Of a stretch of 64,000 bases of DNA, positions 1 through 64,000 are shown one piece after another. Source of the stretch: Candidatus Woesearchaeota archaeon (GTDB lineage Archaea > Nanobdellota > Nanobdellia > Pacearchaeales > GW2011-AR1); contig CAYOYN010000002.1 in assembly GCA_964408235.1 (NCBI GenBank), positions 44,459 through 108,458 on the forward strand. The letters are read 5' to 3'. A program made the position numbers and the translations under genes. Positions within the stretch are counted from its first letter, which is position 1; every line of letters begins with the position of its first letter. The notes beneath the pieces were generated by a model, which saw only the letters and a list, made by a program, of their open reading frames with translations, was not told where the DNA came from and made no database searches.

Positions 1-178
1 TAGGGCTGTTAATGGTAATTTAGAAATTGGAAAAGAAATAATTCTTAATCTAGAAGAAGGTAATTATATTCTAAGGGTTGATGTCCTATATGGCAACCTT
101 CAAAGAGCATTTGCTGAACAAAGTTTTGTAATTGATAAGAGTTCTAATGCTATTACAGGTCTTGCATTAATTGATTAT

Positions 179-529
179 ATGGACTCTAGAAGAATTACAT
201 TCTCAGTTCTTCTTTTGGTTATTAGTTCAATTATATTGCTTGCTAGCTATTACTATTCGCTGAATCTTTCAAAAAAAGTTGATAATTCTAATTCCTTAAA
301 CGGGATAATCGGATTGGATGTTTACACGAATAGTGGTTTGAAAATAGGAAAAGTTTATGATCTAGTAATCAATGATAATACTATTTACGGTTTAGCTGTT
401 TTAGTGGACAAAGGAGTTCCTGTAAACCACAGCAAGGTAATGATAAGGTATCAATATGTGGAAAATGTAAATGATGTAGTTTTAGTTAATTCTAGTATTT
501 TGGAACATAATCCTCATGAATCTGCATAG
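179..529 (+). CDS. PRC-barrel-like small membrane-anchored protein
   Basis: N-terminal hydrophobic helix, then a GLDVYTNSGLKIGKVYDLVIN... segment resembling PRC-barrel domains. Recognised by motif only. Confidence 0.35.
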   Translation: MDSRRITFSVLLLVISSIILLASYYYSLNLSKKVDNSNSLNGIIGLDVYTNSGLKIGKVYDLVINDNTIYGLAVLVDKGVPVNHSKVMIRYQYVENVNDVVLVNSSILEHNPHESA

Positions 530-562
530 GTTTAAAAGGGATTTTTTATTTCAAAAGCTAAT

Positions 563-637
563 GCTCCCGTAGCTCAGCCTGGATAGAGCATCGGACTTCT
601 AATCCGAGGGTCGTAGGTTCAAATCCTATCGGGAGCG
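563..637 (+). tRNA. tRNA-Arg (anticodon TCT)
   Basis: Cloverleaf folds by hand: acceptor GCTCCCG/CGGGAGC, D arm GCTC..GAGC, anticodon stem TCGGA/TCCGA with loop CTTCTAA, T arm GTAGG-TTCAAAT-CCTAT, discriminator G. No encoded CCA. Confidence 0.85.
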
Positions 638-723
638 TTAACAAGGATTTGAACATCCTGAAGTGAGAAAGTCACTTCAGTCCCTCAAACTTTTCCAAGT
701 CTTGAAGAATCCTATCGGGAGCG
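622..723. repeat. Direct repeat of tRNA-Arg(TCT) 3' end: AATCCTATCGGGAGCG at 622-637 and 708-723, with a hairpin at 658-680
   Basis: 16/16 nt identity seen directly. Between the copies lies a perfect 9-bp inverted repeat, CTGAAGTGA-gaaag-TCACTTCAG. Confidence 0.85.
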
Positions 724-736
724 TTTTAGAGTTGAA

Positions 737-1027
737 CTAAAAGATATCGCTAAAAGTTCTACAAAACTGAATTTTGGCTTTTTCCAATTCCTTTTTTCCT
801 TCTAATGTTAGCGAATAGGTTATTGTTTTGCCTTCTTTATTCTCTTTTATTAAACCATTTTCTTTTAGTTGTTTTAGTGCAGGGTATATTGTTCCAGGAG
901 AAGGCTTGCAACCCTTTCTTTTTTCTAATTCTAATGCTATCTCTTGTCCGTGCATTGATTTTTTAGAGATTATAAAGAGTATTAGGAATGAAAGAAAACC
1001 TCTCATATCACAATATGATTTATCCAT
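737..1027 (-). CDS. PadR-family winged-helix transcriptional regulator
   Basis: 96 aa with a PadR-like core: HGQEIALELEK...SPGTIYPALKQLKENGLIKE. Confidence 0.7.
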   Translation of the reverse strand: MDKSYCDMRGFLSFLILFIISKKSMHGQEIALELEKRKGCKPSPGTIYPALKQLKENGLIKENKEGKTITYSLTLEGKKELEKAKIQFCRTFSDIF

Positions 1028-1066
1028 TATTCTTTAATTAATCAAATGTATTTAATCCTTTGTAAG

Positions 1067-1115
1067 TATCGTATGACCGATATATTTATATAATCCTTAT
1101 ATCGTACATACGATA
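1067..1115. promoter_or_regulatory. Nested palindrome, candidate PadR operator
   Basis: Sits in the divergent intergenic region. TATCGTATG (1067-1075) is the reverse complement of CATACGATA (1107-1115). An inner pair CCGATATA (1077-1084) / TATATCG (1098-1104) is also palindromic, and there is an AT-rich TATA-like core. Confidence 0.4.
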
Positions 1116-1134
1116 TAATGGTGAAAGGAGGTAT

Positions 1135-1305
1135 ATGCAAATGAACGGACAATGTTACAGTTCCTGTGGGACTTCCTCTCGTGGCTTTTTGACTAAAAAA
1201 GAGAAGATCGAGATGTTGAAAGAATACAAGGAAAACCTTGAACTTGAAGCAAAAGGAGTTTCTGAAAGGATAAAAGAATTATCTACTAATGAAGACGAAG
1301 AGTAA
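1135..1305 (+). CDS. Small 56-aa protein with a C-terminal coiled coil (DUF5320-like)
   Basis: GGAGGT Shine-Dalgarno sits 4 nt upstream of the ATG. The C-terminal TKKEKIEMLKEYKENLELEAKGVSERIKEL resembles DUF5320 C-termini. Below the ORF-track length cut-off. Confidence 0.35.
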   Translation: MQMNGQCYSSCGTSSRGFLTKKEKIEMLKEYKENLELEAKGVSERIKELSTNEDEE

Positions 1306-1377
1306 TTTTAATAATTTTTATTTTTATTTTTTTCATTTTGAGAACGTTTAAATAACGTTTTTGAGTTGGGTTTGTAT

Positions 1378-1451
1378 GCACGGATGGCGAAGTGGTTAAC
1401 GCGCTCGGCTGCAGCCCGAGTATTCCAGGGGTTCGAATCCCTTTCCGTGCT
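1378..1451 (+). tRNA. tRNA-Cys (anticodon GCA)
   Basis: Acceptor GCACGGA/TCCGTGC, anticodon stem CTCGG/CCGAG with loop CTGCAGC, T arm AGGGG-TTCGAAT-CCCTT, discriminator U (typical for Cys). Confidence 0.8.
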
Positions 1452-1488
1452 TTTAATATAACGAAAGGTTTAAAGTAAGCCTTTTTTT

Positions 1489-2952
1489 ATGTTTATTATG
1501 GCTGAAAAGAAAGAAGCTCCTAAAATAACTGTTGAAGATTTGGCTATATTTTGTAAAAGACGTGGTTTTGTTTATCCTTCTTCTGAAATATATGGTGGAA
1601 TGAGTGGTATATGGGATTTTGGTCCTGTGGGTGTTGAATTAAAAAATAATATTAAGAAAGAATGGTGGAATTATTATGTCAAAAAGAGAGAAGATGTTGC
1701 TGGAATAGATGGATCCATTATAACTCCTAGAAAAATGTGGGAAGCTAGTGGACACTTATCTAGCTTTTATGATGTGGCTGTAAAATGCAAGAAATGTAAA
1801 AACGCTACTAAGATTGATGGAAATGAAGTTGGAAAAGTAAAATGTGATAAATGCGGTGGAGAATATGAAGTTTTAGGAAAATTCAATCAATTATTTCCAT
1901 TGCAAGTAGGAGCACTTAACCCTACTGAAGCTTACTTAAGAGGAGAGACTGCTCAAGTAATATTTGCTAACTTTAAACTAGTTGCCGAAAACGCAAGAAT
2001 GAGCTTACCTTTTGGAATTGCTCAAATAGGAAAAGTATTTCGTAATGAAATCTCTCCTCGTGAGTTTATTTTCAGAGATAGAGAATTTGAACAAATGGAA
2101 CTAGAATACTTCATTGCACCTAAACAAGATTGTCCTTACGAATTAATTGATCAAGAAATTCTAATTTATTCTCAAGAAATGCAGACCCATAAAAAAGAAG
2201 CTGTTAAAATGAAATTATCTAAAGCGCTAAAAGAAAAAGTAATCAAAAGGGATTGGCATGCTTATTGGATAGGTCAACAACTTAATTGGTTTAATTCATT
2301 AGGGCTTAATTTGGACAACTTTAGATTAAGACAGCATTTAATGGACGAAAAAAGCCATTATTCTACAGATACCTGGGATTTAGAATATAAATTCCCCATG
2401 GGTTGGAAAGAATTGCAGGGTTTTGCTGACAGATCTAATTATGATTTAACGCAACACCAAAAGTTTTCTGGAAAGAACCTTGAACTTACTGATCCTCAAC
2501 TAGGAAAAGTATTGCCTGAAGTAGTATGCGAACCTTCTTTGGGAGTAGAACGCGCTTTCATGATTATTATGCTTGATGCATACAACTACGATAAAGAAAG
2601 AGATAATGTCGTACTTAAATTGCACCCTAAACTTGCCCCTATTAAAGTCGGAGTTTTCCCTATTGTAAGGAAAGATGAAGAAGTTGTTAAAATGTCTCGT
2701 AAAATTTTTGAGGAACTAAACGAAGAATTTGAAACAACTTATGATGATAGCGGGACTGTTGGAAGAAGATACGCTAGAAATGATGAAATAGGTACGCCTT
2801 ATTGTGTTACAATTGACGGAGATTCATTAAAAGGTAAAGATGTTACAATTAGAGATCGCGATACTACAAAACAAGTAAGAGTTAAAGTAAAAGATTTAGC
2901 GGAAACAATTAGAAAATTGATCAATGGAAAAGTTTTGTTTTCTCAACTTTAA
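1489..2952 (+). CDS. glyS: Glycyl-tRNA synthetase, archaeal/eukaryotic alpha2 type
   Basis: 487 aa, class II core with typical archaeal GlyRS blocks (FRNEISPREFIFRDREFEQMELEYF; GVERAFM). The start may be the internal MAEKKE. Confidence 0.9.
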   Translation: MFIMAEKKEAPKITVEDLAIFCKRRGFVYPSSEIYGGMSGIWDFGPVGVELKNNIKKEWWNYYVKKREDVAGIDGSIITPRKMWEASGHLSSFYDVAVKCKKCKNATKIDGNEVGKVKCDKCGGEYEVLGKFNQLFPLQVGALNPTEAYLRGETAQVIFANFKLVAENARMSLPFGIAQIGKVFRNEISPREFIFRDREFEQMELEYFIAPKQDCPYELIDQEILIYSQEMQTHKKEAVKMKLSKALKEKVIKRDWHAYWIGQQLNWFNSLGLNLDNFRLRQHLMDEKSHYSTDTWDLEYKFPMGWKELQGFADRSNYDLTQHQKFSGKNLELTDPQLGKVLPEVVCEPSLGVERAFMIIMLDAYNYDKERDNVVLKLHPKLAPIKVGVFPIVRKDEEVVKMSRKIFEELNEEFETTYDDSGTVGRRYARNDEIGTPYCVTIDGDSLKGKDVTIRDRDTTKQVRVKVKDLAETIRKLINGKVLFSQL

Positions 2953-2995
2953 TATTTCTGCTTAGGTTTATAAATAAGATCTTCTAAATTATGTT

Positions 2996-3241
2996 ATGGG
3001 GATGATGGATTTATTGACTTGGCAGTATGGTTTCCTTTTCGGAGGTGCTATGTTTCTATTTGGTTTGATCGCTCTTGTATTTTGGATATGGTTGTTAATT
3101 GATTGTGCTAAACGTAAATTTAGGAATAATGTTGAAAAAGTAATATGGATAGTAGCCTTTGTTTTCTTAGGTCTTCTTGGGGCACTAGTTTATTTAATAG
3201 CTATCAGGATGTACAACCCTTCTGGTTTATTTAAGAGGTGA
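2996..3241 (+). CDS. PLDc_N-domain small membrane protein
   Basis: Two TM helices flank WLLIDCAKRKF...WIVAFVFLGLLGALVYL, as in the cardiolipin-synthase N-terminal domain. It is 44 bp downstream of glyS and 4 bp upstream of the next gene. Confidence 0.55.
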   Translation: MGMMDLLTWQYGFLFGGAMFLFGLIALVFWIWLLIDCAKRKFRNNVEKVIWIVAFVFLGLLGALVYLIAIRMYNPSGLFKR

Positions 3242-3244
3242 AAT

Positions 3245-4051
3245 ATGGTAAAAACACTTGGTTTCATATCTTTAAAGGGGGGTGTTGGGAAAACTACTAT
3301 GTCTGCTGCTGTTGCAACCCATCTTGCAAATTCATATCATAAAAAAGTTTTACTTATAGATGCTAATTTTTCTGCTCCTAATTTGGGGCTACACATGGAC
3401 ATTGTTTCCCCTCAAAAAACCATACATGATGTTTTGAATGGAGAACCTATTTCTTCAGCAATTCATTTACAATATGGGGTGGATGTTATTCCAGGTAATT
3501 TTTTGAATAATAAGGAGTTGAATCCTATGCTTCTTAAGGATAGGATTGGGCATATAAAAAAGGATTACGACTTTGTAATTTTAGATTCTTCTCCTTCTTT
3601 AAATGATGAAATGCTTGCAACTATAATTGCTTCAGACCATATTTTTGCAGTTTCTACTCCCGACTACCCTACTTTAAGTTGTACGATTCGTGCCGCTCAA
3701 TTAGCCAAGAGTAGACATAGGCCAATAGCAGGCATTATTGTAAATCAATCTCATGGGCATTATGATGTTAATGTCGATGAAATACAGGAGTCTACTGGGA
3801 TTCCAGTTGTTGCTAAGATAAAATACGATGATGTTCAACATATGGCTTTGCATGAAAGAATTCCTGCTCCTTTATTTGCTGGAAGAACTCCTTTTACAAC
3901 GGAAGTTGATAAGTTTTGTCGCGCAATATTAGGTTTGCCTGAGAAATCTTCTTGGTTTGCTAATCTTTTTTCTAGAGATGCTAAACTTGAACGCGTGAAC
4001 AGGGCTTTAATGTCAAAGACTTTTTATAAGGGCGTTTTCAAGCACGATTAA
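3245..4051 (+). CDS. MinD/ParA-family P-loop ATPase
   Basis: Deviant Walker A motif SLKGGVGKTT and Walker B motif VILDSSP. Confidence 0.75.
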   Translation: MVKTLGFISLKGGVGKTTMSAAVATHLANSYHKKVLLIDANFSAPNLGLHMDIVSPQKTIHDVLNGEPISSAIHLQYGVDVIPGNFLNNKELNPMLLKDRIGHIKKDYDFVILDSSPSLNDEMLATIIASDHIFAVSTPDYPTLSCTIRAAQLAKSRHRPIAGIIVNQSHGHYDVNVDEIQESTGIPVVAKIKYDDVQHMALHERIPAPLFAGRTPFTTEVDKFCRAILGLPEKSSWFANLFSRDAKLERVNRALMSKTFYKGVFKHD

Positions 4052-4052
4052 T

Positions 4053-4415
4053 ATGAAGGCAGGTAAGGATTGTGTTTTTTGTAAAATACTTCGAGGGGAA
4101 ATAAAGTCAGAGGTTGTTGCTGAAAGCAATTCTTTTTTTGCTATACTAGATATAAAACCTCATGCCATGGGTCACACTTTAATAATTCCTAAAAAACATT
4201 TTGTAACCTTACTTGATATTCCAAACAATCTAGGGGAAGAGCTGTTAAAATTTACTAAACAAGTAGCAAATGATTTAATGGCTAGAAAACTTGGAGATGG
4301 ATTCAATTTAATTATGAACAATTTAGAAGTTGCAGGTCAAGTTGTAATGCACGCTCATTTACACGTCATTCCTCGAAATGAAGGAGACGGTCTTAGGTAT
4401 ATGACTAAGGTTTAA
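4053..4415 (+). CDS. HIT-family (histidine triad) hydrolase
   Basis: HAHLHVIPR histidine triad and N-terminal CVFCKI. Start is 2 nt after the ATPase stop. Confidence 0.8.
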   Translation: MKAGKDCVFCKILRGEIKSEVVAESNSFFAILDIKPHAMGHTLIIPKKHFVTLLDIPNNLGEELLKFTKQVANDLMARKLGDGFNLIMNNLEVAGQVVMHAHLHVIPRNEGDGLRYMTKV

Positions 4416-4602
4416 TTTTCTTCAATTTTAATTCTATTTTCTTTAATCTTTCATTTATTTCTACTAATATCAACCTTCTTTTTCTATTATAATACATCGT
4501 TATTGCTTGAAAAATAATCCATAAAATAACTACCAATCCTACTGCTTGTATCCAGAGACCGACTTGTCCCAATTCAACCACTAAATCATCTATTACTGCC
4601 AT
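4405..4602 (-). CDS. Hypothetical small membrane protein
   Basis: 65 aa with one TM helix and a basic tail. Overlaps the HIT gene 3' end by 11 nt, so it may be spurious. Confidence 0.25.
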   Translation of the reverse strand: MAVIDDLVVELGQVGLWIQAVGLVVILWIIFQAITMYYNRKRRLILVEINERLKKIELKLKKIKP

Positions 4603-4652
4603 GATATCTTGATGTTCAAAGAGTTTAAAAAAGGTCTCTCGTACTTATTTTT

Positions 4653-4725
4653 GGCTATGTAGTTCAGTGGTAGAACACTGCTCTCATAAGGCAGGGGTCG
4701 AGAGTTCAATTCTCTCCATAGCCAT
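4653..4725 (+). tRNA. tRNA-Met (anticodon CAT); could be tRNA-Ile2
   Basis: Acceptor GGCTATG/CATAGCC, anticodon loop CTCATAA, T arm GAGAG-TTCAATT-CTCTC. Not initiator-like, because the 5' end is not AGCGGG. Confidence 0.8.
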
Positions 4726-4973
4726 CAAGAATATGAGGTACTTTCAGAAACGTCGCTTTCCTTTCTTACTTTAACTACAGGGTTTTCACGAGCAATTCTT
4801 TCAGCTTTCTTTAATCTTGCAATGTAACCTGCTATCTTATTTCTTACTTTTTTAGAGGGCATTGTTCTTCCAAGAATTATTTTATTAGGGGCAAAATCTT
4901 CTGCAAATGAAGCTTCTTTTACCATGAGCTCCTTGCTAGCTCTTTTAACCATTAATTGTTTTATTCTACCCAT
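4725..4973 (-). CDS. rps17e: Ribosomal protein S17e
   Basis: Starts MGRIKQ and contains SKKVRNKIAGYI, the S17e signature. Confidence 0.8.
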   Translation of the reverse strand: MGRIKQLMVKRASKELMVKEASFAEDFAPNKIILGRTMPSKKVRNKIAGYIARLKKAERIARENPVVKVRKESDVSESTSYS

Positions 4974-5014
4974 ATGACTGAGCTTGTTATTGAGGCTTTT
5001 TAAGGCTTTTGGAC

Positions 5015-5923
5015 TTAGAAATTGATCTTTTGATGTTTAATCAAATTAGACCATTCCTTATAATATTCTAATGCTTTTTTATCTATCTCGCCAGGGCTTA
5101 GAATTAATGCAGGCATTTTTTCTGATTGAGCTTTCTGTAGCGTAGAGACTAAATCTTCTAAAGTTATCTTTTTCTTATCTTTTACTGTTAAATATAGTTC
5201 TTGAGCGCCTAAATTTGTATTTAATTTTATTTTTGCGCTAAACTCTTTCTTTTTTGATAGGATTTCTTTTATGACTTCATATTCTCTTTCAGATAAGATT
5301 TTTTTTACATTATCTAAGAATGTGGATGACGTTTCTTTTTTCAATTTTTCCTTTACTGTTGTCTTTTCTTGAATTGTCTTTTCTAGTTGAATTTCATTCA
5401 ATAATTCCTTTGTTTGATCTTTTTCTACTTTTTTTTCAATTTCCTTAACTTCTTGTTTTTTAGGGGAAATTATTTTTTCGATTAACTCTTTTGTTTTATC
5501 GTTTGATAATGTATGAATTTTCCAAAAAGTTTTCTCTTGACTATTATCTATTATTTTTACAGGTATTGCAAAGTCTTTTATGCTTCTTAACGCCACCCGG
5601 ATTGCAGGTTCTTGTTCTGCATCTTCTAAAATTTCATTTTGTTTTAATAATTTAAATGCTTCTTTTTCTTTATGGTTTAAATATTCTGTAAATCTTTGTA
5701 ATTGTTCTTCTTGGCCCGGAATAAAATATAGAGGTGAGCCTCCTACTCGCATACTGCTTAATTTTAATTTTTGTTCTCCTACCAATTCTGACATAAATGC
5801 TGCTGTAAATATATTATTTTGACCTATTATGCTAGCAACTCTTACAGGGAATTCAGGACCTCTTTCTTGGATTACTTTAATAATTCTATTTTTTGTTTCT
5901 AGAACTTTCTGCATATCAGGCAT
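5015..5923 (-). CDS. Hypothetical protein with an N-terminal winged-helix-like domain, a Lys/Glu-rich linker and a C-terminal helical domain
   Basis: 302 aa; family not recognised. Not TFE, which is found elsewhere in the window. Confidence 0.4.
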   Translation of the reverse strand: MPDMQKVLETKNRIIKVIQERGPEFPVRVASIIGQNNIFTAAFMSELVGEQKLKLSSMRVGGSPLYFIPGQEEQLQRFTEYLNHKEKEAFKLLKQNEILEDAEQEPAIRVALRSIKDFAIPVKIIDNSQEKTFWKIHTLSNDKTKELIEKIISPKKQEVKEIEKKVEKDQTKELLNEIQLEKTIQEKTTVKEKLKKETSSTFLDNVKKILSEREYEVIKEILSKKKEFSAKIKLNTNLGAQELYLTVKDKKKITLEDLVSTLQKAQSEKMPALILSPGEIDKKALEYYKEWSNLIKHQKINF

Positions 5924-5963
5924 ATATGTGGGACAAGATTGTTTGTTATAAAGATTGCTGTAA

Positions 5964-6476
5964 TTAAGGCTTTAACCAAGATACCTCGTAGTATAAAACA
6001 TCATTTTCATCATCAACTATGGCTATAAGGAGTTTTTTCTTAGTTGAATGGGCTACTCGGTTCTTTGCAGCAAAATCGTGCCATGTATGTGGCTCTGATT
6101 CTCTAACTGCATATGCTAACCATAATGCATGATCTTGGCCGAATTGACTGTTTTTTTTATAAATTCGAAAATCTGCTCCGAATTTTAGGGCAGTCTTTAC
6201 TATGTATCCTTTTTCTCTTAGATTTTCAAAAACAGAGAGTTTTGTTTCAATTCTTTTGTCATTTTTCTTTGCTAGAGATATTGCTTTGTTAAAATCAATT
6301 TCTTTATTTTTGAAGTATAATGTTAATTTCTTTTTATTTTGTAAAAATAATGCTTCTATCCAAGAGTATTCTATTCTATCTCTTACTTTCTCCCCAAATT
6401 TAGATTTTTCATATAATGAAAATGCATCGCTAGAAGTTGAATGTATTTTCTCGCTTGTGATGTGTGCGGTTATCAT
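5964..6476 (-). CDS. endA: tRNA-splicing endonuclease catalytic subunit
   Basis: GYIVKTALKFGADFRIYKK...H...ALWLAYAV matches the EndA catalytic-domain motifs (catalytic Tyr/His/Lys). Confidence 0.8.
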   Translation of the reverse strand: MITAHITSEKIHSTSSDAFSLYEKSKFGEKVRDRIEYSWIEALFLQNKKKLTLYFKNKEIDFNKAISLAKKNDKRIETKLSVFENLREKGYIVKTALKFGADFRIYKKNSQFGQDHALWLAYAVRESEPHTWHDFAAKNRVAHSTKKKLLIAIVDDENDVLYYEVSWLKP

Positions 6477-6510
6477 ATTGAGGCTAGTCTTTTTTGTTAT
6501 TTAAGTATTC

Positions 6511-7494
6511 TTAAAGGAAGAAGTTTGCTACTATAAGATATGTAACTATAGATAAAGAATCTGAAATAACTGTTCCAAATGGTCCTCCCCCTAAGGCAGG
6601 ATCTCCTCCTAATTTTTTGATTCCCAAGATTATTATAAAAGAACTTATTGTTGCTAAAGTTAAAGAAATGAAAGTTGCTAAACTTATTATCGAAGCTATC
6701 CCTCTAGCTTGCCAGAATGAAGATATTGTAAGAAATAGTAAGGCGCTCATCATCGAGGCTATTATCATGCTTATTGCTGTTTGTTTAATTACATATTTGG
6801 AGATTTTCAGATCTTTACCCATTACGGCTAAATCTCTTACTAAAAGAGTTTGTATTTGAGTTCCTAATGCGTCGCTAATATAGACTACAACTGGTATAAA
6901 AAATGCCAGAATTATATTATTTTCTAATGTATTTTCAAATAATCCTATAAATGCTGCTGTTGCTAGAATTCCTATTAATCCGCTGATAAGCCATGGAACT
7001 CGATGCACTACACTTTCCATTATTGGAACTTCCATCGTACTCTCATATTCCATGTGTGATTTATGAATACCTGCGAAATGGAAAGAATCTTTTGTAGAAG
7101 ATTGATTTATTATTTTTATTAAATTTTTAGAAGACACTACCCCTACAATTTTATCACTATCCACAATTGGAACTGCTTTTATTCCATGCCTAAGTGCAAT
7201 ATGTGCTACTTTTTCTGTTTCTGTTTTGGCTGAAGCTGTAATGACCTTTCTTTGCATGAATGCTTCTATAGGAGTTTTTGCATGAAATCTAAAGATGTCT
7301 TTAATTGAGAAAACTCCGATTAACCTTCTATCTCCTTCTATTACATAGATATAGTCCATTACTTCATAGAGGTTTGATTTCTTTCTTAGTAAATCATATA
7401 TTTCGGCAACTCTTTGGTTTTTTCTTACCGTTAAGAATGCTTTATCCATAATCTCTCTAACAGGCAATGCAAGAAGAGATACCCCGTTTTTCAT
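6511..7494 (-). CDS. MgtE-like divalent cation transporter (CBS pair plus membrane domain)
   Basis: Two CBS motifs (IGVFSIKDIF; VPIVDSDKIVGVVS) followed by about 5 TM helices. Shorter than canonical MgtE; the N domain is missing. Confidence 0.65.
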   Translation of the reverse strand: MKNGVSLLALPVREIMDKAFLTVRKNQRVAEIYDLLRKKSNLYEVMDYIYVIEGDRRLIGVFSIKDIFRFHAKTPIEAFMQRKVITASAKTETEKVAHIALRHGIKAVPIVDSDKIVGVVSSKNLIKIINQSSTKDSFHFAGIHKSHMEYESTMEVPIMESVVHRVPWLISGLIGILATAAFIGLFENTLENNIILAFFIPVVVYISDALGTQIQTLLVRDLAVMGKDLKISKYVIKQTAISMIIASMMSALLFLTISSFWQARGIASIISLATFISLTLATISSFIIILGIKKLGGDPALGGGPFGTVISDSLSIVTYLIVANFFL

Positions 7495-7547
7495 ACCTTA
7501 GTTAGGGTATTAGAAACTTTTAAATCCGTGCTTTTTTAATTATTATT

Positions 7548-10007
7548 ATGAAGACCGTGAACTTTTCTACGATTGATAAAAAATGGCAGAAAGAATGGGA
7601 AAAGTCAAAGATCTTTGAGTCTAAAGAAGACCGTAAGAAGGAAAAATATTACGTTTTAGAAATGTACCCCTATCCTTCAGCTCATGGATTGCATATGGGC
7701 CATGCATTCAATTATACTATAGGAGATATTGTTGCAAGATTTATGAAAATGAACGGTAAATCAGTTCTTCATCCAATGGGTTTTGATAGTTTTGGGTTGC
7801 CTGCAGAAAACGCTGCAATAAAGGAAGGAACTCACCCAAGAAAATATACTGATGTTGCAATAAAAAGATTTATTGAACAACAAAAAGCTTTGGGGTTGAG
7901 TTACGATTGGTCTAAAAAAATACAAAGTCACGATCCTAACTATTACAAATGGAATCAATATTTCTTTTTGCAATTTTTAAAAAAAGGTCTTGCTTATAGA
8001 AAGGAATCTCCTGTTAATTGGTGTTCAAAATGCGAGAGTGTTTTAGCAAATGAACAAGTTCATGATGGAAAATGTTGGAGGCATAACGATACAGAGGTAA
8101 TTGTTAAAAATTTAGAGCAATGGTTCATTAAAACAACAAAATATGCTGAAGAACTTTTGAGGGATGTTGATTCTTTGGACTGGCCTCAAAGGATTAAATC
8201 TATGCAAAAAAATTGGATTGGAAAGAGCGAAGGAACTGAAGTATTATTTGAAATAGAAGGAGAAAAATGGCCTGTTTTTACAACAAGAGTAGATACATTA
8301 TTTGGAGTTACTTTCTTAGTTGTTAGTGCTCAACACTCTAAACTTTCTGAATTAGTCACTAAGGAACAGAAGAAGCATGTTGATGCTTTTTTGAAAAAAG
8401 TCAAAAGTACTAAACAAGAAGATATGGACAAAATGGATAAAGAGGGAGTATTTAGTGGGAGTTATGCTATTCATCCTTTGACAGGTAAGAAAGTCCCCAT
8501 ATGGATTGGAAATTTTGTAGTTGCAGATTATGGGTCGGGCATTGTAATGGCTGTTCCTGCCCATGATTCTCGTGATTTTGATTTTGCTAAGAAATATGAC
8601 ATTCCATTAATTCAAGTAATAAAGCCTGTTAAGGTAGAACATGCAAAAAGTAAATTATTTGAAGATTTTGGAATTTTAACTAACTCTCATGATTTTAACG
8701 GCTTGACTAGTGAAGAAGCTATAAAACATATTCAGGTGGTTTTGAAGGAAAGAAAGCTTGGAGGAGCAGTTACAAATTATAAATTGCGCGATTGGTTAAT
8801 CTCTAGACAAAGATATTGGGGAACACCTATTCCTATAATTTATTGTAATGATTGTGGTGTTGTTCCAGTTCCGGAAAAAGAATTACCTGTTTTATTGCCT
8901 GAGAAGGTTACATTTGGAAAGGGGAACCCTCTTCTTACTAATGAAAAATTCGTAAATTCAAAATGTCCTACTTGTGGTAAGAATGCAAGACGTGAAACTG
9001 ACACGATGGACACTTTTATGGATTCTAGTTGGTATTATATGAGGTTTACTGATCCAACTAATAATAAAATGCCTATAAGTGTAGATTGTGTTAATTATTG
9101 GATGCCTGTTGATTTTTACAGCGGTGGTGCAGAGCATGCTTGTATGCATTTAATTTATGCAAGATTTTTTACAAAGGCTTTACGTGATTTGGGTTATTCG
9201 AAAGTTAATGAACCATTTGTAAAATTGTTTAATCAGGGAATGCTTCATGGGGAAGATGGTTTTGTTATGTCCAAATCTAGAGGTAATGGGGTCGATCCTC
9301 TTGATGTTAGTAAGAAGTATGGTGCAGATACATTAAGGTTATTTTTAATGAGTGTTGCTTCTCCAGATAAAGATTTTACCTGGAGTACTACAGGTGTTGA
9401 GTCCATGTATAAATTTGTTAGTCGTGTTTGGGATTATGCTCATAAGGTAAATTTCGAAAAATCTTCTGCTAGAATTAAGCACAAGTTGAATAAAGGGATT
9501 ATCCAGATTGGAGAAGATATAAAAAATATTAATTATAATTTGGCTGTAATTAAGTTGCGTTCTTTATTTGATAGTTTTGAGGATCAAATAGATAAGGCGG
9601 ATTTTGCAACCTACTTACAGCTTCTTTCTCCATTTGCTCCGCATATTGCCGAAGAGTTGTGGCACAATGTTTTAGGATATGATACTTTTGTAAGTGATAG
9701 TGATTGGCCTATCGCAGATAAAAGTAAAATAAATGATTCAATTGATGTAGCCGAAGAAAGTTTTGAAAAAACGGTTTCAGATATTCAGAATATCTTAAGA
9801 ATTATCAAGGAAAAAGATGGTAAAGATGCTAAACATATTTATCTTTATACTATTCCTCCAGAAGTAAAGAACTTTGATAAAGAAATATTATCTAAAAGGC
9901 TCGGGATTGATGTAAGCATATTTGCTGTTAACGATAGTAAAAAATATGATCCCTCTTCTAAAGCAACTAAGGCAAAACCTGGAAAACCTGCAATTTATGT
10001 AGAATGA
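7548..10007 (+). CDS. leuS: Leucyl-tRNA synthetase, archaeal type
   Basis: Class I HIGH-type motif (PYPSAHGLHMGHAFNYTIGD) and KMSKS motif (VMSKSRGNGVDP). Confidence 0.9.
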   Translation: MKTVNFSTIDKKWQKEWEKSKIFESKEDRKKEKYYVLEMYPYPSAHGLHMGHAFNYTIGDIVARFMKMNGKSVLHPMGFDSFGLPAENAAIKEGTHPRKYTDVAIKRFIEQQKALGLSYDWSKKIQSHDPNYYKWNQYFFLQFLKKGLAYRKESPVNWCSKCESVLANEQVHDGKCWRHNDTEVIVKNLEQWFIKTTKYAEELLRDVDSLDWPQRIKSMQKNWIGKSEGTEVLFEIEGEKWPVFTTRVDTLFGVTFLVVSAQHSKLSELVTKEQKKHVDAFLKKVKSTKQEDMDKMDKEGVFSGSYAIHPLTGKKVPIWIGNFVVADYGSGIVMAVPAHDSRDFDFAKKYDIPLIQVIKPVKVEHAKSKLFEDFGILTNSHDFNGLTSEEAIKHIQVVLKERKLGGAVTNYKLRDWLISRQRYWGTPIPIIYCNDCGVVPVPEKELPVLLPEKVTFGKGNPLLTNEKFVNSKCPTCGKNARRETDTMDTFMDSSWYYMRFTDPTNNKMPISVDCVNYWMPVDFYSGGAEHACMHLIYARFFTKALRDLGYSKVNEPFVKLFNQGMLHGEDGFVMSKSRGNGVDPLDVSKKYGADTLRLFLMSVASPDKDFTWSTTGVESMYKFVSRVWDYAHKVNFEKSSARIKHKLNKGIIQIGEDIKNINYNLAVIKLRSLFDSFEDQIDKADFATYLQLLSPFAPHIAEELWHNVLGYDTFVSDSDWPIADKSKINDSIDVAEESFEKTVSDIQNILRIIKEKDGKDAKHIYLYTIPPEVKNFDKEILSKRLGIDVSIFAVNDSKKYDPSSKATKAKPGKPAIYVE

Positions 10008-10049
10008 ATACTGGAAGGTTTAAAAAATCGATTTATTATTTTTTCTCCC

Positions 10050-10553
10050 ATGAAAATTTATCTTGTTTCCCCTGGCGAAAATGACTCAAGAAATCTTACT
10101 GATAATGGCAAATCCGATATTTATTCTCTAATTAGAAAACTAACCAATGACAAAATTAAGGTAAAAAGAATTTATGTCAATGGACATAATGTATCTAGGC
10201 AAACAGGCAGTATGCTGAGTAAGGCTTTTGAAGTTCCAATTGTAGGCGATGAAAGGTTCTCTGAAATAGGGAAGGGCGTTATTTTAGGAAGTTTTAACGA
10301 TCTTGATTTAGAAAACTTAAAATATGTAAATCTTTTTATTGATGAAATTGTTGCGAGAAAAAATGATGCCATAATTACTATAGGTGCAGGAGTTCATAGA
10401 GCTATAATTAGCAGGTTAACCGGATTGCCTTTGCAAGAAACAAGACACTTTTCTTTTAAACCTGCAGGAATTTCTACATTACATTATGATGATGGTACTG
10501 GAAGATGGAGAATTAACTCTCTTAACGATGTAAATCATTTGAGGCTTCCTTAG
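10050..10553 (+). CDS. Histidine-phosphatase (phosphoglycerate-mutase-like) family protein, atypical
   Basis: Fold-typical layout, but the catalytic RHG motif is replaced by SPGEN. The second-His region is retained (GAGVHRAII). Confidence 0.5.
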   Translation: MKIYLVSPGENDSRNLTDNGKSDIYSLIRKLTNDKIKVKRIYVNGHNVSRQTGSMLSKAFEVPIVGDERFSEIGKGVILGSFNDLDLENLKYVNLFIDEIVARKNDAIITIGAGVHRAIISRLTGLPLQETRHFSFKPAGISTLHYDDGTGRWRINSLNDVNHLRLP

Positions 10554-10714
10554 TTACATCTTTTTGTCTTTTTTTGGTGAAACTGTTTATAAATAGCTTA
10601 ATTGTTACTAAAAAGTTGTTTGCTATTTAATGATAAATATTCAATGAAAGATATATTATTGTTTGTTGTTTGTATATAAAGAAATTTAGTTTTTAGATCT
10701 TGGAGGTGATGGTG

Positions 10715-10870
10715 ATGACTAATTTAAACGGGCTTAAAGATAGGAGAGTTGTGGCTTTGGTTGAAAAACTTGAGGCTGTTGACTCTTTCTATGGTATAAC
10801 TCCTGAAGAAAGAAATGTCCTTGATGTTATCCATGGAGTCTCTGATTTAGCTGAAGAATCTGAGGAATAG
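10715..10870 (+). CDS. Hypothetical small acidic protein (51 aa)
   Basis: GGAGGTG Shine-Dalgarno 6 nt upstream. Not in the ORF track because it is under 60 aa. Confidence 0.3.
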   Translation: MTNLNGLKDRRVVALVEKLEAVDSFYGITPEERNVLDVIHGVSDLAEESEE

Positions 10871-10904
10871 GTATTTTTATTAACTTTATTTTTTTTAGGT
10901 TCTA

Positions 10905-11672
10905 ATGGATATTTCGTTTTTGATTTTAGCATTGGTTCAAGGGATTCTTGAATGGTTTCCTGTTTCAAGTTCTGGGCATATGGTCATTACAGAAATGTTT
11001 CTTGGAATTTCAAGCGGTCTTGAATTTGAAGTAGCCTTACATTTTGGAACATTAATGGCAGTTTTTGTTTACTTTAGAAAAGATATAGTTTATATTATAA
11101 GAGATTTGTTGCATGCTAAATTCAAAACCATTCATGCGCGTCTTGGTTTGTTAATCTTGGTTGCTAGTATTCCTGTAGGTTTTTTAGGTTTTATTTTTAG
11201 AAAATATTTTGAGCTATCTTCTAGTTTAGCAATTCTAGGTCTTGGATGGGGGGTTACCAGTTTAGTCTTATTTGCAGGAAGTTTTTCAAAGAATAGTTTA
11301 AGAAATTCTTCCTCTTTGAGTTATTCTAAGGCATTAGCTCTAGGTTTTGCACAGGTTTTATCTTTAATTCCAGGAGTTTCAAGAAGCGGTATGACTATTT
11401 CTTCAGGTTTGTTATTTGGGTTGAATGAAAAAGAAGCAATTAAATTTTCATATTTGCTTTCAATTCCTACAATAATTGGAGCTAATTTAGTCACTTTTGG
11501 AAATAAGGCTATTCCTTTTGAATTTTTATTACCTACAATTATTTGTTTTGTTTCTGGGTTAGTTTTTATGCATATTTCATTTAATTATGTTTTAAATAAC
11601 CGAAAAAATTTGAGGTGGTTTGGAGTTTATACTTTAATCTTAGGAATAATTTGTTTGTATTTTGCTTTCTAA
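10905..11672 (+). CDS. uppP: Undecaprenyl-diphosphatase (BacA/UppP)
   Basis: LEWFPVSSSGHMVI and GVSRSGMTISSGLLFG motifs; polytopic membrane protein. Confidence 0.85.
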   Translation: MDISFLILALVQGILEWFPVSSSGHMVITEMFLGISSGLEFEVALHFGTLMAVFVYFRKDIVYIIRDLLHAKFKTIHARLGLLILVASIPVGFLGFIFRKYFELSSSLAILGLGWGVTSLVLFAGSFSKNSLRNSSSLSYSKALALGFAQVLSLIPGVSRSGMTISSGLLFGLNEKEAIKFSYLLSIPTIIGANLVTFGNKAIPFEFLLPTIICFVSGLVFMHISFNYVLNNRKNLRWFGVYTLILGIICLYFAF

Positions 11673-11751
11673 TCTTCAACAATTGCTTTACTTCTTCCTA
11701 CATGCTCTTTTAGAAAAAGGCCATCTAGGAGTTCAGAAAACTAATATTGGG

Positions 11752-13515
11752 CTATTCAACAATAGCCTTTATACGACGGACTCCTGCTGAAACTGAAGAT
11801 TGTTCTATTATTTTAATCTTGCCTATTTCTTTTGTGTTTTTTACATGCGGGCCTGTGCAAATTTCTCTGCTAAAGTATCCCTTTTCTTCTTCTTTATCTA
11901 CTACTGTGTAAACGCTTACTTTTTCTGGATATTTATGCCCAAATTCTCCTTTCGCACCAGATTCTATTGCTTCTTTATAGGTTAAATCTTCTGATTTTAC
12001 TACCAATCCCTTTTTCACCACTTTATTTACTAAGTTCTCAATTTTCTCTATTTCCTCATTAGTTAGTTTTCTATTGAATACAAAATCAAATCTTGTTCTT
12101 TCAGGGGTTATGTTGCTTCCTCTTTGTGCTACTTCTGGCCCTAGAACTCTAGATAATGCTTCATTAAGTAAATGGGTAGTGGTATGTAATCTTGTAGTTT
12201 TTTCGGAATGGTCTGCAAGCCCTGATTTGAATGCTCCTGCTGAAGTGGTTCTTGATAATTCTTGGTGTCTTTGATATTCTTCATCAAATCCTTTTTTGTC
12301 AATTTTAACCTTGATTTCATTAGCCATCTCAATAGTCATTTCTATTGGGAAGCCAAATGATTGGAATAAAAGAAACGAATCTTTTCCTGAAATGTTTTTG
12401 CTTTCAGATGCAATTTTTTCGAATTGTTTTGTTCCTTTTTCAATAGTTTTTCTAAACTTATTTTCTTCTTCCTCTAATTTTATTATGATGTTATCTTTAT
12501 TATCTTCTAATTCTTTATAATCGTTGTATATTTCAAAAATTGGCTTTATTATTTCCTTTGTAAAATTTGTTTCTATTCCTAATATTTTGCCGTATCTTAT
12601 TGCTCTTCTGATTAATCTTCTTAATATGTAACCTTGTCCAGTATTTGAAGGGTGGATTCCGTCTGCAATTATGAATACTGAGGCTTTTAAATGGTCTGCA
12701 ATTATTCTCATTTCTTTTTTATGATCTAAATATTTCTTTTTAGAGACATTTTCTACTCTTTTTATTATTGGCATCCATATTTCTGTCAGGTAATTATCGT
12801 CTAACTCGTTTAGAGCAGCAAGGGTTCTTTCTAGACCCATGCCAGTATCTACATTTTTTTGTTTTAGTTGAATATATTTTCCTTCTAAGGTTTTATCATA
12901 CTGCATGAAAACATCATTCCATATTTCTACCCATTTCGGATCTTCAGGATCAAAGTTTTTGGGAGCTTTTTTTCCGCTGTAAAAGAACATTTCTGTATCC
13001 GGTCCACAAGGGCCTGTATTTCCGGCTGGGCCCCACCAATTATTCTTTTTTGGAAGAAATGCTATTCTTTCTTTGGGCATTCCTAAAGAAGTCCAGGTGT
13101 TGTAAGATTCTAGGTCTTTATCTGCATCTTTATCGCCTATGAAGCAAGTTACTGCTAATTTTTCTAATGGTATTTTTAGGATTTTTGTTAAAAATTCAAA
13201 AGAATATTTTATTGCCTCAACTTTAAAATATTCTCCAAGGGACCAATTTCCAAGCATTTCAAAAAAGGTATGGTGGGTTGTATCTCCTACTTCATCAATA
13301 TCATCTGTTCTTACACATCTCTGTACATTTACTAATTTTTTTCCCAATGGGTGTTTTTGACCTACTAAATAAGGGACTAATGGGTGCATTCCAGCAGTCG
13401 TAAATAAAACAGTAGGGTCATTTACGGGAATTAACGAAGAGTTGGGAATCTCTTTATGAGCTTTTGACTTAAAAAAATCAATATATTTTTGAATTAGTTC
13501 TTGCCTACTTATCAT
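11752..13515 (-). CDS. alaS: Alanyl-tRNA synthetase, bacterial type, truncated (587 aa)
   Basis: N-terminal NDPTVLFTTAGM...RCVR...HHTFFEMLGNWSLGEYFK is the bacterial/eukaryal AlaRS signature; archaeal enzymes have RHLTFFEMMGHHAFN here. Editing-site HTTTHLL and CTGPHV are present, but there is no C-terminal C-Ala domain. Confidence 0.85.
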   Translation of the reverse strand: MISRQELIQKYIDFFKSKAHKEIPNSSLIPVNDPTVLFTTAGMHPLVPYLVGQKHPLGKKLVNVQRCVRTDDIDEVGDTTHHTFFEMLGNWSLGEYFKVEAIKYSFEFLTKILKIPLEKLAVTCFIGDKDADKDLESYNTWTSLGMPKERIAFLPKKNNWWGPAGNTGPCGPDTEMFFYSGKKAPKNFDPEDPKWVEIWNDVFMQYDKTLEGKYIQLKQKNVDTGMGLERTLAALNELDDNYLTEIWMPIIKRVENVSKKKYLDHKKEMRIIADHLKASVFIIADGIHPSNTGQGYILRRLIRRAIRYGKILGIETNFTKEIIKPIFEIYNDYKELEDNKDNIIIKLEEEENKFRKTIEKGTKQFEKIASESKNISGKDSFLLFQSFGFPIEMTIEMANEIKVKIDKKGFDEEYQRHQELSRTTSAGAFKSGLADHSEKTTRLHTTTHLLNEALSRVLGPEVAQRGSNITPERTRFDFVFNRKLTNEEIEKIENLVNKVVKKGLVVKSEDLTYKEAIESGAKGEFGHKYPEKVSVYTVVDKEEEKGYFSREICTGPHVKNTKEIGKIKIIEQSSVSAGVRRIKAIVE

Positions 13516-13552
13516 TTCAATGAACAGATTATACTGTTTTTAAAAATATTGA

Positions 13553-13885
13553 TTATGCTCCCAACATTGCAATTTTCTTTCTTATGTTTTGGATTTCTTG
13601 TTCTAACGAATCTCTTTTGCCAGGAACTGTTTTTATTAATTCTGCGCTAGTCTCTTTAACTTTTATGTTTGGAACATATTGGGTTATTGTTTCCATTTCT
13701 TTTTTCATGTCCATAATTACCTTTTTTAGAAGACTTTTAAGGGCTAATTCTTCTTTCCTTAATTTCTTGTAACTATTGTATTTCTTTAAACATGTTAGAA
13801 CTTCCATTTCTGCGTAAAGTAGGTGTTTTTTTCCAGCAACGACATGTGGTTTTTCTAAACCCACGAATTGTTCTTCAGTAGGCAT
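13553..13885 (-). CDS. Hypothetical coiled-coil protein
   Basis: ATG at 13885 (the ORF-track start is an upstream TTG). Its start overlaps the stop of the upstream gene in an ATGcctacTGA arrangement, which implies translational coupling. Confidence 0.4.
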   Translation of the reverse strand: MPTEEQFVGLEKPHVVAGKKHLLYAEMEVLTCLKKYNSYKKLRKEELALKSLLKKVIMDMKKEMETITQYVPNIKVKETSAELIKTVPGKRDSLEQEIQNIRKKIAMLGA

Positions 13886-14474
13886 TTTCAAATATCTCTT
13901 TATTAATAAAGAGTATTCTTGCTTTTATGCTTTCAATATCCTTTTCCCAACTAGTTATTTCTTCATCCTCTTTTGCTTTCAGGTCTTTTATCATTCTTAA
14001 TAATTCATCCATCTGGTCTAATTTTTCAGATATTTTAAGCAGCGAATCTCTTGCTTCTTTGAATTTTTCAAGCTTTACGAATAAAGGCCTTTTATCACTA
14101 ACTTGACTATTAGGAGCAGTCATTCTTAACGCATCTGCCATTGTAGGTCTTTGAACAATTGGAGCGGGCATTGTAGGTTTAGGAGACCATTCATCTAATT
14201 CCATGGTCCTCATTGGTTTCATTTGAATTGGCTCTGCATTCCATTCAGGTAACTCAGGTAAATTTTTATCTTCATCTTCAACTGCACTTTTTATCATGCT
14301 TTGGCTGAATCCTTTATTCATTAATGAATCTGGAAATGAAGGTAAGCCATGTACTTCTTCCTGAGCAGATTCTATCGGAGGAAGCATAGATCTTTGATAG
14401 TCTCTCATTGAGGCAGGACCTGTTATTGGCAAATCAGGTAATTCTCCTTCAGAATCTTTCTTTTTTCCAAACAT
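13875..14474 (-). CDS. Hypothetical protein with a Pro-rich disordered N-terminus and a C-terminal coiled coil
   Basis: 199 aa, no recognisable domain. Coupled to the downstream 110-aa ORF. Confidence 0.4.
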   Translation of the reverse strand: MFGKKKDSEGELPDLPITGPASMRDYQRSMLPPIESAQEEVHGLPSFPDSLMNKGFSQSMIKSAVEDEDKNLPELPEWNAEPIQMKPMRTMELDEWSPKPTMPAPIVQRPTMADALRMTAPNSQVSDKRPLFVKLEKFKEARDSLLKISEKLDQMDELLRMIKDLKAKEDEEITSWEKDIESIKARILFINKEIFENAY

Positions 14475-14637
14475 ATTTTCATATATTTAGAAGTTTATTT
14501 ATATAGGTTTATCTTAATTATCAAGTGGTTACATATTTTCTCTTAATTTTTTTCTATCTAAATTCTTTTATTTAATGAAAAAATTAATTAGTTTTTCAAT
14601 AGAAAGGTTTTTATTGTTAGATTGATGGAAGTTTTTC

Positions 14638-15303
14638 ATGCTTGAGAAGTTTTTGAAAGAGTATGTTTCTATCGTCGCAGGTTCAGGTACAGATAAGATT
14701 GTTGATGTTTTATTTAATAAAAAAAATGTTAATGAATTTTTAATTGCTAAGAAACTTAATTTAACTATTAACCAAACTAGGAATATTCTTTACAAGCTTG
14801 CAGATAGCGGCCTTGTTCGTTTTATGAGGAAAAAAGATCTAAAAAGTGGCGGATGGTACACTTATTTTTGGACACTGGATGAGTATAAGTGCTTGGTAAA
14901 TTATCGTGCTTCTATAAATAATGAGATCTCTATTCAGGAAAACGTTCTTGCAGCTAGAAAGACTAAACAGTTTTATATCTGTAAAAACTGTAATATCGAG
15001 GTTTCTGATGAACATGCTTTGTTAAATGAATTTACTTGTGCTGAGTGTGGGGAAGTTTATTCTTTAAAAGATCCTATTGAAGGAATAAAAGAAATTGAAA
15101 AAATTGTTCAGAAATTGGCTGACAAATCTGCTCAAATACAAGTAGAAATTGAAAAACTTAACGTGGAAAGAGCGCCTAAACCTGTTAAAAAAGAAAAGGT
15201 AAAGAAAACTAAGACCTCTTCTAAATCTAAGGCTGGATTAAAATCTGTTAAAAAAGAAAAGAAAGCTACTAAGAAACCTACCAAGAAGGGGAAAAAGAAA
15301 TAA
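14638..15303 (+). CDS. tfe: Transcription factor E (TFIIE-alpha homolog)
   Basis: Winged helix with a GGWYTYFW-type motif, a CxxC...CxxC zinc ribbon (CKNC...CAEC) and a Lys-rich tail. Confidence 0.8.
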   Translation: MLEKFLKEYVSIVAGSGTDKIVDVLFNKKNVNEFLIAKKLNLTINQTRNILYKLADSGLVRFMRKKDLKSGGWYTYFWTLDEYKCLVNYRASINNEISIQENVLAARKTKQFYICKNCNIEVSDEHALLNEFTCAECGEVYSLKDPIEGIKEIEKIVQKLADKSAQIQVEIEKLNVERAPKPVKKEKVKKTKTSSKSKAGLKSVKKEKKATKKPTKKGKKK

Positions 15304-15307
15304 CGAA

Positions 15308-16156
15308 ATGGTTTATAGGAGAGACTACAGACGTTCCAAAGTATCTGTTAAAAAAAGAAAAATATTCAGTTTGACTACTTCAATTATATTTGTAAATGTA
15401 GTTTTATTTTTTTTATTTTCTATCGTTTCTTTATTTTATCCTAATTTTATTAATTTCATAGCTATCAAACCTTCTTCAGTTTTATCTGGGGATTATGTCT
15501 GGACAATTTTTACTAGTATGTTTATGCATGGAAGTTTCTTTCATTTATTTGTGAATATGCTTTCTCTATTTTTTTTAGGTAGTCTAACTGAACAAATAAT
15601 AGGTAGGAAGAGATTTTTCTGGTTTTATCTTCTTGCAGGAATAATGGGTGGATTATTTTTTGTTTTGTTTGCATACATAGGAAGCTTTTTTTCAAGAGGA
15701 GATTTTATTTTTGGAGGAATTAATGATTTTGCAGTCGGTGCAAGTGGGGCTATTTTCGGCTTACTAGGCATCCTTGCGACATTGTTGCCTAAGAAGAAGG
15801 TATACCTTATTATTGGACCTTTAATAGTAATTGTTCTTCAAGTTTTAATTTCTGGATTAATTCCTTCAATATCAGGGTTGCTAGATATAATCGGAGGAGT
15901 TTTAATATTTTTAATGATCTTTTCCATATTTTCGCCTAACCCTCTATTTAGAAAGGTTGCTATTCCATTAAGTTTACCCTTTTGGCTTGCCCCTATAATC
16001 GCTATTGTTCCTTTGTTAATGATTGGTTTTTTTGTTAAACTACCTATTGGAAATATGGCTCATCTTGGGGGTTTAGTGGTTGGATTAATTTATGGTTATT
16101 ATTTAAGGAATAAATATAAGCAAAAGGTTAAATTGCTAAATAGAATTATTAGATGA
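15308..16156 (+). CDS. Rhomboid-family intramembrane serine protease
   Basis: GASGAIFGLLG active-site motif (GxSG) and the catalytic His in AHLGGLVVG; about 6 TM helices. Confidence 0.8.
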   Translation: MVYRRDYRRSKVSVKKRKIFSLTTSIIFVNVVLFFLFSIVSLFYPNFINFIAIKPSSVLSGDYVWTIFTSMFMHGSFFHLFVNMLSLFFLGSLTEQIIGRKRFFWFYLLAGIMGGLFFVLFAYIGSFFSRGDFIFGGINDFAVGASGAIFGLLGILATLLPKKKVYLIIGPLIVIVLQVLISGLIPSISGLLDIIGGVLIFLMIFSIFSPNPLFRKVAIPLSLPFWLAPIIAIVPLLMIGFFVKLPIGNMAHLGGLVVGLIYGYYLRNKYKQKVKLLNRIIR

Positions 16157-16749
16157 TGAAAAAAAATAAATCTTCTTGGAAAAAAGAATTCGCTAATTCT
16201 TTTGAAGAATCTTTAAGATATATCTCCTTATGTAAGAATTATGTCTACTTGATAATCGCTGTTTTTTTAATTAGTTCTTTATTCGGATATTTCAACTCTA
16301 ATCAACTTGGATTCATTGACGAAGCAATAAAAGACATCTTATCTAAAACTCAAGGACTTGATGCCCTTGAACTTTTATGGTTTATATTTAGCAATAATGT
16401 AACTAGCGCAGTTTCATCTTTATTTTTAGGTTTATTGTTCGGTGTTTTTCCTTTGTTTAATGCAATATTTAATGGGGCTCTATTAGGCTATGTTTATTCT
16501 AAGGCTGTTCCTATTGCAGGTTTCGGAGTGATCTGGAAAATTTTACCTCATGGAATATTTGAATTGCCTGCAATTTTTATTTCACTGGGGCTTGGGTTAC
16601 ATTTGGGAATGTCCATTTTTACAAGAAATAAACTGAAGACCGTAAAAGAAAGATTTATTGGATCGCTTAAGGCTTTCTTGGCTGTTGTTGTTCCCTTGCT
16701 TATGTTAGCAGCAATAATTGAGAGCTTTTTGATCTTTTTTGTTGGCTGA
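16153..16749 (+). CDS. SpoIIM-like / DUF95 membrane protein
   Basis: ILPHGIFELPAIFISLGLG motif; polytopic. Overlaps the rhomboid stop by 4 nt. Confidence 0.5.
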   Translation: MMKKNKSSWKKEFANSFEESLRYISLCKNYVYLIIAVFLISSLFGYFNSNQLGFIDEAIKDILSKTQGLDALELLWFIFSNNVTSAVSSLFLGLLFGVFPLFNAIFNGALLGYVYSKAVPIAGFGVIWKILPHGIFELPAIFISLGLGLHLGMSIFTRNKLKTVKERFIGSLKAFLAVVVPLLMLAAIIESFLIFFVG

Positions 16750-16782
16750 AATGTTTTTAAATTGCATTCGGGTTAAAGTTTA

Positions 16783-17340
16783 ATGGAAGATAAAGGTTTT
16801 GTAGGAAATGTTACCGAACTTGATGAGGCTCGTGAAATAGATAATATTCGTAAAGTTGAAGCAGCTCTTTTTGTTTCAGGGAAGTTCATGAATTTAAAGG
16901 AACTTGTAGCTTTAACTGATGTCAATCCTTTGTTATTAAGAGATATACTTAGGACATTGGAAGAAAAATATAAGGGTAAAGGGGTTGAAATAGTTCACAG
17001 AGAAGATTTATGGAAAATGGATGTTCATCCCGATTTCGTCTATATGGTTAATAGATTAGCTACTGGTAACTCCGAGTTTACAAAGGCTGAACAAGAAACT
17101 CTAGCTATTATTGCCTATAAGCAACCAATGAAACAATCTATTTTAATTAAAATTAGGGGTAATAAAGCGTATGATCATATTGCTAAATTTGTAGAGATGG
17201 GTTTAATAAACAAAAAAAAAGTTGGGCATACTGCAGAAATTTCTTTGAGTGAAACATTCTATAATTATTTTAATATTTCTGGAGATGAAAAGAATAAATT
17301 TCCTTTAGCAGATGAAGTCGGAGAAAAGGTAGAAAATTAA
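16783..17340 (+). CDS. scpB: Segregation and condensation protein B
   Basis: VEAALFVSGKFMNLKELVAL winged-helix motif; two wH domains. Confidence 0.7.
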   Translation: MEDKGFVGNVTELDEAREIDNIRKVEAALFVSGKFMNLKELVALTDVNPLLLRDILRTLEEKYKGKGVEIVHREDLWKMDVHPDFVYMVNRLATGNSEFTKAEQETLAIIAYKQPMKQSILIKIRGNKAYDHIAKFVEMGLINKKKVGHTAEISLSETFYNYFNISGDEKNKFPLADEVGEKVEN

Positions 17341-17341
17341 C

Positions 17342-18580
17342 ATGTTTAATTTTGTTGAAATTGTATTTTACATATATCTTTTTGTTGGTTTGTATATGAC
17401 TAGCCTTCTTATTTTTATATGGTTTCCAAATAGGAAGAGGCTTTTTCATCACCCTATCGGAAAACCTGTCCCTGTTAGTATAGTTATGCCTTGTTATAAC
17501 GAGTCTGCAACTGTAGCTAGCGCATTAGATTCATTACTAAAAATGGAATATCCTCAAGATATGATTGAAATAATTGTAGTTGATGATATGTCAAAAGATA
17601 ATTCTGTAGATATAATTAAGGAATATGTAAAAAAGTACCCGGGTAAAATAAAATTAATTGTCAATTCAAGAAATTCTGGTGGTGCCGCTGAACCTACAAA
17701 TATAGGGGTCAGGGCATCAAGGCACGATTTTATTGCGGTGACTGATGCAGATTCAACCCCTCAACCTGATGCATTAATAAAAATGATAGGTTTTTTACAA
17801 GAAAATGAAAAAGTTGCAGCGGTAACTTGCGCAGTTATGGCCCATGGTGCAAGTACATTCATGCAAAAATTACAGATGATTGAATATTCAATTATCTCTT
17901 GGTCAAGAAAACTCCTTGATTGCGTAGATGCAGTTTATGTTACCCCTGGTCCATTTGCTTTATATCGGAAAAAAAATCTTTTAGAAGTTGGACTTTTTGA
18001 TACAAAAAACTTGACTCAGGATATAGAAATTGTTTGGAGATTAAGATCGCATGGGTACTTAGCTAGAATGTGTCTTTCTGCGAGAGTTTATTCAGTAACT
18101 CCTAATAAATTTTCAAAATGGTGGAAGCAAAGAATTAGATGGAATATTGGAGGGACTCAATGTCTCTTTAAATACAAATCTTATATTTTTAAGAATGGAA
18201 TGCTTGGAGGATTTATAATTCCTTTTTTTAGCTTTTCCCTATTTCTTGGCCTTTTTGGACTCGGGTTATTTATTTATCTTTTTTTCAAAAGAATTGTCAT
18301 AAATTTTTTAGCTACAAAATATTCTATTTATGGAGGCACTACTCTTTTTAGGCTTCAAGATTTAAGTTTGCATCCTACTGTCCTTAATTTTTTCGGGATA
18401 GTTTTATTTATTTGGTCTTTCATTTTTGTATTGATTGGTTTGAGTTTAATGGATATGAGGGGTAAAAAAGAAACTAATTGGTTTAACATATTTTTTTACC
18501 AGTTAATCTACCTTGCAATCTACCCATTTATCATGATAACTGCTTTGTACAAATATTTAAGAGGAAAATACTCATGGTAA
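17342..18580 (+). CDS. Family-2 glycosyltransferase, processive type (QxxRW), membrane-integrated
   Basis: IVMPCYNE, VVDDMSKD, DADS (DxD) and QRIRW motifs, flanked by N- and C-terminal TM segments. Confidence 0.8.
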   Translation: MFNFVEIVFYIYLFVGLYMTSLLIFIWFPNRKRLFHHPIGKPVPVSIVMPCYNESATVASALDSLLKMEYPQDMIEIIVVDDMSKDNSVDIIKEYVKKYPGKIKLIVNSRNSGGAAEPTNIGVRASRHDFIAVTDADSTPQPDALIKMIGFLQENEKVAAVTCAVMAHGASTFMQKLQMIEYSIISWSRKLLDCVDAVYVTPGPFALYRKKNLLEVGLFDTKNLTQDIEIVWRLRSHGYLARMCLSARVYSVTPNKFSKWWKQRIRWNIGGTQCLFKYKSYIFKNGMLGGFIIPFFSFSLFLGLFGLGLFIYLFFKRIVINFLATKYSIYGGTTLFRLQDLSLHPTVLNFFGIVLFIWSFIFVLIGLSLMDMRGKKETNWFNIFFYQLIYLAIYPFIMITALYKYLRGKYSW

Positions 18581-18598
18581 TAATTGAGGTAAATAAAA

Positions 18599-19267
18599 AT
18601 GACTAAACATGCTTTTTGGCAGGCTCTTGTTTTTACGGTAATTGTGTTTTCTTTAGGGATGCTTTTGGGTTTTTTTCTGGAATTTGGTCAATCGCAATCA
18701 GTTTATTCTAACCTTGTTAGTTCTGAATTAAATATTCTTGATGAACAAATTCGTCAGAGAGTTATTTCAGATAATAATGTTTCATGCGAACTTGGTAAGG
18801 AAAGTCTTTTTTCTTTTGCAGATAAAATATATGATGATGCCATAGAATTAGAGGAAATTGATGGTACTGGCAGGTTAGGGGATCTTACGACATTGCATAA
18901 ACGGTATGATTTGCTTAGGACTTTGCTTCTTTTAGAAGCGGAGAAATTGAAACAAAGATGTGGGGAGGATTTCCATATTTTAACTTACTTTTATTATTAT
19001 AATTCAGATGATATTCAAACTTCTTCCGAACAAAATTATCTTTCAAGGCTATTATTTGATTTTAAAAATGATAATCCTGAATCTGTTATTCTTATTCCTA
19101 TTGCCATAGATACTGGCGTTGCATCTGTAGATTTATTAGTTGAATCTTTGAATTCTGACCAATATCCTGCAATTATAGTTAACAAAAATTTGGTTATTAC
19201 AGATATGGTTAGTTTAGAAGAATTATCTGAATTGGTGTTAAATGAAAGTGGCATTTATTCACCATAA
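18599..19267 (+). CDS. Hypothetical membrane-anchored protein
   Basis: One N-terminal TM helix; no recognised domain. Confidence 0.4.
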   Translation: MTKHAFWQALVFTVIVFSLGMLLGFFLEFGQSQSVYSNLVSSELNILDEQIRQRVISDNNVSCELGKESLFSFADKIYDDAIELEEIDGTGRLGDLTTLHKRYDLLRTLLLLEAEKLKQRCGEDFHILTYFYYYNSDDIQTSSEQNYLSRLLFDFKNDNPESVILIPIAIDTGVASVDLLVESLNSDQYPAIIVNKNLVITDMVSLEELSELVLNESGIYSP

Positions 19268-19298
19268 ATGATTTAAAGAGGTTTTTTGTATCATTTTT

Positions 19299-19895
19299 AT
19301 GGATTATATTGGTTTAAAGCACGATGATGGAAATTATGTCGAAGCAATAAAAGATGGAGAGATTGTAAGGGTTGAAGAAAAAATTGCTCTTCTCGAGGAT
19401 TTATTTATCTTAAGAAAGATTGGAGGCTCTCAAAATTCAAGTTCTGTTTCTCCGCCTTTGCAAAGTTCAGCAATTAAATCAAAAGAGCCTATTATTAAGA
19501 ATAGTTCTATTATGTCTGATTGGAAACACGGAAAATTTGGAGGTAAAAAAAACAATGCAGCCCAGGATTTAATCTCTAACTTCAATTGGGAGATCTCTAA
19601 AAATAGGAAGGCTAAAAATATGACTCGGTTGAAGTTGGCTCAAATGATAAATGCTACCGAGGATCAAGTAAAAATGTTAGAACTTGGAGAATTGCCTGCA
19701 GATGATTTTGTTTTGATTTCAAGAATAGAACAAGTATTTGGAATAAATCTTAGAAAAAACCCTGGTTCTATTGCACACGTTAGTCTTGCAGATTTACAAA
19801 AGAGAAATGAGGAAAAAAAGCAGGAAAGGTTTCAAACCAATGTCTTTAAAGATTCAACTAATTTAGCTGGAAACGATATAGAAATTTTAGATTAA
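19299..19895 (+). CDS. HTH (XRE/MBF1-like) domain protein
   Basis: Central HTH (RLKLAQMINATEDQVKMLELGE) resembles archaeal MBF1, but the N-terminal zinc ribbon is absent. Confidence 0.45.
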   Translation: MDYIGLKHDDGNYVEAIKDGEIVRVEEKIALLEDLFILRKIGGSQNSSSVSPPLQSSAIKSKEPIIKNSSIMSDWKHGKFGGKKNNAAQDLISNFNWEISKNRKAKNMTRLKLAQMINATEDQVKMLELGELPADDFVLISRIEQVFGINLRKNPGSIAHVSLADLQKRNEEKKQERFQTNVFKDSTNLAGNDIEILD

Positions 19896-19955
19896 AGATT
19901 CAAATTTAATTTCTTGGCTAAAGGATATCGAAGGCTTTAAAAACCGTTATTTCTG

Positions 19956-20219
19956 ATGATTAATATGAATATTGAAATAATCTCTGAAGAAAACGACCTT
20001 ATCGAGCTTAGGGTAGATAACTTGACCGTTGCAGAGATTTTGAGGGTATATCTTAATGATCAAGGCATTAAGTTTGCAGCTTGGAGAAGAGATCATTTAA
20101 CAAAGCCAGTTATATTTAGGATCGAATCTTCTGGGAAAAACGTTAAAAAAGCTATAAGTGAAGCTATAAGTGCCGTGAACAAGGATTTAAGCGTTCTTTC
20201 AAAGATTTCTTCTAAGTAA
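19956..20219 (+). CDS. rpoL: DNA-directed RNA polymerase subunit L (Rpb11 homolog)
   Basis: 87 aa. LELRVDNLTVAEILRVYLNDQGIKFAAWRRDHLTKPVIFRIESSG matches the RpoL/Rpb11 dimerisation fold. Confidence 0.75.
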   Translation: MINMNIEIISEENDLIELRVDNLTVAEILRVYLNDQGIKFAAWRRDHLTKPVIFRIESSGKNVKKAISEAISAVNKDLSVLSKISSK

Positions 20220-20282
20220 TTAATTCGTAGACAGATTTATTAATGATTTTTAACTACTTTTATTGGATGAAAGGAGGTTGAT

Positions 20283-20483
20283 ATGAATTGTAAATGCAAT
20301 TGGGTTGAATCTATTCTTGCGATAATCATAATAGTATTTGCTTATATGGGGAGTCCTTCTTCTCGATGGGTGATTATTATTGCAGCGGTTATCTTGTTAT
20401 TACATGCTTTGATGTGCAAGAACTCTAAAATGTGTGAAGAACCTATGATGGTTGAATCTAAGCACAAGAAGAGGCGCAGATAA
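20283..20483 (+). CDS. Hypothetical small Cys-containing membrane protein
   Basis: AAGGAGGT Shine-Dalgarno; one TM helix; 5 Cys. Confidence 0.3.
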   Translation: MNCKCNWVESILAIIIIVFAYMGSPSSRWVIIIAAVILLLHALMCKNSKMCEEPMMVESKHKKRRR

Positions 20484-20550
20484 TTTTGCCTTTTTTATTT
20501 TAGTTATTTTTTGTAATTATTCTTTTATACTATTCTTTTCTTTTACTTTT

Positions 20551-21273
20551 ATGGTGAAAGTTTCGGCCGGAAATTATGACTTAAATGCTTGGTTAAAAGG
20601 TGGATATGATTCTGGGATCGTAACTACATTGTATGGAGGTCCTGGTTCTGGAAAAACTAATTTTTGTATGATTGCCGCAGTTTCTCAAGCAAAAAAAGGA
20701 AATAAGGTGATTTTTATAGATACTGAAGGCGGATTTTCTTCGGAAAGGGTTAAACAACTTTTTTCTTCTAAATCTGCTAATGGAAATGAAAAGAACCTAA
20801 GCATAAATGAAGTTTTAGAAAATATTCTTGTCTTAAAACCTACAAATTTTAAAGAACAGCAGCAGTCTTTCGATCAATTGCTTAAGCATTTGAAGGAGCA
20901 GGTTTCTTTAATCATAGTTGATGGAATGACTATGCTTTATAGGTTAGATTTTGCAGATGCTCGATCTAGTGAAAAAGATATAGAAAATATACAAATTGTA
21001 AATGCTACCTTGACTAAACAAATGAGGCTTCTTGTAGAAATTGCTAGGAAGAATGATATTCCTGTTTTAGTTACAAATCAAATATACAATTGGGATAACG
21101 AGATTAGAATGGTTGCTGGGGATATAATAAGGTACTGGAGTAAATGTTTAATTGAGCTTACAAATGAATCCGGTAAAAGAACTGCATTTTTAGTTAAACA
21201 TAGGTCCATAGGAGAAAAATCATTAGCTTTTCAGATTTATGATGGGGGTATAAGAAAGAGGGGTTGGCTGTAA
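20551..21273 (+). CDS. radB: RadB (RadA/RecA paralog)
   Basis: Walker A motif GGPGSGKT and Walker B motif IIVDG, with RecA-fold spacing. Start placed at the internal MVKVSAG; the ORF track begins at 20452 in a hydrophobic leader. Confidence 0.75.
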   Translation: MVKVSAGNYDLNAWLKGGYDSGIVTTLYGGPGSGKTNFCMIAAVSQAKKGNKVIFIDTEGGFSSERVKQLFSSKSANGNEKNLSINEVLENILVLKPTNFKEQQQSFDQLLKHLKEQVSLIIVDGMTMLYRLDFADARSSEKDIENIQIVNATLTKQMRLLVEIARKNDIPVLVTNQIYNWDNEIRMVAGDIIRYWSKCLIELTNESGKRTAFLVKHRSIGEKSLAFQIYDGGIRKRGWL

Positions 21274-21318
21274 ACTTTGAAATCGGTTTATTTATAAAGA
21301 TGATTTCTAAAGAATTTT

Positions 21319-22563
21319 ATGAAAAATTACTTGTTATTTGCTGTTTTACTGGTTTTATTTGGCACATGCCTTGGTTTTTCAGCAGCATACCCAGATCAAG
21401 ATTATTTTGGGTTTCTTGATTATACTCCTAGTTTTAATGTTACTTACCTCTTTAATATAGACTCTGGCTATAACACTATTAGTTTTATAGGTATAAATGA
21501 TAGCAATTTAGATCATTATGCTTTGTTTCCTCTTGACTATTCAAATTCATTTACTCAGAGAATAAATTATGTTTGGTATTATGGGATATTTAATGAAACC
21601 CATTTGATGGTTAATTCTTATGTTCCTGCGGAAATCTTTTATGTAGGTAATTTTACTAAACTTTCCGATGGGGTTTATTCTTCTTACTTTTCACTAAATA
21701 ATTCTTTTTTTGATTTTGGAAATTCTTCTTTTAATGTTACATTAGATCTTAATTCAAATCTAAGTTTTATTCAGTCTAATGACAATTTACTAAATAGCTC
21801 TAATTCTTCATTGCTTTATGCTCCGGATTTTAGGATGGCTGCACATTTACAAAATCAAGGCCTCATTGAGACTAGATTAGTTCAAAATCAAACTATCGAA
21901 TCTTTAGAAGTTCATTTATGGGTAAAGGAAGATTTATCTAGAAATGGTTTAGGATATCAATGGATAAATCAAATTTATCCAGTAAATAACTTTAGTTTTG
22001 AATTAATCTCTCCTTCAAATAATCAAACATTACTTACTGAAAATAACTTTCTTGATGTTAAATTTGACTTTTTGACAAATAGTACATATCCTTTTGTTAT
22101 TAACAATTGTTCAGTAAATGTCAATTCAAATAATTTTAGCATATTTTTGAATTCTAGCTTAAATGGAAGCTATAACTCTGCAATTTATAATTTATCTTTG
22201 GGAAGTTATGAGTGGTTTGTTTCATGTGCTTTTGAAAGTTTAAACTGGGTTAGTAATAAAAGTTTTTTTACCATTCAACAAAAAGTCTCAGAGCCTGAGG
22301 TAATAAGATTAAACTCTGATTCGGAAGAAGGTGGCAGAAGAAGAAATATTTTACCTCTTGAAAACTTGAGCTTTAATCCTTTAACTCTTGAAGAAAAAGA
22401 TTCTAATAATACGATAATCTCTTTGATTACCGGAGCAGTTACTGGAGTTTTAGGAAATAAGAGTCTTCTTGGGTTAGTGGTTTTACTGTTATTGGTAGTG
22501 TTAATTGCTTTTTTAATTTATAATCGTCAGAGGTTTGGGATTGTTAAGGCATCTAAACCATAA
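21319..22563 (+). CDS. Secreted surface protein, N-glycosylation-sequon rich, C-terminal TM anchor
   Basis: Signal peptide, many N-x-S/T sequons, and a C-terminal hydrophobic helix followed by RQRFG. Confidence 0.5.
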   Translation: MKNYLLFAVLLVLFGTCLGFSAAYPDQDYFGFLDYTPSFNVTYLFNIDSGYNTISFIGINDSNLDHYALFPLDYSNSFTQRINYVWYYGIFNETHLMVNSYVPAEIFYVGNFTKLSDGVYSSYFSLNNSFFDFGNSSFNVTLDLNSNLSFIQSNDNLLNSSNSSLLYAPDFRMAAHLQNQGLIETRLVQNQTIESLEVHLWVKEDLSRNGLGYQWINQIYPVNNFSFELISPSNNQTLLTENNFLDVKFDFLTNSTYPFVINNCSVNVNSNNFSIFLNSSLNGSYNSAIYNLSLGSYEWFVSCAFESLNWVSNKSFFTIQQKVSEPEVIRLNSDSEEGGRRRNILPLENLSFNPLTLEEKDSNNTIISLITGAVTGVLGNKSLLGLVVLLLLVVLIAFLIYNRQRFGIVKASKP

Positions 22564-22595
22564 GATTTAAGATGAAATCTTTCTCTTTAGTTTAG

Positions 22596-24296
22596 ATGTT
22601 ATACTCAGATTTTGTTCAATTATATGAGAAATTATCTTCAACTACTAAAAAGCTTGAAAAAATAGAGATTTTAGCTTCTTTCTTGCCCAAATTAAAAGGT
22701 GAAGAAGATCTTATTTATTTGCTCAGAGGAAAGGTATTTCCAGACTATGATGTAAGAGAGCTTGGTATTTCTACACAATTAGTAATTAAGTCTATAAGTA
22801 TCGCTTCAGGCTTTTCAATTTCAGAGGTTAATTCTAAGTTTAAATTAATAGGGGATTTAGGAGACGTATCCGTTGAACTTTTGAAAATAAAAAAACAAAA
22901 CTCTCTTTTTTCTAAAAAACTAACAGCTCAACATGTTATGGACAGTTTGAGAAAGATTTCTTCTATATCAGGTACTGGTACAATAGATAAAAAGATTGCC
23001 ATAATTTCTGAGTTACTAATAGAATCTACTTTTAGGGAAGCTTGCTATATCATAAGAACTTTACTTGGAGATCTACGTATTGGTGTAGCCGATGCCGTTT
23101 TATTGGGGGCGATAAATAATGCTTTTTTTCAAGATAAAAATATGCTTGATAAAATAGAAAAAACTTACGATTTAATTAACGATTTTGCACAATTATTGAA
23201 ATTATCTCTTTCTGGAAAAGAATCATTTGAACATATTTCTTTAATTCCTGGGAGACCTATTAATGTTATGCTTGCTACTAAAGTTTCTAGTATTCAAGAG
23301 GCTTTTGAAATTTGCGGAAAACCTGCAGCATTCGAGCATAAATATGATGGTTTTAGGGTAATAATAAGTTGTGATGGTAAAAAAATAAAATTGTTTACTA
23401 GAAGACTTGAAGAGGTAACAAATCAATTTCCAGATATAGTTGAAATTGTTTCAAAACACGTTAAAGCTAAAAGTTTTATTCTAGATGCAGAAGCTGTTGG
23501 CTTTGATTCAAAGACTGGTAAATATCTTCCATTTGAATCTATAAGTCAGAGGATAAAACGCAAATACGATATTGGAGAACTTGCTTCTAAAATGCCTGTA
23601 GAAGTTAAGATTTTTGATGTTCTTTATTTGAATGGTGAAAATAAGCTTGAAAGTACATTTATTGAGCGTAGAAAGTTAATAGAAGAGGTCATAGAAAATG
23701 TCCCGTGGAAAATTTCGATTTCTACCCAGATAATTACAGATTCTGAAAAAGAAGTTCAAAAATTTTACAAGGATGCTTTGAAAATTGGTGAAGAGGGGAT
23801 AATGATAAAGAATCTTAATTCTTCTTATGTTTCTGGACGTTATGTTGGAAATCTTGCAAAATTGAAACCTGATGTTTCTGATTTAGATTTAGTAATTGTT
23901 GGTGCAGAATATGGTACTGGAAAAAGGGCTGGTGGCCTTACTAGTTTTATTGTTGCATGTAAAAGTGGGGATAAATTTTTGGAAGTTGGAAAAGTTTCTT
24001 CAGGTTTGAAAGAAAAAGAAGGAGAAGGCACTACTTATAATGAAATAAACGCCCTCTTACAACCCTTAATTATTGATGAAGATGATTCTTCTGTAAATGT
24101 AAAACCTAAAATTGTTGTTTCAGTCACTTACCAAAACATTCAACCAAGTCCTACTTATTCATCTGGATTTGCATTACGCTTTCCAAGGATTACCCATTAT
24201 AGGCCTGAAAGAGGAATACATGACATCGCTACATTAGAGGATATTAAGAAGGAATTTAGTAAAACTTTTAGAAGGTTAAATAAAAAGGGCATCTAA
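22596..24296 (+). CDS. lig: ATP-dependent DNA ligase
   Basis: Adenylation motif I (FEHKYDGFR), motifs III-V, and an OB domain. Confidence 0.9.
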   Translation: MLYSDFVQLYEKLSSTTKKLEKIEILASFLPKLKGEEDLIYLLRGKVFPDYDVRELGISTQLVIKSISIASGFSISEVNSKFKLIGDLGDVSVELLKIKKQNSLFSKKLTAQHVMDSLRKISSISGTGTIDKKIAIISELLIESTFREACYIIRTLLGDLRIGVADAVLLGAINNAFFQDKNMLDKIEKTYDLINDFAQLLKLSLSGKESFEHISLIPGRPINVMLATKVSSIQEAFEICGKPAAFEHKYDGFRVIISCDGKKIKLFTRRLEEVTNQFPDIVEIVSKHVKAKSFILDAEAVGFDSKTGKYLPFESISQRIKRKYDIGELASKMPVEVKIFDVLYLNGENKLESTFIERRKLIEEVIENVPWKISISTQIITDSEKEVQKFYKDALKIGEEGIMIKNLNSSYVSGRYVGNLAKLKPDVSDLDLVIVGAEYGTGKRAGGLTSFIVACKSGDKFLEVGKVSSGLKEKEGEGTTYNEINALLQPLIIDEDDSSVNVKPKIVVSVTYQNIQPSPTYSSGFALRFPRITHYRPERGIHDIATLEDIKKEFSKTFRRLNKKGI

Positions 24297-24349
24297 CTAT
24301 TTTTCTAAAAACTAAGGTTTATAAAGCCCCCTATTTAAATACCAATAAG

Positions 24350-24919
24350 ATGTCTGACGTAAAATCAAATCTGACAGTTCAGAATATTGTTGCGACAGCT
24401 TCTCTTGGAAAGGAAGTTTCTTTAACAAAACTTGCTAAGATGCAAAGTAATACTGAATATAATCCTGAACAATTTCCAGGTCTTGTTTTAAGAGTTAAGA
24501 AGCCTAAATCTGCAGTTCTTGTTTTTTCAAGTGGGAATCTTGTTTGCACAGGAACAAAAAGTATCGCTCAAGTTAAGGAAGTAGTGGACCAAGTAATAAA
24601 ACAACTTGCTAAAATAGGGGTCAGAATAACTACTAAACCAAAAATAACTGTTCAAAATATTGTGGCTTCGGGGAGTATTGATGTTGATTTGAATTTAAAC
24701 ATTTTAGCTTTGGAATTGGAAAATACGGAATATGAACCTGAACAATTTCCAGGTCTTGTCTATAAATTAGGAACTCCTAATGCTACTTTCTTGTTGTTCT
24801 CTAATGGTAAGCTTGTTTGCACAGGAACTAAAAATAAAAATGAACTTGATGATTCAATGGTTCAGTTGAATAAGAATGTTAAGGATGTTCTTAAGAGACT
24901 AAAGAAAGAGAATGAATGA
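24350..24919 (+). CDS. tbp: TATA-box binding protein
   Basis: Two direct repeats: NIVATASLG...PEQFPGLVLRV...LVCTGTKS and NIVASGSID...PEQFPGLVYKL...LVCTGTKN. Confidence 0.9.
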   Translation: MSDVKSNLTVQNIVATASLGKEVSLTKLAKMQSNTEYNPEQFPGLVLRVKKPKSAVLVFSSGNLVCTGTKSIAQVKEVVDQVIKQLAKIGVRITTKPKITVQNIVASGSIDVDLNLNILALELENTEYEPEQFPGLVYKLGTPNATFLLFSNGKLVCTGTKNKNELDDSMVQLNKNVKDVLKRLKKENE

Positions 24920-25368
24920 TGATTAATAATATATTTTTACAGGCTTTAACTTTGGATAGCACTGACGCTCCTCCTTTAGTTTTTCTTCTTGCTTTAATCG
25001 CTGCTTTAGGCGTTTTTATATTTCTATTTATTATTTTAGCATCTTACTTGTATTTGTCTTTTGCCTATTCTGCTGTTGGCAGAAGGGCTAAGGTTAAGTC
25101 TCCAGGTCTTGCTTGGATTCCAGGTATAGGTCCATTAATAATTGCTTATAAGGCTTCTAAAATGCCTTGGTGGCCATGGCTTTTGATTATAGCTATGTTC
25201 ATACCAGTTGTTGGATTTATCGCAAATATTATCTTTTTGGTATTTACGGTTATTTGGCATTGGAAAATGTTTGAATCTGTAAAAAGGCCTGGATGGTTTA
25301 GTATTTTGATGTTAATCCCAATAGTTAATTTTGTAATTATAGGTATTGTTGCTTGGGGCAAAAGATAA
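24916..25368 (+). CDS. Hypothetical polytopic membrane protein
   Basis: About 4 TM helices. Overlaps the tbp stop by 4 nt. Confidence 0.4.
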   Translation: MMINNIFLQALTLDSTDAPPLVFLLALIAALGVFIFLFIILASYLYLSFAYSAVGRRAKVKSPGLAWIPGIGPLIIAYKASKMPWWPWLLIIAMFIPVVGFIANIIFLVFTVIWHWKMFESVKRPGWFSILMLIPIVNFVIIGIVAWGKR

Positions 25369-25370
25369 TT

Positions 25371-26540
25371 TTACTTAAAAAATTGGTTTAATTTGCTCTG
25401 AGACTTTTTTATCTTTAATATTACTGATTTCTCTATATAATTTGATACTGGCTGTTTTAGTCTTGTTTGGATATTTTGCAATGCTTCATCTAAGGTGTTA
25501 AATAATTTTGGTTTACTTTTGAATGCTTCTCTGCTTGTTTCTCTAAGGATCCCTACCCCACAAGGAGCATAATATTGAGGTTTTATTTCTCTGAAAACTA
25601 GGCATGTGCCTTGGCGTTTTATTGATTCTAAATATTCTGTTAATGCTAACCTATTTGCATAATATGCTCCAGTTACCGAGTCAGCATATTTTTTTCTTGA
25701 AAATATTGTTTCATAATCCTGCCAAACTCCTTGCGAAAATGGATTTTTTAGGCTAATTTCTATTACTTCAAATGCAAATGAATCTGGGATTAACAGAAAT
25801 TCATAATGGTTTCCCAGATATTCTGAATGGAATAATTGATATTCGCTAATTTCTTGATATTGTTTTATTTTTTCTAGTTTATTTTTTGATATAGTATCAT
25901 CGACTGCGGTAATGCTCCATCTTGTAGGCACGAGTTTTCTATTCTTTTTTAACCCTAAAATTCCAGCTGAAAGTATTTTTATTATAGTAGAAGTTTGAAT
26001 GTTTGCTTTGTGTAATTCTTGTATTGCTATTGAAGATTTTGTCTCTTTATCATTTACTAAATAATCTACCTTGGGTTTAACAGGGGCGTTTTCTTGTAAC
26101 TCTGCTTTTTCTATTTCTGCGGATTTTGGAATAAGCGGACTCCTATCATCTTGTTCTTTGTTTGCAGTTACTGGTTTTTTAAGATGGAATTCTGTCGCAA
26201 TTGATTTATGAGTCATAGCAACTTCTTTCATTACAGATAAAAATTTTGTTTCTAATTTTTTTATGTTGCTTTGAGTCCTGCCGTAAATTAATTGATTTCT
26301 GTAACCCATTATATCTGAAATAGCTAATTTGTTTTTGTGCCATTCTTCGGGAGAAGACATTATGCTCGTATCTCCTGTTTCTTGAGGTGCTAGGATGCCT
26401 GTATAGACATTAGGATAATTCCACTTTCCTACAAATATTTCTGGAGGGGTTGAGCCCGAAAAATTTTGTAATTTTACAGTTTTTCCTAGAAAGAAATTAT
26501 GTTTGTCGCACTCTTCTTCAAAACATGTTTTGCAAATCAC
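25371..26540 (-). CDS. NreA-like putative DNA-repair protein with a C-terminal PCNA-interacting (PIP) box
   Basis: N-terminal CKTC...C cluster and VPTRWSITAVDD block. The protein ends ...QSKLNQFFK, which fits Qxx(L)xx(F)(F). The NreA assignment rests on memory of that family's architecture. Confidence 0.4.
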   Translation of the reverse strand: MICKTCFEEECDKHNFFLGKTVKLQNFSGSTPPEIFVGKWNYPNVYTGILAPQETGDTSIMSSPEEWHKNKLAISDIMGYRNQLIYGRTQSNIKKLETKFLSVMKEVAMTHKSIATEFHLKKPVTANKEQDDRSPLIPKSAEIEKAELQENAPVKPKVDYLVNDKETKSSIAIQELHKANIQTSTIIKILSAGILGLKKNRKLVPTRWSITAVDDTISKNKLEKIKQYQEISEYQLFHSEYLGNHYEFLLIPDSFAFEVIEISLKNPFSQGVWQDYETIFSRKKYADSVTGAYYANRLALTEYLESIKRQGTCLVFREIKPQYYAPCGVGILRETSREAFKSKPKLFNTLDEALQNIQTRLKQPVSNYIEKSVILKIKKSQSKLNQFFK

Positions 26541-26574
26541 TTCTTATTTTATTTTTAAGTCTTTATAGAAATTA

Positions 26575-26835
26575 TTATTCTTCAGCCTCTAACCTTATCC
26601 TGCTTTTATGTAATCTATATTCTATTAGCCCTATTATCCCTAAAATAAAGCCTCCTATAATTGTAGCCATCCCTACTTTTAACATCGAATTATTTTGATT
26701 AGAAAACTGTATTAATGCAAAACCTAAAATCAAGGCTGAAAAAGTTGTTCTTATATATGACAAAAGGGTTCTTTCATTAGCCAATAGGGCACTTTCTTCT
26801 TCTAATTTTAATTTTTTATTCCCCTTATTTTTCAT
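26575..26835 (-). CDS. DUF202 (YidH-like) membrane protein
   Basis: LANERTLLSYIRTTFSALILG motif; 2 TM helices. Confidence 0.6.
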   Translation of the reverse strand: MKNKGNKKLKLEEESALLANERTLLSYIRTTFSALILGFALIQFSNQNNSMLKVGMATIIGGFILGIIGLIEYRLHKSRIRLEAEE

Positions 26836-26874
26836 AAATACAAAAGAAGAGTTTTGTTCTTAAATATTGCTCTT

Positions 26875-27072
26875 TTAATTTTTCAAGTCGGAAATACCTA
26901 GAAGTATGAAAAGAACACCAATCATTGTTACGAGCCAGAATAATCCTCCTTTAAAGAATTCTCCTGCAGCGTTCCAAAAATTCCATGCTCCCCAGTTCTG
27001 AGAATAGTATGCAATAAGTATTGCACCTACCACTAGGATAAGACCCACAAGAAGTTCGGACCATTTATTCAT
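26875..27072 (-). CDS. Hypothetical small membrane protein
   Basis: 65 aa, 2 TM helices. Confidence 0.3.
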   Translation of the reverse strand: MNKWSELLVGLILVVGAILIAYYSQNWGAWNFWNAAGEFFKGGLFWLVTMIGVLFILLGISDLKN

Positions 27073-27125
27073 ATTATCATTTAATAATTTGGGTATTTAA
27101 AGATTCTTGTAATTAAAAAGTTCTT

Positions 27126-28532
27126 TTATAGAAGGCCTAGAAGACTAAGTCTAGGGAATGTTAATCCATTTACATTATCTGTAATTTGGGTCTGAGATTT
27201 CATCAAAAACCTGTTGATTTTTAATGTTCCAATTAGGTTTCTTTTAAAATTGTTATTGTATTTTTGTCTTACTAAAGCAACTGCTCCAGCAACGTGTGCT
27301 GCTGCCTGAGATGTTCCGCTACAAGTTCCAATTGCTCCTACTCCTGCTCCGCAAACTGTTCCGTTTGATGCAGCAGTAGAAGTTATTGTGGCTCCTGGGG
27401 CTACTAATTTTAGATTATCTCCAGTATTTGATGCACAAGCTATTTTATCTACAACTCTTAATTCTTGACAAACTCCTATCCAGTTAAATGTGAATGGTGT
27501 GACTGTTTTATCATAGGTTGCTCCTACAGATGTTGCATTTGGAGAACATGCTGGATAAGATATTCCATTTTTATATCCTTGATTACCTGATGAAACAATT
27601 ACCGGGATTCCATATCCTGCTGCAGTGTTTATTCCAGTATCCATCCAAGTAGGGCATGTATTTGATGTGCTATTGTAACTCTGTCCATCACCGATACTCA
27701 TAGATATTGCACTAAGTTTCTTATAGCCTATTGTTGTTAGACAATGGTTTAGTCCTGCAATCATATTAATATTTGAACAAGAACCTGCTGAATTACATAC
27801 TTTTTCTGCAATTATTAATGCATCCGGTGCTACTCCTCTAATGCTTTGATTATTAGAGGGGTTTACTCCTTTTGCCGCGATTATTCCTGCTAGGTGTGTT
27901 CCGTGACCGTTATCATCCATTGGGTTTGAATCGTTATTTACAAAGTCCCAACCACCTATTATTTTAACACCCCATCCTGCTCCAAGTGCATTGTGGTTAT
28001 AATCTACTCCTGTATCTAATAAACACACTACTTGTCCTAATCCTGTTAGGTTTGTTGTCTGAGATCCATAAGGAACTTGAACATTCCAAGCATTTGTAGC
28101 GTTTATTAATTGAAGGCTTTCTTGCAATTGTATCTCTAAGGTACTTTCTGCAAAGATTTCTTCTACAAGGTTACTTTCTTTAAGAGCTTCTATTGTTTTT
28201 TTATCTGCTTCTATTGCTAATGAGTTTAAAGAATCATATGTGTAAATTATTTTCAATTCTTCCCCTTGTTTTTCAGAAAATTCTTTGGACAATGCATCTA
28301 TGTTATTTTTTGAATACTTGATTATCTTGCTTTGATCTTCAGTATCAAAGTTTCTTCTTAAATTTACAATAACTCTTACTTTATCATTATTTTCTACTTG
28401 TTTGTAAACTTCAGACTCAACTTTTACTTCTACTTTTTCGTCTGATTGAGCTATAGAAAATGAGTTAAAATATATTATAGATAATATAGAAAATAATGCC
28501 AAAATTGCTACGCTTAATTTTACGCCTTTCAT
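27126..28532 (-). CDS. Secreted subtilisin-like serine protease (S8) with an N-terminal propeptide
   Basis: Catalytic triad motifs in order: Asp in VCLLDTGVDYNH, His in HGTHLAGIIAA, Ser in GTSQAAAHVAGAVAL. Signal peptide present. Confidence 0.85.
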   Translation of the reverse strand: MKGVKLSVAILALFSILSIIYFNSFSIAQSDEKVEVKVESEVYKQVENNDKVRVIVNLRRNFDTEDQSKIIKYSKNNIDALSKEFSEKQGEELKIIYTYDSLNSLAIEADKKTIEALKESNLVEEIFAESTLEIQLQESLQLINATNAWNVQVPYGSQTTNLTGLGQVVCLLDTGVDYNHNALGAGWGVKIIGGWDFVNNDSNPMDDNGHGTHLAGIIAAKGVNPSNNQSIRGVAPDALIIAEKVCNSAGSCSNINMIAGLNHCLTTIGYKKLSAISMSIGDGQSYNSTSNTCPTWMDTGINTAAGYGIPVIVSSGNQGYKNGISYPACSPNATSVGATYDKTVTPFTFNWIGVCQELRVVDKIACASNTGDNLKLVAPGATITSTAASNGTVCGAGVGAIGTCSGTSQAAAHVAGAVALVRQKYNNNFKRNLIGTLKINRFLMKSQTQITDNVNGLTFPRLSLLGLL

Positions 28533-28650
28533 GACTAATGTTTAACTATTAAGTAGTATATAAATCTTTGTATGTTCGTTTAATTTTTTACTGTTCAAAT
28601 AGGATTGAAGCTTAAAACGGGTTTAAATATTAGATAAATTTGTATCTGAT

Positions 28651-31047
28651 ATGGATAAGAGTATTAGTATAGATTTAGGAGACCCTAGAACGGGATTAGT
28701 GGCTGAGGCTTTGTCTAACAAGACTTGTGTTAAGATTTTAGATCTATTGGCGGCTCAGGAACTAACTGCAAGTGATATTGCTTCTAAATTAAATATTCCT
28801 TTGAATACTACAGGGTATAATTTAGAAAAATTGATTAAGGCAGGTTTGGTTGAGAAATCTAATAACTTCTTTTGGAGTGTCAAAGGGAAAAAAACTCCAA
28901 TTTATAGGGTAGCAAATAAAAAGATAGTTATCTCTCCAAAGAGAATGGTTGCTAAAGTAGTTCCTTTTGTTTTAGTTGCAGGAGTTTTAATGTTGCTTGC
29001 TGTTTCTTTCATGTTTAATGATTCTAGGTCTACTCAAGGAAGTTTGTCAGGTAATTTAGAGCAATTCGAGTCATACGAAGAACTTAATGAGTATGTAGAA
29101 AAATCTAGGTCTTTACAGAGCGGGGATTCATACAGTTTATTTGGAAGGCAAGAAGATGCAGTTTCTTCTGGGGACTCAATGGTTGCAGCTCCAGCTTTAG
29201 GTGAGGCTGGTACAAAATCTTCTGTTGGAGGAAGCGGAGCTAGCGATTATTCTAGTACTAATATTCAAGTTTTAGGAGTTGATGAAGCAGATATTGTAAA
29301 AAATGATGGTAAATATATTTACACAGTCAGCACTAATAAGGTAACAATTGTTGAAGCTTATCCTGCTGACTCTATGAATATTGTTTCAGAGTTAGAATTT
29401 GAGAATTATGTAAATGGAATATTCCTTTACGATGGTAAACTGATTGTAATAGAATCCTCTTATGGTTATTCATTGTATGGTGGAGCTGAGTTAGATAAAG
29501 TTGCTGGAACAAGTATTCGTGCACCGGACTATTCAAGAAATGAAGTAAATGTACATGTTTATGATGTAAGCTCGGACAAAATTTCAAAGCCTGAAAAAAT
29601 TCAGACCTTTGTAGTTGATGGTAGTTATCAGACTGCTAGAATTCTTAATGGGTATGTTTATCTTATAGCTAATAAATATATTGATTCTTCGCCTATTATT
29701 CCATATTTTAGAGCCGGAGATCAAGTTGAGACTGTATCTGCTGACAAGGTTTATCACTCTGGGTACTATGACTCGAGCCTTATATTTACCTCAGTTATGG
29801 CAATTAACTTAGATAATTTGGAATATAACGGGAATGTATTTCTTTTAGGAAGTAGCACTTCGGTATATGTATCTGAAAACGCAATTTATTTGACAAGTAG
29901 CAAAACATATGATTATTCAAAGGTTCAGGAAGGGGCTTTAAACATTATTTTAGAAGTCTTACCTGGTAAATTTAGATCGGATGCTGAGAAAATTATCTCC
30001 TCCGATGATGAATATTATATTAAATCTGATAAGATTTCTTTTATTGTTCAAGAATACTTCAATTCCTTGAGCATTGATGAAAAGAAAGAATTTGAAAATG
30101 CACTTACAGAGGCAGGAAATGAATATTATTTAGGAGTTTCAAAAGAATATGAAAAAACCTTAGTTCATAGGATCGATTTAGATGGTTTAGATATATCTTA
30201 TTCTAATTCAGGGGAAGTTCCAGGTTATGTTCTCAACCAGTTCTCTATGGATGAATTTGATGGACACTTTAGAATTGCGACTACTACAGGAAATAGCTTT
30301 GGATCTTTTGAAAATTCCTTTAATCATCTTTATATCTTAAATGAAGATTTGGAAATAGTTGGTAGTGTTGAAGATTTAGCAGAGGGTGAAAGAATTTATT
30401 CTGCTAGATTTGTAGGAGATAAAGCCTATTTAGTTACATTTAGACAAGTCGATCCGCTTTATGTGATTGATTTGTCAGACGCTAGAAATCCAAAAGTGAT
30501 GGGTTATTTGAAAGTGACTGGTTTTTCTAATTATCTTCACCCTATTAAAGATAATTTGCTTTTAGGTATTGGAAGAGAAACAACTGAAGAAGGAAGAGCT
30601 GAAGGCTTGAAGGTTTCTCTTTTTGATATTTCTGATTTCGAAAATCCTAAAGAATTGGATAAATATGTTGTTGATAGTGATTGGTCTTATTCTGAAGCTG
30701 AATATGAACATAAGGCTGTTTTGTTTGATGAAGAACGTGACTTGTTAGTTATCCCAGTTACTTATTCTCAGCAATTAGGTAACAATTGGGAATATTGGCA
30801 AGGAGCTTTTGCATTTACAGTTACAGATAATGATATCTCTCTGAAGGGAAAAATCTCTCATGATGTGAAAGAGCAAAAAACTGAGGAATATTATGGCTCT
30901 CAAGGATATGTTTCAAGATCTATATTTATGGATGAAGTGTTATATACTATTTCCAATTTAATGATCAAGGCTAATTCAATTAGCGATTTGAAACTAATTG
31001 GAGAAATCAATTTACCATTTGATGAGCCTGTTTATTATGCATTTTAG
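28651..31047 (+). CDS. Membrane-tethered ArsR-type HTH protein with a large extracellular beta-propeller-like domain
   Basis: N-terminal wHTH (CVKILDLLAAQELTASDIASKLNIPLNTTGYNLEKLIKAGLV), one TM helix around residues 105-125, then about 670 aa of beta-rich repeats like the Beta_propel family. Confidence 0.6.
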   Translation: MDKSISIDLGDPRTGLVAEALSNKTCVKILDLLAAQELTASDIASKLNIPLNTTGYNLEKLIKAGLVEKSNNFFWSVKGKKTPIYRVANKKIVISPKRMVAKVVPFVLVAGVLMLLAVSFMFNDSRSTQGSLSGNLEQFESYEELNEYVEKSRSLQSGDSYSLFGRQEDAVSSGDSMVAAPALGEAGTKSSVGGSGASDYSSTNIQVLGVDEADIVKNDGKYIYTVSTNKVTIVEAYPADSMNIVSELEFENYVNGIFLYDGKLIVIESSYGYSLYGGAELDKVAGTSIRAPDYSRNEVNVHVYDVSSDKISKPEKIQTFVVDGSYQTARILNGYVYLIANKYIDSSPIIPYFRAGDQVETVSADKVYHSGYYDSSLIFTSVMAINLDNLEYNGNVFLLGSSTSVYVSENAIYLTSSKTYDYSKVQEGALNIILEVLPGKFRSDAEKIISSDDEYYIKSDKISFIVQEYFNSLSIDEKKEFENALTEAGNEYYLGVSKEYEKTLVHRIDLDGLDISYSNSGEVPGYVLNQFSMDEFDGHFRIATTTGNSFGSFENSFNHLYILNEDLEIVGSVEDLAEGERIYSARFVGDKAYLVTFRQVDPLYVIDLSDARNPKVMGYLKVTGFSNYLHPIKDNLLLGIGRETTEEGRAEGLKVSLFDISDFENPKELDKYVVDSDWSYSEAEYEHKAVLFDEERDLLVIPVTYSQQLGNNWEYWQGAFAFTVTDNDISLKGKISHDVKEQKTEEYYGSQGYVSRSIFMDEVLYTISNLMIKANSISDLKLIGEINLPFDEPVYYAF

Positions 31048-31058
31048 CTTTTTAACAA

Positions 31059-32144
31059 ATGTTAAAAACCCAGTTTTGTCTCTTTCATTGGAATAATATG
31101 TTAACAAAAAAACAACTTTCTGAAATTCGAGAACATCTTGAAAAGGCCCAAAATCCTATATTTCTTTATGATAATGATGTTGATGGGCTTTCTAGTTATA
31201 TTATTTTAAGAAAATTTAGTGGAAAGGGTAAGGGTGTTGCAGTTAAATCTCACCCAAATATAGATGTAAATTATGCTAAAAGGGTTCAAGAGTTAGGAGG
31301 AGATTATGTTTTTGTTTTAGATAGACATTCATTGGGAAATGATTTTGTAAATGAGGTCTCTATGTTACAAATACCTATTGTTTGGATAGATCATCATGAT
31401 GTTTCTGATGAAAAATTTTCTTACTCTATGTTACATAGGTATAACCCTATGAAAAATAAGAAAAAAAGTGCTGAACCTACAACGTATCTATGTTATAGTG
31501 CAACTCAAAGAAAGGAAGATATTTGGCTAGTGGTTATTGGAAGCATAGCAGACCATTATATGCCGGACAAGAAAATTGTTAATGAATTTGTTGAAAGATA
31601 TTCTAATTTATGGGGCAAGGATATCAAGGAACCCTTTCAAGCACTATATTCTACTGGAATAGGAAGGATTGCAAGATCTATGAGTTTTGGATTAAAAGAT
31701 TCTGTTAGCCACGTGGTTGAACTTCAAAACTTTCTTATTAATTGTGATGGACCATACAGAGTAGAAAATGAACTAGATACTAATAGTGCTTTCGCTTTAA
31801 AATATAAGGAAATTATAAAAAAATATTCTGCTTTAATTGAAGATGCTAAGAAGAAAGGAGAAGAAAAACTTATATTTTATAATTATAGTGGCCAACTAAG
31901 TATTAGTTCTGATTTGTCTAATGAACTTTCTTATTTATTTCCTAAGAGTTACGTATGTGTTTGTTATAGTTCCGGCCCAATAACTAATGTTTCATTTAGA
32001 GGAGATAATGTAAAAAAAATACTTTCTGAGATATTGCCTTTATTAGATGGTGCAACAGGTGGAGGTCACAGAGATGCAGTAGGGGCTAGAATCAATACAT
32101 TAGATTTGGATAAATTCAGAAGGGAGATAGAAAATAGAATTTAA
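31059..32144 (+). CDS. DHH/DHHA1 phosphoesterase (NrnA/RecJ-like)
   Basis: DHH motifs I-IV (DNDVDGLSS, IDHHD) and the DHHA1 GGGH motif (ATGGGHRD). Confidence 0.7.
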   Translation: MLKTQFCLFHWNNMLTKKQLSEIREHLEKAQNPIFLYDNDVDGLSSYIILRKFSGKGKGVAVKSHPNIDVNYAKRVQELGGDYVFVLDRHSLGNDFVNEVSMLQIPIVWIDHHDVSDEKFSYSMLHRYNPMKNKKKSAEPTTYLCYSATQRKEDIWLVVIGSIADHYMPDKKIVNEFVERYSNLWGKDIKEPFQALYSTGIGRIARSMSFGLKDSVSHVVELQNFLINCDGPYRVENELDTNSAFALKYKEIIKKYSALIEDAKKKGEEKLIFYNYSGQLSISSDLSNELSYLFPKSYVCVCYSSGPITNVSFRGDNVKKILSEILPLLDGATGGGHRDAVGARINTLDLDKFRREIENRI

Positions 32145-32168
32145 AAACCGAATTCTTAATTATTTTAA

Positions 32169-32858
32169 ATGACTGGTAAAAAAATCCCTTTGCACATTGG
32201 AATCATTCCAGATGGTAATAGAAGATGGGCACTTTCTAAAGGCATGGAAAATATCAAGGGCTATTCTAAGGTAGATTATACTCATATTGAACGTTTATTG
32301 CTTGAAGCCAAAAGGTTAGGTTCTAAATATGTTAGTTTATGGTTGTTTTCTACGGAAAATTGGAAGCGTCCAAAATATGAAGTTAATTTTTTGTTTGATC
32401 ATTTTTCTAAAAATTTAGATTTAATGTTGCAAGGATCTTTGAAAAATAAGATAAGGATTATCCATTTAGGTAGAAAAGATAGGTTACCTAAGAAAGTTGT
32501 TGATGGGTTGAATTTATTAGAATCTGAGACTTCAAAATTTGAAGATTTTACTGCCTTGTTATGCATGGACTACGGAGGCAGGGATGAAATTTTGAGAGCA
32601 ATTAATAAATTGTTAAAATCAGGTCAATCTAGTATTAATGAAGAATCTTTTAAAAGATATCTTGACTCTTCAGATATTCCTGATCCTGATTTAGTTATAA
32701 GGACTTCAGGTGAAAAAAGACTAAGTGGATTTATGCCTTTTCAAACTACTTATAGCGAATTTTATTTTACAGATTTACATTTTCCAGATTTTGGCGTCAA
32801 GGAACTAAGGGAAGCTATTGAAGACTACTCTAAAAGAAAGAGAAATATGGGTAAGTGA
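32169..32858 (+). CDS. uppS: Undecaprenyl-diphosphate synthase (cis-prenyltransferase)
   Basis: HIGIIPDGNRRWA and the C-terminal RTSGE...SGF motif. Confidence 0.85.
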   Translation: MTGKKIPLHIGIIPDGNRRWALSKGMENIKGYSKVDYTHIERLLLEAKRLGSKYVSLWLFSTENWKRPKYEVNFLFDHFSKNLDLMLQGSLKNKIRIIHLGRKDRLPKKVVDGLNLLESETSKFEDFTALLCMDYGGRDEILRAINKLLKSGQSSINEESFKRYLDSSDIPDPDLVIRTSGEKRLSGFMPFQTTYSEFYFTDLHFPDFGVKELREAIEDYSKRKRNMGK

Positions 32859-32871
32859 TTAACTTAATATA

Positions 32872-34263
32872 TTGCTTATTTTTGATTACATTATGAATAA
32901 ATTAAAATGTGGCCTTGAAATACACACTTATCTTTTGACTAATGAAAAACTTTTTTGTAGATGTAATGCATCTCGTGAGAGGGGACTTGAGCCAAATATC
33001 TTGATTTGTCCAATTTGTACTGGGCAACCTGGTGCAAAACCTATGTCTCCTAATTTAGCTGCTATTGAAAAAGCTGTTAAGATTGCTTTAATGCTTGGGT
33101 GTAAGGTTAACGATGCAATGCCTTGGATGAGGAAGCATTATGACTGGCCTGACTTACCAAAAGGATACCAAAATACCATGAGTGGTGCTCATGCTACTCC
33201 GCTCGGAGTAAATGGCAAATTCGAAGGAATTACTATTGAAAGTATGCACTTGGAAGAAGATCCTGCAAGTTGGGATCCAAAAACTGGATCTGTAGATCAT
33301 AATAGGAGTGGTTTGCCATTAGTTGAAATTGTAACTGCTCCTGAATTTACTTCTGCGGACGAGGTTTATTACTGGGTTAACAAATTAGTTCATGCTTTGA
33401 ATTATCTGAAGGCAATTGACACAAATGCGGGAGTTAAGGCTGATGTTAATGTTTCGATAGTCGATCAAAATGGTAAACAAAAAACTGAAAGGGTCGAAAT
33501 CAAAAATATAACTTCTATTGAAGCTATGAAGTCTGCTGTTCTTTATGAATTTGATAGGCAGATCAAAGAAGGAAGTGTTCGTGAGACTAGAAGATACGAT
33601 GAAGCTAAGGGTATTACTATGAGGATGAGAGGTAAGGAAAAAGAAGATGATTATCGATTTATAGTTGATCCAGATTTAATGTCTGTAAATTTAAAGAAGT
33701 CTTTTATAGATGAACAAAAAAGGTTGATTCCTGAATTGCCAAGCGTTAAACTCGAGAAATTGATTAAGAAATATAAAATAGATTCTATTAATGCTTTAGT
33801 TTTAGCTAGGGATGTTGATATAGTCTCTTTTTTCGAGAAGGTTGCTGAAAAAGTGGAGGGTAAATTTGCTTTACCATGGGTTACTGTGGAACTTCTTAGG
33901 GTTTTGAATTATAACAATAAAAAATTATCTGAAGTTTCTATTTCCGTAGATCATTTCATTAGGTTATTGAATCTGGTTAAAGATAAGAAAATAACTGAAC
34001 TACAAGCTAAACAAATATTGAATAAATTTATTCCTGAAAGTTTTGACCCTTCTAAGACTGAAGGTAAAATTGAAAGTGAAAAAGAACTTGTCCCAATTAT
34101 TTTAAAAGTTTTGAAAGAACAAGAGAAAGTTGTAATTGATTATATTAATGGAGATATTAAGTCTTTTAATTATTTGATTGGGGAAGTTATGAAAGCTACT
34201 AATAGGCGTGCGGATTCCAATGTCGTTCGTAAATTGCTTGAAAAATTAATAAAAAACAAATGA
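32872..34263 (+). CDS. gatB: Asp/Glu-tRNA amidotransferase subunit B
   Basis: GLEIHTYL...KLFCRC...ICPICTGQPGAKP; both Zn-Cys pairs present. 463 aa. Confidence 0.8.
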   Translation: MLIFDYIMNKLKCGLEIHTYLLTNEKLFCRCNASRERGLEPNILICPICTGQPGAKPMSPNLAAIEKAVKIALMLGCKVNDAMPWMRKHYDWPDLPKGYQNTMSGAHATPLGVNGKFEGITIESMHLEEDPASWDPKTGSVDHNRSGLPLVEIVTAPEFTSADEVYYWVNKLVHALNYLKAIDTNAGVKADVNVSIVDQNGKQKTERVEIKNITSIEAMKSAVLYEFDRQIKEGSVRETRRYDEAKGITMRMRGKEKEDDYRFIVDPDLMSVNLKKSFIDEQKRLIPELPSVKLEKLIKKYKIDSINALVLARDVDIVSFFEKVAEKVEGKFALPWVTVELLRVLNYNNKKLSEVSISVDHFIRLLNLVKDKKITELQAKQILNKFIPESFDPSKTEGKIESEKELVPIILKVLKEQEKVVIDYINGDIKSFNYLIGEVMKATNRRADSNVVRKLLEKLIKNK

Positions 34264-34273
34264 CCTCACGAGG
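34261..34273. repeat. Partial copy (12/13 nt) of the tRNA-Arg(TCG) 3' end, 85 bp downstream of that tRNA
   Basis: TGACCTCACGAGG here versus TGACCCCACGAGG at 34359-34371 (the tRNA 3' end on the minus strand). Overlaps the gatB TGA stop codon. Confidence 0.7.
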
Positions 34274-34358
34274 TACTCGCTGATGGACATCATTGGTAAC
34301 TTCAAAACAAGCATATTTTGAAGTAATCCAACCTCTTCTCGGTTCGATTTAAATAAAA

Positions 34359-34431
34359 TGACCCCACGAGGAATCGAACCTCGATCACAGGATCCGAAGT
34401 CCCGTATTCTAATCCATTAAACTATGGGGTC
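34359..34431 (-). tRNA. tRNA-Arg (anticodon TCG)
   Basis: Reverse complement folds: acceptor GACCCCA/TGGGGTC, anticodon stem CGGGA/TCCTG with loop CTTCGGA, T arm CGAGG-TTCGATT-CCTCG, discriminator A. Confidence 0.8.
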
Positions 34432-34470
34432 TTAACTTTGCGAAGTGATTTGTTTTTTAAAACTATTGTA

Positions 34471-36978
34471 TTAATAATTTTTTAGAAATTCTTTATTCTT
34501 TTCAATGAATTTAAGATTCATATCCATTATTTCAAATGAGTTAGTTTTAGACATTTCATATTTTACCCCATTTTTATTTAGGAAGCTTTCTATTTCTATT
34601 TTCTTTGATTTTTCAACTTGGGAGATAATTAATGCTTCTAGAAAATCTTCGAATATATAATGTGTCTCTTGATGTTTTTTTAACTTATCCCAATTTGTCT
34701 TTGACCAATTAATTATCACTTTTTGAGAAGCAGGATTTACTAAAACTGTCCCAAATACATTTCTAAGGTTTTGGGCTCTTACTTTGTCAGTCATTGCATA
34801 ATCTAATGCTCTGCTTAATATGCTATCATTCCTGAATAAATATAATGCGCTCAGCAACTTTAATTTTTCTTCTACATTATCTGTCTTTTCATACTTATTT
34901 ATCAGGTCTTCAAACAAAATATTATCTCCATTTTGGGCTAATATTGAATAAACGCTTCCCGCAGTATCTAAGTCCAAATTATTTTTTTCATATCTTTTTT
35001 TGGCTTCATTTATTATTTCTGGATCTTTAGCAAAGCCGCAAAAACTAATGCAAAGAGTTCTTAGCAAAATATCCTCAGTAGAATCTGAACCTTTTTTATC
35101 CCAACCTAGCACATTCAAATTATTTTTATATGTTGGCAATAATAATTTAATTAATTTATCTTTTGTTTTAGGCCACCAAGTTTCGTAATAATAGAGTCTA
35201 TCTAATTTCCTTATACTTCCTGCAATTTCAGCTAATATTGTGTACTCTTTTTCATTTAAATAATTCTTTATGAAGTCTAAATAATTTTCTACGCTTTCCT
35301 GGCTTAAGTTACATAAGGCCCATAAATCATTATGAATCCCCCACTTATCTTCATCATTTAGTTTGTTCTCTTTTACTAAATTGCTTAAGCTTTGCAGCAA
35401 ATCTTTAGAATATTTTGTCCTATAGAATCCAAACTGATTATGGTTGAATTTTACATATTTCTTGTTTATTTTTATTTTTTCAACTTTTTTTTGTAAAAGC
35501 AGCTTATGCTCTTCATAACCGTCATAAATTGAAATTGGAATTGGCCATATTTGATTTGTCTTTTTATTTATTCTTTCTTGATTTATTTTTAATTCATCTT
35601 TTTCTTTTTCAACTCTAATAAGTGGGTATCCGGGTTGTGAAATCCAATATTTCATTAGATCTTTTACTCTTTTACTTTTGTCTATTTTGTCTAAAGATTT
35701 CCACAGATCTATAGCTTCAGCATTAGAATAAGCATTTTCCTTTAAATAATTTGAAACTCCCTTTCTAAATTTTTCTTCTCCCATGTAATTTTCTAACATT
35801 CGCAGAACGCTTCCTCCTTTGGAGTAACTTATTTCATCGAAAATTTCTTCTATCTCTTCAGGGCTATTTACTTTTACCTCAATTGGATGGGTGGACTTTA
35901 AACTATCTTTAAACAAACCAGAAGCTAGCTCTCCAGATAAATAGTCCATCCATATCTTCCATTCAGGATTATAATGGTCTACAGCTTTATAGGCCATGTA
36001 ATTAGCAAAACTTTCGTTAAGCCATAGATCGTTCCACCATTTCATTGTTACAAGATTGCCTGACCATTGGTGCCATAATTCGTGGGCTATCACCTCAGCT
36101 GCTCTTTTTTTAATGCTTACAGAAGTTTTGTTTTCATCAATTAAAAGAAGTAATTCTCTAAATGTAATCGCTCCCCAGTTTTCCATTGCTCCGGCTCCAA
36201 AGTCTGGTACTGCTAGGAGGTCTAATTTTTCTAAAGGATAAGGTATTCCTGAAAATTCTTCAAAATATTTAAGGTATTTTTTAGTATAATCTAATGCAAA
36301 TGACGAAACTTTACTTTTACCTTTGGTCGTTACTAATCTAAGCTTAACATTTTTGTAATCACTTTCACTAAATTCAAAATCTCCAATTCCTAAATAGAAT
36401 AGATAAGTGGACATTTTAGGAGTTGACTTAAATTCAATTACTTTTTTGTTATCCTCTATTTTTTCATTTAGTACCGGTGTGTTACTTATTGCATGAAACT
36501 TTTTATCTATTTTAATTTTTAAATTGAATACAGCTTTTTTATCTGGTTCATCAAAACATGGAAATATTTTTCTAGCATATGAGGCTTCACATTGAGTCGT
36601 TAGAATATACTCTTCTTTTTCTTTATACTCGTATTTGCTTTTATATATGCCCGATAGATCATTAGTCAATTTACCTCTAAATTCTATATGTATTTCTATT
36701 TCTCCTTTTATAGCTTTTTGATTTTCTAAACTAATAGTTTCTAGTTCTTTATTTTCTTTTAATTTTGGTAATAAACACTGGTTTCCTATACAAATTGTTG
36801 CGGTACTTAACTCTAAATTTTTTGAATGGAGGATTATCTTTTTAGTTGGTTTTGTTAGGTTTGCTTTAATCTGAACTGAACCAGTATAAGAATTAAAGTC
36901 TTTAGCAGGTTCAATTAATATTTTGTAGTTTGATGGTATAACAAAGTCGTCCAATCTAACCACTTCTTTTTTGTTCAT
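34471..36978 (-). CDS. pepN: M1-family aminopeptidase N
   Basis: HELWHQWSGN...WLNESFA (HEXXH-18-E) and GAMEN (GAGAMENWG) motifs. Confidence 0.85.
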   Translation of the reverse strand: MNKKEVVRLDDFVIPSNYKILIEPAKDFNSYTGSVQIKANLTKPTKKIILHSKNLELSTATICIGNQCLLPKLKENKELETISLENQKAIKGEIEIHIEFRGKLTNDLSGIYKSKYEYKEKEEYILTTQCEASYARKIFPCFDEPDKKAVFNLKIKIDKKFHAISNTPVLNEKIEDNKKVIEFKSTPKMSTYLFYLGIGDFEFSESDYKNVKLRLVTTKGKSKVSSFALDYTKKYLKYFEEFSGIPYPLEKLDLLAVPDFGAGAMENWGAITFRELLLLIDENKTSVSIKKRAAEVIAHELWHQWSGNLVTMKWWNDLWLNESFANYMAYKAVDHYNPEWKIWMDYLSGELASGLFKDSLKSTHPIEVKVNSPEEIEEIFDEISYSKGGSVLRMLENYMGEEKFRKGVSNYLKENAYSNAEAIDLWKSLDKIDKSKRVKDLMKYWISQPGYPLIRVEKEKDELKINQERINKKTNQIWPIPISIYDGYEEHKLLLQKKVEKIKINKKYVKFNHNQFGFYRTKYSKDLLQSLSNLVKENKLNDEDKWGIHNDLWALCNLSQESVENYLDFIKNYLNEKEYTILAEIAGSIRKLDRLYYYETWWPKTKDKLIKLLLPTYKNNLNVLGWDKKGSDSTEDILLRTLCISFCGFAKDPEIINEAKKRYEKNNLDLDTAGSVYSILAQNGDNILFEDLINKYEKTDNVEEKLKLLSALYLFRNDSILSRALDYAMTDKVRAQNLRNVFGTVLVNPASQKVIINWSKTNWDKLKKHQETHYIFEDFLEALIISQVEKSKKIEIESFLNKNGVKYEMSKTNSFEIMDMNLKFIEKNKEFLKNY

Positions 36979-37006
36979 ATTTGTATTTGGAGATAAGCTT
37001 TAATAA

Positions 37007-38443
37007 GTGTTATCCTTCATTTTTGTTATGGTAGATAACAAGGGTTTGACTGTTAAAAAGAATGAAAATTTTTCTGAATGGTTTACTGAAGTTGTCCAAA
37101 AAGCAGAATTAGCGGATTACTCACCAGTTAGAGGTTTTATGATCATACGTCCTCGTGCATACGCTTTATGGGAAAATATTCAAGTAGACTTTAATAAAAC
37201 TTTGAAAACTAAAGGGGTCTCAAATGCTTATTTTCCTTTACTCATTCCAGATTCTTTTTTTAAAAAAGAAGCTGAGCACGCAGAAGGGTTTGCACCTGAA
37301 CTTGCATATATTGAACAGAAAGATGATGAGCAGAAACTAGCTATAAGGCCTACTAGCGAAACTATAATGTATGATTCTTACTCAAAATGGATTCGTTCTC
37401 ATAGAGATTTACCTTTAAAGTTAAATCAGTGGTGTAATGTTTTAAGGTGGGAAGTTAAACAGACTAAACCCTTTGTACGTACTCGTGAATTTTTATGGCA
37501 GGAAGGACATTGCGCTTTTGCAACTAAAGATGAGGCAGAAAATAATATGGTTGAAATGATGGGGTCTTATCAACAACTAGTTGAAGATTTACTTGCTATT
37601 CCAGTTATTGTAGGGCGCAAATCTAAACTCGAGAAATTTGCCGGAGCTATAACTACTCTTACAATGGAAGCGATAATGCCTGACGGTAAAGCGTTACAAA
37701 TGGGCACTTCTCATAATTTGGGACAAAATTTTGCAAAATCATTTAATGTAATGTTTAAAGATAAAAATGAAGAAGATCAATATGTTTGGCAAACTTCTTG
37801 GGGATTTTCTACTAGATTAATAGGTGCTTTAACAATGGTTCATGGAGATGATAAAGGATTAATTATTCCTCCAAAAGTTGCTACTAATAAAATTGTAATT
37901 GTGCCTATATTATTTGAGGATTCAAGAAGTAAGGTTCTTGAACATTGTAGGAACCTTGCAGATCATTTGAAAGAATATGGTGCCTTTGTTGATGAAAGTG
38001 ATAAAAGTCCTGGTTGGAAATTTAGTGAATGGGAAATGAAAGGAATTCCATTACGCATTGAAATTGGACCTAAAGATCTTGAAAAGAAACAAGTTATTTT
38101 TGTTAGAAGGGACAATAATAAGAAAGAAATTGTTGCTGACAAGGATATTTTGAATACTGTACAGAAAACTCTTGATGAAATTCAAAAAGATTTATATTTG
38201 AACGCTAGAAAGATGCTTGAAAGTAAAATGGATTCTGCGAGAGATGTTAAGCAGTTAATTAAGAAACTTGATGAAGGAAAGTTTGTAAAGGTCTTTATGA
38301 TTGATGATAAAAAAGTTGAAGAAAAATTGAAAGAAGAAACCGGGGCAAATTCAAGAATAGTAGAAGAAGATAGTGCTGAAGGTGAATGTATAATTACAGG
38401 GAATAAAACTAAAACAGTGGCTTATGTTGCTAGGAATTATTAA
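37007..38443 (+). CDS. proS: Prolyl-tRNA synthetase, archaeal/eukaryotic type
   Basis: Class II motifs and a C-terminal Zn-binding-type domain ending in Tyr (…VARNY). The start may be the internal MVDNKG. Confidence 0.9.
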   Translation: MLSFIFVMVDNKGLTVKKNENFSEWFTEVVQKAELADYSPVRGFMIIRPRAYALWENIQVDFNKTLKTKGVSNAYFPLLIPDSFFKKEAEHAEGFAPELAYIEQKDDEQKLAIRPTSETIMYDSYSKWIRSHRDLPLKLNQWCNVLRWEVKQTKPFVRTREFLWQEGHCAFATKDEAENNMVEMMGSYQQLVEDLLAIPVIVGRKSKLEKFAGAITTLTMEAIMPDGKALQMGTSHNLGQNFAKSFNVMFKDKNEEDQYVWQTSWGFSTRLIGALTMVHGDDKGLIIPPKVATNKIVIVPILFEDSRSKVLEHCRNLADHLKEYGAFVDESDKSPGWKFSEWEMKGIPLRIEIGPKDLEKKQVIFVRRDNNKKEIVADKDILNTVQKTLDEIQKDLYLNARKMLESKMDSARDVKQLIKKLDEGKFVKVFMIDDKKVEEKLKEETGANSRIVEEDSAEGECIITGNKTKTVAYVARNY

Positions 38444-38448
38444 TTTTT

Positions 38449-39723
38449 ATGGCTGAATTTAATTTTAATTTTGGAGATAGAGTTAAACTGCGACTTGCTC
38501 GCGAGGAAATTGAAGGGGTAGTTTTAGAGAGTTACGATAGTGGCGTTGTTCTTTTGAAATTGCATTCAGGATATAATATTGGGATTCCTAAAGAAAATAT
38601 TTTAGATTGCGATGTTGTTGAAGAGTTTAAAGAGAAAATAAAAGGTGAAAAAGCTGTTATCTCTAAGTCTAATGATAAACCTTCTATTGGATTAGTTATA
38701 ACTGGAGGGACTATTGCCGCTAAACTTGACTCTAGAACTGGTGGAGTCTCTTGGTTAACAGATGTTAATGAATTTGCTAAGTTTTATCCCAAGGTTTTTG
38801 AAAAAGCAAATGTGAAAAAAATCTCTGTTCCATTTATGGTTGCATCTGAAAACATGACTTCAGAGCACTGGATAACTATTGCAGAGTATGTTAAAGAAAT
38901 GTTAAATGATTCAGAGATAAAAGGAGTTATTGTAACTCATGGGACTGATACCTTGCATTATACTTCTTCTGCATTGAGTTTCTTTTTGAGAGATTTAAAA
39001 AAACCAGTTGTTCTTACTTTTTCTCAAAGAAGTATTGATAGGGCTTCTAGTGATGCTGAATTAAATTTAGAATGTGCAGTAGAAATGGCATTAAGTAATT
39101 GTGCAGAAGTTATGCTTGTTGGACATGCTACATTAAATGATGATTATTGCTTTGCTTTGCGTGGAACTAAGGTGCGTAAAATGCATTCTTCTAGAAGAGA
39201 TGCTTTCAAATCAATCAATTGCGAACCAATTGCTAAAGTATTTTCAAATAAAATTGAATTTTTATCTAATTATAATTCTCGTTCTGATGGACTAACAAAA
39301 CTTGATGTTCAATATAGTAATAAGGTTGGATTAATTCATTATTATCCTGGACAGGATCCTAGCATATTAGATTATTATTTGGTTCAAGGCTACAAAGGAA
39401 TAGTTATTGCAGCTACTGGTTTTGGCCATGTAGCTACAGGGGATGTAGATCACTCTTGGGCTCCTACTTTAAAGAGGTTGATTAAACAAGGAGTTACTGT
39501 TTGTTTTGCTCCTCAAACTTTTTATGGAAGGCTTAATCCTAAAGTTTACTCTCCTGGAAGGGAACTTGAAAATCTTGGAGTAATATACTTAGATGATATG
39601 TTACCTGAAACTGCAATGGTTAAATTAGGGTGGGTTTTAGGACATAAAAATTGGAAAGGACTTGTTAGAGAGAAGATGCTTGAGAACATCTCTAGCGAAT
39701 TTAGTGGAAATTTGACTGAATAG
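38449..39723 (+). CDS. gatD: Glu-tRNA(Gln) amidotransferase subunit D (asparaginase-like)
   Basis: N-terminal AspRS-like barrel, then the asparaginase motif LVITGGTIAAK and HGTDT. Confidence 0.85.
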   Translation: MAEFNFNFGDRVKLRLAREEIEGVVLESYDSGVVLLKLHSGYNIGIPKENILDCDVVEEFKEKIKGEKAVISKSNDKPSIGLVITGGTIAAKLDSRTGGVSWLTDVNEFAKFYPKVFEKANVKKISVPFMVASENMTSEHWITIAEYVKEMLNDSEIKGVIVTHGTDTLHYTSSALSFFLRDLKKPVVLTFSQRSIDRASSDAELNLECAVEMALSNCAEVMLVGHATLNDDYCFALRGTKVRKMHSSRRDAFKSINCEPIAKVFSNKIEFLSNYNSRSDGLTKLDVQYSNKVGLIHYYPGQDPSILDYYLVQGYKGIVIAATGFGHVATGDVDHSWAPTLKRLIKQGVTVCFAPQTFYGRLNPKVYSPGRELENLGVIYLDDMLPETAMVKLGWVLGHKNWKGLVREKMLENISSEFSGNLTE

Positions 39724-39763
39724 TTGTAACTATTAAGAGGTTACAAATAGTAAGGTTTAAAAG

Positions 39764-41128
39764 GTGGCTTTAAGCTTATATTTTATGAAAACTAAGAGAA
39801 CTGTAGTACATAGTGTACCTTATGAATTTCCTTTAGATAGGCATCTCTATGGGCAAACTTTTGTTATAGCAGACCATGTTAGGCACTCAGAAAATAATAC
39901 TGCTGTTTTTACTCAATCCCCTTATAATCTAAATGATAGTAATTTTGGTAAGCTTCAAAGAAGAGTTGCCAGAGATAAATTAGGTACTGAACTTGTTTTT
40001 TCACAAGATTTAACAGTACAACATCCAAAAAGAGCTTATGATGTTTCTAGAACCGCATTATTCCCATTTTTAGATGCGCGTGTTAATGAAGGCCCTGTTT
40101 CTTATGATGCCCATTATTTTAGAGATGGAAACTATCCTGAATTTGAACAAATAAAGCAAAGATTTGGAGATGACGTTGATTTTTTTGTTCATTTACACTG
40201 CTTGTCTACTCTTTTTTTGGGAGACCTTAATGTGTCTGAATTGACACATAGACAAAAAAAAGTTAGAGATAATTTGCTTAGAACAATGGATAAATATTCT
40301 CCTAAAATTATTGCGGTTTCAAATGCCGTAAGAGATTCTTTTTACCAACACGGCATATTACCTAATGGTAGTGTTGAGGTAGTTCATAACGGCGTAGAAA
40401 CAGATTTGTATCGTAAGGCAAGTGATAAAGAAAAAGAAGATTTTCGTAGAGAGCTAGGAATAAATGCTTCAAGACTTGTTGGTTATGTTGGACGTATTGA
40501 AGATATCAAAGGCGCAGATACGCTTTTAGGGATATTATCCAGGCATCCAGATTTAGGACAAGATGTGGGTTTTGTTATTGCTACAACTGATGGGAGAAAG
40601 GCTGGAGCTTTTCTTGATAAGGTTAGAAGAGACCTACCTGAATTAGTAGAAGATAATAGGATTAAATTTTGTGTTGATGCTTCTAAATTAACTGCTGGTT
40701 TTTATAAGAGGGATAGTGAGGTTTGTCGATATTTCGATGGACTAGCTCAAAATCTTGGATTTGGAAAATCTTTCGGAGATGTTTTAACTCGTCCTCTTCA
40801 TCCTCATTTGGATGTTTATGTTCAACCTTCGAATAGTGAGGCTCTTGGTTTGTCAGTGGTCGAAGCTGGAATGAGCGAAGTTCCAGTTGTTGCTTCAGAA
40901 ATAGGCGGAATTCCTGAAGTTGTTAATGTTAATGCTGGAACTTTAGTTCCAATAAAAGATCGTAAACGCGAGGATGTAGTTGATGATTTCACTTTCGCTA
41001 TAAAACATCATCTTTCTACTCAAACCAATCCTGTTGTTTCCGATAGCAACCGTACAAATCTCATAAGAAAGGGATTTGATGCTAGAACAATGGCTTCAAA
41101 GTTAGATGGCTTATACTCTAGAGATTAA
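39764..41128 (+). CDS. GT-B glycosyltransferase, family-4-like
   Basis: C-terminal EALGLSVVEAGMSEVPVVASEIGGIPEVV (E-x7-E type). Arg-rich and Lys-poor composition, and more CG-containing codons than its neighbours. Confidence 0.7.
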   Translation: MALSLYFMKTKRTVVHSVPYEFPLDRHLYGQTFVIADHVRHSENNTAVFTQSPYNLNDSNFGKLQRRVARDKLGTELVFSQDLTVQHPKRAYDVSRTALFPFLDARVNEGPVSYDAHYFRDGNYPEFEQIKQRFGDDVDFFVHLHCLSTLFLGDLNVSELTHRQKKVRDNLLRTMDKYSPKIIAVSNAVRDSFYQHGILPNGSVEVVHNGVETDLYRKASDKEKEDFRRELGINASRLVGYVGRIEDIKGADTLLGILSRHPDLGQDVGFVIATTDGRKAGAFLDKVRRDLPELVEDNRIKFCVDASKLTAGFYKRDSEVCRYFDGLAQNLGFGKSFGDVLTRPLHPHLDVYVQPSNSEALGLSVVEAGMSEVPVVASEIGGIPEVVNVNAGTLVPIKDRKREDVVDDFTFAIKHHLSTQTNPVVSDSNRTNLIRKGFDARTMASKLDGLYSRD

Positions 41129-41163
41129 GTAATCTTTAATAATAACGATTTTGTTTCTGAGTT

Positions 41164-42609
41164 ATGCATAAGTATAATGAATTAGGATTTAAGGCAGGGC
41201 TTGAAATACATCAACAGCTTGATACTCCAAAACTATTTTCTGGAGCTCCGTCATTTTTACGAAATGATGAACCTCATTATGTTATTTCAAGAAAGTTGCA
41301 TGCTGTGGCTGGTGAAAGCGGAAATGTTGATGAAGCTGTAAAACATGAGTCTACTTTAGACAAGACCTTCTTTTATGAAGGATACAAAGATACTGTCTCT
41401 CTTGTTGAACTTGATGAAGAACCTGCTCATGCTGTAAACGAGGAGGCTTTGAATACGGCTCTTACTGTTGCACTTTTGCTTAATTGTGAAATTTATCCAG
41501 TTACTCAAGTTATGCGTAAAACTGTAATTGATGGAAGCAATACCTCTGGTTTTCAGAGAACAGTACTAATTGCACATGATGGAAAAATTGAAACCTCTTA
41601 TGGAGATGTTCGTGTAGCAACTGTTTGCCTTGAAGAAGATTCGGCTCGTGTTATTTCCCGTACTAAGGAAAAAGTTGTTTATCGTTTAGATAGATTAGGA
41701 ATTCCACTTATAGAAATTGCAACTTATCCTGATTTACATAATCCTGAACAAGTTAAAGAATGTGCATTGAAAATTGGAGAAATATTGCGTGCTTGTAAGG
41801 TTAAACGTGGACTTGGAACAATAAGGCAAGACGTTAATATTTCTATTAAGGGACATGATAGGGTCGAAATAAAGGGATTTCAAGATCCTAAGATGATGAT
41901 TAAAACAATTGACCTTGAAATTGATAGGCAACTTATTAATTTGAAAAACAAGAAAACTATTGGAGATGTTAGGAATGCAAAGGAAGATGGTACAAGTGAA
42001 TTCTTACGTCCAATGCCTGGAGCAGATAGGATGTATCCAGAAACTGATTTGAGCTTGCTCAGGGTTGGAAAATTAAGGGTTGATAATTTGAAGAAGAGTT
42101 TGCCTAAACTTAAAACAGATATACGAGCAGAACTTGAAAAGAAAGGAGTTAGTGAAGATTTGATTGAATTAGTTGTTGAAAATTCTGAACTACTTGATGA
42201 ATTTGAAACTCTTCTTTTGATTTATCCTATGGATGCTAATTTAATTGCTAAAATGGTTACTTTGTGGAGAAATGAATTTGCTACAAAAAATAAAAAAACA
42301 ATTTCTCAAATTAAAAATATTTTAAGTGAAGCAGTTTATGCAGAAGTTTTAAGGGAACTTGCAGATGAAAATATTGTTACAACTGACGTTAAACCAATTT
42401 TAATGAAAGTTCTTGAAGGTGTTGATTTGAAAGATGCTTTAAAAGTCGAGAAGATAGATGACAATGAAATTGAAAAAGAAATTAGAGAAATTATTAAGTC
42501 TAAACCTGGAATGAGGGCTAATGCTTATATGGGTTTACTTATGGCTAAGTTCAAAGGGAAGTTGGATGCTAAGAAGGCGATGGAATTAATAAATAGGGTT
42601 TTAGGTTAA
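41164..42609 (+). CDS. gatE: Glu-tRNA(Gln) amidotransferase subunit E, short form
   Basis: Strong similarity to the GatE core (GLEIHQQL...LVELDEEPAH...MRKTVIDGSNTSGFQRT...YRLDRLGIPLIEI...GTIRQDVNISI). The N-terminal Cys pair is replaced (KLFSGAPS). Only 481 aa. Confidence 0.75.
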   Translation: MHKYNELGFKAGLEIHQQLDTPKLFSGAPSFLRNDEPHYVISRKLHAVAGESGNVDEAVKHESTLDKTFFYEGYKDTVSLVELDEEPAHAVNEEALNTALTVALLLNCEIYPVTQVMRKTVIDGSNTSGFQRTVLIAHDGKIETSYGDVRVATVCLEEDSARVISRTKEKVVYRLDRLGIPLIEIATYPDLHNPEQVKECALKIGEILRACKVKRGLGTIRQDVNISIKGHDRVEIKGFQDPKMMIKTIDLEIDRQLINLKNKKTIGDVRNAKEDGTSEFLRPMPGADRMYPETDLSLLRVGKLRVDNLKKSLPKLKTDIRAELEKKGVSEDLIELVVENSELLDEFETLLLIYPMDANLIAKMVTLWRNEFATKNKKTISQIKNILSEAVYAEVLRELADENIVTTDVKPILMKVLEGVDLKDALKVEKIDDNEIEKEIREIIKSKPGMRANAYMGLLMAKFKGKLDAKKAMELINRVLG

Positions 42610-42639
42610 TTTTTTAAATAGGGTTTTTATGTTTTTAAT

Positions 42640-43632
42640 ATGAGTTCTTTAAGAAATCTCTCTATAATTGGTGCTGGTAGTTATCTCCCTGAAACAGTTG
42701 TTAGAACAGAGCAGTTTGAAGGGGTCCCAATGTGGGCTTATGATAAAAAAGGGAATAGGGTAGGGAATTCAAGAGTTTTTACTGCTGAAAAACTATTGGA
42801 TTTAACAGGGATTTATGAAAGAAGAAAAGCTAGAAATGATCAGTGGCCTTCTGATCTTGGATATATTGCTTCTTCAAGGGCTCTTGAAATGGCGGGAGTT
42901 TCTCCTGAAAGTCTTGATGGAATAGTTGTTGCTACGGTAAGTGAAAGAGATAATTTTCCTTCTGCTGCAATAAAAATTCAAGAAAAACTTGGGGCAAGAA
43001 ATGTTAGGGTCGCTTACGACTTACAAAATGCTTGTGCAGGTTTTCCAACTGCATTAACTACTGCAAATGCTTTGTCCAGAGATTCAGATGGTAATTGGCT
43101 TGTTGTTGCTTCTGAGACTTTAACCAGGGTAAATGATTACACTGATATTAATTCTCATTTATTCGGAGATGGTGCAGGCGCAGTTGTTCTTACTCCCAAA
43201 AAAGGAATAGGGCAGATAGTTAGAACATATTCAAGAAGTGAGCCTTTTGATGATAATAATCAGATGATTTTTAGGGATTCCAAGGCTAATTGTATAAGGA
43301 TGCCAGACGGAGGTGCTGTTCTTAAAAAAGCAGTTGCTTCGATGGTAGATTCGGCAGTCCAACTTAAAGCGGAATGTGGATGGGACAGGGCTGATGTGTA
43401 TATCCCTCATCAAGCTAACGAAAGAATTATTGCCGGGGTTGAAAAGAAACTCTCAGGTGATGGGGCAATCGTTTATAGAAATATTTCCCAATATGGAAAT
43501 ATGTCTGCTGCTACATGCGCTGTTGCTTTAGATGAAGCAATTAGAGATGGAACGATAAAAAAAGGAAGTAGGGTAATAGTAACTTCTTTTGGAGCAGGAC
43601 TTGTTACAAGCGCGGTTGCTATTCAATTTTGA
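42640..43632 (+). CDS. FabH-like 3-oxoacyl synthase III (KAS III / thiolase-fold condensing enzyme)
   Basis: Active-site Cys in NACAGF, His in IPHQAN, Asn in GNMSAAT, and the C-terminal SFGAG. Arg-rich composition. Confidence 0.7.
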   Translation: MSSLRNLSIIGAGSYLPETVVRTEQFEGVPMWAYDKKGNRVGNSRVFTAEKLLDLTGIYERRKARNDQWPSDLGYIASSRALEMAGVSPESLDGIVVATVSERDNFPSAAIKIQEKLGARNVRVAYDLQNACAGFPTALTTANALSRDSDGNWLVVASETLTRVNDYTDINSHLFGDGAGAVVLTPKKGIGQIVRTYSRSEPFDDNNQMIFRDSKANCIRMPDGGAVLKKAVASMVDSAVQLKAECGWDRADVYIPHQANERIIAGVEKKLSGDGAIVYRNISQYGNMSAATCAVALDEAIRDGTIKKGSRVIVTSFGAGLVTSAVAIQF

Positions 43633-43675
43633 TATTGAGGCACTTTAACATAATGCTTAAAAAAGCTGTTTTACT

Positions 43676-45001
43676 TTGAGAAATATGGATTATTGGAAAC
43701 TTCTTAAAAATAGAAAAATGGTTGATTCACTTACAGCTAAAGATAATGGTGAAAGCGTAGTTATAGCCGGATGGGTTTACGATCAACGTGATTTGGGTAA
43801 AATAAGATTTTTAGTATTGAGAGATATTAGCGGAGAGATACAAGTTATAGCTCATAAAGATAAAGCTCCTAAGGAAGTTTTTGATTTGATGCAAAAAGTT
43901 TCTAGGGAAAGCGTCATTTTGATCTCAGGGAAGGTTCAAAAGAGTGAGAAAGCAACTGGAGGGCGTGAATTAGTTGCAGAACACTTTGAAATATTAAGTC
44001 CTGCAGAATATCCACTACCAATTGATGTGAGTGATTTTTCCAAGACTGAGTTGCCTAAGAGACTTGATTATCGATATGTTGATTTTCATAGGCGCAGGGC
44101 TCAGGCTATTTTCAAAATACAGAGTACAATTTCCACAGCCTTTAGAGAATTTTTTGTTAAAGAAGGTTTTCTTGAAATGCAACCTCCTTGCTTAATTGGA
44201 GTTGCTTCAGAAGGTGGGGCTGATGTTTTCAAAGTAAAATATTTTGAAAGAGAAGCTTGTTTGGCTCAAAGTCCTCAATTGTATAAGGAAATGGTTGCAT
44301 GTTCTATGGAAAAAACTTTCATGATCACTCCTGTTTGGAGAGCTGAAAAACATAATACTATTAGGCACATCAATGAGATAAGGCAAATGGATATTGAATG
44401 CTCTTTTATGTCTCAAATGGATGTTATGAAAATTGAGGAAGAATGTGTAAAGTATGTTGTTTCAGAAATTATCAAGAAAAATAAAAAGGAAATCGACTTA
44501 CTTGGTTTAAAACTTAAAGTTCCTTCAGCTAAATATTTGACTTATGATGAAACTATTGCTTTGCTTAAGAAAAATGGAATTAAAATCTCAGTTGGAGATG
44601 ATTTAAATCCTGAAGCTGAAAAGAAGCTTGGAGACCTTTATCCAGATACTTTGGTTTTTGTTCATTCATGGCCCTCTTCTTTGAAACCATTTTATATAAT
44701 GCCTAAAGATGGAGATGCAGATTCTGATTATTCTGAAGGATTTGATTGTATTTATAGAGGTCTTGAAATAACTTCTGGAGGTCAGCGTATACATACTCCG
44801 GAATTATTGTTAAAGAGGATAAAGCATAAGGGTATGAAAACAGATGGTTTGATGGATTATGTTAATTCCTTCAAATATGGTGCTCCACCTCACTCCGGTT
44901 GGAGTATAGGTCTTGAGAGATTTACTATGCTTGTTTGTGAATTAGATAATGTTCGTGAAGCGACAATGTTCCCTAGGGATAGAGACAGATTAACACCTTG
45001 A
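43676..45001 (+). CDS. aspS: Aspartyl-tRNA synthetase, archaeal type; likely non-discriminating
   Basis: N-terminal OB fold; class II motifs (FRAE..., QSPQLYKE, GLERFTM). gatCAB-type subunits in the window suggest it is non-discriminating. Confidence 0.85.
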   Translation: MRNMDYWKLLKNRKMVDSLTAKDNGESVVIAGWVYDQRDLGKIRFLVLRDISGEIQVIAHKDKAPKEVFDLMQKVSRESVILISGKVQKSEKATGGRELVAEHFEILSPAEYPLPIDVSDFSKTELPKRLDYRYVDFHRRRAQAIFKIQSTISTAFREFFVKEGFLEMQPPCLIGVASEGGADVFKVKYFEREACLAQSPQLYKEMVACSMEKTFMITPVWRAEKHNTIRHINEIRQMDIECSFMSQMDVMKIEEECVKYVVSEIIKKNKKEIDLLGLKLKVPSAKYLTYDETIALLKKNGIKISVGDDLNPEAEKKLGDLYPDTLVFVHSWPSSLKPFYIMPKDGDADSDYSEGFDCIYRGLEITSGGQRIHTPELLLKRIKHKGMKTDGLMDYVNSFKYGAPPHSGWSIGLERFTMLVCELDNVREATMFPRDRDRLTP

Positions 45002-45007
45002 TATTAA

Positions 45008-45226
45008 ATGGAAGAAAAAATAAAATCTGAAGCAAGAAAATTACTTGATAAATTTGGAAAAGATTTGAAAAATGTTAAAATTTCTAATACAGCTAGATCT
45101 TTTGGAAAGTTGAGGGAAGAAGAAAAAGGGTTTGAATGTGATAGCTCTTTTAAAACAATAATGTTTAAAAATGCGAAACACAAGAATGATTTATACCTTT
45201 TGTTAGAAAAAGGTTCTTGGAATTAA
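45008..45226 (+). CDS. Hypothetical small protein
   Basis: 72 aa, directly downstream of aspS. Confidence 0.3.
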   Translation: MEEKIKSEARKLLDKFGKDLKNVKISNTARSFGKLREEEKGFECDSSFKTIMFKNAKHKNDLYLLLEKGSWN

Positions 45227-45227
45227 T

Positions 45228-45836
45228 ATGCAACAAAATAATCATAACTCAGCACTTAATGTTTCTACTCTTGTTGGTAAGAAAGCCCCAGATTTTATTG
45301 CTCACGCTTATCATCAAAATAAATTCAAAGATATTAGGCTTAGTAGCTTGAAGGGTAAATGGGTTATTCTTGCTTTTTATCCTGGAGACTTTACATTCGT
45401 ATGTCCTACTGAACTGTCTAGGTTTGCTGATTTGTATGGGGACTTCAAAAAAGTTAATGCTGAAGTTTTAAGCGTGAGTACAGATAGTGAGCATGTTCAT
45501 AAAGCATGGGCTGATCAATCTGCTTCAATAAAGAAGATACAATATCCTATGCTTGCAGATAGCTCTGGAAAAATTGCTAAGATGTACGGAGTTTACATTT
45601 CTGAAGGAGTAGATGAAGGTCGCTCTCTAAGGGCTACATTCATAATTGATCCGGATGGAGTTGTTAGAAGCGCGGATGTGCATGATAATTCTATCGGTAG
45701 AAGTGTTAAAGAAGTCTTAAGAAAGTTACAGGCTGCTAATTATGTTAGGACGCATGGTGGGGAAGTTTGTCCTGTTGAATGGGAAGCTGGAAGTAAGACT
45801 CTAAAACCTGGAATTGGATTAGTTGGAAAGATTTAA
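45228..45836 (+). CDS. Peroxiredoxin (AhpC/TSA, typical 2-Cys)
   Basis: FTFVCPTE peroxidatic-Cys motif and the C-terminal EVCPVEW resolving Cys. Confidence 0.85.
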   Translation: MQQNNHNSALNVSTLVGKKAPDFIAHAYHQNKFKDIRLSSLKGKWVILAFYPGDFTFVCPTELSRFADLYGDFKKVNAEVLSVSTDSEHVHKAWADQSASIKKIQYPMLADSSGKIAKMYGVYISEGVDEGRSLRATFIIDPDGVVRSADVHDNSIGRSVKEVLRKLQAANYVRTHGGEVCPVEWEAGSKTLKPGIGLVGKI

Positions 45837-45844
45837 TCATATTT

Positions 45845-46213
45845 ATGACTTATAGTTCGAATATAGAAAAAGAGACATTGAATAATTTGTTTTATCGTAA
45901 AGTTTTGTATACTTCCGATAATTTGCAACTTGTAGTTATGTCTCTTAAACCTAAAGAGGAAATTCCTCTTGAAACTCACAAGGATATTGACCAATTTATA
46001 AGAGTTGAATCTGGTGAAGCGGAGGTTTTTGTTGAAGGTAAGAAGTTTTTGTTGAAAGATGATGATATAATAATAATCCCTTCAGGTAAAGAACATAAGG
46101 TTTGTAATATTGGTAGCCGAGATTTAAAGCTATATTCTATTTATTCGCCTCCTGAGCACCCGAGAGGTACAATTCATAAGACTAAACAAGAATCTGATTT
46201 AGCGGAACATTGA
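45845..46213 (+). CDS. Cupin-domain protein
   Basis: Cupin_2 layout: H..D...E ... IIIIPSGKEHKVCN. Confidence 0.6.
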   Translation: MTYSSNIEKETLNNLFYRKVLYTSDNLQLVVMSLKPKEEIPLETHKDIDQFIRVESGEAEVFVEGKKFLLKDDDIIIIPSGKEHKVCNIGSRDLKLYSIYSPPEHPRGTIHKTKQESDLAEH

Positions 46214-46237
46214 AGTAATAATATTTAAAAATCAAAT

Positions 46238-46522
46238 TTGGCCTTAGATTATATGAATATCGTGAAACAATCTAAAGCATTGACTCAGGTAAAGAAGGGA
46301 GATTTTATTACGGTTAATGGCAAGAAACTGGAAGTTGATGCACACTATGTTTTTGAAGATTATAAAACTACAAAAGAAATGCTGATTGAATTATTTGATC
46401 CTAAAACCGATAAGGATTATCAAATAAGATATTTTGATGATCAGGTTAAGGAAACTCTAAAGTTCTATGAGCTTAAAGAGATAGTTTATGACGAAGTAGA
46501 TATTGAAAAGATTGAGTGGTAG
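46238..46522 (+). CDS. Hypothetical protein
   Basis: 94 aa; no recognised motif. Confidence 0.3.
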   Translation: MALDYMNIVKQSKALTQVKKGDFITVNGKKLEVDAHYVFEDYKTTKEMLIELFDPKTDKDYQIRYFDDQVKETLKFYELKEIVYDEVDIEKIEW

Positions 46523-46556
46523 TAAGATATTTAATCAGTCTTTTTGATTAGTTTCT

Positions 46557-47861
46557 ATGGGTTTAGTTGAAGATAAGGTCAAAACATATTTGGCTGCAAT
46601 AAAAAAATACAATAAAATCGTTAATGCTTTTTTAGAGGTTAGAGATGAAAAGGAATTAATTGAGGAAGCAAGAAAACTTGATTCTAAGTCTAAAAAAGGT
46701 AAACTTTACGGATATGTAATAGGTGTTAAAAGTAATATTTGTGTTAAGGGTTTACATGCTTCTTGTGCTTCTAAAACTTTGGAAGACTATGAAGCTCCTT
46801 ATGATGCAACTGTTGTTTCTAAAATTAAGTCTGAAGATGGTTTGATAATCGGAATGCTTAATTGCGATGAATTTGCATGTGGTTGGACTGGTGAAACTAG
46901 TGCTTTTGGAAAGACGGATAATCCTACAGTTCCTGGACATATTCCCGGAGGTTCAAGTAGTGGTAGCGCTGCAGCAGTTGCTGCAGGATTTTGCGATGTA
47001 GCTTTGGGAAGTGATACTGGAGGGTCAATTAGAGTTCCTGCATCATTTTGTGGAGTGGTTGGAATAAAACCTTCTTATGGATGTGTTTCTCGTTATGGTT
47101 TAATTGATTTGTCTATGTCTTTAGATCAAATTGGTCCTATTGCAAGAAATGTTGAAGGTGCTTCAATATTATTAGATGTAATAAAAGGAATTGATGAAAA
47201 AGATACTACTACTTTTGATTCTAAGCCTATTAAGAATGAGAATGTTGAAAAAATGAAATATGGTTTAGTAAGTGTTCCACAAGTAGATGTTAGAATTATG
47301 GATATGGTTGCGTCTGTATTTGCTGGAGCTAATGAAAAATTAAAATGGTCTGAAAAAAAAGTTACTCTAAAAAATATTGACTTAGCTATTCAAACTTATC
47401 ATCCTCTTGTTTGGACGGAGTTTTTTTCTGCAACTCGTAGAATGGATGGCAGAAGATTTGGAAAGAAAATTGAAGATAGTGCTGGAGATGAAGTTTTACG
47501 TAGGCTTTCAGGCGGAAGTGAAATATCTAAGGCAGAATCTGAGGGGCAATATTATCACAAGGCTCTTGCTGTTAAAGAACTAATCAAAAAAGAATTTGAA
47601 AGAGTTTTAGATGAGGTAGATTTTATCGTTATGCCTACGACTCCATTTTTGCCTTGGAAATTTGGTACAAAGGTTGACCTTGAAAAATTATATGCTGTTG
47701 ATGCTCTTACCATCCCAGGTAATTTGGCTGAAATATGTGCTATATCCATTCCAATCGGAAAAATTGAAGAAAAACCAGTTGGTATGCAGATAGTTTGTGC
47801 TAAAGGGCATGAGTCTAGAATGATTAGTATTGCGAAAGAGATTGAAAAGATAGTTGCATAA
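46557..47861 (+). CDS. gatA: Amidase-signature enzyme, Asp/Glu-tRNA amidotransferase subunit A
   Basis: GGSSSGSAAAVAAG amidase signature with the Ser-cisSer-Lys spacing. Confidence 0.8.
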   Translation: MGLVEDKVKTYLAAIKKYNKIVNAFLEVRDEKELIEEARKLDSKSKKGKLYGYVIGVKSNICVKGLHASCASKTLEDYEAPYDATVVSKIKSEDGLIIGMLNCDEFACGWTGETSAFGKTDNPTVPGHIPGGSSSGSAAAVAAGFCDVALGSDTGGSIRVPASFCGVVGIKPSYGCVSRYGLIDLSMSLDQIGPIARNVEGASILLDVIKGIDEKDTTTFDSKPIKNENVEKMKYGLVSVPQVDVRIMDMVASVFAGANEKLKWSEKKVTLKNIDLAIQTYHPLVWTEFFSATRRMDGRRFGKKIEDSAGDEVLRRLSGGSEISKAESEGQYYHKALAVKELIKKEFERVLDEVDFIVMPTTPFLPWKFGTKVDLEKLYAVDALTIPGNLAEICAISIPIGKIEEKPVGMQIVCAKGHESRMISIAKEIEKIVA

Positions 47862-47891
47862 CATTATAAAATCGAATTATTCTAGATTATT

Positions 47892-48725
47892 ATGAAAATT
47901 CAGTTTAATCCAAAAACTTTTTTTCTGTTTTCTCTCTTTCTTTTGATAGGAGTCACTTTTATTATTTACCCATTTACTGATTCTAGTAAAAGTATAAGAG
48001 ATTCATACGGTAATTTATTATTCAATCCTACTGAACCATCATTGGGTTCTATGGGGGGGCACTTGAATGCTCCTGGCAGACCTCATGATACAGAAGATAT
48101 TCCAGAGGGATGGATTCATAATGACTTTAAGGGAAATGTTTATGATACCCTAATAGTTCAAGGAAATAGGTTACATAATAACTTTCCTGGAAACCCCTAT
48201 CACACTTTAAGATATCCTCCCGGATACGAACATGTAAACAAACAAACAAGCCCTGATTATACTTATAGGGTAAGCCCGGAACCTGGGAGACATCAAGAAA
48301 AACCCCGACAATTACATAATAACTTTCCTGGAAGACCTGGAGATACTTTAATGTACGACTCTGGAAAAAAACATTATGACTTTCCTGGAAGACCTGGAGA
48401 TACTACCAGACATGAGCCAGATTATGAACATAGTAATTTCCCAGGAAATCCTTATGATACGGACTCAAACCCTCCGGGATGGAAACACAATGATCACGCT
48501 GGCCCGAGCCAAACTTCATCGTATCCTCCTACTTACGAACACAATAGTTTTCCTGGAAGACCTCAGGATACTAGGATGTTTCCTCCAGAATGGAAACATA
48601 ATGATAGACAGGGAAATCAATATGATACTCAGAGATTTCCTCCAGGAAGTAAACATAATAATAGTCCCGGCCCAAGTCAGACTTCTATGAATTGGCAATC
48701 ATCTCAAAACCCGCCTGGAGCTTGA
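47892..48725 (+). CDS. Secreted or membrane-anchored repeat protein with ~7 degenerate FPG(R/N)P-x-DT...PP-x-KHN repeats
   Basis: N-terminal signal/anchor helix, then repeats such as HNNFPGNPYHTLRYPPGYEHVN, HNNFPGRPGDTLMYDSGKKHYD, FPGRPGDTTRHEPDYEHSN, FPGNPYDTDSNPPGWKHNDH, NSFPGRPQDTRMFPPEWKHNDR. Rich in His, Asn, Pro, Gly, Tyr and Asp. Confidence 0.5.
   Translation: MKIQFNPKTFFLFSLFLLIGVTFIIYPFTDSSKSIRDSYGNLLFNPTEPSLGSMGGHLNAPGRPHDTEDIPEGWIHNDFKGNVYDTLIVQGNRLHNNFPGNPYHTLRYPPGYEHVNKQTSPDYTYRVSPEPGRHQEKPRQLHNNFPGRPGDTLMYDSGKKHYDFPGRPGDTTRHEPDYEHSNFPGNPYDTDSNPPGWKHNDHAGPSQTSSYPPTYEHNSFPGRPQDTRMFPPEWKHNDRQGNQYDTQRFPPGSKHNNSPGPSQTSMNWQSSQNPPGA
48170..48700. repeat. Tandem degenerate ~66-bp DNA repeats underlying the protein repeats
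   Basis: For example, ACTTTCCTGGAAGACCTGGAGATACT occurs twice (about 48318 and 48381). The repeats generate spurious ORFs in other frames at 48376-48690 and 48516-48698. Confidence 0.7.
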
Positions 48726-48762
48726 TTTTATATATCTATATAAATAAGATTTATTTTTATTA

Positions 48763-49875
48763 ATGATGAATAAAGACTTTTTTACCTGGGATAAATTAAT
48801 CATTATTTTATTTTTTGGTTTATTGGCTATGGTTATTATCGGCTTAATTAGTGGTAATAAAATTGAGAATCTTAAAATTGATGATAAATCATTTTTTACG
48901 CAAGGCGAATTAATGGAAGATCTTGCTAATACTTCTGTTAATATGAGTGATGCACTAGATGTTTTTAGATATGTTTTTCACAGGATGGAAGATGAAGTTA
49001 CAATATATCAATCTGAAAACAATCTTTACTTGAGATTTGCCGCCCATGGGAGAATATTTGGGGGAATTATTACTCTTGCTATATTGACGCGAGATGAGGG
49101 AGTTATTAGTCTTAGTTACATTGAAAGAAAAGAGAATCCTAATGAAGCTCCTGTTAGAGATTTTATTGGAGGGGGGAATTCATTTAATGCTACCCATGGA
49201 GTTATTGTTGAGAAACTGAATGATTGGAAATATCAAGCAACTTTTGAAAATAAAACTGTGATCTTTAATTTGTACAATCCTGGTATGAGTCCTCCAAAAA
49301 AAGCTAAATTATTGAAGGCTGAAGAATATGTTGGACCGGTTTTTGATGAATCTGGTATTGAAATGTATCTTGTTTTCAATAAAAATGTAAATAGATTATA
49401 TTTAATATTAAATGAGGATAGATATGTTAGAGAGCAATTTTTAGATATTGGAGAAGGTGTTTTAATCGGACACAGGACATCTTTTGCATTCTACAATGAT
49501 TCTGTAAACAATAGGAAAATATTGATTGGGGTTAGAGGAGAAAATACTATTCAAAACAATTGGTATGACGGGCCGCATGATCAGATGCCTGATAATTATG
49601 TGCATTACGGATATATTCCTAAATATTTAGAGTATCTGGAAGCAGCTTACCCGGAACTAAAAGGTAGAATGGACAAATATGGCCACTTTTTAGAGAAGGA
49701 TACTGGAAGAGTTGCTGTAGCGCCATATTATGTTTATTTTTATGAACAAGATTTATTGGATATTGTTTCTGCTTGTAAGAAAATGAAAGATCAATCCGAA
49801 ATGTATGATTGCATGACTCTGCAAATATATGACATTCCAGAAGAAAAACAATATTTAATGCATTATTACGAATAG
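48763..49875 (+). CDS. Hypothetical membrane-anchored protein
   Basis: 370 aa, N-terminal TM helix, Tyr-rich C-terminal region; no recognised family. Confidence 0.4.
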   Translation: MMNKDFFTWDKLIIILFFGLLAMVIIGLISGNKIENLKIDDKSFFTQGELMEDLANTSVNMSDALDVFRYVFHRMEDEVTIYQSENNLYLRFAAHGRIFGGIITLAILTRDEGVISLSYIERKENPNEAPVRDFIGGGNSFNATHGVIVEKLNDWKYQATFENKTVIFNLYNPGMSPPKKAKLLKAEEYVGPVFDESGIEMYLVFNKNVNRLYLILNEDRYVREQFLDIGEGVLIGHRTSFAFYNDSVNNRKILIGVRGENTIQNNWYDGPHDQMPDNYVHYGYIPKYLEYLEAAYPELKGRMDKYGHFLEKDTGRVAVAPYYVYFYEQDLLDIVSACKKMKDQSEMYDCMTLQIYDIPEEKQYLMHYYE

Positions 49876-49903
49876 TTATAAAATAAGAGTTGTTTTCATT
49901 TTT

Positions 49904-50569
49904 ATGAAAATCCATAGTGGGGAATTACAGTTTCTAGGTCACTCAGGATTTTTGGTTAAGGTTCAAGGCAAAGCTATTATCATTGACCCTTACAAATTAT
50001 CAGATAATGTTCCTAAAGCTGATATTGTGCTTATAACTCACAGCCATAACGATCACTGCAGCATCAAAGATATACAGAAAGTTTCTAGGCGAGGAACTAT
50101 TGTTTTATGTCCTGTAGACTGTCAAAGTGCTTTGATGAAAGTAAAAAATGTTGAGGTTCATATAGTTGAAAAGAGAGATATTCTTGATTTTAGAAATTTT
50201 AAAATAGAATGTGTTCATGCTTATACAAATAATAAACACCATCCTCAAAATGAAGGGTGGTTAGGTTACTTGATTAAATCTGGGAAAGATATAATTTATT
50301 TTGCAAGTGATACAGATTTAACAAATGATTTGAAGAGCTTAAGTGGATATGGTAAGGATGGCAATAATTTTATTACTATATTACCTGTTAGTGGTACTGT
50401 CGCAATGGATTCAATAGAAGCATCTAACGCAGCTAAAATTCTTAACTCAACTCTAGCTATTCCTCATGGATATGGTGCAGGTTTATACGGTTCTCAAGAA
50501 GATGCAAGTAGATTTGTTGAACTTTGTATACAAAACGGTTTGAATGCTGTTGTGCTTGATAAAATTTGA
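49904..50569 (+). CDS. MBL-fold metallo-hydrolase
   Basis: HSHNDH (HxHxDH) motif and a downstream His/Asp ligand. Confidence 0.7.
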   Translation: MKIHSGELQFLGHSGFLVKVQGKAIIIDPYKLSDNVPKADIVLITHSHNDHCSIKDIQKVSRRGTIVLCPVDCQSALMKVKNVEVHIVEKRDILDFRNFKIECVHAYTNNKHHPQNEGWLGYLIKSGKDIIYFASDTDLTNDLKSLSGYGKDGNNFITILPVSGTVAMDSIEASNAAKILNSTLAIPHGYGAGLYGSQEDASRFVELCIQNGLNAVVLDKI

Positions 50570-50589
50570 TTAGATACTCTTAAAAAGGG

Positions 50590-51591
50590 ATGTTTAGACT
50601 TTTTGATATGGATAATGAAAAAATAGCACGTGAAAATTTACTTAGAGAAAGCTCTGAGCCTGAAGGATTAAGTATACGAGGATATGATTTTAGCTTAGGA
50701 GTTAATTATTCTAGTTTAATTGAATCTTTTGCTACAAGCGGTTTTCAAGCGAGTCATTTATCACAAGCTATAGATATAACTAATAGAATGATTTCTGATA
50801 AGGCATTCATATTTTTAGGGTACACTTCTAATATGGTTTCTTCAGGTTTACGGGACATAATTAGTTATCTTGTACAAAATAAAAAAGTAAATGTTCTTGT
50901 TACTACCTGTGGTGGAATTGAAGAAGATATAATCAAATGTTTGGGTAGTTTCAAATTAGGAGAATTTGATGCAGATGGATCTAAATTACGCGAGGCTGGA
51001 GTTAATAGGATAGGAAATATTTTTGTGCCTAATTCTAGGTATGTTGCTTTTGAAAAATTTGTTCAACCAATACTTGAAGATCTTTATCAAGAAAGTAAAA
51101 AAACTGGTAAGCAGGTTACAGGAAATCAATTAATTTGGAAGCTTGGAGAGAAAATTAAGGATGAAAATAGTATTTATTATTGGGCTTGGAAAAATCAAAT
51201 TCCTGTTTATTGTCCTGCTCTACTTGACGGAGCACTTGGTGACAATGTTTACTTTTTCAAATTCAAAAGACCTGATTTTGTAATTGATCAAACACATGAT
51301 GTGGTATGGTTTAATAATACTACAATTGGCTTAAAAAAATCTGGAGCTATAATTCTTGGAGCAGGAGTTGTAAAACACGCAATCCTCAATGCAAATATGT
51401 TACGTAATGGGTTGGACTATTGTGTTTATGTTAATACTAGTCAAGAATTTGATGGTTCCGACGCTGGTGCTCGACCTGATGAAGCGGTATCTTGGGGAAA
51501 AATATTGCCAAAAGCAAAAAGTGTCAAGGTATTTTGTGATGCCACGATAGCTTTTCCAATTTTAGTTGCAGAAACATTTGCTAAAAACTAA
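50590..51591 (+). CDS. dys: Deoxyhypusine synthase
   Basis: Typical DHS blocks: TSNMVSSGLRD, VTTCGGIEEDIIKC, GDNVYF. 333 aa. Confidence 0.85.
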   Translation: MFRLFDMDNEKIARENLLRESSEPEGLSIRGYDFSLGVNYSSLIESFATSGFQASHLSQAIDITNRMISDKAFIFLGYTSNMVSSGLRDIISYLVQNKKVNVLVTTCGGIEEDIIKCLGSFKLGEFDADGSKLREAGVNRIGNIFVPNSRYVAFEKFVQPILEDLYQESKKTGKQVTGNQLIWKLGEKIKDENSIYYWAWKNQIPVYCPALLDGALGDNVYFFKFKRPDFVIDQTHDVVWFNNTTIGLKKSGAIILGAGVVKHAILNANMLRNGLDYCVYVNTSQEFDGSDAGARPDEAVSWGKILPKAKSVKVFCDATIAFPILVAETFAKN

Positions 51592-51706
51592 ATTTGTTAC
51601 TCTTATTTCGTTAGTAAAACATGTTTTTTTATTACACACAATTATTTAAAGCGAAAATACAATAAAAAATCAATTATTTGAAAGGAGGTATGAAAAAAAG
51701 AAACAA

Positions 51707-52798
51707 ATGGTTCTAGATTTTGCAAAAGAAGCAATTGCAAATGCGTCCACGCATAGCATCAATTTTGATGAACTTCGAGCTGGAAAGGCTAACATAAAAG
51801 TTTTTGGAGCAGGAGGTGCTGGTTGTAACACAATTACTTGGTTATTTAACAAAGGGATTAATGGTGCTACTATTTACGGTACTAATACTGACGCTCTACA
51901 CTTGAGCATTACAAAGGCTGATGAGAAAATTTTAATGGGAAAAGAGATTACTCGTGGTCTTGGTTGCGGAGGTTGGCCTCAAAAGGGAAGAGAAGCTGCT
52001 AAGGAATCTTTATCTGAACTTAAGAAATCAGTCAGTAATGCTGATATGGTTTTCATCTGTGCAGGTATGGGTGGTGGAACAGGTACTGGATCTGCTCCAG
52101 TTATTGGTCAACTCGCAAAAGAGGCTGGCGCTGTAGTTATTGCAGTAGTCACAATGCCTTTTGAATGTGAGAAGGCTAGAATTGACAAAGCAGAATTCGG
52201 ATTACAAGAGTTACGTGAAGTAGTTGATACAGTTATCGTTATTGATAACAACAGACTAGTAGATATTGCTGGTAACTTGCCAATGGAACAAGCTTTCGCA
52301 GTTGCGAACGAGCTAGTAAGTACAATGATAAAAGGTATAGTGGAGACTATTACTTTGCCTTCATTGATCAACTTAGACTACGCTGACGTTTCAGCAATTA
52401 TGAAGGGTGGTGACGTTGCAGTTATAGGAGTAGGTGAGTCTGACAGTTCCATGAGAGTTGAAGAGGCTGTAAGACAGGCTCTTACACATCCACTTTTGGA
52501 TGTAGACTACAGGGGCGCTACAGGAGCTCTAATCCACATTACTTGCGGTCCGGACTTTAAGCTTGAAGAGTTCTCTGGCGTAGGAAACTTAGTCACAGAA
52601 AACTTAAGCGGTGAAGCTCAGGTAATTATTGGTGCGCGTATTAACAAAGAATTTGGATCTAAAGTGCGAGTCATAACTATTATGACTGGAGTTAAATCTC
52701 CATATGTACTTGGAAAAGAATTGGCCTCATCTGTTAACAATAACAGAAGTGGGACAAAATCTGAAATGTCTGATTTAGGCATTGAGATTTTCCGTTAA
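51707..52798 (+). CDS. ftsZ: Cell division GTPase FtsZ
   Basis: Tubulin signature GMGGGTGTGSAP; FGAGGAGCN. AGGAGGT Shine-Dalgarno upstream. Confidence 0.9.
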   Translation: MVLDFAKEAIANASTHSINFDELRAGKANIKVFGAGGAGCNTITWLFNKGINGATIYGTNTDALHLSITKADEKILMGKEITRGLGCGGWPQKGREAAKESLSELKKSVSNADMVFICAGMGGGTGTGSAPVIGQLAKEAGAVVIAVVTMPFECEKARIDKAEFGLQELREVVDTVIVIDNNRLVDIAGNLPMEQAFAVANELVSTMIKGIVETITLPSLINLDYADVSAIMKGGDVAVIGVGESDSSMRVEEAVRQALTHPLLDVDYRGATGALIHITCGPDFKLEEFSGVGNLVTENLSGEAQVIIGARINKEFGSKVRVITIMTGVKSPYVLGKELASSVNNNRSGTKSEMSDLGIEIFR

Positions 52799-52840
52799 TT
52801 AGGCGTATTTAGTATTTTATTTTTTTATTTTTATCTTTTT

Positions 52841-53413
52841 TTATTCATATGTAGTAGAATCTTCATATGGGTATTTTCGAGGTTTATTTTTTTCATTCCA
52901 TTTTTCCCAGAATATTTTTCCTTCTAATTCAATTTTTCTTGCTTTCTTTTGTTTTTTGTTTTTTGGATATCCCACAGGAATTATTGCTTCAACTTCCCAA
53001 GAATCTGGAATCTGGAATTTTGATTTAATTTCATGTTCTGAAAATGAACCTATCCAACAAGCACCTAATTCTTGATCTGTTAGGCTTAACAACATATTTT
53101 GTATTGCTGCTCCAGCTTGTTGTTTACCATATATTAGCCCCCTATCTTGATAAAGTTGTTCCAATCTTTTCAATTCAGAACAAACTATTATTATCCATTG
53201 GGCATCATTCATCCAATATTGTTGGCAAAATTCACTCACAAAGTTTTTGTTTTCTTTGGATTCTATTATTATAAATTTTAAATTGTTTATATTTCCTGCA
53301 AAAGGAGCCTGATTTGCTGCATCTATTGCTTCTAAAATTTTATCAAATTTAACTGATTTATTTGAAAAATCTCTTGTGGATATTCTCTTATTTATTGCCT
53401 CTTCTGTTTTCAT
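52841..53413 (-). CDS. Nitroreductase-family protein
   Basis: N-terminal RISTRDF and FMN-binding-region pattern. 190 aa. Confidence 0.6.
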   Translation of the reverse strand: MKTEEAINKRISTRDFSNKSVKFDKILEAIDAANQAPFAGNINNLKFIIIESKENKNFVSEFCQQYWMNDAQWIIIVCSELKRLEQLYQDRGLIYGKQQAGAAIQNMLLSLTDQELGACWIGSFSEHEIKSKFQIPDSWEVEAIIPVGYPKNKKQKKARKIELEGKIFWEKWNEKNKPRKYPYEDSTTYE

Positions 53414-53444
53414 GGTTTTACCTAGTTAATAATGGTTAAAAACT

Positions 53445-54521
53445 TTAGTATGTGATCTCACCGCCGCCAAGCATAATTTTTGATTTGGTGTAGATGACTG
53501 CTGATTGGCCTTCTGCTACACCTTCTATTGGTTTGTTTAAAATTACTTTATTTCCTTTTATTTCTGCTTTATGTAGTTCTCCTAGGTGTCTTATCCTTAC
53601 TAATATCTTAGATGATTTTGGTTTGGCTGAAATATAGTTTATATCTTTAATTTTGAATTCATTTTTCTTTAATGCTGTATGATTTTCTGGTGCTACAATT
53701 AAAATGTTTTTTTTGAGATCTTTACTTGCTATGTAGATTTTTGACTTTACTTTATTTCTATATTCATTATTTATTTGAATGTCTTGATTTTCTCCCAATC
53801 TTTCTCCTATTGTATAAAACATCATTCCATTATGCTTTCCTACGATATTTCCTTCTGGATCTTTTATTATCCCTTGTTTATTTTTTATCTTTTGTTTAAG
53901 GAAGTCTTTTACATCTATATTTCCTACAAAACATAACCCTCTTGTACCTTGTCTATTCCAGTTTTGAAGATTGCTCTTCTTTGCAATATCTCTTACTTCA
54001 CTTTTTGTATATTCGCCTATCGGAAATAATGTGTGTTTAAGATCTTCTTGAGATAGGCCGTATAGAAAATAAGATTGGTCTTTTTTATTATCTTTTGGTA
54101 TTTTTAGATAGAATTTATTTCCTTTTTTTATTTTCTTAATGTAATGGCCTGTTGCTATAAATTGGCATCCAAGCTTTCTTGCTTCAAACCACAGATAAGG
54201 AAATTTTACTATTGTATTACAAGCAGAATCTGGATTAGGGGTTAAACCTCTTGCATAATCTCTAAACATCGGTTTTATTACTTGGTTTGTATATTCTTTT
54301 TCATAATTTAAGGTTATGAATTTTATCCCCAACATGCTTGCTATTTTTTGAGCACTTTTTCTATCTTCTATCCATGGGCATTCTCCCGTAATCTTATTTT
54401 TCTTTTCAGAGAAGCAACGCATAAAAGCTCCTATTACTTCGTAGCCTTGCTTTTGCAAAAGAAGAGCTGCTACGCTTGAGTCTACGCCTCCTGAGAGGCC
54501 TAATAATACTTTTTGTTTCAT
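53445..54521 (-). CDS. mnmA: tRNA 2-thiouridylase, MnmA type (PP-loop ATPase)
   Basis: PP-loop SGGVDSS and MnmA-typical Cys positions. 358 aa. Confidence 0.8.
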   Translation of the reverse strand: MKQKVLLGLSGGVDSSVAALLLQKQGYEVIGAFMRCFSEKKNKITGECPWIEDRKSAQKIASMLGIKFITLNYEKEYTNQVIKPMFRDYARGLTPNPDSACNTIVKFPYLWFEARKLGCQFIATGHYIKKIKKGNKFYLKIPKDNKKDQSYFLYGLSQEDLKHTLFPIGEYTKSEVRDIAKKSNLQNWNRQGTRGLCFVGNIDVKDFLKQKIKNKQGIIKDPEGNIVGKHNGMMFYTIGERLGENQDIQINNEYRNKVKSKIYIASKDLKKNILIVAPENHTALKKNEFKIKDINYISAKPKSSKILVRIRHLGELHKAEIKGNKVILNKPIEGVAEGQSAVIYTKSKIMLGGGEITY

Positions 54522-54560
54522 ATTTAGTTTAGTTTTTTTTAGTATATAAAATATAGAGAA

Positions 54561-54611
54561 ACGTCCCCTGCTGGACTCGACTTGACAAAAGACGTCCCCT
54601 GCTGGACTCGA
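54561..54611. repeat. Perfect 20-nt direct repeat ACGTCCCCTGCTGGACTCGA (54561-54580 and 54592-54611); the second copy is the 3' end of tRNA-Asn
   Basis: 20/20 identity, 11-bp spacer. Seen directly in the sequence. Confidence 0.85.
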
Positions 54612-54665
54612 ACCAGCGACCCCGCGGTTAACAGCCGCGTGCTCTACCTGCTGAGCTAAGAGGAC
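54593..54665 (-). tRNA. tRNA-Asn (anticodon GTT)
   Basis: Reverse complement: acceptor GTCCTCT/AGGGGAC (one G-U pair), anticodon stem CGCGG/CCGCG with loop CTGTTAA, T arm GCTGG-TTCGAGT-CCAGC, discriminator G. Confidence 0.85.
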
Positions 54666-54895
54666 TTGAAAATAAGAGCCATTTTATGTTATTTAAATCT
54701 TGGTTTTATGTCATTTTTGATTAATTTTTATTTGAAATTTTATTTTTTAATTTTTTTAAGAAAATTTTCTATTATTTTTTCTCGACGATAAATTATTTAT
54801 CTAAAATTAAAAAATTATTTTTTTTGAAAAATTCTGCATAGTTTTAAATATAAGTTTGTATATTTTATTTTAAAGAGGTATATGATAGAGTGGCA

Positions 54896-54982
54896 ATGAA
54901 AAAGGCTAAGAAATCTGCAAAAAGATCTTCTGTAAAGAAATCTTCGAAAAGATCTAGCAAGTCAAAGGCTAAACGCAGATAA
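54896..54982 (+). CDS. Possible 28-aa Lys/Ser/Arg-rich peptide
   Basis: MKKAKKSAKRSSVKKSSKRSSKSKAKRR. Very short, sits in a 230-bp AT-rich spacer, and could be a non-coding accident. Confidence 0.2.
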   Translation: MKKAKKSAKRSSVKKSSKRSSKSKAKRR

Positions 54983-55034
54983 CCTTACCTTAAATTTTTT
55001 AGTTTTATTTATTTTTATTTAATCTTTTTATTTT

Positions 55035-55598
55035 TTATTGAAGATCTTCTAGGTCTTCATCTTCAGGATCAATTCTTGAATTTTCTTTTTTGTTTATTTT
55101 CTTAGGATTTTCTTTTTTGTCTTTCTTTTGAGTATTTATTCTCTCAAGATATTTGTAAGCATTTGCTTGTTTTGTCCCTTTTATGATATTAGTTACTGCA
55201 GTCAGTGCACTTTCGGTTACTTCTGCTGAACCAATTATACCTACTTGATTATCATGGATCGAAATATCACATTTTGTTATTTCTTCAATTGTTTTCTTTG
55301 TTTTTCCATGTGTTCCTATCAATCTACTTCTTACCACTTCTAAATTTTTTGTATTCGCATGGTCTTTTATGTTTATTTTAATAAAATCGTTTTCTTCATC
55401 TAACACTTTAAGAGATTTTTCCACTGAAAAACCTAAATTGATTGCATCAAAAACTCTTTGAGCTTCATATTCATTGAAAGGATCCGTATCAATAGTTATT
55501 GTTTTATCTTTGATTTGTATCTTACAATTTAGTTTTTGTTCTAATTTTTCTTTATTTTTTAGAACTTCTCTTTTTCTAGATATTTCTATTAAGATCAT
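55035..55598 (-). CDS. KH-domain RNA-binding protein (Dim2/Pno1-like)
   Basis: Two KH modules (GxxG-type loop in IGTHGKTKKTIEEI) and an acidic tail. Located next to aIF-1A. Confidence 0.65.
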   Translation of the reverse strand: MILIEISRKREVLKNKEKLEQKLNCKIQIKDKTITIDTDPFNEYEAQRVFDAINLGFSVEKSLKVLDEENDFIKINIKDHANTKNLEVVRSRLIGTHGKTKKTIEEITKCDISIHDNQVGIIGSAEVTESALTAVTNIIKGTKQANAYKYLERINTQKKDKKENPKKINKKENSRIDPEDEDLEDLQ

Positions 55599-55984
55599 TA
55601 GAATTCTTGTGTTAAGGTATTTAGAAGACCCTTTTTCTTTAATTGAGTAACTTCATTAGGTTTGTATTTATAGATTATATCCCCTTTATCTTTGTCAAAT
55701 TCCCATAGTTTTACTAATACTATGTCCTTTGGCCTTAACCATAATTGTCTTTTGTATTTTCCGGGAACTCTACAATTTCTTGTTTTACCATCAGTAGTAA
55801 GGACTTCCATTCTATTTCCTCCATATCTTTGTACTATGGTTCCTATGATTTCGCCATTCTTTGGCCATCTAGCTCTTACAAACCCTTCTTGTTCTGTTGG
55901 AGCTTCGACTTCTTCTTCTTGAGATCCATCTAGAATTTCTTCAAAATCTCCGAATTCATTATCTTCTTCTTGCATAAATTTCAC
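55598..55984 (-). CDS. eif1a: Translation initiation factor aIF-1A
   Basis: S1-like OB fold: RVPGKYKRQLWLRPKDIVLV..WEF. Confidence 0.85.
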   Translation of the reverse strand: MKFMQEEDNEFGDFEEILDGSQEEEVEAPTEQEGFVRARWPKNGEIIGTIVQRYGGNRMEVLTTDGKTRNCRVPGKYKRQLWLRPKDIVLVKLWEFDKDKGDIIYKYKPNEVTQLKKKGLLNTLTQEF

Positions 55985-56050
55985 AGGCTAAACAGGGTTT
56001 TAAAAGCTTCTGGTGGGGCGTTTTGAATCACCTAATTTTTTAGGTTAAAC

Positions 56051-56350
56051 TTAGTTTATTATCAGAGTAAATGGAATATTTTTTACCTTTGAAAACTCTG
56101 TTTTTTCTATTATTCCTGCTTGGATTGCAGATTCTATTGATTCTTTTCCTACGATGTTAAATGTAGAGCTTGCTTTAAACTCATATCTCATTAAAGAAAT
56201 TACTTCACTTTTTTCCAATTTTTCTCCTTTATAGAATGATTCTGTTAGTTGTAGTTGTTTTATTCCTTCAACAAACTTCTTTCCTAAAAGATCTTCATCG
56301 CAAATAGCGACTACAGTTCTAGAAGATTTGTGGAGTTTTACCCACATCAT
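56051..56350 (-). CDS. DUF424-family archaeal protein
   Basis: 99 aa; VAICDEDLLGKKF...FYKGEK pattern typical of DUF424. Confidence 0.55.
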   Translation of the reverse strand: MMWVKLHKSSRTVVAICDEDLLGKKFVEGIKQLQLTESFYKGEKLEKSEVISLMRYEFKASSTFNIVGKESIESAIQAGIIEKTEFSKVKNIPFTLIIN

Positions 56351-56383
56351 ATTAAAAATATATAAAAAATTAAACTTTCTTGA

Positions 56384-56557
56384 TTACTTCAGCTTTGCTG
56401 CAGCGTCTTTGCCTACTACTTTCCAACATTCGTGTGTACCAGCAGGGGACTTTGCAACAATGAAGAATCTTCCGCTTCTTTCTACTAATTTATAGTCATC
56501 AGTACTAAATTTGTTTTTAGTCTTAACGTCGTAGAATTCTTGTTTCGGTTTAGCCAT
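56384..56557 (-). CDS. Small 57-aa basic protein of unknown function
   Basis: MAKPKQEFYDVKTKNKFSTDDYKLVERSGRFFIVAKSPAGTHECWKVVGKDAAAKLK. GGAGGT Shine-Dalgarno 7 nt upstream. Absent from the ORF track because it is under 60 aa. Confidence 0.4.
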   Translation of the reverse strand: MAKPKQEFYDVKTKNKFSTDDYKLVERSGRFFIVAKSPAGTHECWKVVGKDAAAKLK

Positions 56558-56611
56558 GTATAACCTCCATACCTCCTAAAATCAAGGCTATTTTAAATGT
56601 TTGCTCAATTC

Positions 56612-57022
56612 TTATAGGTTGTAACGTAATGGGGACTTGGCTCCACAAGCAAGGCAGTGCTTGAATTTAACTCCTTTTTCAGTTACTATTTCTGTGTCTG
56701 GTTTTTTACATTCTATGCAAATAACAAATTCTTTAACATATAGTTCTAATTTTTCATTTACCTTACTTGAATTTAACATTGTTTTTAATACTAATCTGTC
56801 TTTTTCTAATACTCCGGCTACCGCTAATTCTTTTTGAAGGAATTTTGCCAAATTTTCAACAGGTCTTCTTATATATGAAGCAATTTCATTAATATTTGTA
56901 ATAAATGTGTTTTTTCCAGATACTTGGCCTTTAACCTTTGGGACTTCAAACCTATCGGAAGAAGTTTGAACTACCTTTATTTTCTTATAGGCTGTATCAA
57001 GCATAGATTCATATGATTCCAT
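56612..57022 (-). CDS. eif2b: Translation initiation factor aIF-2 beta subunit
   Basis: C4 zinc ribbon (CIECKKPDT...CLACG) and the conserved N-terminal helices. Confidence 0.85.
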   Translation of the reverse strand: MESYESMLDTAYKKIKVVQTSSDRFEVPKVKGQVSGKNTFITNINEIASYIRRPVENLAKFLQKELAVAGVLEKDRLVLKTMLNSSKVNEKLELYVKEFVICIECKKPDTEIVTEKGVKFKHCLACGAKSPLRYNL

Positions 57023-57073
57023 TGAATTTGAACACTTATGAAGGTTTATAAATTTGATTTAATATCCTTTTAG

Positions 57074-57649
57074 ATGAAATTTAAGAACTTTATTTTGGGG
57101 CTTGGCATATTTATCGTATTTGCATTGTCTCTTTTTCAAGGACTTGAAACATTTTATCCTACTCCTCAATATGATGATTTCTGTGAATTTAGGTCTGGAC
57201 CTATTGTAACTAAACCTACTGAATGTACTAATAATCTCGAATTACAAAATAGGGCAGATCAATGCTGGCAGTCTAATGGAGAATTTGTTTACGAGTATGA
57301 TTCAAATGGTTGTGCTATTGATGGATATTGCGATGGTTGCAGAATAGATTATGAGGACGCTTTAGATGAACATTCTAAGTATGTTTTCATTATATCTATC
57401 GTTATAGGTATAATTGCTTTTATAGCTGGAATGGTCTTGCTTAAGACTGAACCAGTTGGAAGCGCTTTAATGGCTTCTGGAATTTGGTCAGTATTTTATG
57501 GAGTGGTGAAGAACTGGAGAAACTTTACAGATAGTTGGAGATTTTTGCTCTTATTTGTATTGCTAATAGTATTGATTTGGGTAGCATTAAGATTTAACAA
57601 AAAGAATGAAGGTTTTGTTTCTAAAATAAAACATAAGCTTAGAAGATAA
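57074..57649 (+). CDS. Hypothetical membrane protein with a Cys-rich extracytoplasmic segment
   Basis: Signal/anchor helix, 8 Cys within about 60 aa, then 2 TM helices. Confidence 0.4.
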   Translation: MKFKNFILGLGIFIVFALSLFQGLETFYPTPQYDDFCEFRSGPIVTKPTECTNNLELQNRADQCWQSNGEFVYEYDSNGCAIDGYCDGCRIDYEDALDEHSKYVFIISIVIGIIAFIAGMVLLKTEPVGSALMASGIWSVFYGVVKNWRNFTDSWRFLLLFVLLIVLIWVALRFNKKNEGFVSKIKHKLRR

Positions 57650-57712
57650 ATTAGTTTTATTTTATTCTTTTTTTAATGACCTATATTTTCCAAAAAATTA
57701 AATCTTGTTCTT

Positions 57713-58324
57713 TTATCCTAGATATCTAACTTTTCCTGGTCGAGGTTCGTATATTGCTCCTTCTTCTAAGAGTTTACGAATTTCTTGATTTATTGCTTCT
57801 GATTTTGCTTGAAGTTCTTCGGTTAGTTTTTTTATGTCTGCTCCACCATTTGCCTCTTCTCTTTTTATTATGTCGATTATTTTTTCCTTGATATCTGTTG
57901 ACTCTTTTCTATCCGATTCAGAGGGCTTATTCTTTTCATTCTCTAATTTTCTTAGAAGTAAGTACTCTGCTTGTTTTTTCTTTATTATTTCAGGAGTTAC
58001 ATAAATTTCCTTGTTCCACTCACGGATCATTCCTATAGCTAGAACTGTATCTCCTTGTTCGAATGATTTTAATTTTTCAATATCGTCTCCAAAAGTTTTT
58101 AATTTTATTTGGCCTGATGCATCATCTAGCGTAATTGAAGCGAACTTTTTTTCATCATCTTGAATAAATTTATCTACCACATTTGCAATCAGGTTTACTC
58201 TTGCAACATTTTTTCCATTTGTTTCTATAAATTTTAATTTCTCACCATCTGTAATTTGATTTCCTGCAAGTACATCTCCTATTTTTAGTTTAAACGCTGT
58301 GTGTCTTTTGAATTCTTCGGCCAT
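57713..58324 (-). CDS. OB-fold nucleic-acid-binding protein with a C-terminal winged helix (RPA2-like)
   Basis: Anticodon-type OB-fold pattern (VARVNLIANVV...ITLDDASGQIKL...GDTVLAIGMIREW) plus a C-terminal wH. Adjacent to mcm. Confidence 0.45.
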   Translation of the reverse strand: MAEEFKRHTAFKLKIGDVLAGNQITDGEKLKFIETNGKNVARVNLIANVVDKFIQDDEKKFASITLDDASGQIKLKTFGDDIEKLKSFEQGDTVLAIGMIREWNKEIYVTPEIIKKKQAEYLLLRKLENEKNKPSESDRKESTDIKEKIIDIIKREEANGGADIKKLTEELQAKSEAINQEIRKLLEEGAIYEPRPGKVRYLG

Positions 58325-58358
58325 TTTCTTTTTTATTTTGTTTGTTATTTAAGTTTTA

Positions 58359-60368
58359 TTATAGTTTCTGAATATAACCTGCTTTTGGTTTGAAAATATC
58401 TCCTGATTTAGAGAGTTGATTTATTGCATCTTCAATTTCTTCCTTTGTTAGCCTTTCTCCTATTTCTTTTTCTAATTCTATTGTAGGAATTAATTTGCCC
58501 ATTGATGCTTCTAACTTAGATATGGTATCTCTAACAACAATTATTTTATTTCTTTTTGAAGCGGGGATGCCTGTAGTTATTCTATCAACATCAAATGTTT
58601 GAGTCTCTTCGTCAAAACCTACTTGCATCATCGAATATTTTAATAGTTTTATTGCCCGTTTAGCGTCTTCTACTGCTACATAATTGCTTAATCTTATTTT
58701 AGCACAAGCTTCTGATAATCTAACTATTGCTTCTAATTGTCTTGCTGTAATTGGTATTGCCTTTACTTCTGAATTTCCAGATAGGGTTTTATTTCTTATA
58801 GAAATATAAAATTCTTTTATTTCTTCTGCAGCCTCATCTGTTAATTTAGGTTTTATTTTTCTTGCATGAGCTACATATTTTCTTAATAACATTGGAGGAA
58901 TTACATCTCTTTCAACTTGTTGTTTGTGCTCTTCTAGAACGTGAGAAGCGATTGCTTCATCTTGAGCCCTATTTGGCATATCCCTCAGTACAAAAATTAC
59001 ATCAAAACGTGAAAGTAGTGCTGGTGAAATATTAATTTGTTGAGGGATAGGAATTACTGGATCAAATCTTCCTAGCTTTGGGTTACCTGCTGCAAGAACT
59101 GAAGTTTCTGAACGTAATGTTGCTTGAATATTTGCTTTAGAGATTGTAACGGTCTGCTGTTCCATGGATTCATGCATAGTTGATCTATCGTGTTCATCCA
59201 TTTTTTCTATTTCGTCTATACACACAGTTCCTTTATTTGAAAGAACCATTGCTCCTGCTTCTAATGACCAACCCTTTAGGAATTCATCCTTTACAACTGC
59301 TGCAGTAAGTCCGGCTCCAGTTGCAGCTTTTCCTGAAACATAACGTCCTTTAGGAGCAATTCTTGAAACAAATTTTAGAGTTACTGATTTCGCTACTCCG
59401 GGATCTCCCACTAAAAGAACATGAATGTCTCCTCTTGTATTTCCGCCATCAGAACGTTTTTTCTTGACCCCTGAGAAAAGTTGTAATAGTATAGCTTCTT
59501 TTACTTCTTTAAAACCGTAAACACTTGGAGCGATACTGGCTGTTAGGCGTTCAAATGCTTGAGGATCTGAAGATATTTTTTTTATTTCAAGTTCATCTTT
59601 TTCATTTACTTCTAGATCGTCAAATGTTTCTTCTAAAGGGATTGCATTATTTGCTTCAATTGCCAGGTCAAATCTTGTAGATATTGAACCTTGTTGAAGA
59701 GGAACTGGAACTTCTTTTAATACTCCTATGATTTTTACTTTACTTCCAGGGGTTGTTCTATCTTCCATTTTTGGATCTACTAGGTCTTCTTTAAGAAATA
59801 CGTTCATTCTTCTTGGTTGTTCTCCTCCTTCTAAAGAGTCTGGAGATTCTTCAATAACTAATCTTTGGGCGTCAACCATTTCTTTAGATAATAATTTGAA
59901 TAAACCTTTACGTCCACAAGAACACCTTGAAGGTTCACGAAATTTTCTATCTATCTGTAAGACTGATAGAATGGCTCCGCAAGTAGGACACTCAAATCTT
60001 GCGTTTACTACTTGAGGTCTTACGTCTGAAGCTTGTCGGACTATCCCTTCTATAGTTATGAATTGATCCAGGTGTTTTGCTCTAATTTCTTTTATTTTTA
60101 TTTTTACTGAATCTGGAAGTGATGTAAATCTTATTCTTGGAGGTTTTGGTAAAAAACCTTGTTCTTCTAAACATATCTCTAAAAGGGCAATTATTTCTTC
60201 AGGAGTTTCTACAAGTTTTTCAGAAAGCATTGGAGAAAATTTAGATAATTGATGGAAATCTAATGGAACTACCTGATCATTTTTTACAGATCTAATTATG
60301 TCTTTTTTATTATTTTGGAAGAATTCTTTTGCTTCTTTTTCAAATTCTTGTTTCTTTCCAAGCTCCAT
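58359..60368 (-). CDS. mcm: MCM replicative helicase
   Basis: Zn finger (CPTCG...CSCG), Walker A motif GDPGVAKS, Walker B motif CIDEIEKM, the arginine-finger region, and a C-terminal wH. Confidence 0.9.
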   Translation of the reverse strand: MELGKKQEFEKEAKEFFQNNKKDIIRSVKNDQVVPLDFHQLSKFSPMLSEKLVETPEEIIALLEICLEEQGFLPKPPRIRFTSLPDSVKIKIKEIRAKHLDQFITIEGIVRQASDVRPQVVNARFECPTCGAILSVLQIDRKFREPSRCSCGRKGLFKLLSKEMVDAQRLVIEESPDSLEGGEQPRRMNVFLKEDLVDPKMEDRTTPGSKVKIIGVLKEVPVPLQQGSISTRFDLAIEANNAIPLEETFDDLEVNEKDELEIKKISSDPQAFERLTASIAPSVYGFKEVKEAILLQLFSGVKKKRSDGGNTRGDIHVLLVGDPGVAKSVTLKFVSRIAPKGRYVSGKAATGAGLTAAVVKDEFLKGWSLEAGAMVLSNKGTVCIDEIEKMDEHDRSTMHESMEQQTVTISKANIQATLRSETSVLAAGNPKLGRFDPVIPIPQQINISPALLSRFDVIFVLRDMPNRAQDEAIASHVLEEHKQQVERDVIPPMLLRKYVAHARKIKPKLTDEAAEEIKEFYISIRNKTLSGNSEVKAIPITARQLEAIVRLSEACAKIRLSNYVAVEDAKRAIKLLKYSMMQVGFDEETQTFDVDRITTGIPASKRNKIIVVRDTISKLEASMGKLIPTIELEKEIGERLTKEEIEDAINQLSKSGDIFKPKAGYIQKL

Positions 60369-60477
60369 TGAAAAGAATGGTTATGTTTGCTTTATATGAT
60401 TTATTGCATTTATTTGGATGGTTGTTTTGAACATGCATTCTCAATAAGCTTATAAAACTGATAATTTAGCTCTATCG

Positions 60478-62523
60478 ATGAAACTCAAGTTATTGTTAAT
60501 CTCTATTTTTTTTATTTTTTCCTCTCTATTAGTTAGTGCTCAAAATTTAGTTCCCGGGACAGGATGGACTGGAGTGACTGCTGTTCCTTCTGCTAATGGT
60601 TTTTCAGGACAGTACGGTTATGATGCTAATGTTATTGCTCACTGGGATCATGTGCCTTATCAAGATGCAGAAGGCACAATTAATCTTGGAATACTTGCAT
60701 ATCATATTAGTGGAATACAAAAAGTTTCATTTAGCGTCAATAACGGGCCATGGGTTGATGTTACATCTCCTAGTTTGAATCCTGAAACTGGCGTGGACGA
60801 ATACTGGGTAGTTCTTAACGAAAACTCTTTCCCAACTAACTTTGCAGGTAATGTTGAAGTTAGAGCAATCGCTTACCCAAATGTTGGGGCCCCAAAGGTT
60901 TTGCAAGGTACCTCTGTAATAAGACATAATAACTCAATGATTGTCAGTGTTGATAGGGCTGGCACCCTTCCAGATAATATAGCTTACGTTACAGTTGGTG
61001 GAAATGATGGAAATAATTGTTTGACTCCAGCTACATCTTGTGCAACTATTACTCGTGCAATGAATGCTATTGCTATTGCTGGAAATCTTGATGGTGCGGA
61101 AGTTAGATTGGGAGAAGGGGCTTGGACCTTACCTAGTAGCTCAGGCTTTAGTACTCCTACTAGATGGTTTACAATTACATCAATTACGGGCACAAATAGG
61201 GATAACGTAATAATTAACAGTTATGCTTCCGGTGCTGCTACATCTAAGTATAAACTTTCAAGGCTTTCTCTTTTGAGAGGGTCTAATCTTTATTATCCAA
61301 TGGGGGAAATTTGGATAGATAATTCTAAGATTTACAAACCAACTGCTTGGACTTGCGCAGATGGAAGTTACGAAGGTGGAGATATGTTAGGTTATGCTGG
61401 ACCAGAGGGCGGAAATGAATACCATGCTTATTACACTGATGTTTACATTAATAATGTTGGACACGGACCTTCCAACTTAATTTTAGGGAGAAATATTACT
61501 GCAGAGGTAACTAATGATGCACATGCTTCTGGAACTATTACTTTGATAAATTATTGGATAAAAAATGTTATCCAAAACTGCGGAGCTCATGCAGATTATT
61601 ATCAATTTTATGCAAACTATGATGATATCATAATTAAAGGCGGGGGGAATATTCAAGGAGGAAATCCGGTGACTAGAGGGTTGGCTACTAGCTCAGGAGG
61701 TTTAATTGATGTTGCAATAGATGGAATTAATTTGAGTTGGAACGGTTGGGTATTTTCTATTTGTGGTCCAAATGTAAGAAATATTATTCTCAAAAATTCT
61801 TACTTTAGTGGTTCTGGAAATTGGTGTGGCGAATCTCCTACTCCTGTTGCTTCATTTAATGCTATGAACATGGCTAATGTTTTAATTAAAGATAGTACTT
61901 TTAATTTTGGAAATCCTTACAATTTACCTCTTAATCTTATAACTTTACAACCTATCCCATCTCCGACTGTGACTTATGTTAATGGTAGTTCTCCTATTTG
62001 TTCTAACGGGGCGATTCAATTTTGTTCTTTACAACAAGGTGTTTGTTCCGGATCTCAACAGGTATGTACTGGAAATAATTGGCCTGGTTGCAATTATGCT
62101 TCTATTTCTAACTATCAATCTTCTGAAAGTTCTTGTGATTCTCTAGATAATGATTGTGACGGGGTTATTGATGAGGGCTGTCAAGTGGAGAATAATACTA
62201 CCCAAACTCAAGTTAGTTCATCATCTGGAAGTTCTTCTGGGGGATCCTCAGGATCTTCAGGGGGAAGTGGTGGTTCTTCAAGTAGTTCTTCTCAAACTAG
62301 TGGTCAAACTAAAACAATTTCCAATTCATCTAGTAGTGGAGCTTTAGAAGGAGAAGATTTGGGAGATAATTTAAACTTAGAATCCGATAATTTAGAAGCT
62401 CAACCAGAAGAAGAAAAATTTTCTAAATTTTTCTGGTTTGTTTTATCTGGTTTAATATTCTTTATCCTTTTAGTGGTTATTATATCTTTAAGATATCTTA
62501 AGAAAATAAATATGTATTCTTAA
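60478..62523 (+). CDS. Secreted surface protein: beta-helix-like repeats, MopE-like Cys motif, Ser/Gly stalk, C-terminal TM anchor
   Basis: Signal peptide; parallel beta-helix-like repeats; CDSLDNDCDGVIDEGC; SSSGSSSGGSSGSSGGSGG linker; terminal hydrophobic helix. Confidence 0.55.
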   Translation: MKLKLLLISIFFIFSSLLVSAQNLVPGTGWTGVTAVPSANGFSGQYGYDANVIAHWDHVPYQDAEGTINLGILAYHISGIQKVSFSVNNGPWVDVTSPSLNPETGVDEYWVVLNENSFPTNFAGNVEVRAIAYPNVGAPKVLQGTSVIRHNNSMIVSVDRAGTLPDNIAYVTVGGNDGNNCLTPATSCATITRAMNAIAIAGNLDGAEVRLGEGAWTLPSSSGFSTPTRWFTITSITGTNRDNVIINSYASGAATSKYKLSRLSLLRGSNLYYPMGEIWIDNSKIYKPTAWTCADGSYEGGDMLGYAGPEGGNEYHAYYTDVYINNVGHGPSNLILGRNITAEVTNDAHASGTITLINYWIKNVIQNCGAHADYYQFYANYDDIIIKGGGNIQGGNPVTRGLATSSGGLIDVAIDGINLSWNGWVFSICGPNVRNIILKNSYFSGSGNWCGESPTPVASFNAMNMANVLIKDSTFNFGNPYNLPLNLITLQPIPSPTVTYVNGSSPICSNGAIQFCSLQQGVCSGSQQVCTGNNWPGCNYASISNYQSSESSCDSLDNDCDGVIDEGCQVENNTTQTQVSSSSGSSSGGSSGSSGGSGGSSSSSSQTSGQTKTISNSSSSGALEGEDLGDNLNLESDNLEAQPEEEKFSKFFWFVLSGLIFFILLVVIISLRYLKKINMYS

Positions 62524-62568
62524 TTCAACAACCTTTATAAATCAACTTTTCGTCTCTATTTTGTAATG

Positions 62569-64000
62569 AAGAAGGGATTTTTCTTATTCGTAGTAATTGC
62601 TTTTGCAGTACTTTCTGGTTTTGTTTTTTATTTAGACTCTTATCTTGATTGTGGTTCTGTTGTTTGCCTTAAAAATTATATTACTGGAAACGTTGTTTAT
62701 GAAGAACAAGTATTACCTGTTACTGGAAATGTTATTGTTACTCCTGAAAATCAAAATTCCCTTGGAGGAATTTTTGAAAACTTAATTGAAACAATAATAA
62801 GTCCTTTTACTGGGGGATCAGGAGGTTCTGAATCTGATGGTTCTGTACTACTAGGTCCAAGTCATGTATTAACTCCTGGAACAGGATGGGCTGGGTCCAC
62901 ATCTACTCCCCCTGCTGTTGGTAATTCAGGGATTGCAGGATATGATGCTAATGTTGTTGCTCACTGGGACGAAGTTCCATTTAGAGATATTTCTACTACT
63001 GAAAATGTAGGGGTTCTTGCTTATCATATTAATGGTATAGAAAAAGTTTCATTTAGCGTCAATAACGGGCCATGGGTTGATGTTACTCAAAAAACTATAA
63101 ATCCTGAAACTGGTGTTGAAGAATATTGGGCGGTTTTGAATCCTGCTTCTTTTGATCCTAATGTTGTTGCGGAAGTTAGAGCAATAGTTTATCCTTTAAC
63201 TGCCGGGCAACCTAAAGTTCTGCAGGGAACTTCACCTATTGACCAAGATAGTTCTATGATATTCAATGTCAATCCTCCTGCAAAAGCAGTTAGATATGTT
63301 TCAACAAATGGAAATGATGGAAATAATTGTCTAACTAGCGGAACTGCTTGTCAAACTATTACTAGGGGAATTAATAGCATAGGTTCAAATCTTAATGGCG
63401 GAGAACTCAGACTCGGAGAGGGAACTTGGAGCTTAAATTCTGTTTCAGGAGTAAGCACTACAAATAGATGGTTTACATTTACTTCTTCGGAAAATGCAAA
63501 TCCTAACAATGTTATAGTTAGTCCTAGAAGTCCTGCAGTTCCTTCAAGTGGTACTGGATTTTATGTAAGGAATTTTAGAATCTTCAACTTAACTTTAATC
63601 GGTGTTCCAGTTGATCCAGGTGTTGAGTCTTATGTATGGATGGATAAAGTTAGAGCTACTTATTTTGGAGATGTAATCCCTACTGGAAGTTATAGTGCAC
63701 AAACTCCTGGCGGTCTTTGTTACCCTGGTGAATGGTATGGAGGTTATGGAAGTAGTCCAAGAGAAGGTTATATGACTGATTCTTACATAAATAACTCTTG
63801 TAGTTCTGCTTATGAGTTTACATTTATTAGGAATGTTTTTTCTGAAAGGACTGGATTTGGGTGGGGCGGGAGTTATACTACAATAAATTATACTGTTCAG
63901 AATATTGTTGGTAGTCTTGCGCCTGTTGGAGGTCCTGACTATCACGGAGATGTATTTCCTAGACAGCACGGCGATGGTATAATCTATGGTGGAGGAACTG
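62569..64000 (+). CDS. Paralog of the preceding surface protein; 5'-partial view, continues past the window end
   Basis: Open frame from ATG 62569 to 64000 with no stop. Shares the GTGW.G...GYDANV.AHWD.VP...LAYHI.GI.KVSFSVNNGPWVDVT...NPETGV.EYW module, including a 46-nt identical DNA stretch (60719-60764 = 63041-63086). Confidence 0.55.

Follow-up and report, generated by a model that had tools for sequence, protein, structure and literature searches.

tRNA genes are classic landing pads for mobile DNA and their known occupants are, to our knowledge, kilobase-sized elements that bring their own integrase. The attachment cores of the T-loop type, which Williams is said to have described in 2002, reportedly span the sequence from the T-loop to the tRNA's 3' end. 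MITEs, REP/PATE-type palindromic elements and integron attC cassettes rely on mobilisation in trans and may be arranged in arrays. Casposons also concern us here, though we know of no report of them from the lineages discussed below. Integration at the 5' or 3' termini of tRNA genes is documented for the archaea (PMC3293823), partial tRNAs pile up at reused sites in other systems (10.1101/2020.12.28.424599) and casposon-type integration creates a target duplication of 14 bp, and of up to 35 bp (PMC4779613). Finally, Nanoarchaeum equitans has dicistronic tRNA-sRNA precursors that are cut by RNase Z, and sRNA genes that have been termed 'mobile' (PMC3491384).

We report the analysis of a 64,000-nucleotide stretch of a Candidatus Woesearchaeota genome (hereafter the window), in which the 3' end of an intact tRNA-Arg(TCT) gene is repeated a short distance downstream. 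At this and comparable loci we observe insertion/empty-site polymorphism, terminal duplication, modular families, compensatory changes in stems, arrays and decay of the second repeat copy, with no linked recombinase. Our confidence is evenly balanced that the sequence between the repeats (640-707) may be a small, non-coding, non-autonomous insertion module that targets tRNA ends and generates a target or attachment-site duplication, most often of 17-21 bp.

Among the tRNA genes that we sampled outside the window from the ultra-small archaea of this lineage, about one in ten to one in four have units of less than 100 bp, which are structured and conserved and form arrays between copies of the tRNA end. 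If mobile, these would represent a tRNA-targeted element of a new, minimal form and would imply a trans-acting integration machinery in DPANN archaea; if expressed, they would be tRNA-linked RNAs of a new class. The logic of repeat-insert-repeat is also relevant to ideas of how CRISPR-type arrays and casposon insertion originated. Furthermore, tRNA annotation and the prediction of islands and prophages in these MAGs can be led astray by partial tRNA copies and long trailers.

The tRNA-Arg(TCT) gene and its repeated 3' end

ARAGORN and Rfam (70.6 bits) place the ends of the tRNA-Arg(TCT) gene at 562/563 and 637/638 on the plus strand. The gene does not encode CCA and a TTTAAAA box lies approximately 26-32 nt to its 5' side. 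The features of the locus are:

563-637, plus strand: tRNA-Arg(TCT), intact and functional copy
622-639, plus strand: first repeat copy (R1), tRNA positions 58-73 (T-loop A58 to the discriminator) and a further 2 nt
644-654, plus strand: Y, AGGATTTGAAC, complementary in inverse orientation to the T-arm (617-627) without a mismatch, and the tRNA-proximal end of the module
658-680, plus strand: hairpin 1, a perfect 9-bp stem (658-666 and 672-680) with a 5-nt loop, ctgaagtga/gaaag/tcacttcag
681-684, plus strand: conserved TCCC linker (GTCCC in 12 of the 14 members of the family alignment)
685-707, plus strand: hairpin 2 region, tcaaacttttccaagtcttgaag, degenerate in the window and well formed, with compensatory changes, in relatives
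708-725, plus strand: second repeat copy (R2), which duplicates the tRNA 3' end without function and precedes the native TTTT flank
728-737, plus strand: second Y, degenerate, agagttgaac

The initial annotation of this sequence had noted that the last 16 nt of the tRNA recur at 708 and that a perfect 9-bp hairpin lies at 658-680. The hairpin is there as claimed, and the direct repeat is exact and in fact 18 nt long (AATCCTATCGGGAGCGTT, at 622-639 and 708-725). Two occurrences of the 16-mer, and no more, are present in the 64 kb, where 100 shuffles give an expectation of zero even when 2 mismatches are allowed, and a chance origin is thus ruled out. Assembly error, which had been raised as something that would remove the repeat, is likewise dismissed: ten independent assemblies of different samples, drawn from ENA, NCBI and Logan, show this arrangement too, at 98% identity, and the tRNA is identical in all ten. 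The 70-nt spacer contains Y, in which 11 nt of the T-loop are copied inversely, and after it hairpin 1, TCCC and hairpin 2, the arms of which resemble the T-loop and its complement. The 11-nt perfect inverted repeat that Y forms with the T-arm had escaped the earlier description. In two related loci (L014 and L016) the repeat reaches 31-33 nt and takes in an intact second Y.

The two copies have had different fates. R2 has decayed where the tRNA has changed (L014, L111, L097 and L003/L010) and the distal copy has acquired stem-breaking changes in L003/L010, L014, L097 and L137: in L003/L010 a G to T change breaks the C6-G67 pair of R2 while the first copy stays intact, and in L014 there are 3 changes in R2. 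These observations bear on the idea that R2 is the true 3' exon and that R1 and the spacer form a non-canonical intron in the T-loop, spliced out by EndA. An EndA gene is indeed encoded at 5964-6476, related contigs hold intron-containing tRNAs and the removal of 86 nt in any register restores the tRNA. Nevertheless, we regard this idea as scarcely credible, since it is the second copy that gathers stem-breaking changes, no consistent bulge-helix-bulge motif is found in any register, with either geometry, across 9 units, the introns of the relatives lie at or near the canonical position in the anticodon loop and a relative (L013) has the same tRNA without the insert.

Further insertions and their empty sites

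The same pattern had been claimed for two other tRNAs in the window and is borne out at both:

34359-34431, minus strand: tRNA-Arg(TCG), intact (ARAGORN, Rfam)
34274-34358, minus strand: 85-nt module behind tRNA-Arg(TCG), of a family other than that at tRNA-Arg(TCT)
34261-34273, minus strand: second copy of tRNA-Arg(TCG) positions 61-73, 13 nt with 1 mismatch
54593-54665, minus strand: tRNA-Asn(GTT), intact (ARAGORN, Rfam)
54561-54591, minus strand: 31-bp insertion at tRNA-Asn that related genomes lack, made up of an 11-nt filler (cttttgtcaag) and a 20-nt copy

Read along the minus strand, the tRNA-Arg(TCG) module begins with Y (aatcgaacc, 34349-34341) and a T-loop-like copy (ggttggatt, 34333-34325), and continues with a hairpin (ACTTCAAAA..TTTTGAAGT, 34324-34299), TACCA and a second hairpin. 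The hairpin and TACCA together are identical at 30 of 31 positions to a unit at L190, which lies behind a different, intron-containing tRNA ending CCTGGTGGGCTCA; this unit is the only similarity between two otherwise unrelated loci. The GatB stop codon overlaps the second tRNA-Arg(TCG) copy (34261-34273). At tRNA-Asn the 20-nt copy (54580-54561, minus strand) is exact, corresponds to tRNA positions 55-73 and one further nucleotide and lies 11 nt past the first. Altogether, the 3' end is repeated within 100 nt downstream at 3 of the 5 tRNAs of the window, with spacers of 70, 85 and 11 nt for tRNA-Arg(TCT), tRNA-Arg(TCG) and tRNA-Asn, respectively; the tRNA-Cys and tRNA-Met of the window have no terminal repeat of this kind.

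Comparison of orthologous loci, which had been suggested as a check, reveals empty sites for all three tRNAs. The module of tRNA-Arg(TCG) is absent from L293, the tRNA-Asn insertion from L289, L290 and L292, and L013 has a tRNA-Arg(TCT) that is identical and lacks the unit. In every case the flank 3' of the second copy is orthologous to that which directly follows the tRNA in the empty genomes, and the window repeats are therefore insertions with a duplication of the tRNA from the T-loop to the 3' end. The neighbouring PadR gene and small ORF, proposed earlier to be the remnant of an island, lie outside the repeats and are found in matching synteny beside the unoccupied site in L013, and are therefore no such remnant.

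The arrangement recurs well beyond the window. Amongst GlyRS-anchored loci of Nanoarchaeota, Woesearchaeota and Pacearchaeota, 9 of 38 tRNAs have a copy of their 3' end within 100 nt downstream, and such a copy is found at about 9 of about 95 neighbouring tRNAs that were not chosen by the search pattern. None of 10 tRNAs in bacterial loci has one, and a pooled bacterial-plus-viral control of 49 tRNAs gave no match outside one phage tRNA cluster; in an internal control, the longest common substring of a tRNA 3' end and its upstream sequence was at most 9. What had been called a recurring genomic habit is thus a habit of the lineage, and tRNA-end modules are a lineage-wide feature of genomes of the Pacearchaeota/Woesearchaeota type (Nanoarchaeota/Nanobdellota). 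In the comparative loci, a biased sample in that most come from a pattern-anchored metagenome scan, the exact repeat is most often 17-21 nt long, as in 26 of about 56 cases, and begins at T-loop positions 55-58; the start falls at positions 55-61 in about 50 cases. Many loci belong to a second length class of 27-39 nt, in which linker and Y are part of the repeat. Without secondary events, these longer repeats are not accounted for by a constant stagger near 18 bp, a point against reading the units as insertion modules.

Module families, constraint and candidate origins

The initial annotation saw no room for an element between the repeats. This was mistaken because the 70-bp spacer is itself a conserved, structured module that is found behind many tRNAs. 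Spacer families are common to different tRNAs and genomes: members of the family represented at tRNA-Arg(TCT), family A, lie at Arg, Ile, Glu and Leu tRNAs with a repeat that always matches the local tRNA, and in L122 the Gly and Arg units have an identical 21 nt beside different repeats. The Y motif is found at +3 to +10 behind other tRNAs and, at the tRNA-Ala of L161, it is not adapted to the local T-stem, so that Y seems to travel with the module. Mirror-image units occur at the 5' ends of tRNAs. A search of 0.97 Mb with a covariance model of family A returned copies beside tRNAs only, one of them in the window, and the dispersed copies with terminal inverted repeats (TIRs) and target-site duplications that mark a MITE were not seen. 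Inspection of the printed unit ends gave no convincing TIR, and the tRNA-proximal linker varies in sequence and in length (2-9 nt); both of these observations speak against the module reading.

Units are also arrayed, either in identical tandem copies (83 nt x2.4 in L124, 95 nt x2.2 in L101 and, in a 5' array, 43 nt x4.4 in L184) or in mixed arrays with nested insertions (L206, L137 and L172). The identical arrays show that slippage or unequal exchange acts at these loci, and the tRNA-Asn case, a 20-nt repeat with 11 nt of filler, resembles a simple repair footprint. One might then suppose that all of the repeats arose by slippage during replication, or by error-prone repair of breaks, at a tRNA gene under heavy transcription, with no module involved. 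Such plain local duplication would leave unexplained the spacer families that span tRNAs and genomes, the Y motif, the compensatory changes and the constraint on the module. Furthermore, flank comparison does not support the view that the spacer was copied from the local flank, as it would be in a simple tandem duplication. We consider it very improbable as a general account and, since the same spacer sequence is found at different tRNAs, it survives only for tRNA-Asn.

The constraint on family A is strong. The segment from Y through hairpin 1 to TCCC is identical at 38 of 40 nt in the window, L014 and L016, where four-fold sites are 49-59% identical and synonymous sites are near saturation. 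The stem of hairpin 1 is invariant in these three and covaries across the family, 6 of the 7 pairs having changed on both sides in a compensatory way. The 38/40 constraint would suit a host-beneficial RNA or DNA element equally well, which is a further point against the module reading.

The constraint, together with the maintenance of stem pairing by compensatory change, is indeed an argument for a host-functional, structured element on the tRNA gene: an sRNA that RNase Z would release from the 3' trailer, or a structure for processing, termination or insulation from antisense transcription, the duplicated tail being a side product of module spread or recombination. Such a function would agree with the GC content of the units (0.41-0.45, against 0.19-0.30 in other intergenic DNA), with the absence of a T-run between the end of the window tRNA-Arg(TCT) and its unit, with an RNase Z-like gene nearby and with family B, in which G-U pairs are many and the fold on the tRNA-sense strand is better by 5-14 kcal/mol. 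It is nonetheless an unlikely explanation in our view. The unit is dispensable, given that L013 has the identical tRNA without it and that units have been gained or lost at all three window tRNAs. Hairpin 1 is nearly pure Watson-Crick (168 pairs in 22 members, beside 3 G-T, 8 A-C and 1 other), which is unusual for a helix selected as RNA, and in family A it is the antisense strand that gives a slightly better fold, in 14 of 15 cases, so that the strand-asymmetry tests of the two families disagree. The MFE z-scores of the units are modest (-1.7 to -2.2), and T5 runs within them are neither avoided nor strand-biased; T5 and A5 runs alike occur at the expected frequency and terminator avoidance is therefore uninformative on co-transcription.

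No C/D or H/ACA boxes are seen on inspection. A guide RNA of either class that would target the T-loop through Y was considered and rejected: the C box is missing, the spacing does not fit and the place of the K-turn is taken by a perfect hairpin. Rfam 15 gave only tRNA and 5S matches, at the gathering threshold across the window, in E-value mode in 18 loci and at E<=10 for 540-780. As a cause of the antisense bias of family A we also considered the 3' UTR of a convergent gene and rejected it, the neighbour being convergent in only 9 of 15 cases.

Returning to the reading of these units as insertion modules, we searched for an enzyme, a free form or a donor copy and found none, which counts against that reading. 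No window ORF of at least 80 aa has an integrase, transposase or Cas1 domain (Pfam), these ORFs being housekeeping or unknown; integrase, transposase and Cas1 are not among the 25 commonest Pfam families of 125 ORFs near arrays, neither set includes Cas1 or PolB, no partner IS was seen for the modules and the window holds no IntI. IMG/VR scans for a viral or plasmid attP with the 18-mer, a 19-mer, an inter-unit junction pattern and a tRNA plus Y pattern were negative, giving only phage tRNA-Arg(CCT) genes or chance matches; the family A covariance model has no match in 76 viral loci.

These searches weigh on the possibility that each locus is the scar of an integrase-bearing virus or plasmid, a kilobase-sized element that used a tyrosine recombinase to integrate, with the crossover in the T-loop, and later lost almost all of its DNA by deletion, leaving attL, arms of about 70 bp and attR. 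The repeat, from the crossover point in the T-loop to the tRNA 3' end (18 nt, positions 58-73 and 2 nt), has the position and extent of a T-loop-type att core, and unoccupied attB sites exist in relatives (L013, L293 and L289/L290/L292). Larger repeat-flanked insertions are known from the same lineages: in L194, 4.8 kb separates a tRNA-Val from a 47-nt copy of that tRNA's 3' half, in L145 a 54-nt 5' repeat flanks 1.5 kb and in L172 a 1.2-kb cargo precedes a family A unit beside the distal repeat. In L194, a 408-aa ORF beside the tRNA-Val has no Pfam, PDB or PHROG match.

Still, deletion would have to leave the same colinear remnant of 66-70 bp in three species, and structural equivalents at many tRNAs, and this remnant is strongly constrained rather than decaying. 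An attP core borne by the element would not predict one spacer family with different repeats at different tRNAs, and the tRNA-Asn event, which is specific to the window, has a perfect 20-nt repeat with only 11 nt of filler. Neither an integrase beside the repeats nor element-sized foreign DNA was found, and there are no kilobase-scale repeat pairs in 22 related MAG loci. We hold the origin of these loci by deletion of such elements to be quite improbable. What stands of the att-scar interpretation that was first offered is that the second copy arose as a side effect when DNA inserted or recombined at the tRNA 3' end, as its mutation beside an intact first copy and the empty sites for all three tRNAs indicate; a relic that a deleted kilobase-sized element had left to decay passively would not show the constraint seen on the spacer.

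A proposed mechanism and its relation to known systems

In the mechanism that we propose, a module made up of a short linker, Y, two hairpins and the TCCC motif would insert at a tRNA gene and duplicate the target from T-loop position 58 to just past the discriminator. Target duplication of this kind would leave an intact tRNA on the promoter side and hence a spare, functionless copy (708-725) beside the original downstream flank. The repeat would be made from the target, by a staggered cut of typically 17-21 bp, and would not be borne by the module. Y, carried by the module, may help to recognise tRNA T-loops, and a putative enzyme would mobilise the module in trans, in a step for which the hairpins may be needed. 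The same process, with modules of other families, could have produced the duplications at tRNA-Arg(TCG) and tRNA-Asn. Modules would accrete into mixed arrays, take up nested insertions and be lost again, whilst unequal recombination between repeat copies would give rise to the identical tandem arrays.

Taken further, and as a tentative suggestion that we consider possible rather than probable, the units could represent an undescribed class of miniature mobile element, specific to the Nanobdellota (Pacearchaeota/Woesearchaeota), in which an inverse T-loop guide (at 5' ends, an inverse acceptor guide) pairs with the target, a putative staggered-cutting enzyme duplicates about 18 bp and CRISPR-like repeat-insert-repeat arrays result, with some families perhaps expressed as tRNA-linked small RNAs.

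The units bear a resemblance to the att-site duplications made by tyrosine integrases with a T-loop sublocation, by archaeal elements of the SSV/pNOB8 type and in the tandem accretion of tRNA islands such as tycheposons, where an intact tRNA is likewise followed by a partial 3' copy that runs from the T-loop to the gene end and relatives have empty sites. As with tRNA-integrating elements, reuse of a site gives several partial copies, and sites of this kind also receive larger insertions with cargo (L194, L172 and L145). The inserts described here differ in being 11-95 bp in length, non-coding and rich in hairpins, with no integrase inside or adjoining them, and also in the association of one spacer family with different tRNA-specific repeats, in whole-unit tandem arrays of 100% identity and in the constraint on the spacer.

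With MITEs, REP/PATE-type palindromic elements and integron attC cassettes the units have in common that they are short, non-coding, non-autonomous, arrayed and defined by structure more than by sequence; the likeness to attC, as structured, strand-biased and arrayed units, is conceptual only. Unlike any of these, they are strictly tied to tRNA ends, with tRNA-end copies of 17-21 nt and an inverse T-loop motif, and no partner transposase, RAYT or IntI was found.

The dicistronic tRNA-sRNAs and mobile C/D box sRNAs of N. equitans (PMC3491384) come from the same phylum-level lineage and also present a small, structured, RNA-like unit directly 3' of a tRNA, for which release by RNase Z is possible and mobility has been suggested. 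The units of the present work differ from these sRNAs in lacking C/D or H/ACA boxes and any Rfam match, in having a perfect 9-bp hairpin in place of the K-turn and in the duplicated tRNA 3' end that flanks them, which is undescribed for the N. equitans sRNAs.

Casposons, finally, are set apart from our units by their Cas1 and PolB, of which we found neither in the window nor among the ORFs near arrays, by recognisable TIRs, and by the size (less than 100 bp) and modal duplication (17-21 bp) of the units. What casposons and CRISPR spacer integration have in common with the tRNA-end modules is staggered-cut insertion with a long target duplication, as we propose it for the modules, the use of tRNA 3' ends as targets, tandem insertions parted by a common duplication and repeat-insert-repeat arrays that grow by the reuse of one site.

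Duplicated tRNA tails and the genome that carries them

The initial annotation described a recurrence of the final 16 nt of tRNA-Arg(TCT); this is an exact direct repeat, which we find to extend by two further nucleotides, and the 16-mer has exactly two occurrences in the 64 kb, where none is expected even allowing two mismatches. The hairpin of 9 bp reported between the copies is indeed perfect, and on its tRNA-proximal side lies a feature that had been overlooked, an inverse copy of the T-arm that we term Y. The same pattern had been claimed for two more tRNAs in the window, and tail copies were found behind both, tRNA-Arg(TCG) and tRNA-Asn. The arrangement at tRNA-Arg(TCT) is present, at 98% identity, in ten assemblies from different samples and is therefore no assembly artefact.

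Features of the window
563-637: tRNA-Arg(TCT)
622-639 and 708-725: exact direct repeat AATCCTATCGGGAGCGTT, the last 16 nt of tRNA-Arg(TCT) plus two nt
644-654: Y, AGGATTTGAAC, 11 nt that are a perfect inverse copy of the T-arm (617-627)
658-680: perfect 9-bp hairpin
34431-34359: tRNA-Arg(TCG), with a 13-nt tail copy (one mismatch) 85 nt downstream
54665-54593: tRNA-Asn, with a 20-nt exact tail copy 11 nt downstream
530-562, 1345-1377, 4620-4651, 34432-34470, 54666-54700: TTTAAA(A/T)A box regions upstream of the five tRNAs
5015-5923 (-), 47892-49875 (+), 18599-19895 (+): conserved ORFs without a Pfam match

The window derives from an archaeon of DPANN type with AT-rich DNA. Its gene products include aIF-1A, aIF-2 beta, ribosomal protein S17e, TBP, TFE, MCM, the EndA splicing endonuclease and a KH/Pno1 protein. 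A protein that matches the window's MnmA at 100% identity is named by NCBI from a Candidatus Pacearchaeota MAG, and the relatives retrieved by GlyRS are labelled Nanoarchaeota, Woesearchaeota or Pacearchaeota. None of the five tRNA genes in the window encodes CCA, and in all five the TTTAAA(A/T)A box starts about 30 nt upstream of position +1. This spacing would be compatible with near-leaderless tRNA transcription as in Nanoarchaeum equitans, where box A lies 26 nt upstream of the transcription start (PMC3491384). The window showed no RNase P RNA. MnmA itself (53445-54521) is a bacterial-type tRNA 2-thiouridylase in an archaeal genome, and its synteny is conserved across related Pacearchaeota and Nanoarchaeota MAGs. 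The conserved ORFs lacking a Pfam match encode 302, 277, 370, 222 and 198 aa; that of 302 aa, adjoining EndA, also lacks a PHROG match. In the relative L291 the MCM gene (1-760) contains an intein bearing a LAGLIDADG domain, which the MCM gene of the window (58359-60368) lacks.

Empty sites and the working tRNA end

Related genomes provide empty sites for all three tRNAs. At L013 (GlyRS 89% identical) an identical tRNA-Arg(TCT) is followed directly by TTTTTC and then by the same PadR gene; at L293 (GatB 90% identical) tRNA-Arg(TCG) is joined directly to the T-rich flank of the window's second copy; and at L289, L290 and L292 (MnmA 79-83% identical) tRNA-Asn runs directly into TTCTACTTATTTTATATACTAAAAAAA, which matches the window sequence beyond the second tRNA-Asn copy. 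The window duplications are therefore, in three cases of three, lineage-specific insertions, each made up of the spacer and a duplicate of the tRNA from its T-loop to its 3' end. The PadR gene and the small gene beside it, proposed earlier as a possible island remnant, are no such remnant: both fall outside the repeats and keep their synteny at the empty site.

Two of these loci show further peculiarities. The stop codon of GatB in the window (TGA, 34261-34263) falls within the reverse complement of the second tRNA-Arg(TCG) tail copy, and at L293 the end of GatB abuts the tRNA itself. The intergenic site between tRNA-Asn and MnmA is a hot spot of rearrangement: in L292 (about 9560-9977) the tRNA-Asn has an anticodon-loop intron, and an ORF judged HNH-like by eye (..CANCHRETH) is inserted downstream of it, and in L291 (7599-9908) the tRNA-Asn is replaced by 2.6 kb holding a methyltransferase and an unknown ORF, with only ..AGGACG and the flank left.

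In the comparison loci L003 and L010 a G to T change confined to the second copy is predicted to break the C6-G67 pair. In L014, a related MAG with GlyRS 88% identical, tRNA-Arg(TCT) has a changed stem pair, which the first copy tracks while the second retains the old base and carries two further changes; the two copies behave likewise in L111, L097 and L137. These changes indicate that the first copy is the working 3' end and that the second is a fossil. Reading the spacer as an intron was rejected, as no consistent bulge-helix-bulge motif emerged from a scan of every splice register in both geometries and related contigs carry their introns at or close to the canonical site in the anticodon loop.

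Module families and their distribution

A classical deletion scar, left by a departed element, would likewise consist of an intact tRNA and a partial copy of its end, and we regard it as distinctly improbable; the spacer, in which the initial annotation saw no room for an element, is a module with family members at other tRNAs rather than filler.

Module families
Family A: linker, GGATTTGAAC, A, hairpin 1, (G)TCCC, hairpin 2, GG, then the repeat; includes the window tRNA-Arg(TCT) spacer
Family B: ..CCTTGGGTTTCG-hairpin-..GACCCA, then CAAATCC
Family C: Y, T-loop-like copy, ACTTYAA..TTRAAGT, TACCA, hairpin; includes the window tRNA-Arg(TCG) unit

Fifteen distinct members of family A were gathered and 14 aligned; RNAalifold predicted a closing helix (GGATT/AATCC), hairpin 1 and the base of hairpin 2, with double compensatory changes in 7 of the 15 predicted pairs. 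A covariance model built from this alignment had its hits in 0.97 Mb solely beside tRNAs, a single one of them in the window; 76 viral loci gave no hit. A single family can occur at various tRNAs, each time with a repeat that matches the local one: the Gly and Arg units of L122 have an identical 21 nt beside differing repeats, and the hairpin and TACCA of the window tRNA-Arg(TCG) unit match a unit behind another tRNA in L190 at 30 of 31 positions, the one similarity that this locus has to the window. Because one spacer family occurs with many tRNA-specific repeats, the duplication looks target-derived and not element-borne. At L161 Y is imperfectly matched to the local T-stem, so that Y appears to travel with the module. 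Identical tandem arrays occur at L124, L101, L127, L130 and L167, and mixed arrays and nested insertions at L206, L137 and L172. Trailers of tRNA-Arg and tRNA-Cys in two MAGs (L033 7062-7085, L017 9512-9540) have GGATT(T/C)GAAGTTATGAGAA in common with no detectable second tRNA copy, and may be module remnants after loss of the repeat.

The suggestion that the pattern is a recurring genomic habit holds across the lineage. With ARAGORN and a longest common substring search between the tRNA 3' end and the 100 nt downstream, applied to the loci retrieved by GlyRS, copies were found at 9 of 38 Nanoarchaeota, Woesearchaeota and Pacearchaeota MAG tRNAs against 0 of 10 bacterial ones. Internal controls (3' end against upstream, 5' end against downstream) gave common substrings of at most 9 nt, and 49 further bacterial and viral tRNAs gave matches only inside one phage tRNA cluster; kb-distant copies of tRNA ends were absent from the 22 MAG loci of this set. 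A metagenome scan anchored on the T-arm and Y yielded 120 loci, in which about 9 of some 95 neighbouring tRNAs not selected by that pattern (Gly, Pro, Glu, Cys, Ala and Leu among them) also carry end-anchored copies. Over all cases the exact repeat has a modal length of 17-21 nt and starts at T-loop positions 55-58, with start-to-start periods mostly of 80-100 nt. Mirror-image units occur at tRNA 5' ends, in the order copy of tRNA positions 1-10 or 1-14, hairpin, inverse 5'-end copy, full tRNA, with the copy of the tRNA start directly behind the promoter.

Mirror-image units at tRNA 5' ends
L016 9841-9879, L028 4607-4698, L030 9237-9299, L034 1418-1474: units at tRNA-Cys
L184 977-1165: array at tRNA-Ser, 43-nt unit x4.4, 100% identity
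L132 (28-nt copy), L098, L159, L134: further units

Constraint, larger insertions and precedents

On the reading with the best support, the spacer is a miniature insertion module of non-autonomous type and the second tRNA tail a duplication arising from its insertion. Insertion would duplicate the target tRNA segment in the manner of a staggered cut of about 18 bp; tandem amplification, accretion, nested insertion and deletion would come afterwards, yielding the arrays as well as those repeats of greater length (27-39 nt) in which the linker and Y are included.

A host function of the Y-hairpin 1 module seems unlikely to us, and it stays alive because this part is strongly constrained. At 4-fold degenerate sites of GlyRS the window is 58-59% identical to L013 or L014 and 49% identical to L016, whereas a stretch of 40 nt, reaching from Y over hairpin 1 to TCCC, is the same in the window, L014 and L016 except at two positions, both in the loop; our binomial estimate of the probability of this is about 1e-7 (p = 0.58). 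Divergence is much greater in hairpin 2, in the linker and in the second tRNA copy. The GC content of the units is 0.41-0.45 against 0.19-0.30 in neighbouring intergenic DNA. Pairing in hairpin 1 is nearly all Watson-Crick: over 22 members there are 168 Watson-Crick, 3 G-T, 8 A-C and 1 other pair. The antisense strand folds a little better in 14 of 15 family A members, a bias for which the constant TCCC/GGAA feature accounts in part, and in family B, which has many G-U pairs, the sense strand folds 5-14 kcal/mol better. The signals give no single answer as to whether selection acts on an RNA, or on which strand's.

Window ORFs of at least 80 aa, all housekeeping or unknown, include no integrase, transposase or Cas1 domain. 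Among 125 ORFs near arrays RNase Z, SecDF and methyltransferases lead the Pfam families, integrase is absent from the 25 commonest, and three ORFs have LAGLIDADG_3 domains. Rfam gave no match other than tRNA and 5S, and full-text searches of the literature turned up no account of such units. Larger insertions flanked by repeats do occur in these lineages. In L194 (2502-7390) an insertion of 4.8 kb separates tRNA-Val from a 47-nt copy of its 3' half, from anticodon stem to end, an arrangement that resembles a classical integrated element; the ORF of 408 aa beside this tRNA, with no Pfam, PDB or PHROG match and no detectable homology, could be a very divergent integrase. L172 (85-1513) is a mixed cassette array of tRNA-Glu, a 1.2-kb cargo (a truncated ORF and an NYN-domain gene), a degenerate repeat copy, a family A unit with a nested insertion and a perfect distal 3'-end copy, and in L145 a 54-nt 5' repeat surrounds 1.5 kb. 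These three loci show tRNA ends to be general hot spots for insertion in these archaea.

Three systems come closest as precedents, each with some defining features that the units, where tested here, lack. One is the att duplications of tRNA-integrating elements (PMC3293823; 10.1101/2020.12.28.424599). N. equitans has tRNA-linked, possibly mobile sRNAs (PMC3491384), and integration of the casposon/CRISPR type produces target duplications of 14-35 nt, uses tRNA genes as targets and gives tandem copies with a shared duplication between them (PMC4779613).

Follow-up and report, generated by a model that had tools for sequence, protein, structure and literature searches.

The transcription regulators ToxR/ToxS, TcpP/TcpH and CadC bind DNA from the membrane. 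A 798-aa protein encoded in the 64,000-nucleotide stretch of archaeal DNA analysed here (the window) resembles them in combining a winged helix, predicted to be cytoplasmic, with a single transmembrane (TM) helix and an extracytoplasmic domain (PMC10269533). In contrast to ToxR and CadC, its winged helix is of the ArsR/HTH_20 type and not of the OmpR/PhoB Trans_reg_C type, its outer domain is a beta-propeller of ~590 aa, and it is found in an archaeal host with a BRE/TATA promoter. No homology to ToxR/ToxS, TcpP/TcpH or CadC was detected, and a Trans_reg_C (PF00486) match was absent from the Pfam results of the protein, which may work in a similar way to the ToxR/CadC family but, having no OmpR/PhoB-type winged helix, is not a member of it. 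By analogy, the protein might best be read as ToxR/ToxS- or CadC-like in logic and ArsR-like in fold.

An archaeal precedent is ArnR/ArnR1 of Sulfolobus acidocaldarius, a membrane-bound one-component regulator with an N-terminal HTH that acts on cis elements of the promoter of a cell-surface structure and is distributed among Sulfolobales and Desulfurococcales (PMC6396743). Its two C-terminal TM helices resemble, compared by layout only, the stand-alone gene A proteins described below; ArnR, however, has cytoplasmic HAMP-like and sensing domains and lacks both a large ectodomain and an exported partner (PMC6396743), whereas in the 798-aa protein the HTH leads to the TM helix with no further cytoplasmic domain in between. 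Of the 404 archaeal species covered by a census, 367 encode transmembrane transcription regulators, 1,384 in total (PMC10269533). The protein carries what defines this class, namely a DNA-binding domain, predicted to be cytoplasmic, and at least one TM helix; specific DNA binding and the control of transcription from the membrane would be its expected function. The preliminary description had considered such a protein unusual for archaea, which is contradicted by the census, by ArnR and by the HTH_20 plus Beta_propel architecture common to 108 of the 120 best homologs. Thus, the kind is known, transmembrane transcription regulators, and what is new is a variant with an ArsR-type winged HTH (wHTH) fused to a PF09826 propeller; the text supplements of the census contain no mention of Beta_propel.

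The PF09826/COG4880 family, described as 'secreted protein with C-terminal beta-propeller domain', occurs in DPANN, Methanosarcinales, Methanomicrobiales, Nitrososphaeria, Hadarchaeota, Bacillota and CPR bacteria, and the fused HTH is missing from most members outside DPANN. Database and literature searches found no known function or solved structure for any member, and the literature searches gave no functional description of HVO_1552, of wHTH-propeller proteins or of secreted C-terminal beta-propeller proteins in archaea, including in an archaeal membrane-protein survey (PMC5898192). A match to a PSP paper was set aside, as it concerned an unrelated AAA+ protein.

Architecture and predicted topology of the fused protein

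The gene occupies positions 28651-31047 on the plus strand, and the ORF, Pfam matches, an AF2 model and the homologs agree on an order of wHTH, TM helix, stalk and Beta_propel domain. The ORF coordinates and lengths and the 118-bp divergent intergenic region (28533-28650) of the preliminary description proved exact. The current NCBI annotation of this Candidatus Pacearchaeota MAG already reads 'beta-propeller domain-containing protein' and 'S8 family peptidase' for the two divergent genes.

The ArsR/Phr-like wHTH (residues ~10-93, 28678-28929, plus strand) matches HTH_20 at residues 21-68 (E 1e-11) and HTH_5/ArsR (E 5e-7), as well as the TrmB, HTH_24 and MarR-type families, and was modelled by AF2 with a pLDDT of 80-93. 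Its nearest solved relative in the profile search was PH1932/1ULY (E 2.6e-7), with Phr also near, and ArsR/SmtB and Phr-type repressors (PH1932/1ULY, Phr/2P4W, SdpR) are the best sequence matches for the domain. Such repressors bind palindromic operators as dimers and are commonly autoregulated. Unlike them, the 798-aa protein has no C-terminal dimerisation helix, and the TM helix follows the wing. The scores of curated models were below their cutoffs (NF033788, 31.5 bits against 55; SdpR, 26 against 100), and the signs of an ArsR/SmtB metal site were absent: the protein has one cysteine (C26), no CXC motif and no helix 5. By the NF033788 score and the metal-binding residues, it does not belong to the ArsR/SmtB metalloregulators. 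In the recognition helix, PLNTTGYNLEKL, residues T53, Y56 and L61 are invariant, and the pattern P-L-N-T-V-x-Y-N-L-K-K-L is highly conserved, polar residues included.

A tether of only ~10 residues, which includes a conserved 'IVISPK' segment, connects the wHTH to the single TM helix (residues ~103-121, 28957-29013, plus strand; helix 104-121 in the AF2 model), which was identified by hydropathy. I94 is invariant, and S95, P96 and P105 are nearly so, P105 lying at the start of the TM helix. The 16 residues preceding the helix contain five K/R and no D/E, and the 18 following it contain one K/R and three D/E; since the K/R excess precedes the helix, the N-terminus is predicted to be inside the cell by the positive-inside rule. 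Outside, an extracytoplasmic juxtamembrane helix is followed by a Ser/Gly/Ala-rich disordered stalk, according to conservation and the AF2 model (residues 136-203, 29056-29259, plus strand). The juxtamembrane motif LxxFxSxxEL, with F139 invariant and S141 nearly invariant, also follows the N-terminal TM anchor of the stand-alone gene B proteins described below.

The propeller, which had earlier been suspected from the letters alone, gave a match to Beta_propel (PF09826) at residues 200-780 covering profile positions 1-495 of 495 (E 9e-150), with a score of 500.2 bits against the Pfam gathering cutoff of 22.4 bits; by this whole-model score and by its beta-propeller fold, the domain is a member of the family. 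A likeness to LVIVD-repeat propellers was considered and dropped, as Pfam gave no LVIVD match at E 0.01. About 30 invariant polar residues of the propeller are kept from Bacillota to DPANN, a pattern more in keeping with an enzymatic or ligand site that has been conserved than with a sensor dedicated to a signal. The proposal of an HTH inside, one TM helix and a folded propeller outside is thus borne out by Pfam, the flanking charges and the AF2 model, and we regard the architecture, the fold and, as a prediction, the topology as established.

Split and fused forms of a two-gene module

The 798-aa protein appears to be the fused descendant of a two-gene module, found in DPANN and Methanosarcinales, a split/fused relationship that we count as established. 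Gene A encodes a protein of ~190-230 aa with the layout wHTH-TM1-loop-TM2, only ~50 aa of loop lying outside, and a C-terminal LWFLxGAL...WNWRRK; gene B encodes an exported protein with an N-terminal TM anchor, usually Beta_propel and sometimes SIMPL, the latter occupying the gene B slot in some DPANN genomes. The two genes lie on the same strand in the order A-B (loci L005, L008, L010, L011, L022, L023, L027 and L039) or B-A (L004 and L006), or are divergent (L040). Six Nitrosopumilus loci have a divergent, more distant A-like gene beside B (HMM E 1e-11 to 1e-16), and in most of these A-like proteins the hydropathy scan resolves the C-terminal TM helix alone. A search from the A side found 387 stand-alone A proteins, and in all six contexts examined gene A adjoins a gene for a TM-anchored exported protein, Beta_propel in L101 and L105 and SIMPL in L102, L103, L104 and L106. 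Beta_propel genes standing alone without a nearby A are also common.

In the alignment, residues 1-125 of the 798-aa protein are collinear with gene A through TM1. Thus, TM1 of A would have taken the place of the signal anchor of B, and the TM-loop-TM region that follows HTH_20 in gene A appears to have been lost through the fusion. The three-TM intermediates expected from a simple loss of the stop codon were not found among the 120 best homologs, 118 of which have one TM helix. Gene A of the divergent locus L040 matches PF24267, the HVO_1552-type C-terminal domain, with 36 bits against a cutoff of 27, while gene A of L005 (DPANN), L023 (Methanosarcinales) and L057 (Nitrosopumilus) did not reach E 0.01 with this model. 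The split form resembles the pairing of a regulator gene with that of a periplasmic partner anchored in the membrane, such as ToxS or TcpH, and the fused form resembles CadC.

A palindrome at a fixed promoter position

The intergenic region, in which the preliminary description had suggested looking for an operator, indeed contains an operator-like palindrome, TTCAAATAGGATTGAA (TTCAA-N6-TTGAA, 16 bp), at 28594-28609, that is, at -57 to -42 from the ATG, with half-site centres 11 bp apart. A repeat finder gave only trivial AT palindromes in this region, because its 6-nt seed misses the 5-bp arms. The promoter has a TATA box, TTTAAATA, at 28622-28629 on the plus strand, invariant in relatives, and BRE-like bases at 28613-28618 lie between it and the palindrome. 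Since the TATA box is centred ~25 nt upstream of the ATG, a geometry shared by most genes of the window, the transcript is probably leaderless or near-leaderless, its start being placed from this distance.

The arms of the palindrome are kept in seven relatives of 66-75% identity, with a single arm mismatch (in L083), and the spacer varies. Many distant, independent lineages have the same palindrome at -57, before A, B or fused genes. In a scan of 1.2 Mb, 16 perfect sites preceded ATG-started ORFs at exactly 57 nt, against at most three at each of the other spacings from 40 to 79 nt, and the sites at -57 precede A, B or fused genes, except for one at window position 57017 and one before an ORF internal to another gene (window position 63583). 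In all six loci reached from the A side, the palindrome stands at the promoter of the operon's leading gene, whether the partner is Beta_propel or SIMPL, and variant palindromes precede Beta_propel genes in Methanocellales and Halobacteriota. We therefore take the conserved position of the palindrome as established.

The site at 28594 is the sole perfect intergenic copy in the window; the other perfect palindromes (11009, 39243 and 42873) lie inside coding regions and were treated as chance. The possibility that TTGAA is a general promoter element was rejected, as it occurs at -46 in only two of 70 promoters of the window. The site at 57017-57032, TTCCATTGAATTTGAA, agrees at 9 of 10 arm positions, lies exactly 57 nt upstream of a gene (57074-57649) for a 191-aa Cys-rich membrane protein, and is the only -57 site in the 1.2 Mb that heads a real gene outside the A, B and fused genes. 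Its right half is kept in most relatives and its left half only in close ones; it might, tentatively, be a candidate for a second regulatory site.

Possible mechanism, flanking genes and significance

We consider it somewhat probable that the protein is a transmembrane transcription regulator that binds TTCAA-N6-TTGAA, controls its own operon and is tuned by its extracytoplasmic partner domain. The wHTH would be held at the inner face of the membrane by its ~10-residue tether, so that the promoter DNA would have to lie at the membrane surface, with the propeller outside on its stalk, and would bind the palindrome, most likely as a dimer. As the palindrome ends just upstream of the BRE and TATA box of the module's own leaderless promoter, the protein may control its own synthesis and perhaps a few further envelope genes. 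Control of the promoter might then be modulated by the state of the partner domain, passed through the membrane helix. A site upstream of the BRE leans towards activation, yet is compatible with repression as well. This supports in general terms the earlier idea of a surface module that may be coupled directly to transcription. It is possible, though doubtful, that much of Archaea shares a modular circuit from envelope to gene, made up of gene A and the palindrome, in which the wHTH protein reads an interchangeable, TM-anchored exported partner (Beta_propel or SIMPL) via intramembrane contact and adjusts the promoter of that partner.

A rather unlikely alternative is that no external signal is read and the exported protein is the working part, with a conserved biochemical function of its own in the envelope: the wHTH would either set the dosage of this cargo autogenously or bring the gene to the membrane for on-site synthesis and insertion. 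The swapping of Beta_propel and SIMPL with an unchanged A and operator-like site, the location of this site directly before the cargo gene, the very short tether, the many polar propeller residues invariant across domains of life and the frequency of Beta_propel genes without a nearby A all agree with it. It differs from the explanation preferred here solely in input sensing, on which the evidence discriminates neither, but the recurrence of a single-TM fusion would be expected if conformational coupling across the membrane matters.

The palindrome precedes a Beta_propel gene without any gene A in the fetched flanks in L018, L020, L021, L032 and L066, so the binding protein could be unlinked or a different factor; gene A of L005 itself has no palindrome. 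Domains of the wHTH type can mediate protein contacts. That an unlinked factor reads the palindrome, while the wHTH is a protein-protein or non-specific nucleoid anchor for the surface protein, is improbable: the five loci and the sub-cutoff scores of the curated ArsR models would fit it, but the palindrome stands at the operon promoter at every one of the six loci found through A, with either partner, the -57 sites are practically exclusive to A, B and fused genes, and conservation of the recognition helix extends to its polar residues.

The divergent neighbour (27126-28532, minus strand, 468 aa) is, as described earlier, an intact secreted subtilisin with a propeptide, and a true member of the S8 peptidases: it has an N-terminal hydrophobic signal, Inhibitor_I9 and Peptidase_S8 (E 7e-39; 134 bits against a cutoff of 21.8) and the catalytic Asp, His and Ser motifs (DTG from residue 173, HGTH from 210, GTS from 406). 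Besides the window, L083, L084 and L087 carry the gene, which is missing from three of the seven fully syntenic relatives (L081/L082, L085 and L086), the block being otherwise syntenic gene for gene. It lies within 8 kb at only one of 80 loci from other genomes (L010, on the same strand there) and at none of the six found from the A side, and its promoter stands at differing distances from the palindrome among relatives. A DUF202 gene (26575-26835, from the ORF list and Pfam) and a gene for a 65-aa two-TM protein (26875-27072, minus strand) lie beyond it, as had been stated; wherever S8 is missing, the gene that stands divergent from the regulator gene is this conserved two-TM gene (50-98% identity), which also adjoins the module in L005, L007 and L008. 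The rhomboid gene noted earlier is real (15308-16156), but a functional link to the module is not borne out, as 12.5 kb separate the two and the rhomboid gene is part of a conserved TFIIE-alpha/Rhomboid/SpoIIM housekeeping block that recurs in L102, L103 and L106. Clustering of 683 neighbouring ORFs revealed no further conserved partners beyond A and lineage-level synteny (DHH, UPP synthase, Nre).

Conserved co-occurrence of a protease, which would mark regulated intramembrane proteolysis, was not found, S8 being patchy and the rhomboid merely syntenic. The preliminary description had proposed release or modulation of the sensor by proteolysis and had named in advance a lack of co-occurrence as grounds against it; this reading fails because S8 does not co-occur, and the protease is an optional passenger outside the mechanism. 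It is very improbable that S8 trims the ectodomain (site 1), after which cleavage within the membrane, by the rhomboid or some other intramembrane protease, releases the wHTH into the cytoplasm, for although both protease genes are at hand, the stalk is long and disordered and a nearly invariant Pro stands where the TM helix begins, the distribution of S8, its variable promoter distance and the location of the rhomboid all speak against it, and the two-TM stand-alone A proteins have no ectodomain to shed.

DPANN archaea have very small genomes with few recognisable signalling systems, and the coupling of their surface to gene expression is poorly understood. The locus offers a testable unit, a regulator domain of ~98 aa with a candidate operator of 16 bp whose position in the promoter is fixed, together with exploitable natural variation (split and fused forms, propeller and SIMPL partners, variant palindromes). 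It also corrects an inference from gene adjacency, as the neighbouring protease is dispensable, and would provide a first functional context for the large PF09826 family. If the modular circuit considered above exists, the fused propeller would be one of the few dedicated surface-to-transcription devices of the host-dependent DPANN and a candidate sensor of the envelope state or of host contact.

A predicted membrane-tethered winged-helix regulator

The ORFs of the regulator (28651-31047, +) and of the S8 subtilase (27126-28532, -) are divergent and share an intergenic gap of 118 bp, as was given in the preliminary description of the locus. Both genes belong to a Candidatus Pacearchaeota MAG whose GC content is about 32%, and NCBI names the two products 'beta-propeller domain-containing protein' and 'S8 family peptidase', respectively. 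The 798-aa regulator is a PF09826 protein, matching the Pfam Beta_propel profile over its full length (residues 200-780, profile positions 1-495 of 495, E 9e-150); HTH_20 was found at residues 21-68 (E 1e-11), and HTH_5/ArsR was also matched. Only one hydrophobic segment is present (approximately residues 103-121), with five K/R in the 16 residues preceding the helix versus one in the 18 residues following it, so that an N-in orientation is predicted. The AlphaFold2 model, built from a 54-sequence alignment (pLDDT 79, pTM 0.72), consists of a winged HTH (wHTH, residues 10-93), a TM helix (104-121), a short helix (142-157), a disordered Ser/Gly/Ala stalk (157-203) and a propeller (204-790) that contains an insert of four helices (422-500). 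The earlier proposal of an HTH inside the cell, a single membrane crossing and a propeller outside is, thus, borne out as a prediction by Pfam, the flanking charges and the model. This architecture is a common one: among the 120 best homologs, HTH_20 and Beta_propel occur together in 108 and the single TM helix in 118. The recognition helix PLNTVxYNLKKL belongs to the best conserved stretches of the regulator, and the nearest solved relatives of the wHTH, PH1932 and Phr, are both DNA-binding ArsR-type proteins. The wing is joined to the TM helix by a tether of about 10 residues, including the conserved segment 'IVISPK'.

Split and fused forms of the module

In many genomes the counterpart of the regulator is split into two adjacent genes, A and B. 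The product of gene A (about 190-230 aa) comprises a wHTH, TM1, a loop of about 50 aa and TM2, with a conserved C-terminal motif LWFLxGAL...WNWRRK, while that of gene B carries an N-terminal TM anchor, a juxtamembrane helix (K-x-F-x-S-x-x-E-L-x-x-F-L), a stalk and the propeller. Gene A precedes B in the homologous loci L005, L008, L010, L011, L022, L023, L027 and L039, follows it in L004, L006 and L105, and is divergent from it in L040. A more distant, divergent A-like gene (HMM E 1e-11 to 1e-16) is present in six Nitrosopumilus loci, where the hydropathy scan resolves in most cases the C-terminal TM helix only. Residues 1-125 of the regulator are collinear with gene A through TM1, and the B-type juxtamembrane motif follows directly, so that the loop and TM2 of A and the anchor of B were lost in the fusion and the topology was kept. 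On this alignment the fused gene is a Rosetta-stone link between the predicted membrane wHTH and the exported propeller.

The search from the A side retrieved 387 stand-alone A proteins, and in all six contexts examined A adjoins a gene of a TM-anchored exported protein. The partner is Beta_propel in L101 and L105, and a SIMPL-domain protein (PF04402) of about 243 aa in the DPANN loci L102, L103, L104 and L106, where it is encoded directly downstream of A (4629-5363, 4602-5333, 4600-5325 and 4588-5313, respectively). The SIMPL gene fills the syntenic slot of Beta_propel, with the operon promoter bearing the same palindrome, and in L102-L104 it is preceded by a Shine-Dalgarno-like GGAGGT. Since either Beta_propel or SIMPL occupies the slot beside A, the partner is exchangeable, with A constant. 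The architecture, topology, fold, split/fused relation and partner exchange are established as far as sequences and structural models go.

Gene A of L040 (3189-3854, -) matches PF24267, the HVO_1552 C-terminal domain (36 bits), and HVO_1552 of Haloferax volcanii may thus represent the A family in a culturable organism; the literature search found no paper mentioning this protein. In two DPANN loci, L102 (6476-7516) and L105 (5805-6836), the A/partner module is closely followed by RVT_1 reverse-transcriptase genes (about 345 aa), each preceded by an unannotated gene of 203-222 aa; they may represent a diversity-generating or other retroelement.

A candidate operator at the module's promoters

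The intergenic region shared with the S8 gene, in which a search for operator palindromes had been proposed, does contain an operator-like site. In the alignment of this region from seven close relatives, two invariant blocks precede the regulator gene: the TATA box TTTAAATA (28622-28629) and GTTCAA-N6-TTGAAG. The palindrome proper, TTCAA-N6-TTGAA (28594-28609), spans -57 to -42 from the ATG; its arms are preserved apart from a single mismatch in L083, while the spacer changes. Its end lies a few bases upstream of the BRE, and its half-site centres are 11 bp apart, a spacing that would suit a wHTH dimer. The centre of the TATA box is about 25 nt away from the ATG, a spacing common to most genes in the window, so the regulator transcript is probably leaderless. 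The two divergent promoters also share a 26-nt direct repeat of 73% identity (28549-28574, TTAAGTAGTATATAAATCTTTGTATG, and 28623-28648, TTAAATATTAGATAAATTTGTATCTG), which probably reflects similar TATA-proximal sequence in AT-rich DNA.

Counted over 1.2 Mb of fetched sequence, the perfect copies that precede ORFs starting with ATG lie at exactly 57 nt in 16 cases, at 58 nt in three and at 56 nt in one, compared with at most three at each remaining distance from 40 to 79 nt; copies matching 9 of 10 arm positions add 11 more at 57 nt. The background is 39 perfect copies in 1.19 million positions, true sites included. Each site at exactly 57 nt is followed by an A, B or fused gene, bar those at 57017 and 63583 in the window, the latter belonging to an ORF internal to another gene. 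L002 and L007 conform to this offset if the second ATG is the start. The palindrome is found at the promoter of the operon's first gene in 6/6 A-side loci, whichever the partner, and ahead of both A and B in L008, L010 and L011; tested as a general promoter element, it did not behave as one. These alignments and counts indicate a rigidly placed palindrome specific to the promoters of the module.

A caveat for the proposed binding by the wHTH is that at five loci the palindrome stands ahead of a Beta_propel gene with gene A absent from the fetched flanks. The extended form ACTTCAA-N6-TTGAAGT precedes Beta_propel in L018 (Methanoperedens, 7796-7815) and L032 (Methanosarcinales, 3679-3698), and CTACGA-N6-TCGTAG does so in L017 (Methanocellales, about 2500-2530) and L025 (a Halobacteriota MAG, about 7880-7910); no A-type gene was found in the fetched flanks of these four loci. 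The Nitrosopumilus loci L056, L057, L072-L074 and L065 carry, between the divergent HTH and Beta_propel genes and upstream of a CTTTTAT box, the conserved block GGTAAAATTnnnAATTTCAC, a different imperfect inverted repeat at an equivalent position, whose conservation may merely reflect the close relatedness of these genomes.

The copy at 57017-57032 (9 of 10) lies exactly 57 nt upstream of a gene (57074-57649, +) for a signal-anchored, Cys-rich, multi-TM protein of 191 aa, a possible second target of the regulator. This site overlaps the start codon of a divergent eIF-2-beta-like gene; of 10 relatives, most retain its right half-site, but only close ones its left half.

Possible modes of action and the neighbouring genes

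The wHTH probably binds the palindrome as a dimer, from the membrane, and would thereby control its own operon; the extracytoplasmic partner would modulate this control via the TM helix. Because the tether is so short, the bound promoter would have to lie at the membrane surface. Activation would be favoured by the usual archaeal rule for sites upstream of the BRE, and repression is also possible. The suggestion of a surface module coupled to transcription is supported in outline. Two observations speak against a role purely in sensing: the propeller retains about 30 invariant polar residues all the way from Bacillota to DPANN, suggestive of a conserved site for catalysis or ligand binding, and many Beta_propel genes stand alone. 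Cargo feedback or membrane recruitment is, therefore, a serious rival.

The other idea put forward earlier, control by proteolysis, is not supported by the patchy occurrence of the S8 gene or by the placement of the rhomboid gene (15308-16156), which is part of a TFIIE-alpha/Rhomboid/SpoIIM block seen again in L102, L103 and L106. The neighbours then named (DUF202, a small two-TM gene and the rhomboid) are all present, and the S8 product (468 aa) combines a signal sequence with an I9 propeptide and an S8 domain that carries its catalytic motifs. Six relatives whose regulators are 66-75% identical are gene-for-gene syntenic with the window, in the order ligase, TBP, DUF5684-like, Nre, DUF202, 65-aa protein, [S8], regulator, DHH, UPP synthase, GatE and M1 peptidase. 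Among the syntenic relatives S8 is found in L083, L084 and L087 and is cleanly missing from L081/L082, L085 and L086; it lies within 8 kb at only L010 among 80 loci of other genomes, and at none of the six loci found via the HTH gene. By the preliminary description's own standard of co-occurrence in other genomes, the protease-coupled model thus falls. Where S8 occurs, its orthologues share 53-61% identity, compared with 66-75% in the regulator and 80-89% in Nre, as would fit vertical inheritance and several losses.

The DUF202/S8 side of the regulator is a small accessory-gene hotspot. The Nre-DUF202 gap, like the S8 slot, holds variable insertions among otherwise syntenic relatives (L083 5302-5918, L084 2963-3904, L085 4796-5287), namely a VapB/PIN toxin-antitoxin pair, a gene resembling a beta-lactamase and an unknown gene of 163 aa. 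The 65-aa two-TM protein (26875-27072, -; MNKW...LLGISDLKN), which matches no Pfam family, is much better conserved than its neighbours, with 98% identity in L085, where the regulator has 66%, and 50-83% in L101-L103. In DPANN its gene usually lies next to, and divergent from, the regulator gene or gene A (the clade of the window, L005, L007, L008, L102, L103 and L105).

In its logic the split A and B form is similar to ToxR/ToxS and TcpP/TcpH, and the fused form to CadC; ArnR provides an archaeal precedent (PMC6396743), and 367 of 404 archaeal species are reported to possess transmembrane transcription regulators (PMC10269533). The regulator is not a member of ToxR/CadC, as it is without a Trans_reg_C domain, nor a curated ArsR/SmtB metalloregulator, as its score is below the cutoff and it has no metal site. 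The literature search, of incomplete coverage, turned up no description of the A/B module, of the partner exchange or of the palindrome, an absence that is weak evidence. Judged by its sequence features, the locus represents a family of transmembrane transcription regulators that is as yet uncharacterised and whose candidate operator is well defined. The locus lends itself to clean tests of envelope-to-gene coupling, in DPANN as in other archaea, although the principle itself is unsurprising.

Follow-up and report, generated by a model that had tools for sequence, protein, structure and literature searches.

The gatB stop codon lies within a second copy of the tRNA-Arg(UCG) 3' end

The window, by which we mean the whole 64,000-nucleotide stretch of Pacearchaeota DNA analyzed here, carries gatB on the + strand (32893..34263) and a functional, intron-less tRNA-Arg(UCG) gene on the - strand (34359..34431), the latter called by ARAGORN, scoring 64.9 bits against the Rfam tRNA family and showing 0 changes among 5 strains. 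The last 13 nt of the tRNA, which comprise the 3' strand of the T-stem, the 3' strand of the acceptor stem and the discriminator (copy 1, 34359-34371, TGACCCCACGAGG on the + strand), form a direct repeat with TGACCTCACGAGG at 34261-34273, matching it at 12 of 13 positions. In tRNA sense this second copy (copy 2, - strand, 34261..34273) reads CCTCGTGAGGTCA and corresponds to tRNA positions 61-73. When the A-rich flank was included, a repeat search widened the match to 18 of 21 positions. The TGA of gatB (34261-34263) is the start of TGACCTCACGAGG on the + strand, that is, the last 3 nt of copy 2, and the gatB product ends in ...KLIKNK* in the window versus ...KLIKK* in the related L002.

Between the copies lie 85 nt of inserted DNA (34274..34358, - strand) with neither an open reading frame nor an Rfam family. 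A T-run, TTTTATTT in tRNA sense (34351..34358, - strand), abuts the tRNA 3' end; from its sequence it is probably an archaeal oligo-T terminator, in which case the spacer would probably lie outside the tRNA transcript. Nine nt past the tRNA end is an inverted copy of the T-arm (34341..34349, - strand, or to 34350 including a further T), where the + strand reads GGTTCGATT(T), the reverse complement of tRNA-sense AATCGAACC. The spacer also contains a degenerate direct pseudo-T-arm (34322..34335, - strand), in which GAGGTTGGATTACT matches the tRNA's GAGGTTCGATTCCT at 12 of 14 positions (p = 0.046), and a perfect 9-bp hairpin (34299..34324, no strand assigned) formed by ACTTCAAAA and TTTTGAAGT (tRNA sense) around an 8-nt loop. 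An initial annotation had described a 12/13 partial copy of the tRNA 3' end, 85 nt away and overlapping the gatB TGA, with an inverted T-loop segment at 34341-34350 between the copies, and the coordinates bear out both observations.

The extra DNA is absent from the sister species

We compared the locus with L002 and L277, the closest other species sampled, whose GatB is 90% identical to that of the window. Both lack the whole 98 nt and have neither spacer nor copy; the junction reads gatB-TAA-AAA-tRNA 3' end, leaving the tRNA 3 nt from the gatB stop. In the window, copy 2 and its flank align with the tRNA 3' end next to gatB in L002 and L277, to which they are orthologous. On the promoter side of the tRNA, the window and L002 are likewise orthologous and almost the same in sequence, which places the extra DNA between the tRNA body and its former 3' end. 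The 98-nt segment is an insertion relative to the sister species. With all loci taken together, empty (attB-like) sites were seen in L002, L277, L007, L266 and L264, and the clean ones in L002, L277, L007 and L266 establish an insertion/deletion difference at the tRNA 3' end. According to the initial annotation, finding unrelated sequence here in related genomes would speak against its reading; the alignment gave clean empty sites, and a copy orthologous to the old tRNA end.

The insertion is present in all strains of the window's own species. Copy 2 occurs as three different alleles, the result of three point mutations in its C-run, among strains that are 99% identical. Across 5 strains we counted 6 variable sites in the 98-nt insert and 18 in 1579 nt of flanking coding sequence. 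The insert, the most variable stretch of the locus, thus varies ~5 times more than the flanking genes and is therefore probably a non-functional relic. Within the window's species, the displaced copy 2 is fixed and decaying.

Similar modules recur at other tRNA genes and in relatives

The tRNA-Arg(UCU) gene (563-637) is followed by a module on the + strand (622..724) in which an exact 17-nt repeat, AATCCTATCGGGAGCGT, occurs at 622-638 and 708-724. The module also contains a 9-bp hairpin and, at 644-654, an inverted T-loop, AGGATTTGAAC. Its two repeat units are identical over 17 nt, and the following 17 nt differ at ~6 positions. The same module is found in strains L278 and L279, and L254 has the inverted T-loop only. 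At tRNA-Asn (54593-54665), the module on the - strand (54562..54611) consists of an exact 19-nt repeat, TCGAGTCCAGCAGGGGACG, at 54593-54611 and 54562-54580, separated by a 12-nt spacer (54581-54592). L266 has an empty site here, whereas L267 carries an insert with a different spacer; apart from this 31-nt tRNA-Asn insert, the two strains are separated by only 2 nt in 1450. Both tRNA-Asn inserts have a spacer of exactly 12 nt and share its first 6 nt. The shared architecture that had been proposed for the other tRNA-Arg gene and for tRNA-Asn is thus correct, with repeats that are exact over 17 and 19 nt.

A like architecture at tRNA-Arg(UCG) was also present in the relatives L006, L012, L019 and L028. 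The downstream copy in L012 is identical to the L007 tRNA end, while the functional tRNA of L012 has a different, self-consistent acceptor stem in which both strands are changed relative to L007. This difference between the L012 copies, together with the divergence of the tRNA-Arg(UCU) units past 17 nt, argues for imported rather than locally copied DNA.

Over the loci, repeats of 13-20 nt start in or just after the T-loop, at positions 54-61, and end at the discriminator (position 73) or 1-10 nt beyond it, and the spacers measure 12-108 nt. In five loci other than the window's tRNA-Arg(UCG) the repeats are exact over 16-20 nt. Exact inverted T-arm copies lie 2-32 nt past the tRNA, at 13 to 27 nt from the T-loop, and in L254 and L036 an inverted T-loop is present without any repeat. 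The spacers are rich in perfect 8-11-bp hairpins, those of the window and L019 contain direct pseudo-T-arms, and the Arg modules carry ACTTC...GAAG hairpins with GAAG directly before the repeat. Insertions of this kind have happened repeatedly at other tRNAs of this Pacearchaeota lineage, some of them recently.

Two further candidate observations were set aside. A seemingly chimeric tRNA in L009, considered as a sign of an incoming 3' end, is probably an assembly chimera, since L261, with the same GatB protein, has a self-consistent tRNA and an N-run lies nearby in the L009/L260 scaffold. We also considered whether the window and the L266 lineage had recently exchanged their tRNA-Asn region horizontally; local identity was high but not clearly anomalous.

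The repeats exceed background rates

We measured how often such repeats arise by asking whether any 13-mer of a 24-nt tail recurs with at most 1 mismatch in the 150 nt downstream, which is a permissive test. In 706 kb of Pacearchaeota DNA, 7 of 44 tRNA genes were positive (~16%, or about 1 in 6), the window contributing 3 of its 5, as against 0.87% of random positions, or 0.45% for tails of at least 50% GC, and 0 of 19 tRNAs in unrelated control loci. Of 47 distinct tRNA flanks, 9 had an inverted T-arm copy of 9 nt or longer in the first 45 nt downstream, versus 0.32% of random positions. The initial annotation had named a comparable background away from tRNAs as evidence against its view; at random positions the rate was 0.5-0.9%.

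That the repeat is a chance near-match in an AT-rich genome is a reading to which we give next to no credence: a single 12/13 match within 150 nt does have that background under the permissive test, but the positive tRNAs include long exact repeats, the inverted T-arm accompanies the repeat, and the entire segment is an indel versus the sister species. The tRNA survey, the random-position rates and the empty sites effectively refute it.

Searches for an element, an integrase and free copies

The initial annotation had envisaged genomes in which an integrative element sits between the tRNA and the partial copy. Among ~50 related loci we found no kb-sized element between the repeats, and no second copy of any tRNA end within ~10 kb. 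No integrase adjoined the repeats, either in the open reading frame list of the window or in a crude motif scan of the 706 kb, which returned a single tyrosine-recombinase-like open reading frame, in L034, away from any tRNA. Seven spacers searched with blastn-short against the 706 kb matched only themselves and one orthologous pair, so that a dispersed MITE family was rejected. Searches with attP-like junctions, repeats and tRNA fragments gave no match among the 2.9 million viral contigs of IMG/VR, a collection that we assume may be poor in DPANN elements, besides one chance match to a GC-rich contig, and the spacer had no meaningful similarity to phage records. The 15-mer GAGTTGAAGTATTCC, too short a pattern, hit ~200 loci in viral and metagenome collections; 0 of 214 matches had the inverted T-loop in module context, and the 2 that passed a string filter were unrelated by eye. 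Of the integration reading, then, the partial duplication, the shared architecture and the empty sites stood, and the element and its integrase were not found. With no element, no nearby integrase, no attP match and inserts of 12-108 nt, the term archaeal integrative element would apply here only by analogy.

Insertion into the T-arm as the favored explanation

Integrated elements classically leave partial tRNA copies as their footprints, and annotation often mistakes these for genes. The account that we favor, with a little less than even confidence, is of recurring insertion that displaces the old tRNA 3' end, with recombination by a mobile element as its most likely cause. A segment of ~98 nt, in which 85 nt follow a replacement T-stem and acceptor 3' end, would have been inserted into the T-arm of the resident tRNA-Arg(UCG) gene, which would have stayed intact because the incoming DNA brought a new 3' end. 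The original 3' end would have been pushed to the gatB side, where it would persist as an attR-like relic that provides the gatB stop and decays. A mobile element that targets the stretch of tRNA genes between the T-loop and the 3' end may have done this by site-specific recombination and left a miniature remnant; by analogy with known systems, we infer a recombinase or mobile element as the agent and take the spacer to be what remains of it. Consistent with this account are the empty sites, the narrow range of repeat starts, the recurrence at 7 of 44 tRNA genes, presence and absence between near-identical strains, copies that differed from the start, and a relic that is not conserved.

The modules resemble the attL/attR repeats that integrases leave in tRNA genes in several respects. 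What is repeated directly is the 3' portion of the tRNA, starting in or just after the T-loop and running to or just past the tRNA end; the upstream copy regenerates a functional gene, while the downstream partial copy keeps the older or native sequence; related genomes have empty sites, and several tRNA species are affected. Williams is said to have described, in 2002, a T-loop class of tRNA att sites (the "T-loop sublocation") with just such a pattern of starts and ends. Of the canonical sublocations for such repeats, namely the anticodon loop, the T-loop and the 3' end, those found here use the T-loop. The modules differ from integrase products in that repeats of 13-20 nt surround only 12-108 nt, in the lack of a recombinase gene, and in the tRNA-specific inverted T-arm copy just past the tRNA. 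Tyrosine-integrase cases, in contrast, involve elements of ~9-23 kb with an integrase and repeats of ~44 nt (PMC9897764). The variable distance from T-loop to inverted copy counts against a fixed recombinase core, and the equal 12-nt tRNA-Asn spacers that share 6 nt are not predicted by random decay of a large element.

The casposon of Aciduliprofundum boonei offers another comparison, with a target-site duplication at the 3' end of tRNA-Pro that is fixed at 15 bp and overlaps the tRNA by 5 bp (PMC5137440). There too insertion is guided by the T-loop region of the tRNA and a direct duplication is made at integration, and the casposon enzyme can also insert short DNA duplexes (PMC5137440). Unlike the casposon duplication, the repeats described here vary between 13 and 20 nt and lie almost wholly inside the tRNA, rather than having the fixed 14-15 bp, mostly downstream of the tRNA, of Cas1-type integration. 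No convincing inverted termini were seen by eye at the modules, and no Cas1 or PolB was noticed.

Repair, gene replacement and function as alternatives

A local product of replication or repair, made without any mobile element, is a serious if unlikely alternative. A stalled fork or break at a heavily transcribed tRNA gene would be repaired at the T-arm hairpin, where snap-back synthesis or a switch of template would invert a copy of the T-arm, build perfect hairpins and copy the 3' end again as the direct repeat. Template-switch and snap-back repair at quasi-palindromes produces short inserts of inverted and direct copies of neighboring sequence with perfect hairpins and no mobile-element genes, and the modules resemble these products on each count: exact inverted T-arm copies lie close to the tRNA, direct pseudo-T-arms and abundant perfect hairpins occupy the spacers as snap-back synthesis would give, the spacers are locus-specific with no dispersed copies, and no integrase is near. 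An HNH nuclease gene at the tRNA-Asn/mnmA site in L269-271 further indicates that nuclease genes visit such sites. Against repair, most of each spacer beyond a 9-11-nt T-arm piece has no local template, and neither do the 12-nt tRNA-Asn spacers. The copies may also differ from the start, as in the acceptor stem of L012 and in the tRNA-Arg(UCU) units, which are identical and then sharply divergent where a fresh local copy should match uniformly. A related candidate, that the spacer is an inverted whole tRNA, was rejected; only the 9-11-nt T-arm piece is solid, and the L006 alignment is longer but has many gaps.

Gene replacement, which we regard as improbable, would have brought in a foreign or duplicated tRNA allele with part of its downstream flank, the conserved tRNA acting as a homology anchor and the other end being joined illegitimately within the resident T-arm, so that the module would be the stump of an older, possibly intron-bearing copy. 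The L012 tRNA, with both acceptor strands changed while its downstream copy keeps the L007 sequence, fits this scheme, as does the alternation of intron-containing and intron-less tRNA-Arg(UCG) alleles among relatives. By eye, the ACTTC...GAAG hairpins of the Arg modules resemble anticodon-loop/intron pairing. The window spacers were weakly similar to the L010 intron (p about 0.04), as was the tRNA-Asn spacer to its own leader (p = 0.015), but neither similarity was significant after multiple testing, and the idea that a spacer is a copy of the tRNA leader or of the relatives' intron was dropped. Illegitimate joins, moreover, should not all land at positions 54-61, and the spacers contain no second promoter or recognizable 5' half.

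It is very improbable that the module is a functional RNA or DNA element. As such it would be a 3' trailer structure that takes part in termination or processing, or offer a decoy tRNA end, or else be a T-loop intron of non-canonical type with the downstream copy as the real 3' exon. Folding was better than that of shuffled sequences (z = -3.2 in L006 and -4.2 in the window, at -30.5 kcal/mol), one hairpin has compensatory stems and a conserved loop between L006 and L012, and L254 and L036 keep an inverted T-loop without a repeat. The lineage has a splicing endonuclease and canonical tRNA introns, and extra T-arm-region sequence partly complementary to an exon recalls archaeal non-canonical introns and split or permuted tRNA genes. 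Unlike those, the modules have an upstream copy that already completes the tRNA and a mutated downstream copy, and no bulge-helix-bulge (two 3-nt bulges and a 4-bp helix) was found in any equivalent register of five modules. Used as the 3' exon, copy 2 would fail to pair with the 5' acceptor strand, breaking acceptor pairs in all three window alleles and in L012, and a T-loop intron or split tRNA was accordingly rejected. The T-run directly after the tRNA, the variability of the module and its absence from the sister species also speak against function. Only the tRNA itself passes Rfam, other matches falling far below gathering scores even at E <= 10, and a known RNA family was likewise discarded.

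Implications for tRNA loci in Pacearchaeota

The footprints described here are miniature and mark ~16% of tRNA genes in the loci sampled from a little-studied DPANN lineage, often with an exact inverted T-arm copy, and even strains that are almost identical differ in them. Should a recombinase or mobile element be the cause, the scars would mark integration sites of still unknown Pacearchaeota elements, and the putative attB/attP halves would serve as search sequences. If no element was involved, the tRNA genes of these reduced genomes would be hotspots of unusual repair.

We offer, as a speculation that is unlikely to hold, that Pacearchaeota have an active, previously undescribed micro-insertion process at the segment from T-loop to discriminator, which would duplicate that segment and add 12-108 nt through an unrecognized recombinase or nuclease acting in trans, or through repair where selfish elements that target tRNAs have cut. 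Alleles formed in this way may shield the tRNA gene, in that separating the old flank would destroy the landing or cleavage site and leave the tRNA intact. The three independent C-run mutations of copy 2 and the strain difference at tRNA-Asn might then reflect ongoing conflict, not neutral decay.

Whichever agent was at work, the neighboring gene has been altered, with the stop codon of gatB now coming from the scar. The tRNA loci of this lineage turn over fast, through inversion, intron gain and loss, and insertion.

Identification of an insertion scar at the tRNA-Arg(UCG)/gatB locus

The interval 34261-34431 holds an old scar, now decaying, that belongs to a recurrent class of such mini-scars found at the 3′ ends of Pacearchaeota tRNA genes. 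The tRNA-Arg(UCG) gene lies on the minus strand (34359-34431). Its last 13 nt, copy 1 (TGACCCCACGAGG on the plus strand, 34359-34371), are matched at 12 of 13 positions by copy 2 (TGACCTCACGAGG, plus strand, 34261-34273), which begins with the plus-strand gatB stop codon TGA (34261-34263) and is separated from copy 1 by 85 nt. Read in the sense of the tRNA, the repeated piece comprises the 3′ strands of the T-stem and acceptor plus the discriminator, and the spacer runs from a T-run through an inverted T-arm copy (AATCGAACC; plus-strand positions 34341-34349) and a degenerate direct pseudo-T-arm (34322-34335) to a perfect 9-bp hairpin (34299-34324). The initial annotation had described the repeat, its overlap with the gatB stop and the inverted T-arm, and all of these elements were right when we rechecked the coordinates.

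A 25-nt inverted repeat (34250-34274 and 34435-34459; 80% complementary, 12 nt exact and A-rich) encloses the tRNA together with its leader and the module. The promoter-plus-tRNA unit is inverted in the window and in the related loci L002, L277, L010, L024 and L027, and lies on the gatB strand in most relatives. The inverted repeat might have served as the substrate for this inversion or be what it left behind, or it might be a mere A-rich coincidence.

Insertion and decay beside gatB

When relatives were aligned over the interval, two sister-species assemblies (L002 and L277; GatB 90% identical to that of the window) had an empty site with the same junction. In both, the gatB stop, AAA and the tRNA 3′ end follow in direct succession, the 98 nt of the module are absent, and the sequence on the promoter side of the tRNA hardly differs from the window's. 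Because copy 2 with its flank (AAAAAACAAATGACCTCACGAGG) aligns to the L002 junction (AAAAAATAAAAATGGACCCACGAGG), copy 2 is the tRNA end at its original place; the functional tRNA now has a new 3′ end, 98 nt farther from gatB.

All five assemblies belonging to the same species as the window (L272-L276; GatB 99% identical) carried the module. Among these and the window, copy 2 had three alleles, GACCTCA (window), GACCACA (L272, L273, L274 and L276) and GACTCCA (L275), each one step away from the GACCCCA of the tRNA. When the window was compared with four of these assemblies, variable sites numbered 6 in 98 nt of module, 11 in 984 nt of gatB, 7 in 595 nt of pepN, and none in the tRNA (73 nt) or promoter (53 nt). 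No other part of the locus is thus under as little constraint as the module, and this speaks against a function. We consider it likely that the feature is a non-functional insertion scar. The three copy 2 substitutions fall on two neighbouring bases of a C-run (34265-34266) among strains about 99% identical; such clustering could mean either that these bases are hypermutable or that selection disfavours an exact duplicate of the tRNA end.

Recurrence at other tRNA genes

The same architecture had been claimed at a second tRNA-Arg and at tRNA-Asn, and it is indeed present there: two of the window's other four tRNAs have exact versions of the repeat (17 nt and 19 nt, respectively). At tRNA-Asn (module 54562-54611) a 12-nt spacer precedes the 19-nt repeat. 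Two related assemblies, L266 and L267, differ here by 2 nt in 1450 nt (99.9% identity) and by a 31-nt insert of spacer plus repeat, present at 3148-3178 in L267 and empty at about 9960 in L266. The L267 repeat equals the window's, while its spacer (TCTTTTTCCCTA, versus TCTTTTGTCAAG in the window) is of equal length and shares only the first 6 nt, TCTTTT. At the same intergenic site, between tRNA-Asn and mnmA, L269 (9512-9977), L270 and L271 carry a stand-alone ORF of 104 aa that contains an HNH motif (Pfam E = 7.6e-4; 20 bits, slightly under the 21.4-bit cut-off) and has no repeat flanking it; their tRNA-Asn, interrupted at position 37/38 by a 25-nt intron, is miscalled as tRNA-Tyr by ARAGORN.

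At tRNA-Arg(UCU), the 17-nt repeat lies 69 nt downstream, and 5 nt past the tRNA there is an inverted T-loop of 11 nt. Strains L278 and L279 keep the repeat intact with two changes in the spacer; in L254, which is more distant, nothing but the inverted T-loop follows the tRNA. Past copy 2 of the window's module is a degenerate inverted T-loop (AGAGTTGAAC, 725-738), orthologous to the perfect one in L254 (AGGATTTGAAC, 9193-9207). Since L254 has no repeat there, an inverted T-loop may belong natively to the 3′ flanks of some tRNA-Arg genes; in L036 one lies 32 nt past the tRNA.

Among relatives, tRNA-Arg(UCG) has a repeat of 16 nt in L006 (exact) and L012 (two mismatches), 13 nt in L019 (about 22 nt with the trailer) and 20 nt in L028, and a decayed form in L013 and L016. 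A 13-mer from the last 24 nt recurred within 150 nt downstream, with at most one mismatch, at 7/44 tRNA genes; the background rate of such near-matches was 0.87% at random positions and 0.45% for GC-rich tails, and 0/19 tRNAs of unrelated control loci were positive. Inverted copies of the T-arm, 9 nt or longer and no more than 45 nt downstream, occurred at 9/47 distinct tRNA flanks, all tRNA-Arg, and at 0.32% of random positions. Some positive loci are orthologous, making both counts partly non-independent, but the excess is still much too large to be put down to chance. As a single locus the tRNA-Arg(UCG) scar is ordinary.

Origin of the inserts

Repeats that start at the T-loop and run to the end of the tRNA are said to have been linked by Williams, in 2002, to the T-loop class of tRNA att sites. 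Together with empty sites, several tRNA targets and a "native" downstream copy, such boundaries are, by analogy, what site-specific integration leaves at tRNA genes; PMC9897764 gives examples of such integration. In our preferred reading, a site-specific insertion brought a replacement tRNA 3′ end and left copy 2 as an attR-like relic. In contrast to such integration, however, the inserts here are tiny, no recombinase was found, the spacing from T-loop to inverted copy varies (13-27 nt), and both 12-nt tRNA-Asn spacers are alike in their first six bases. The integrative origin proposed in the initial annotation held in part: the shared architecture, empty sites and insertion favour it, but in about 50 related loci we found neither an element between tRNA and partial copy nor a gene for an integrase, and nothing kb-sized or any second repeat farther away. 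Four scans of a viral collection gave nothing real for attP-like junctions or the repeats themselves. We attribute the insertion to a recombinase or mobile element only tentatively.

The L012 downstream copy (…TGGGGCCG) matches the tRNA end of L007, a relative in which the site is empty and the gene downstream is the same; the acceptor stem of the functional tRNA in L012 differs from it and is consistent within itself (GAGCCCA/TGGGCTC). The tRNA-Arg(UCU) units are identical over 17 nt and diverge sharply beyond. Both cases are easier to reconcile with DNA brought in from outside than with copying on the spot. Hairpin-rich, partly self-templated spacers such as these would be expected from template-switch or snap-back repair, but a local template is absent for most of the spacer sequence, and we regard this route as unlikely. 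Displacement of the resident tRNA by a foreign or duplicated allele, leaving a stump, is more doubtful still, as hints that the spacers came from an intron-containing copy were not significant. A T-loop intron (no register with a bulge-helix-bulge motif; the downstream copy would disrupt acceptor pairs), a known RNA family (Rfam search) and a dispersed miniature element (no dispersed spacer copies in 706 kb) were ruled out.

The locus in related genomes

Comparisons used 38 gatB loci of GTDB species representatives and further loci found through GlyRS and MnmA homologues. The tRNA-gatB linkage is kept throughout the clade, with 3 nt to about 6.6 kb between the two genes. Canonical introns at 37/38 (about 23 to about 90 nt) occur in the tRNA-Arg(UCG) beside gatB in L010, L028, L031, L032, L035 and L036; other lineages, including the window, have none, and ARAGORN without its intron option overlooks several intron-bearing genes. 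L009/L260 (14013-14087) and L261 (8391-8463) encode identical GatB proteins and differ in the tRNA-Arg 5′ acceptor strand and upstream sequence, with an A3:C70 mismatch in the L009 version; because N-runs lie close by in both scaffolds, the difference probably reflects a chimera assembled from co-occurring strains. The L005 contig ends (4460-4468) within the T-loop of tRNA-Arg(UCG), which would fit strain heterogeneity starting exactly there and breaking the assembly.

The window has a G+C content of 32.6%, and TTTAAA boxes of the archaeal type lie about 25-30 nt 5′ of its tRNA genes. The nearest relatives of its GatB, GlyRS and MnmA come from MAGs labelled Pacearchaeota, Nanoarchaeota or Woesearchaeota, all DPANN archaea. 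The longest gatB ORF begins at TTG (32872) and the public-assembly gene at ATG (32893); an exact look-up matched the ATG-32893 version only.
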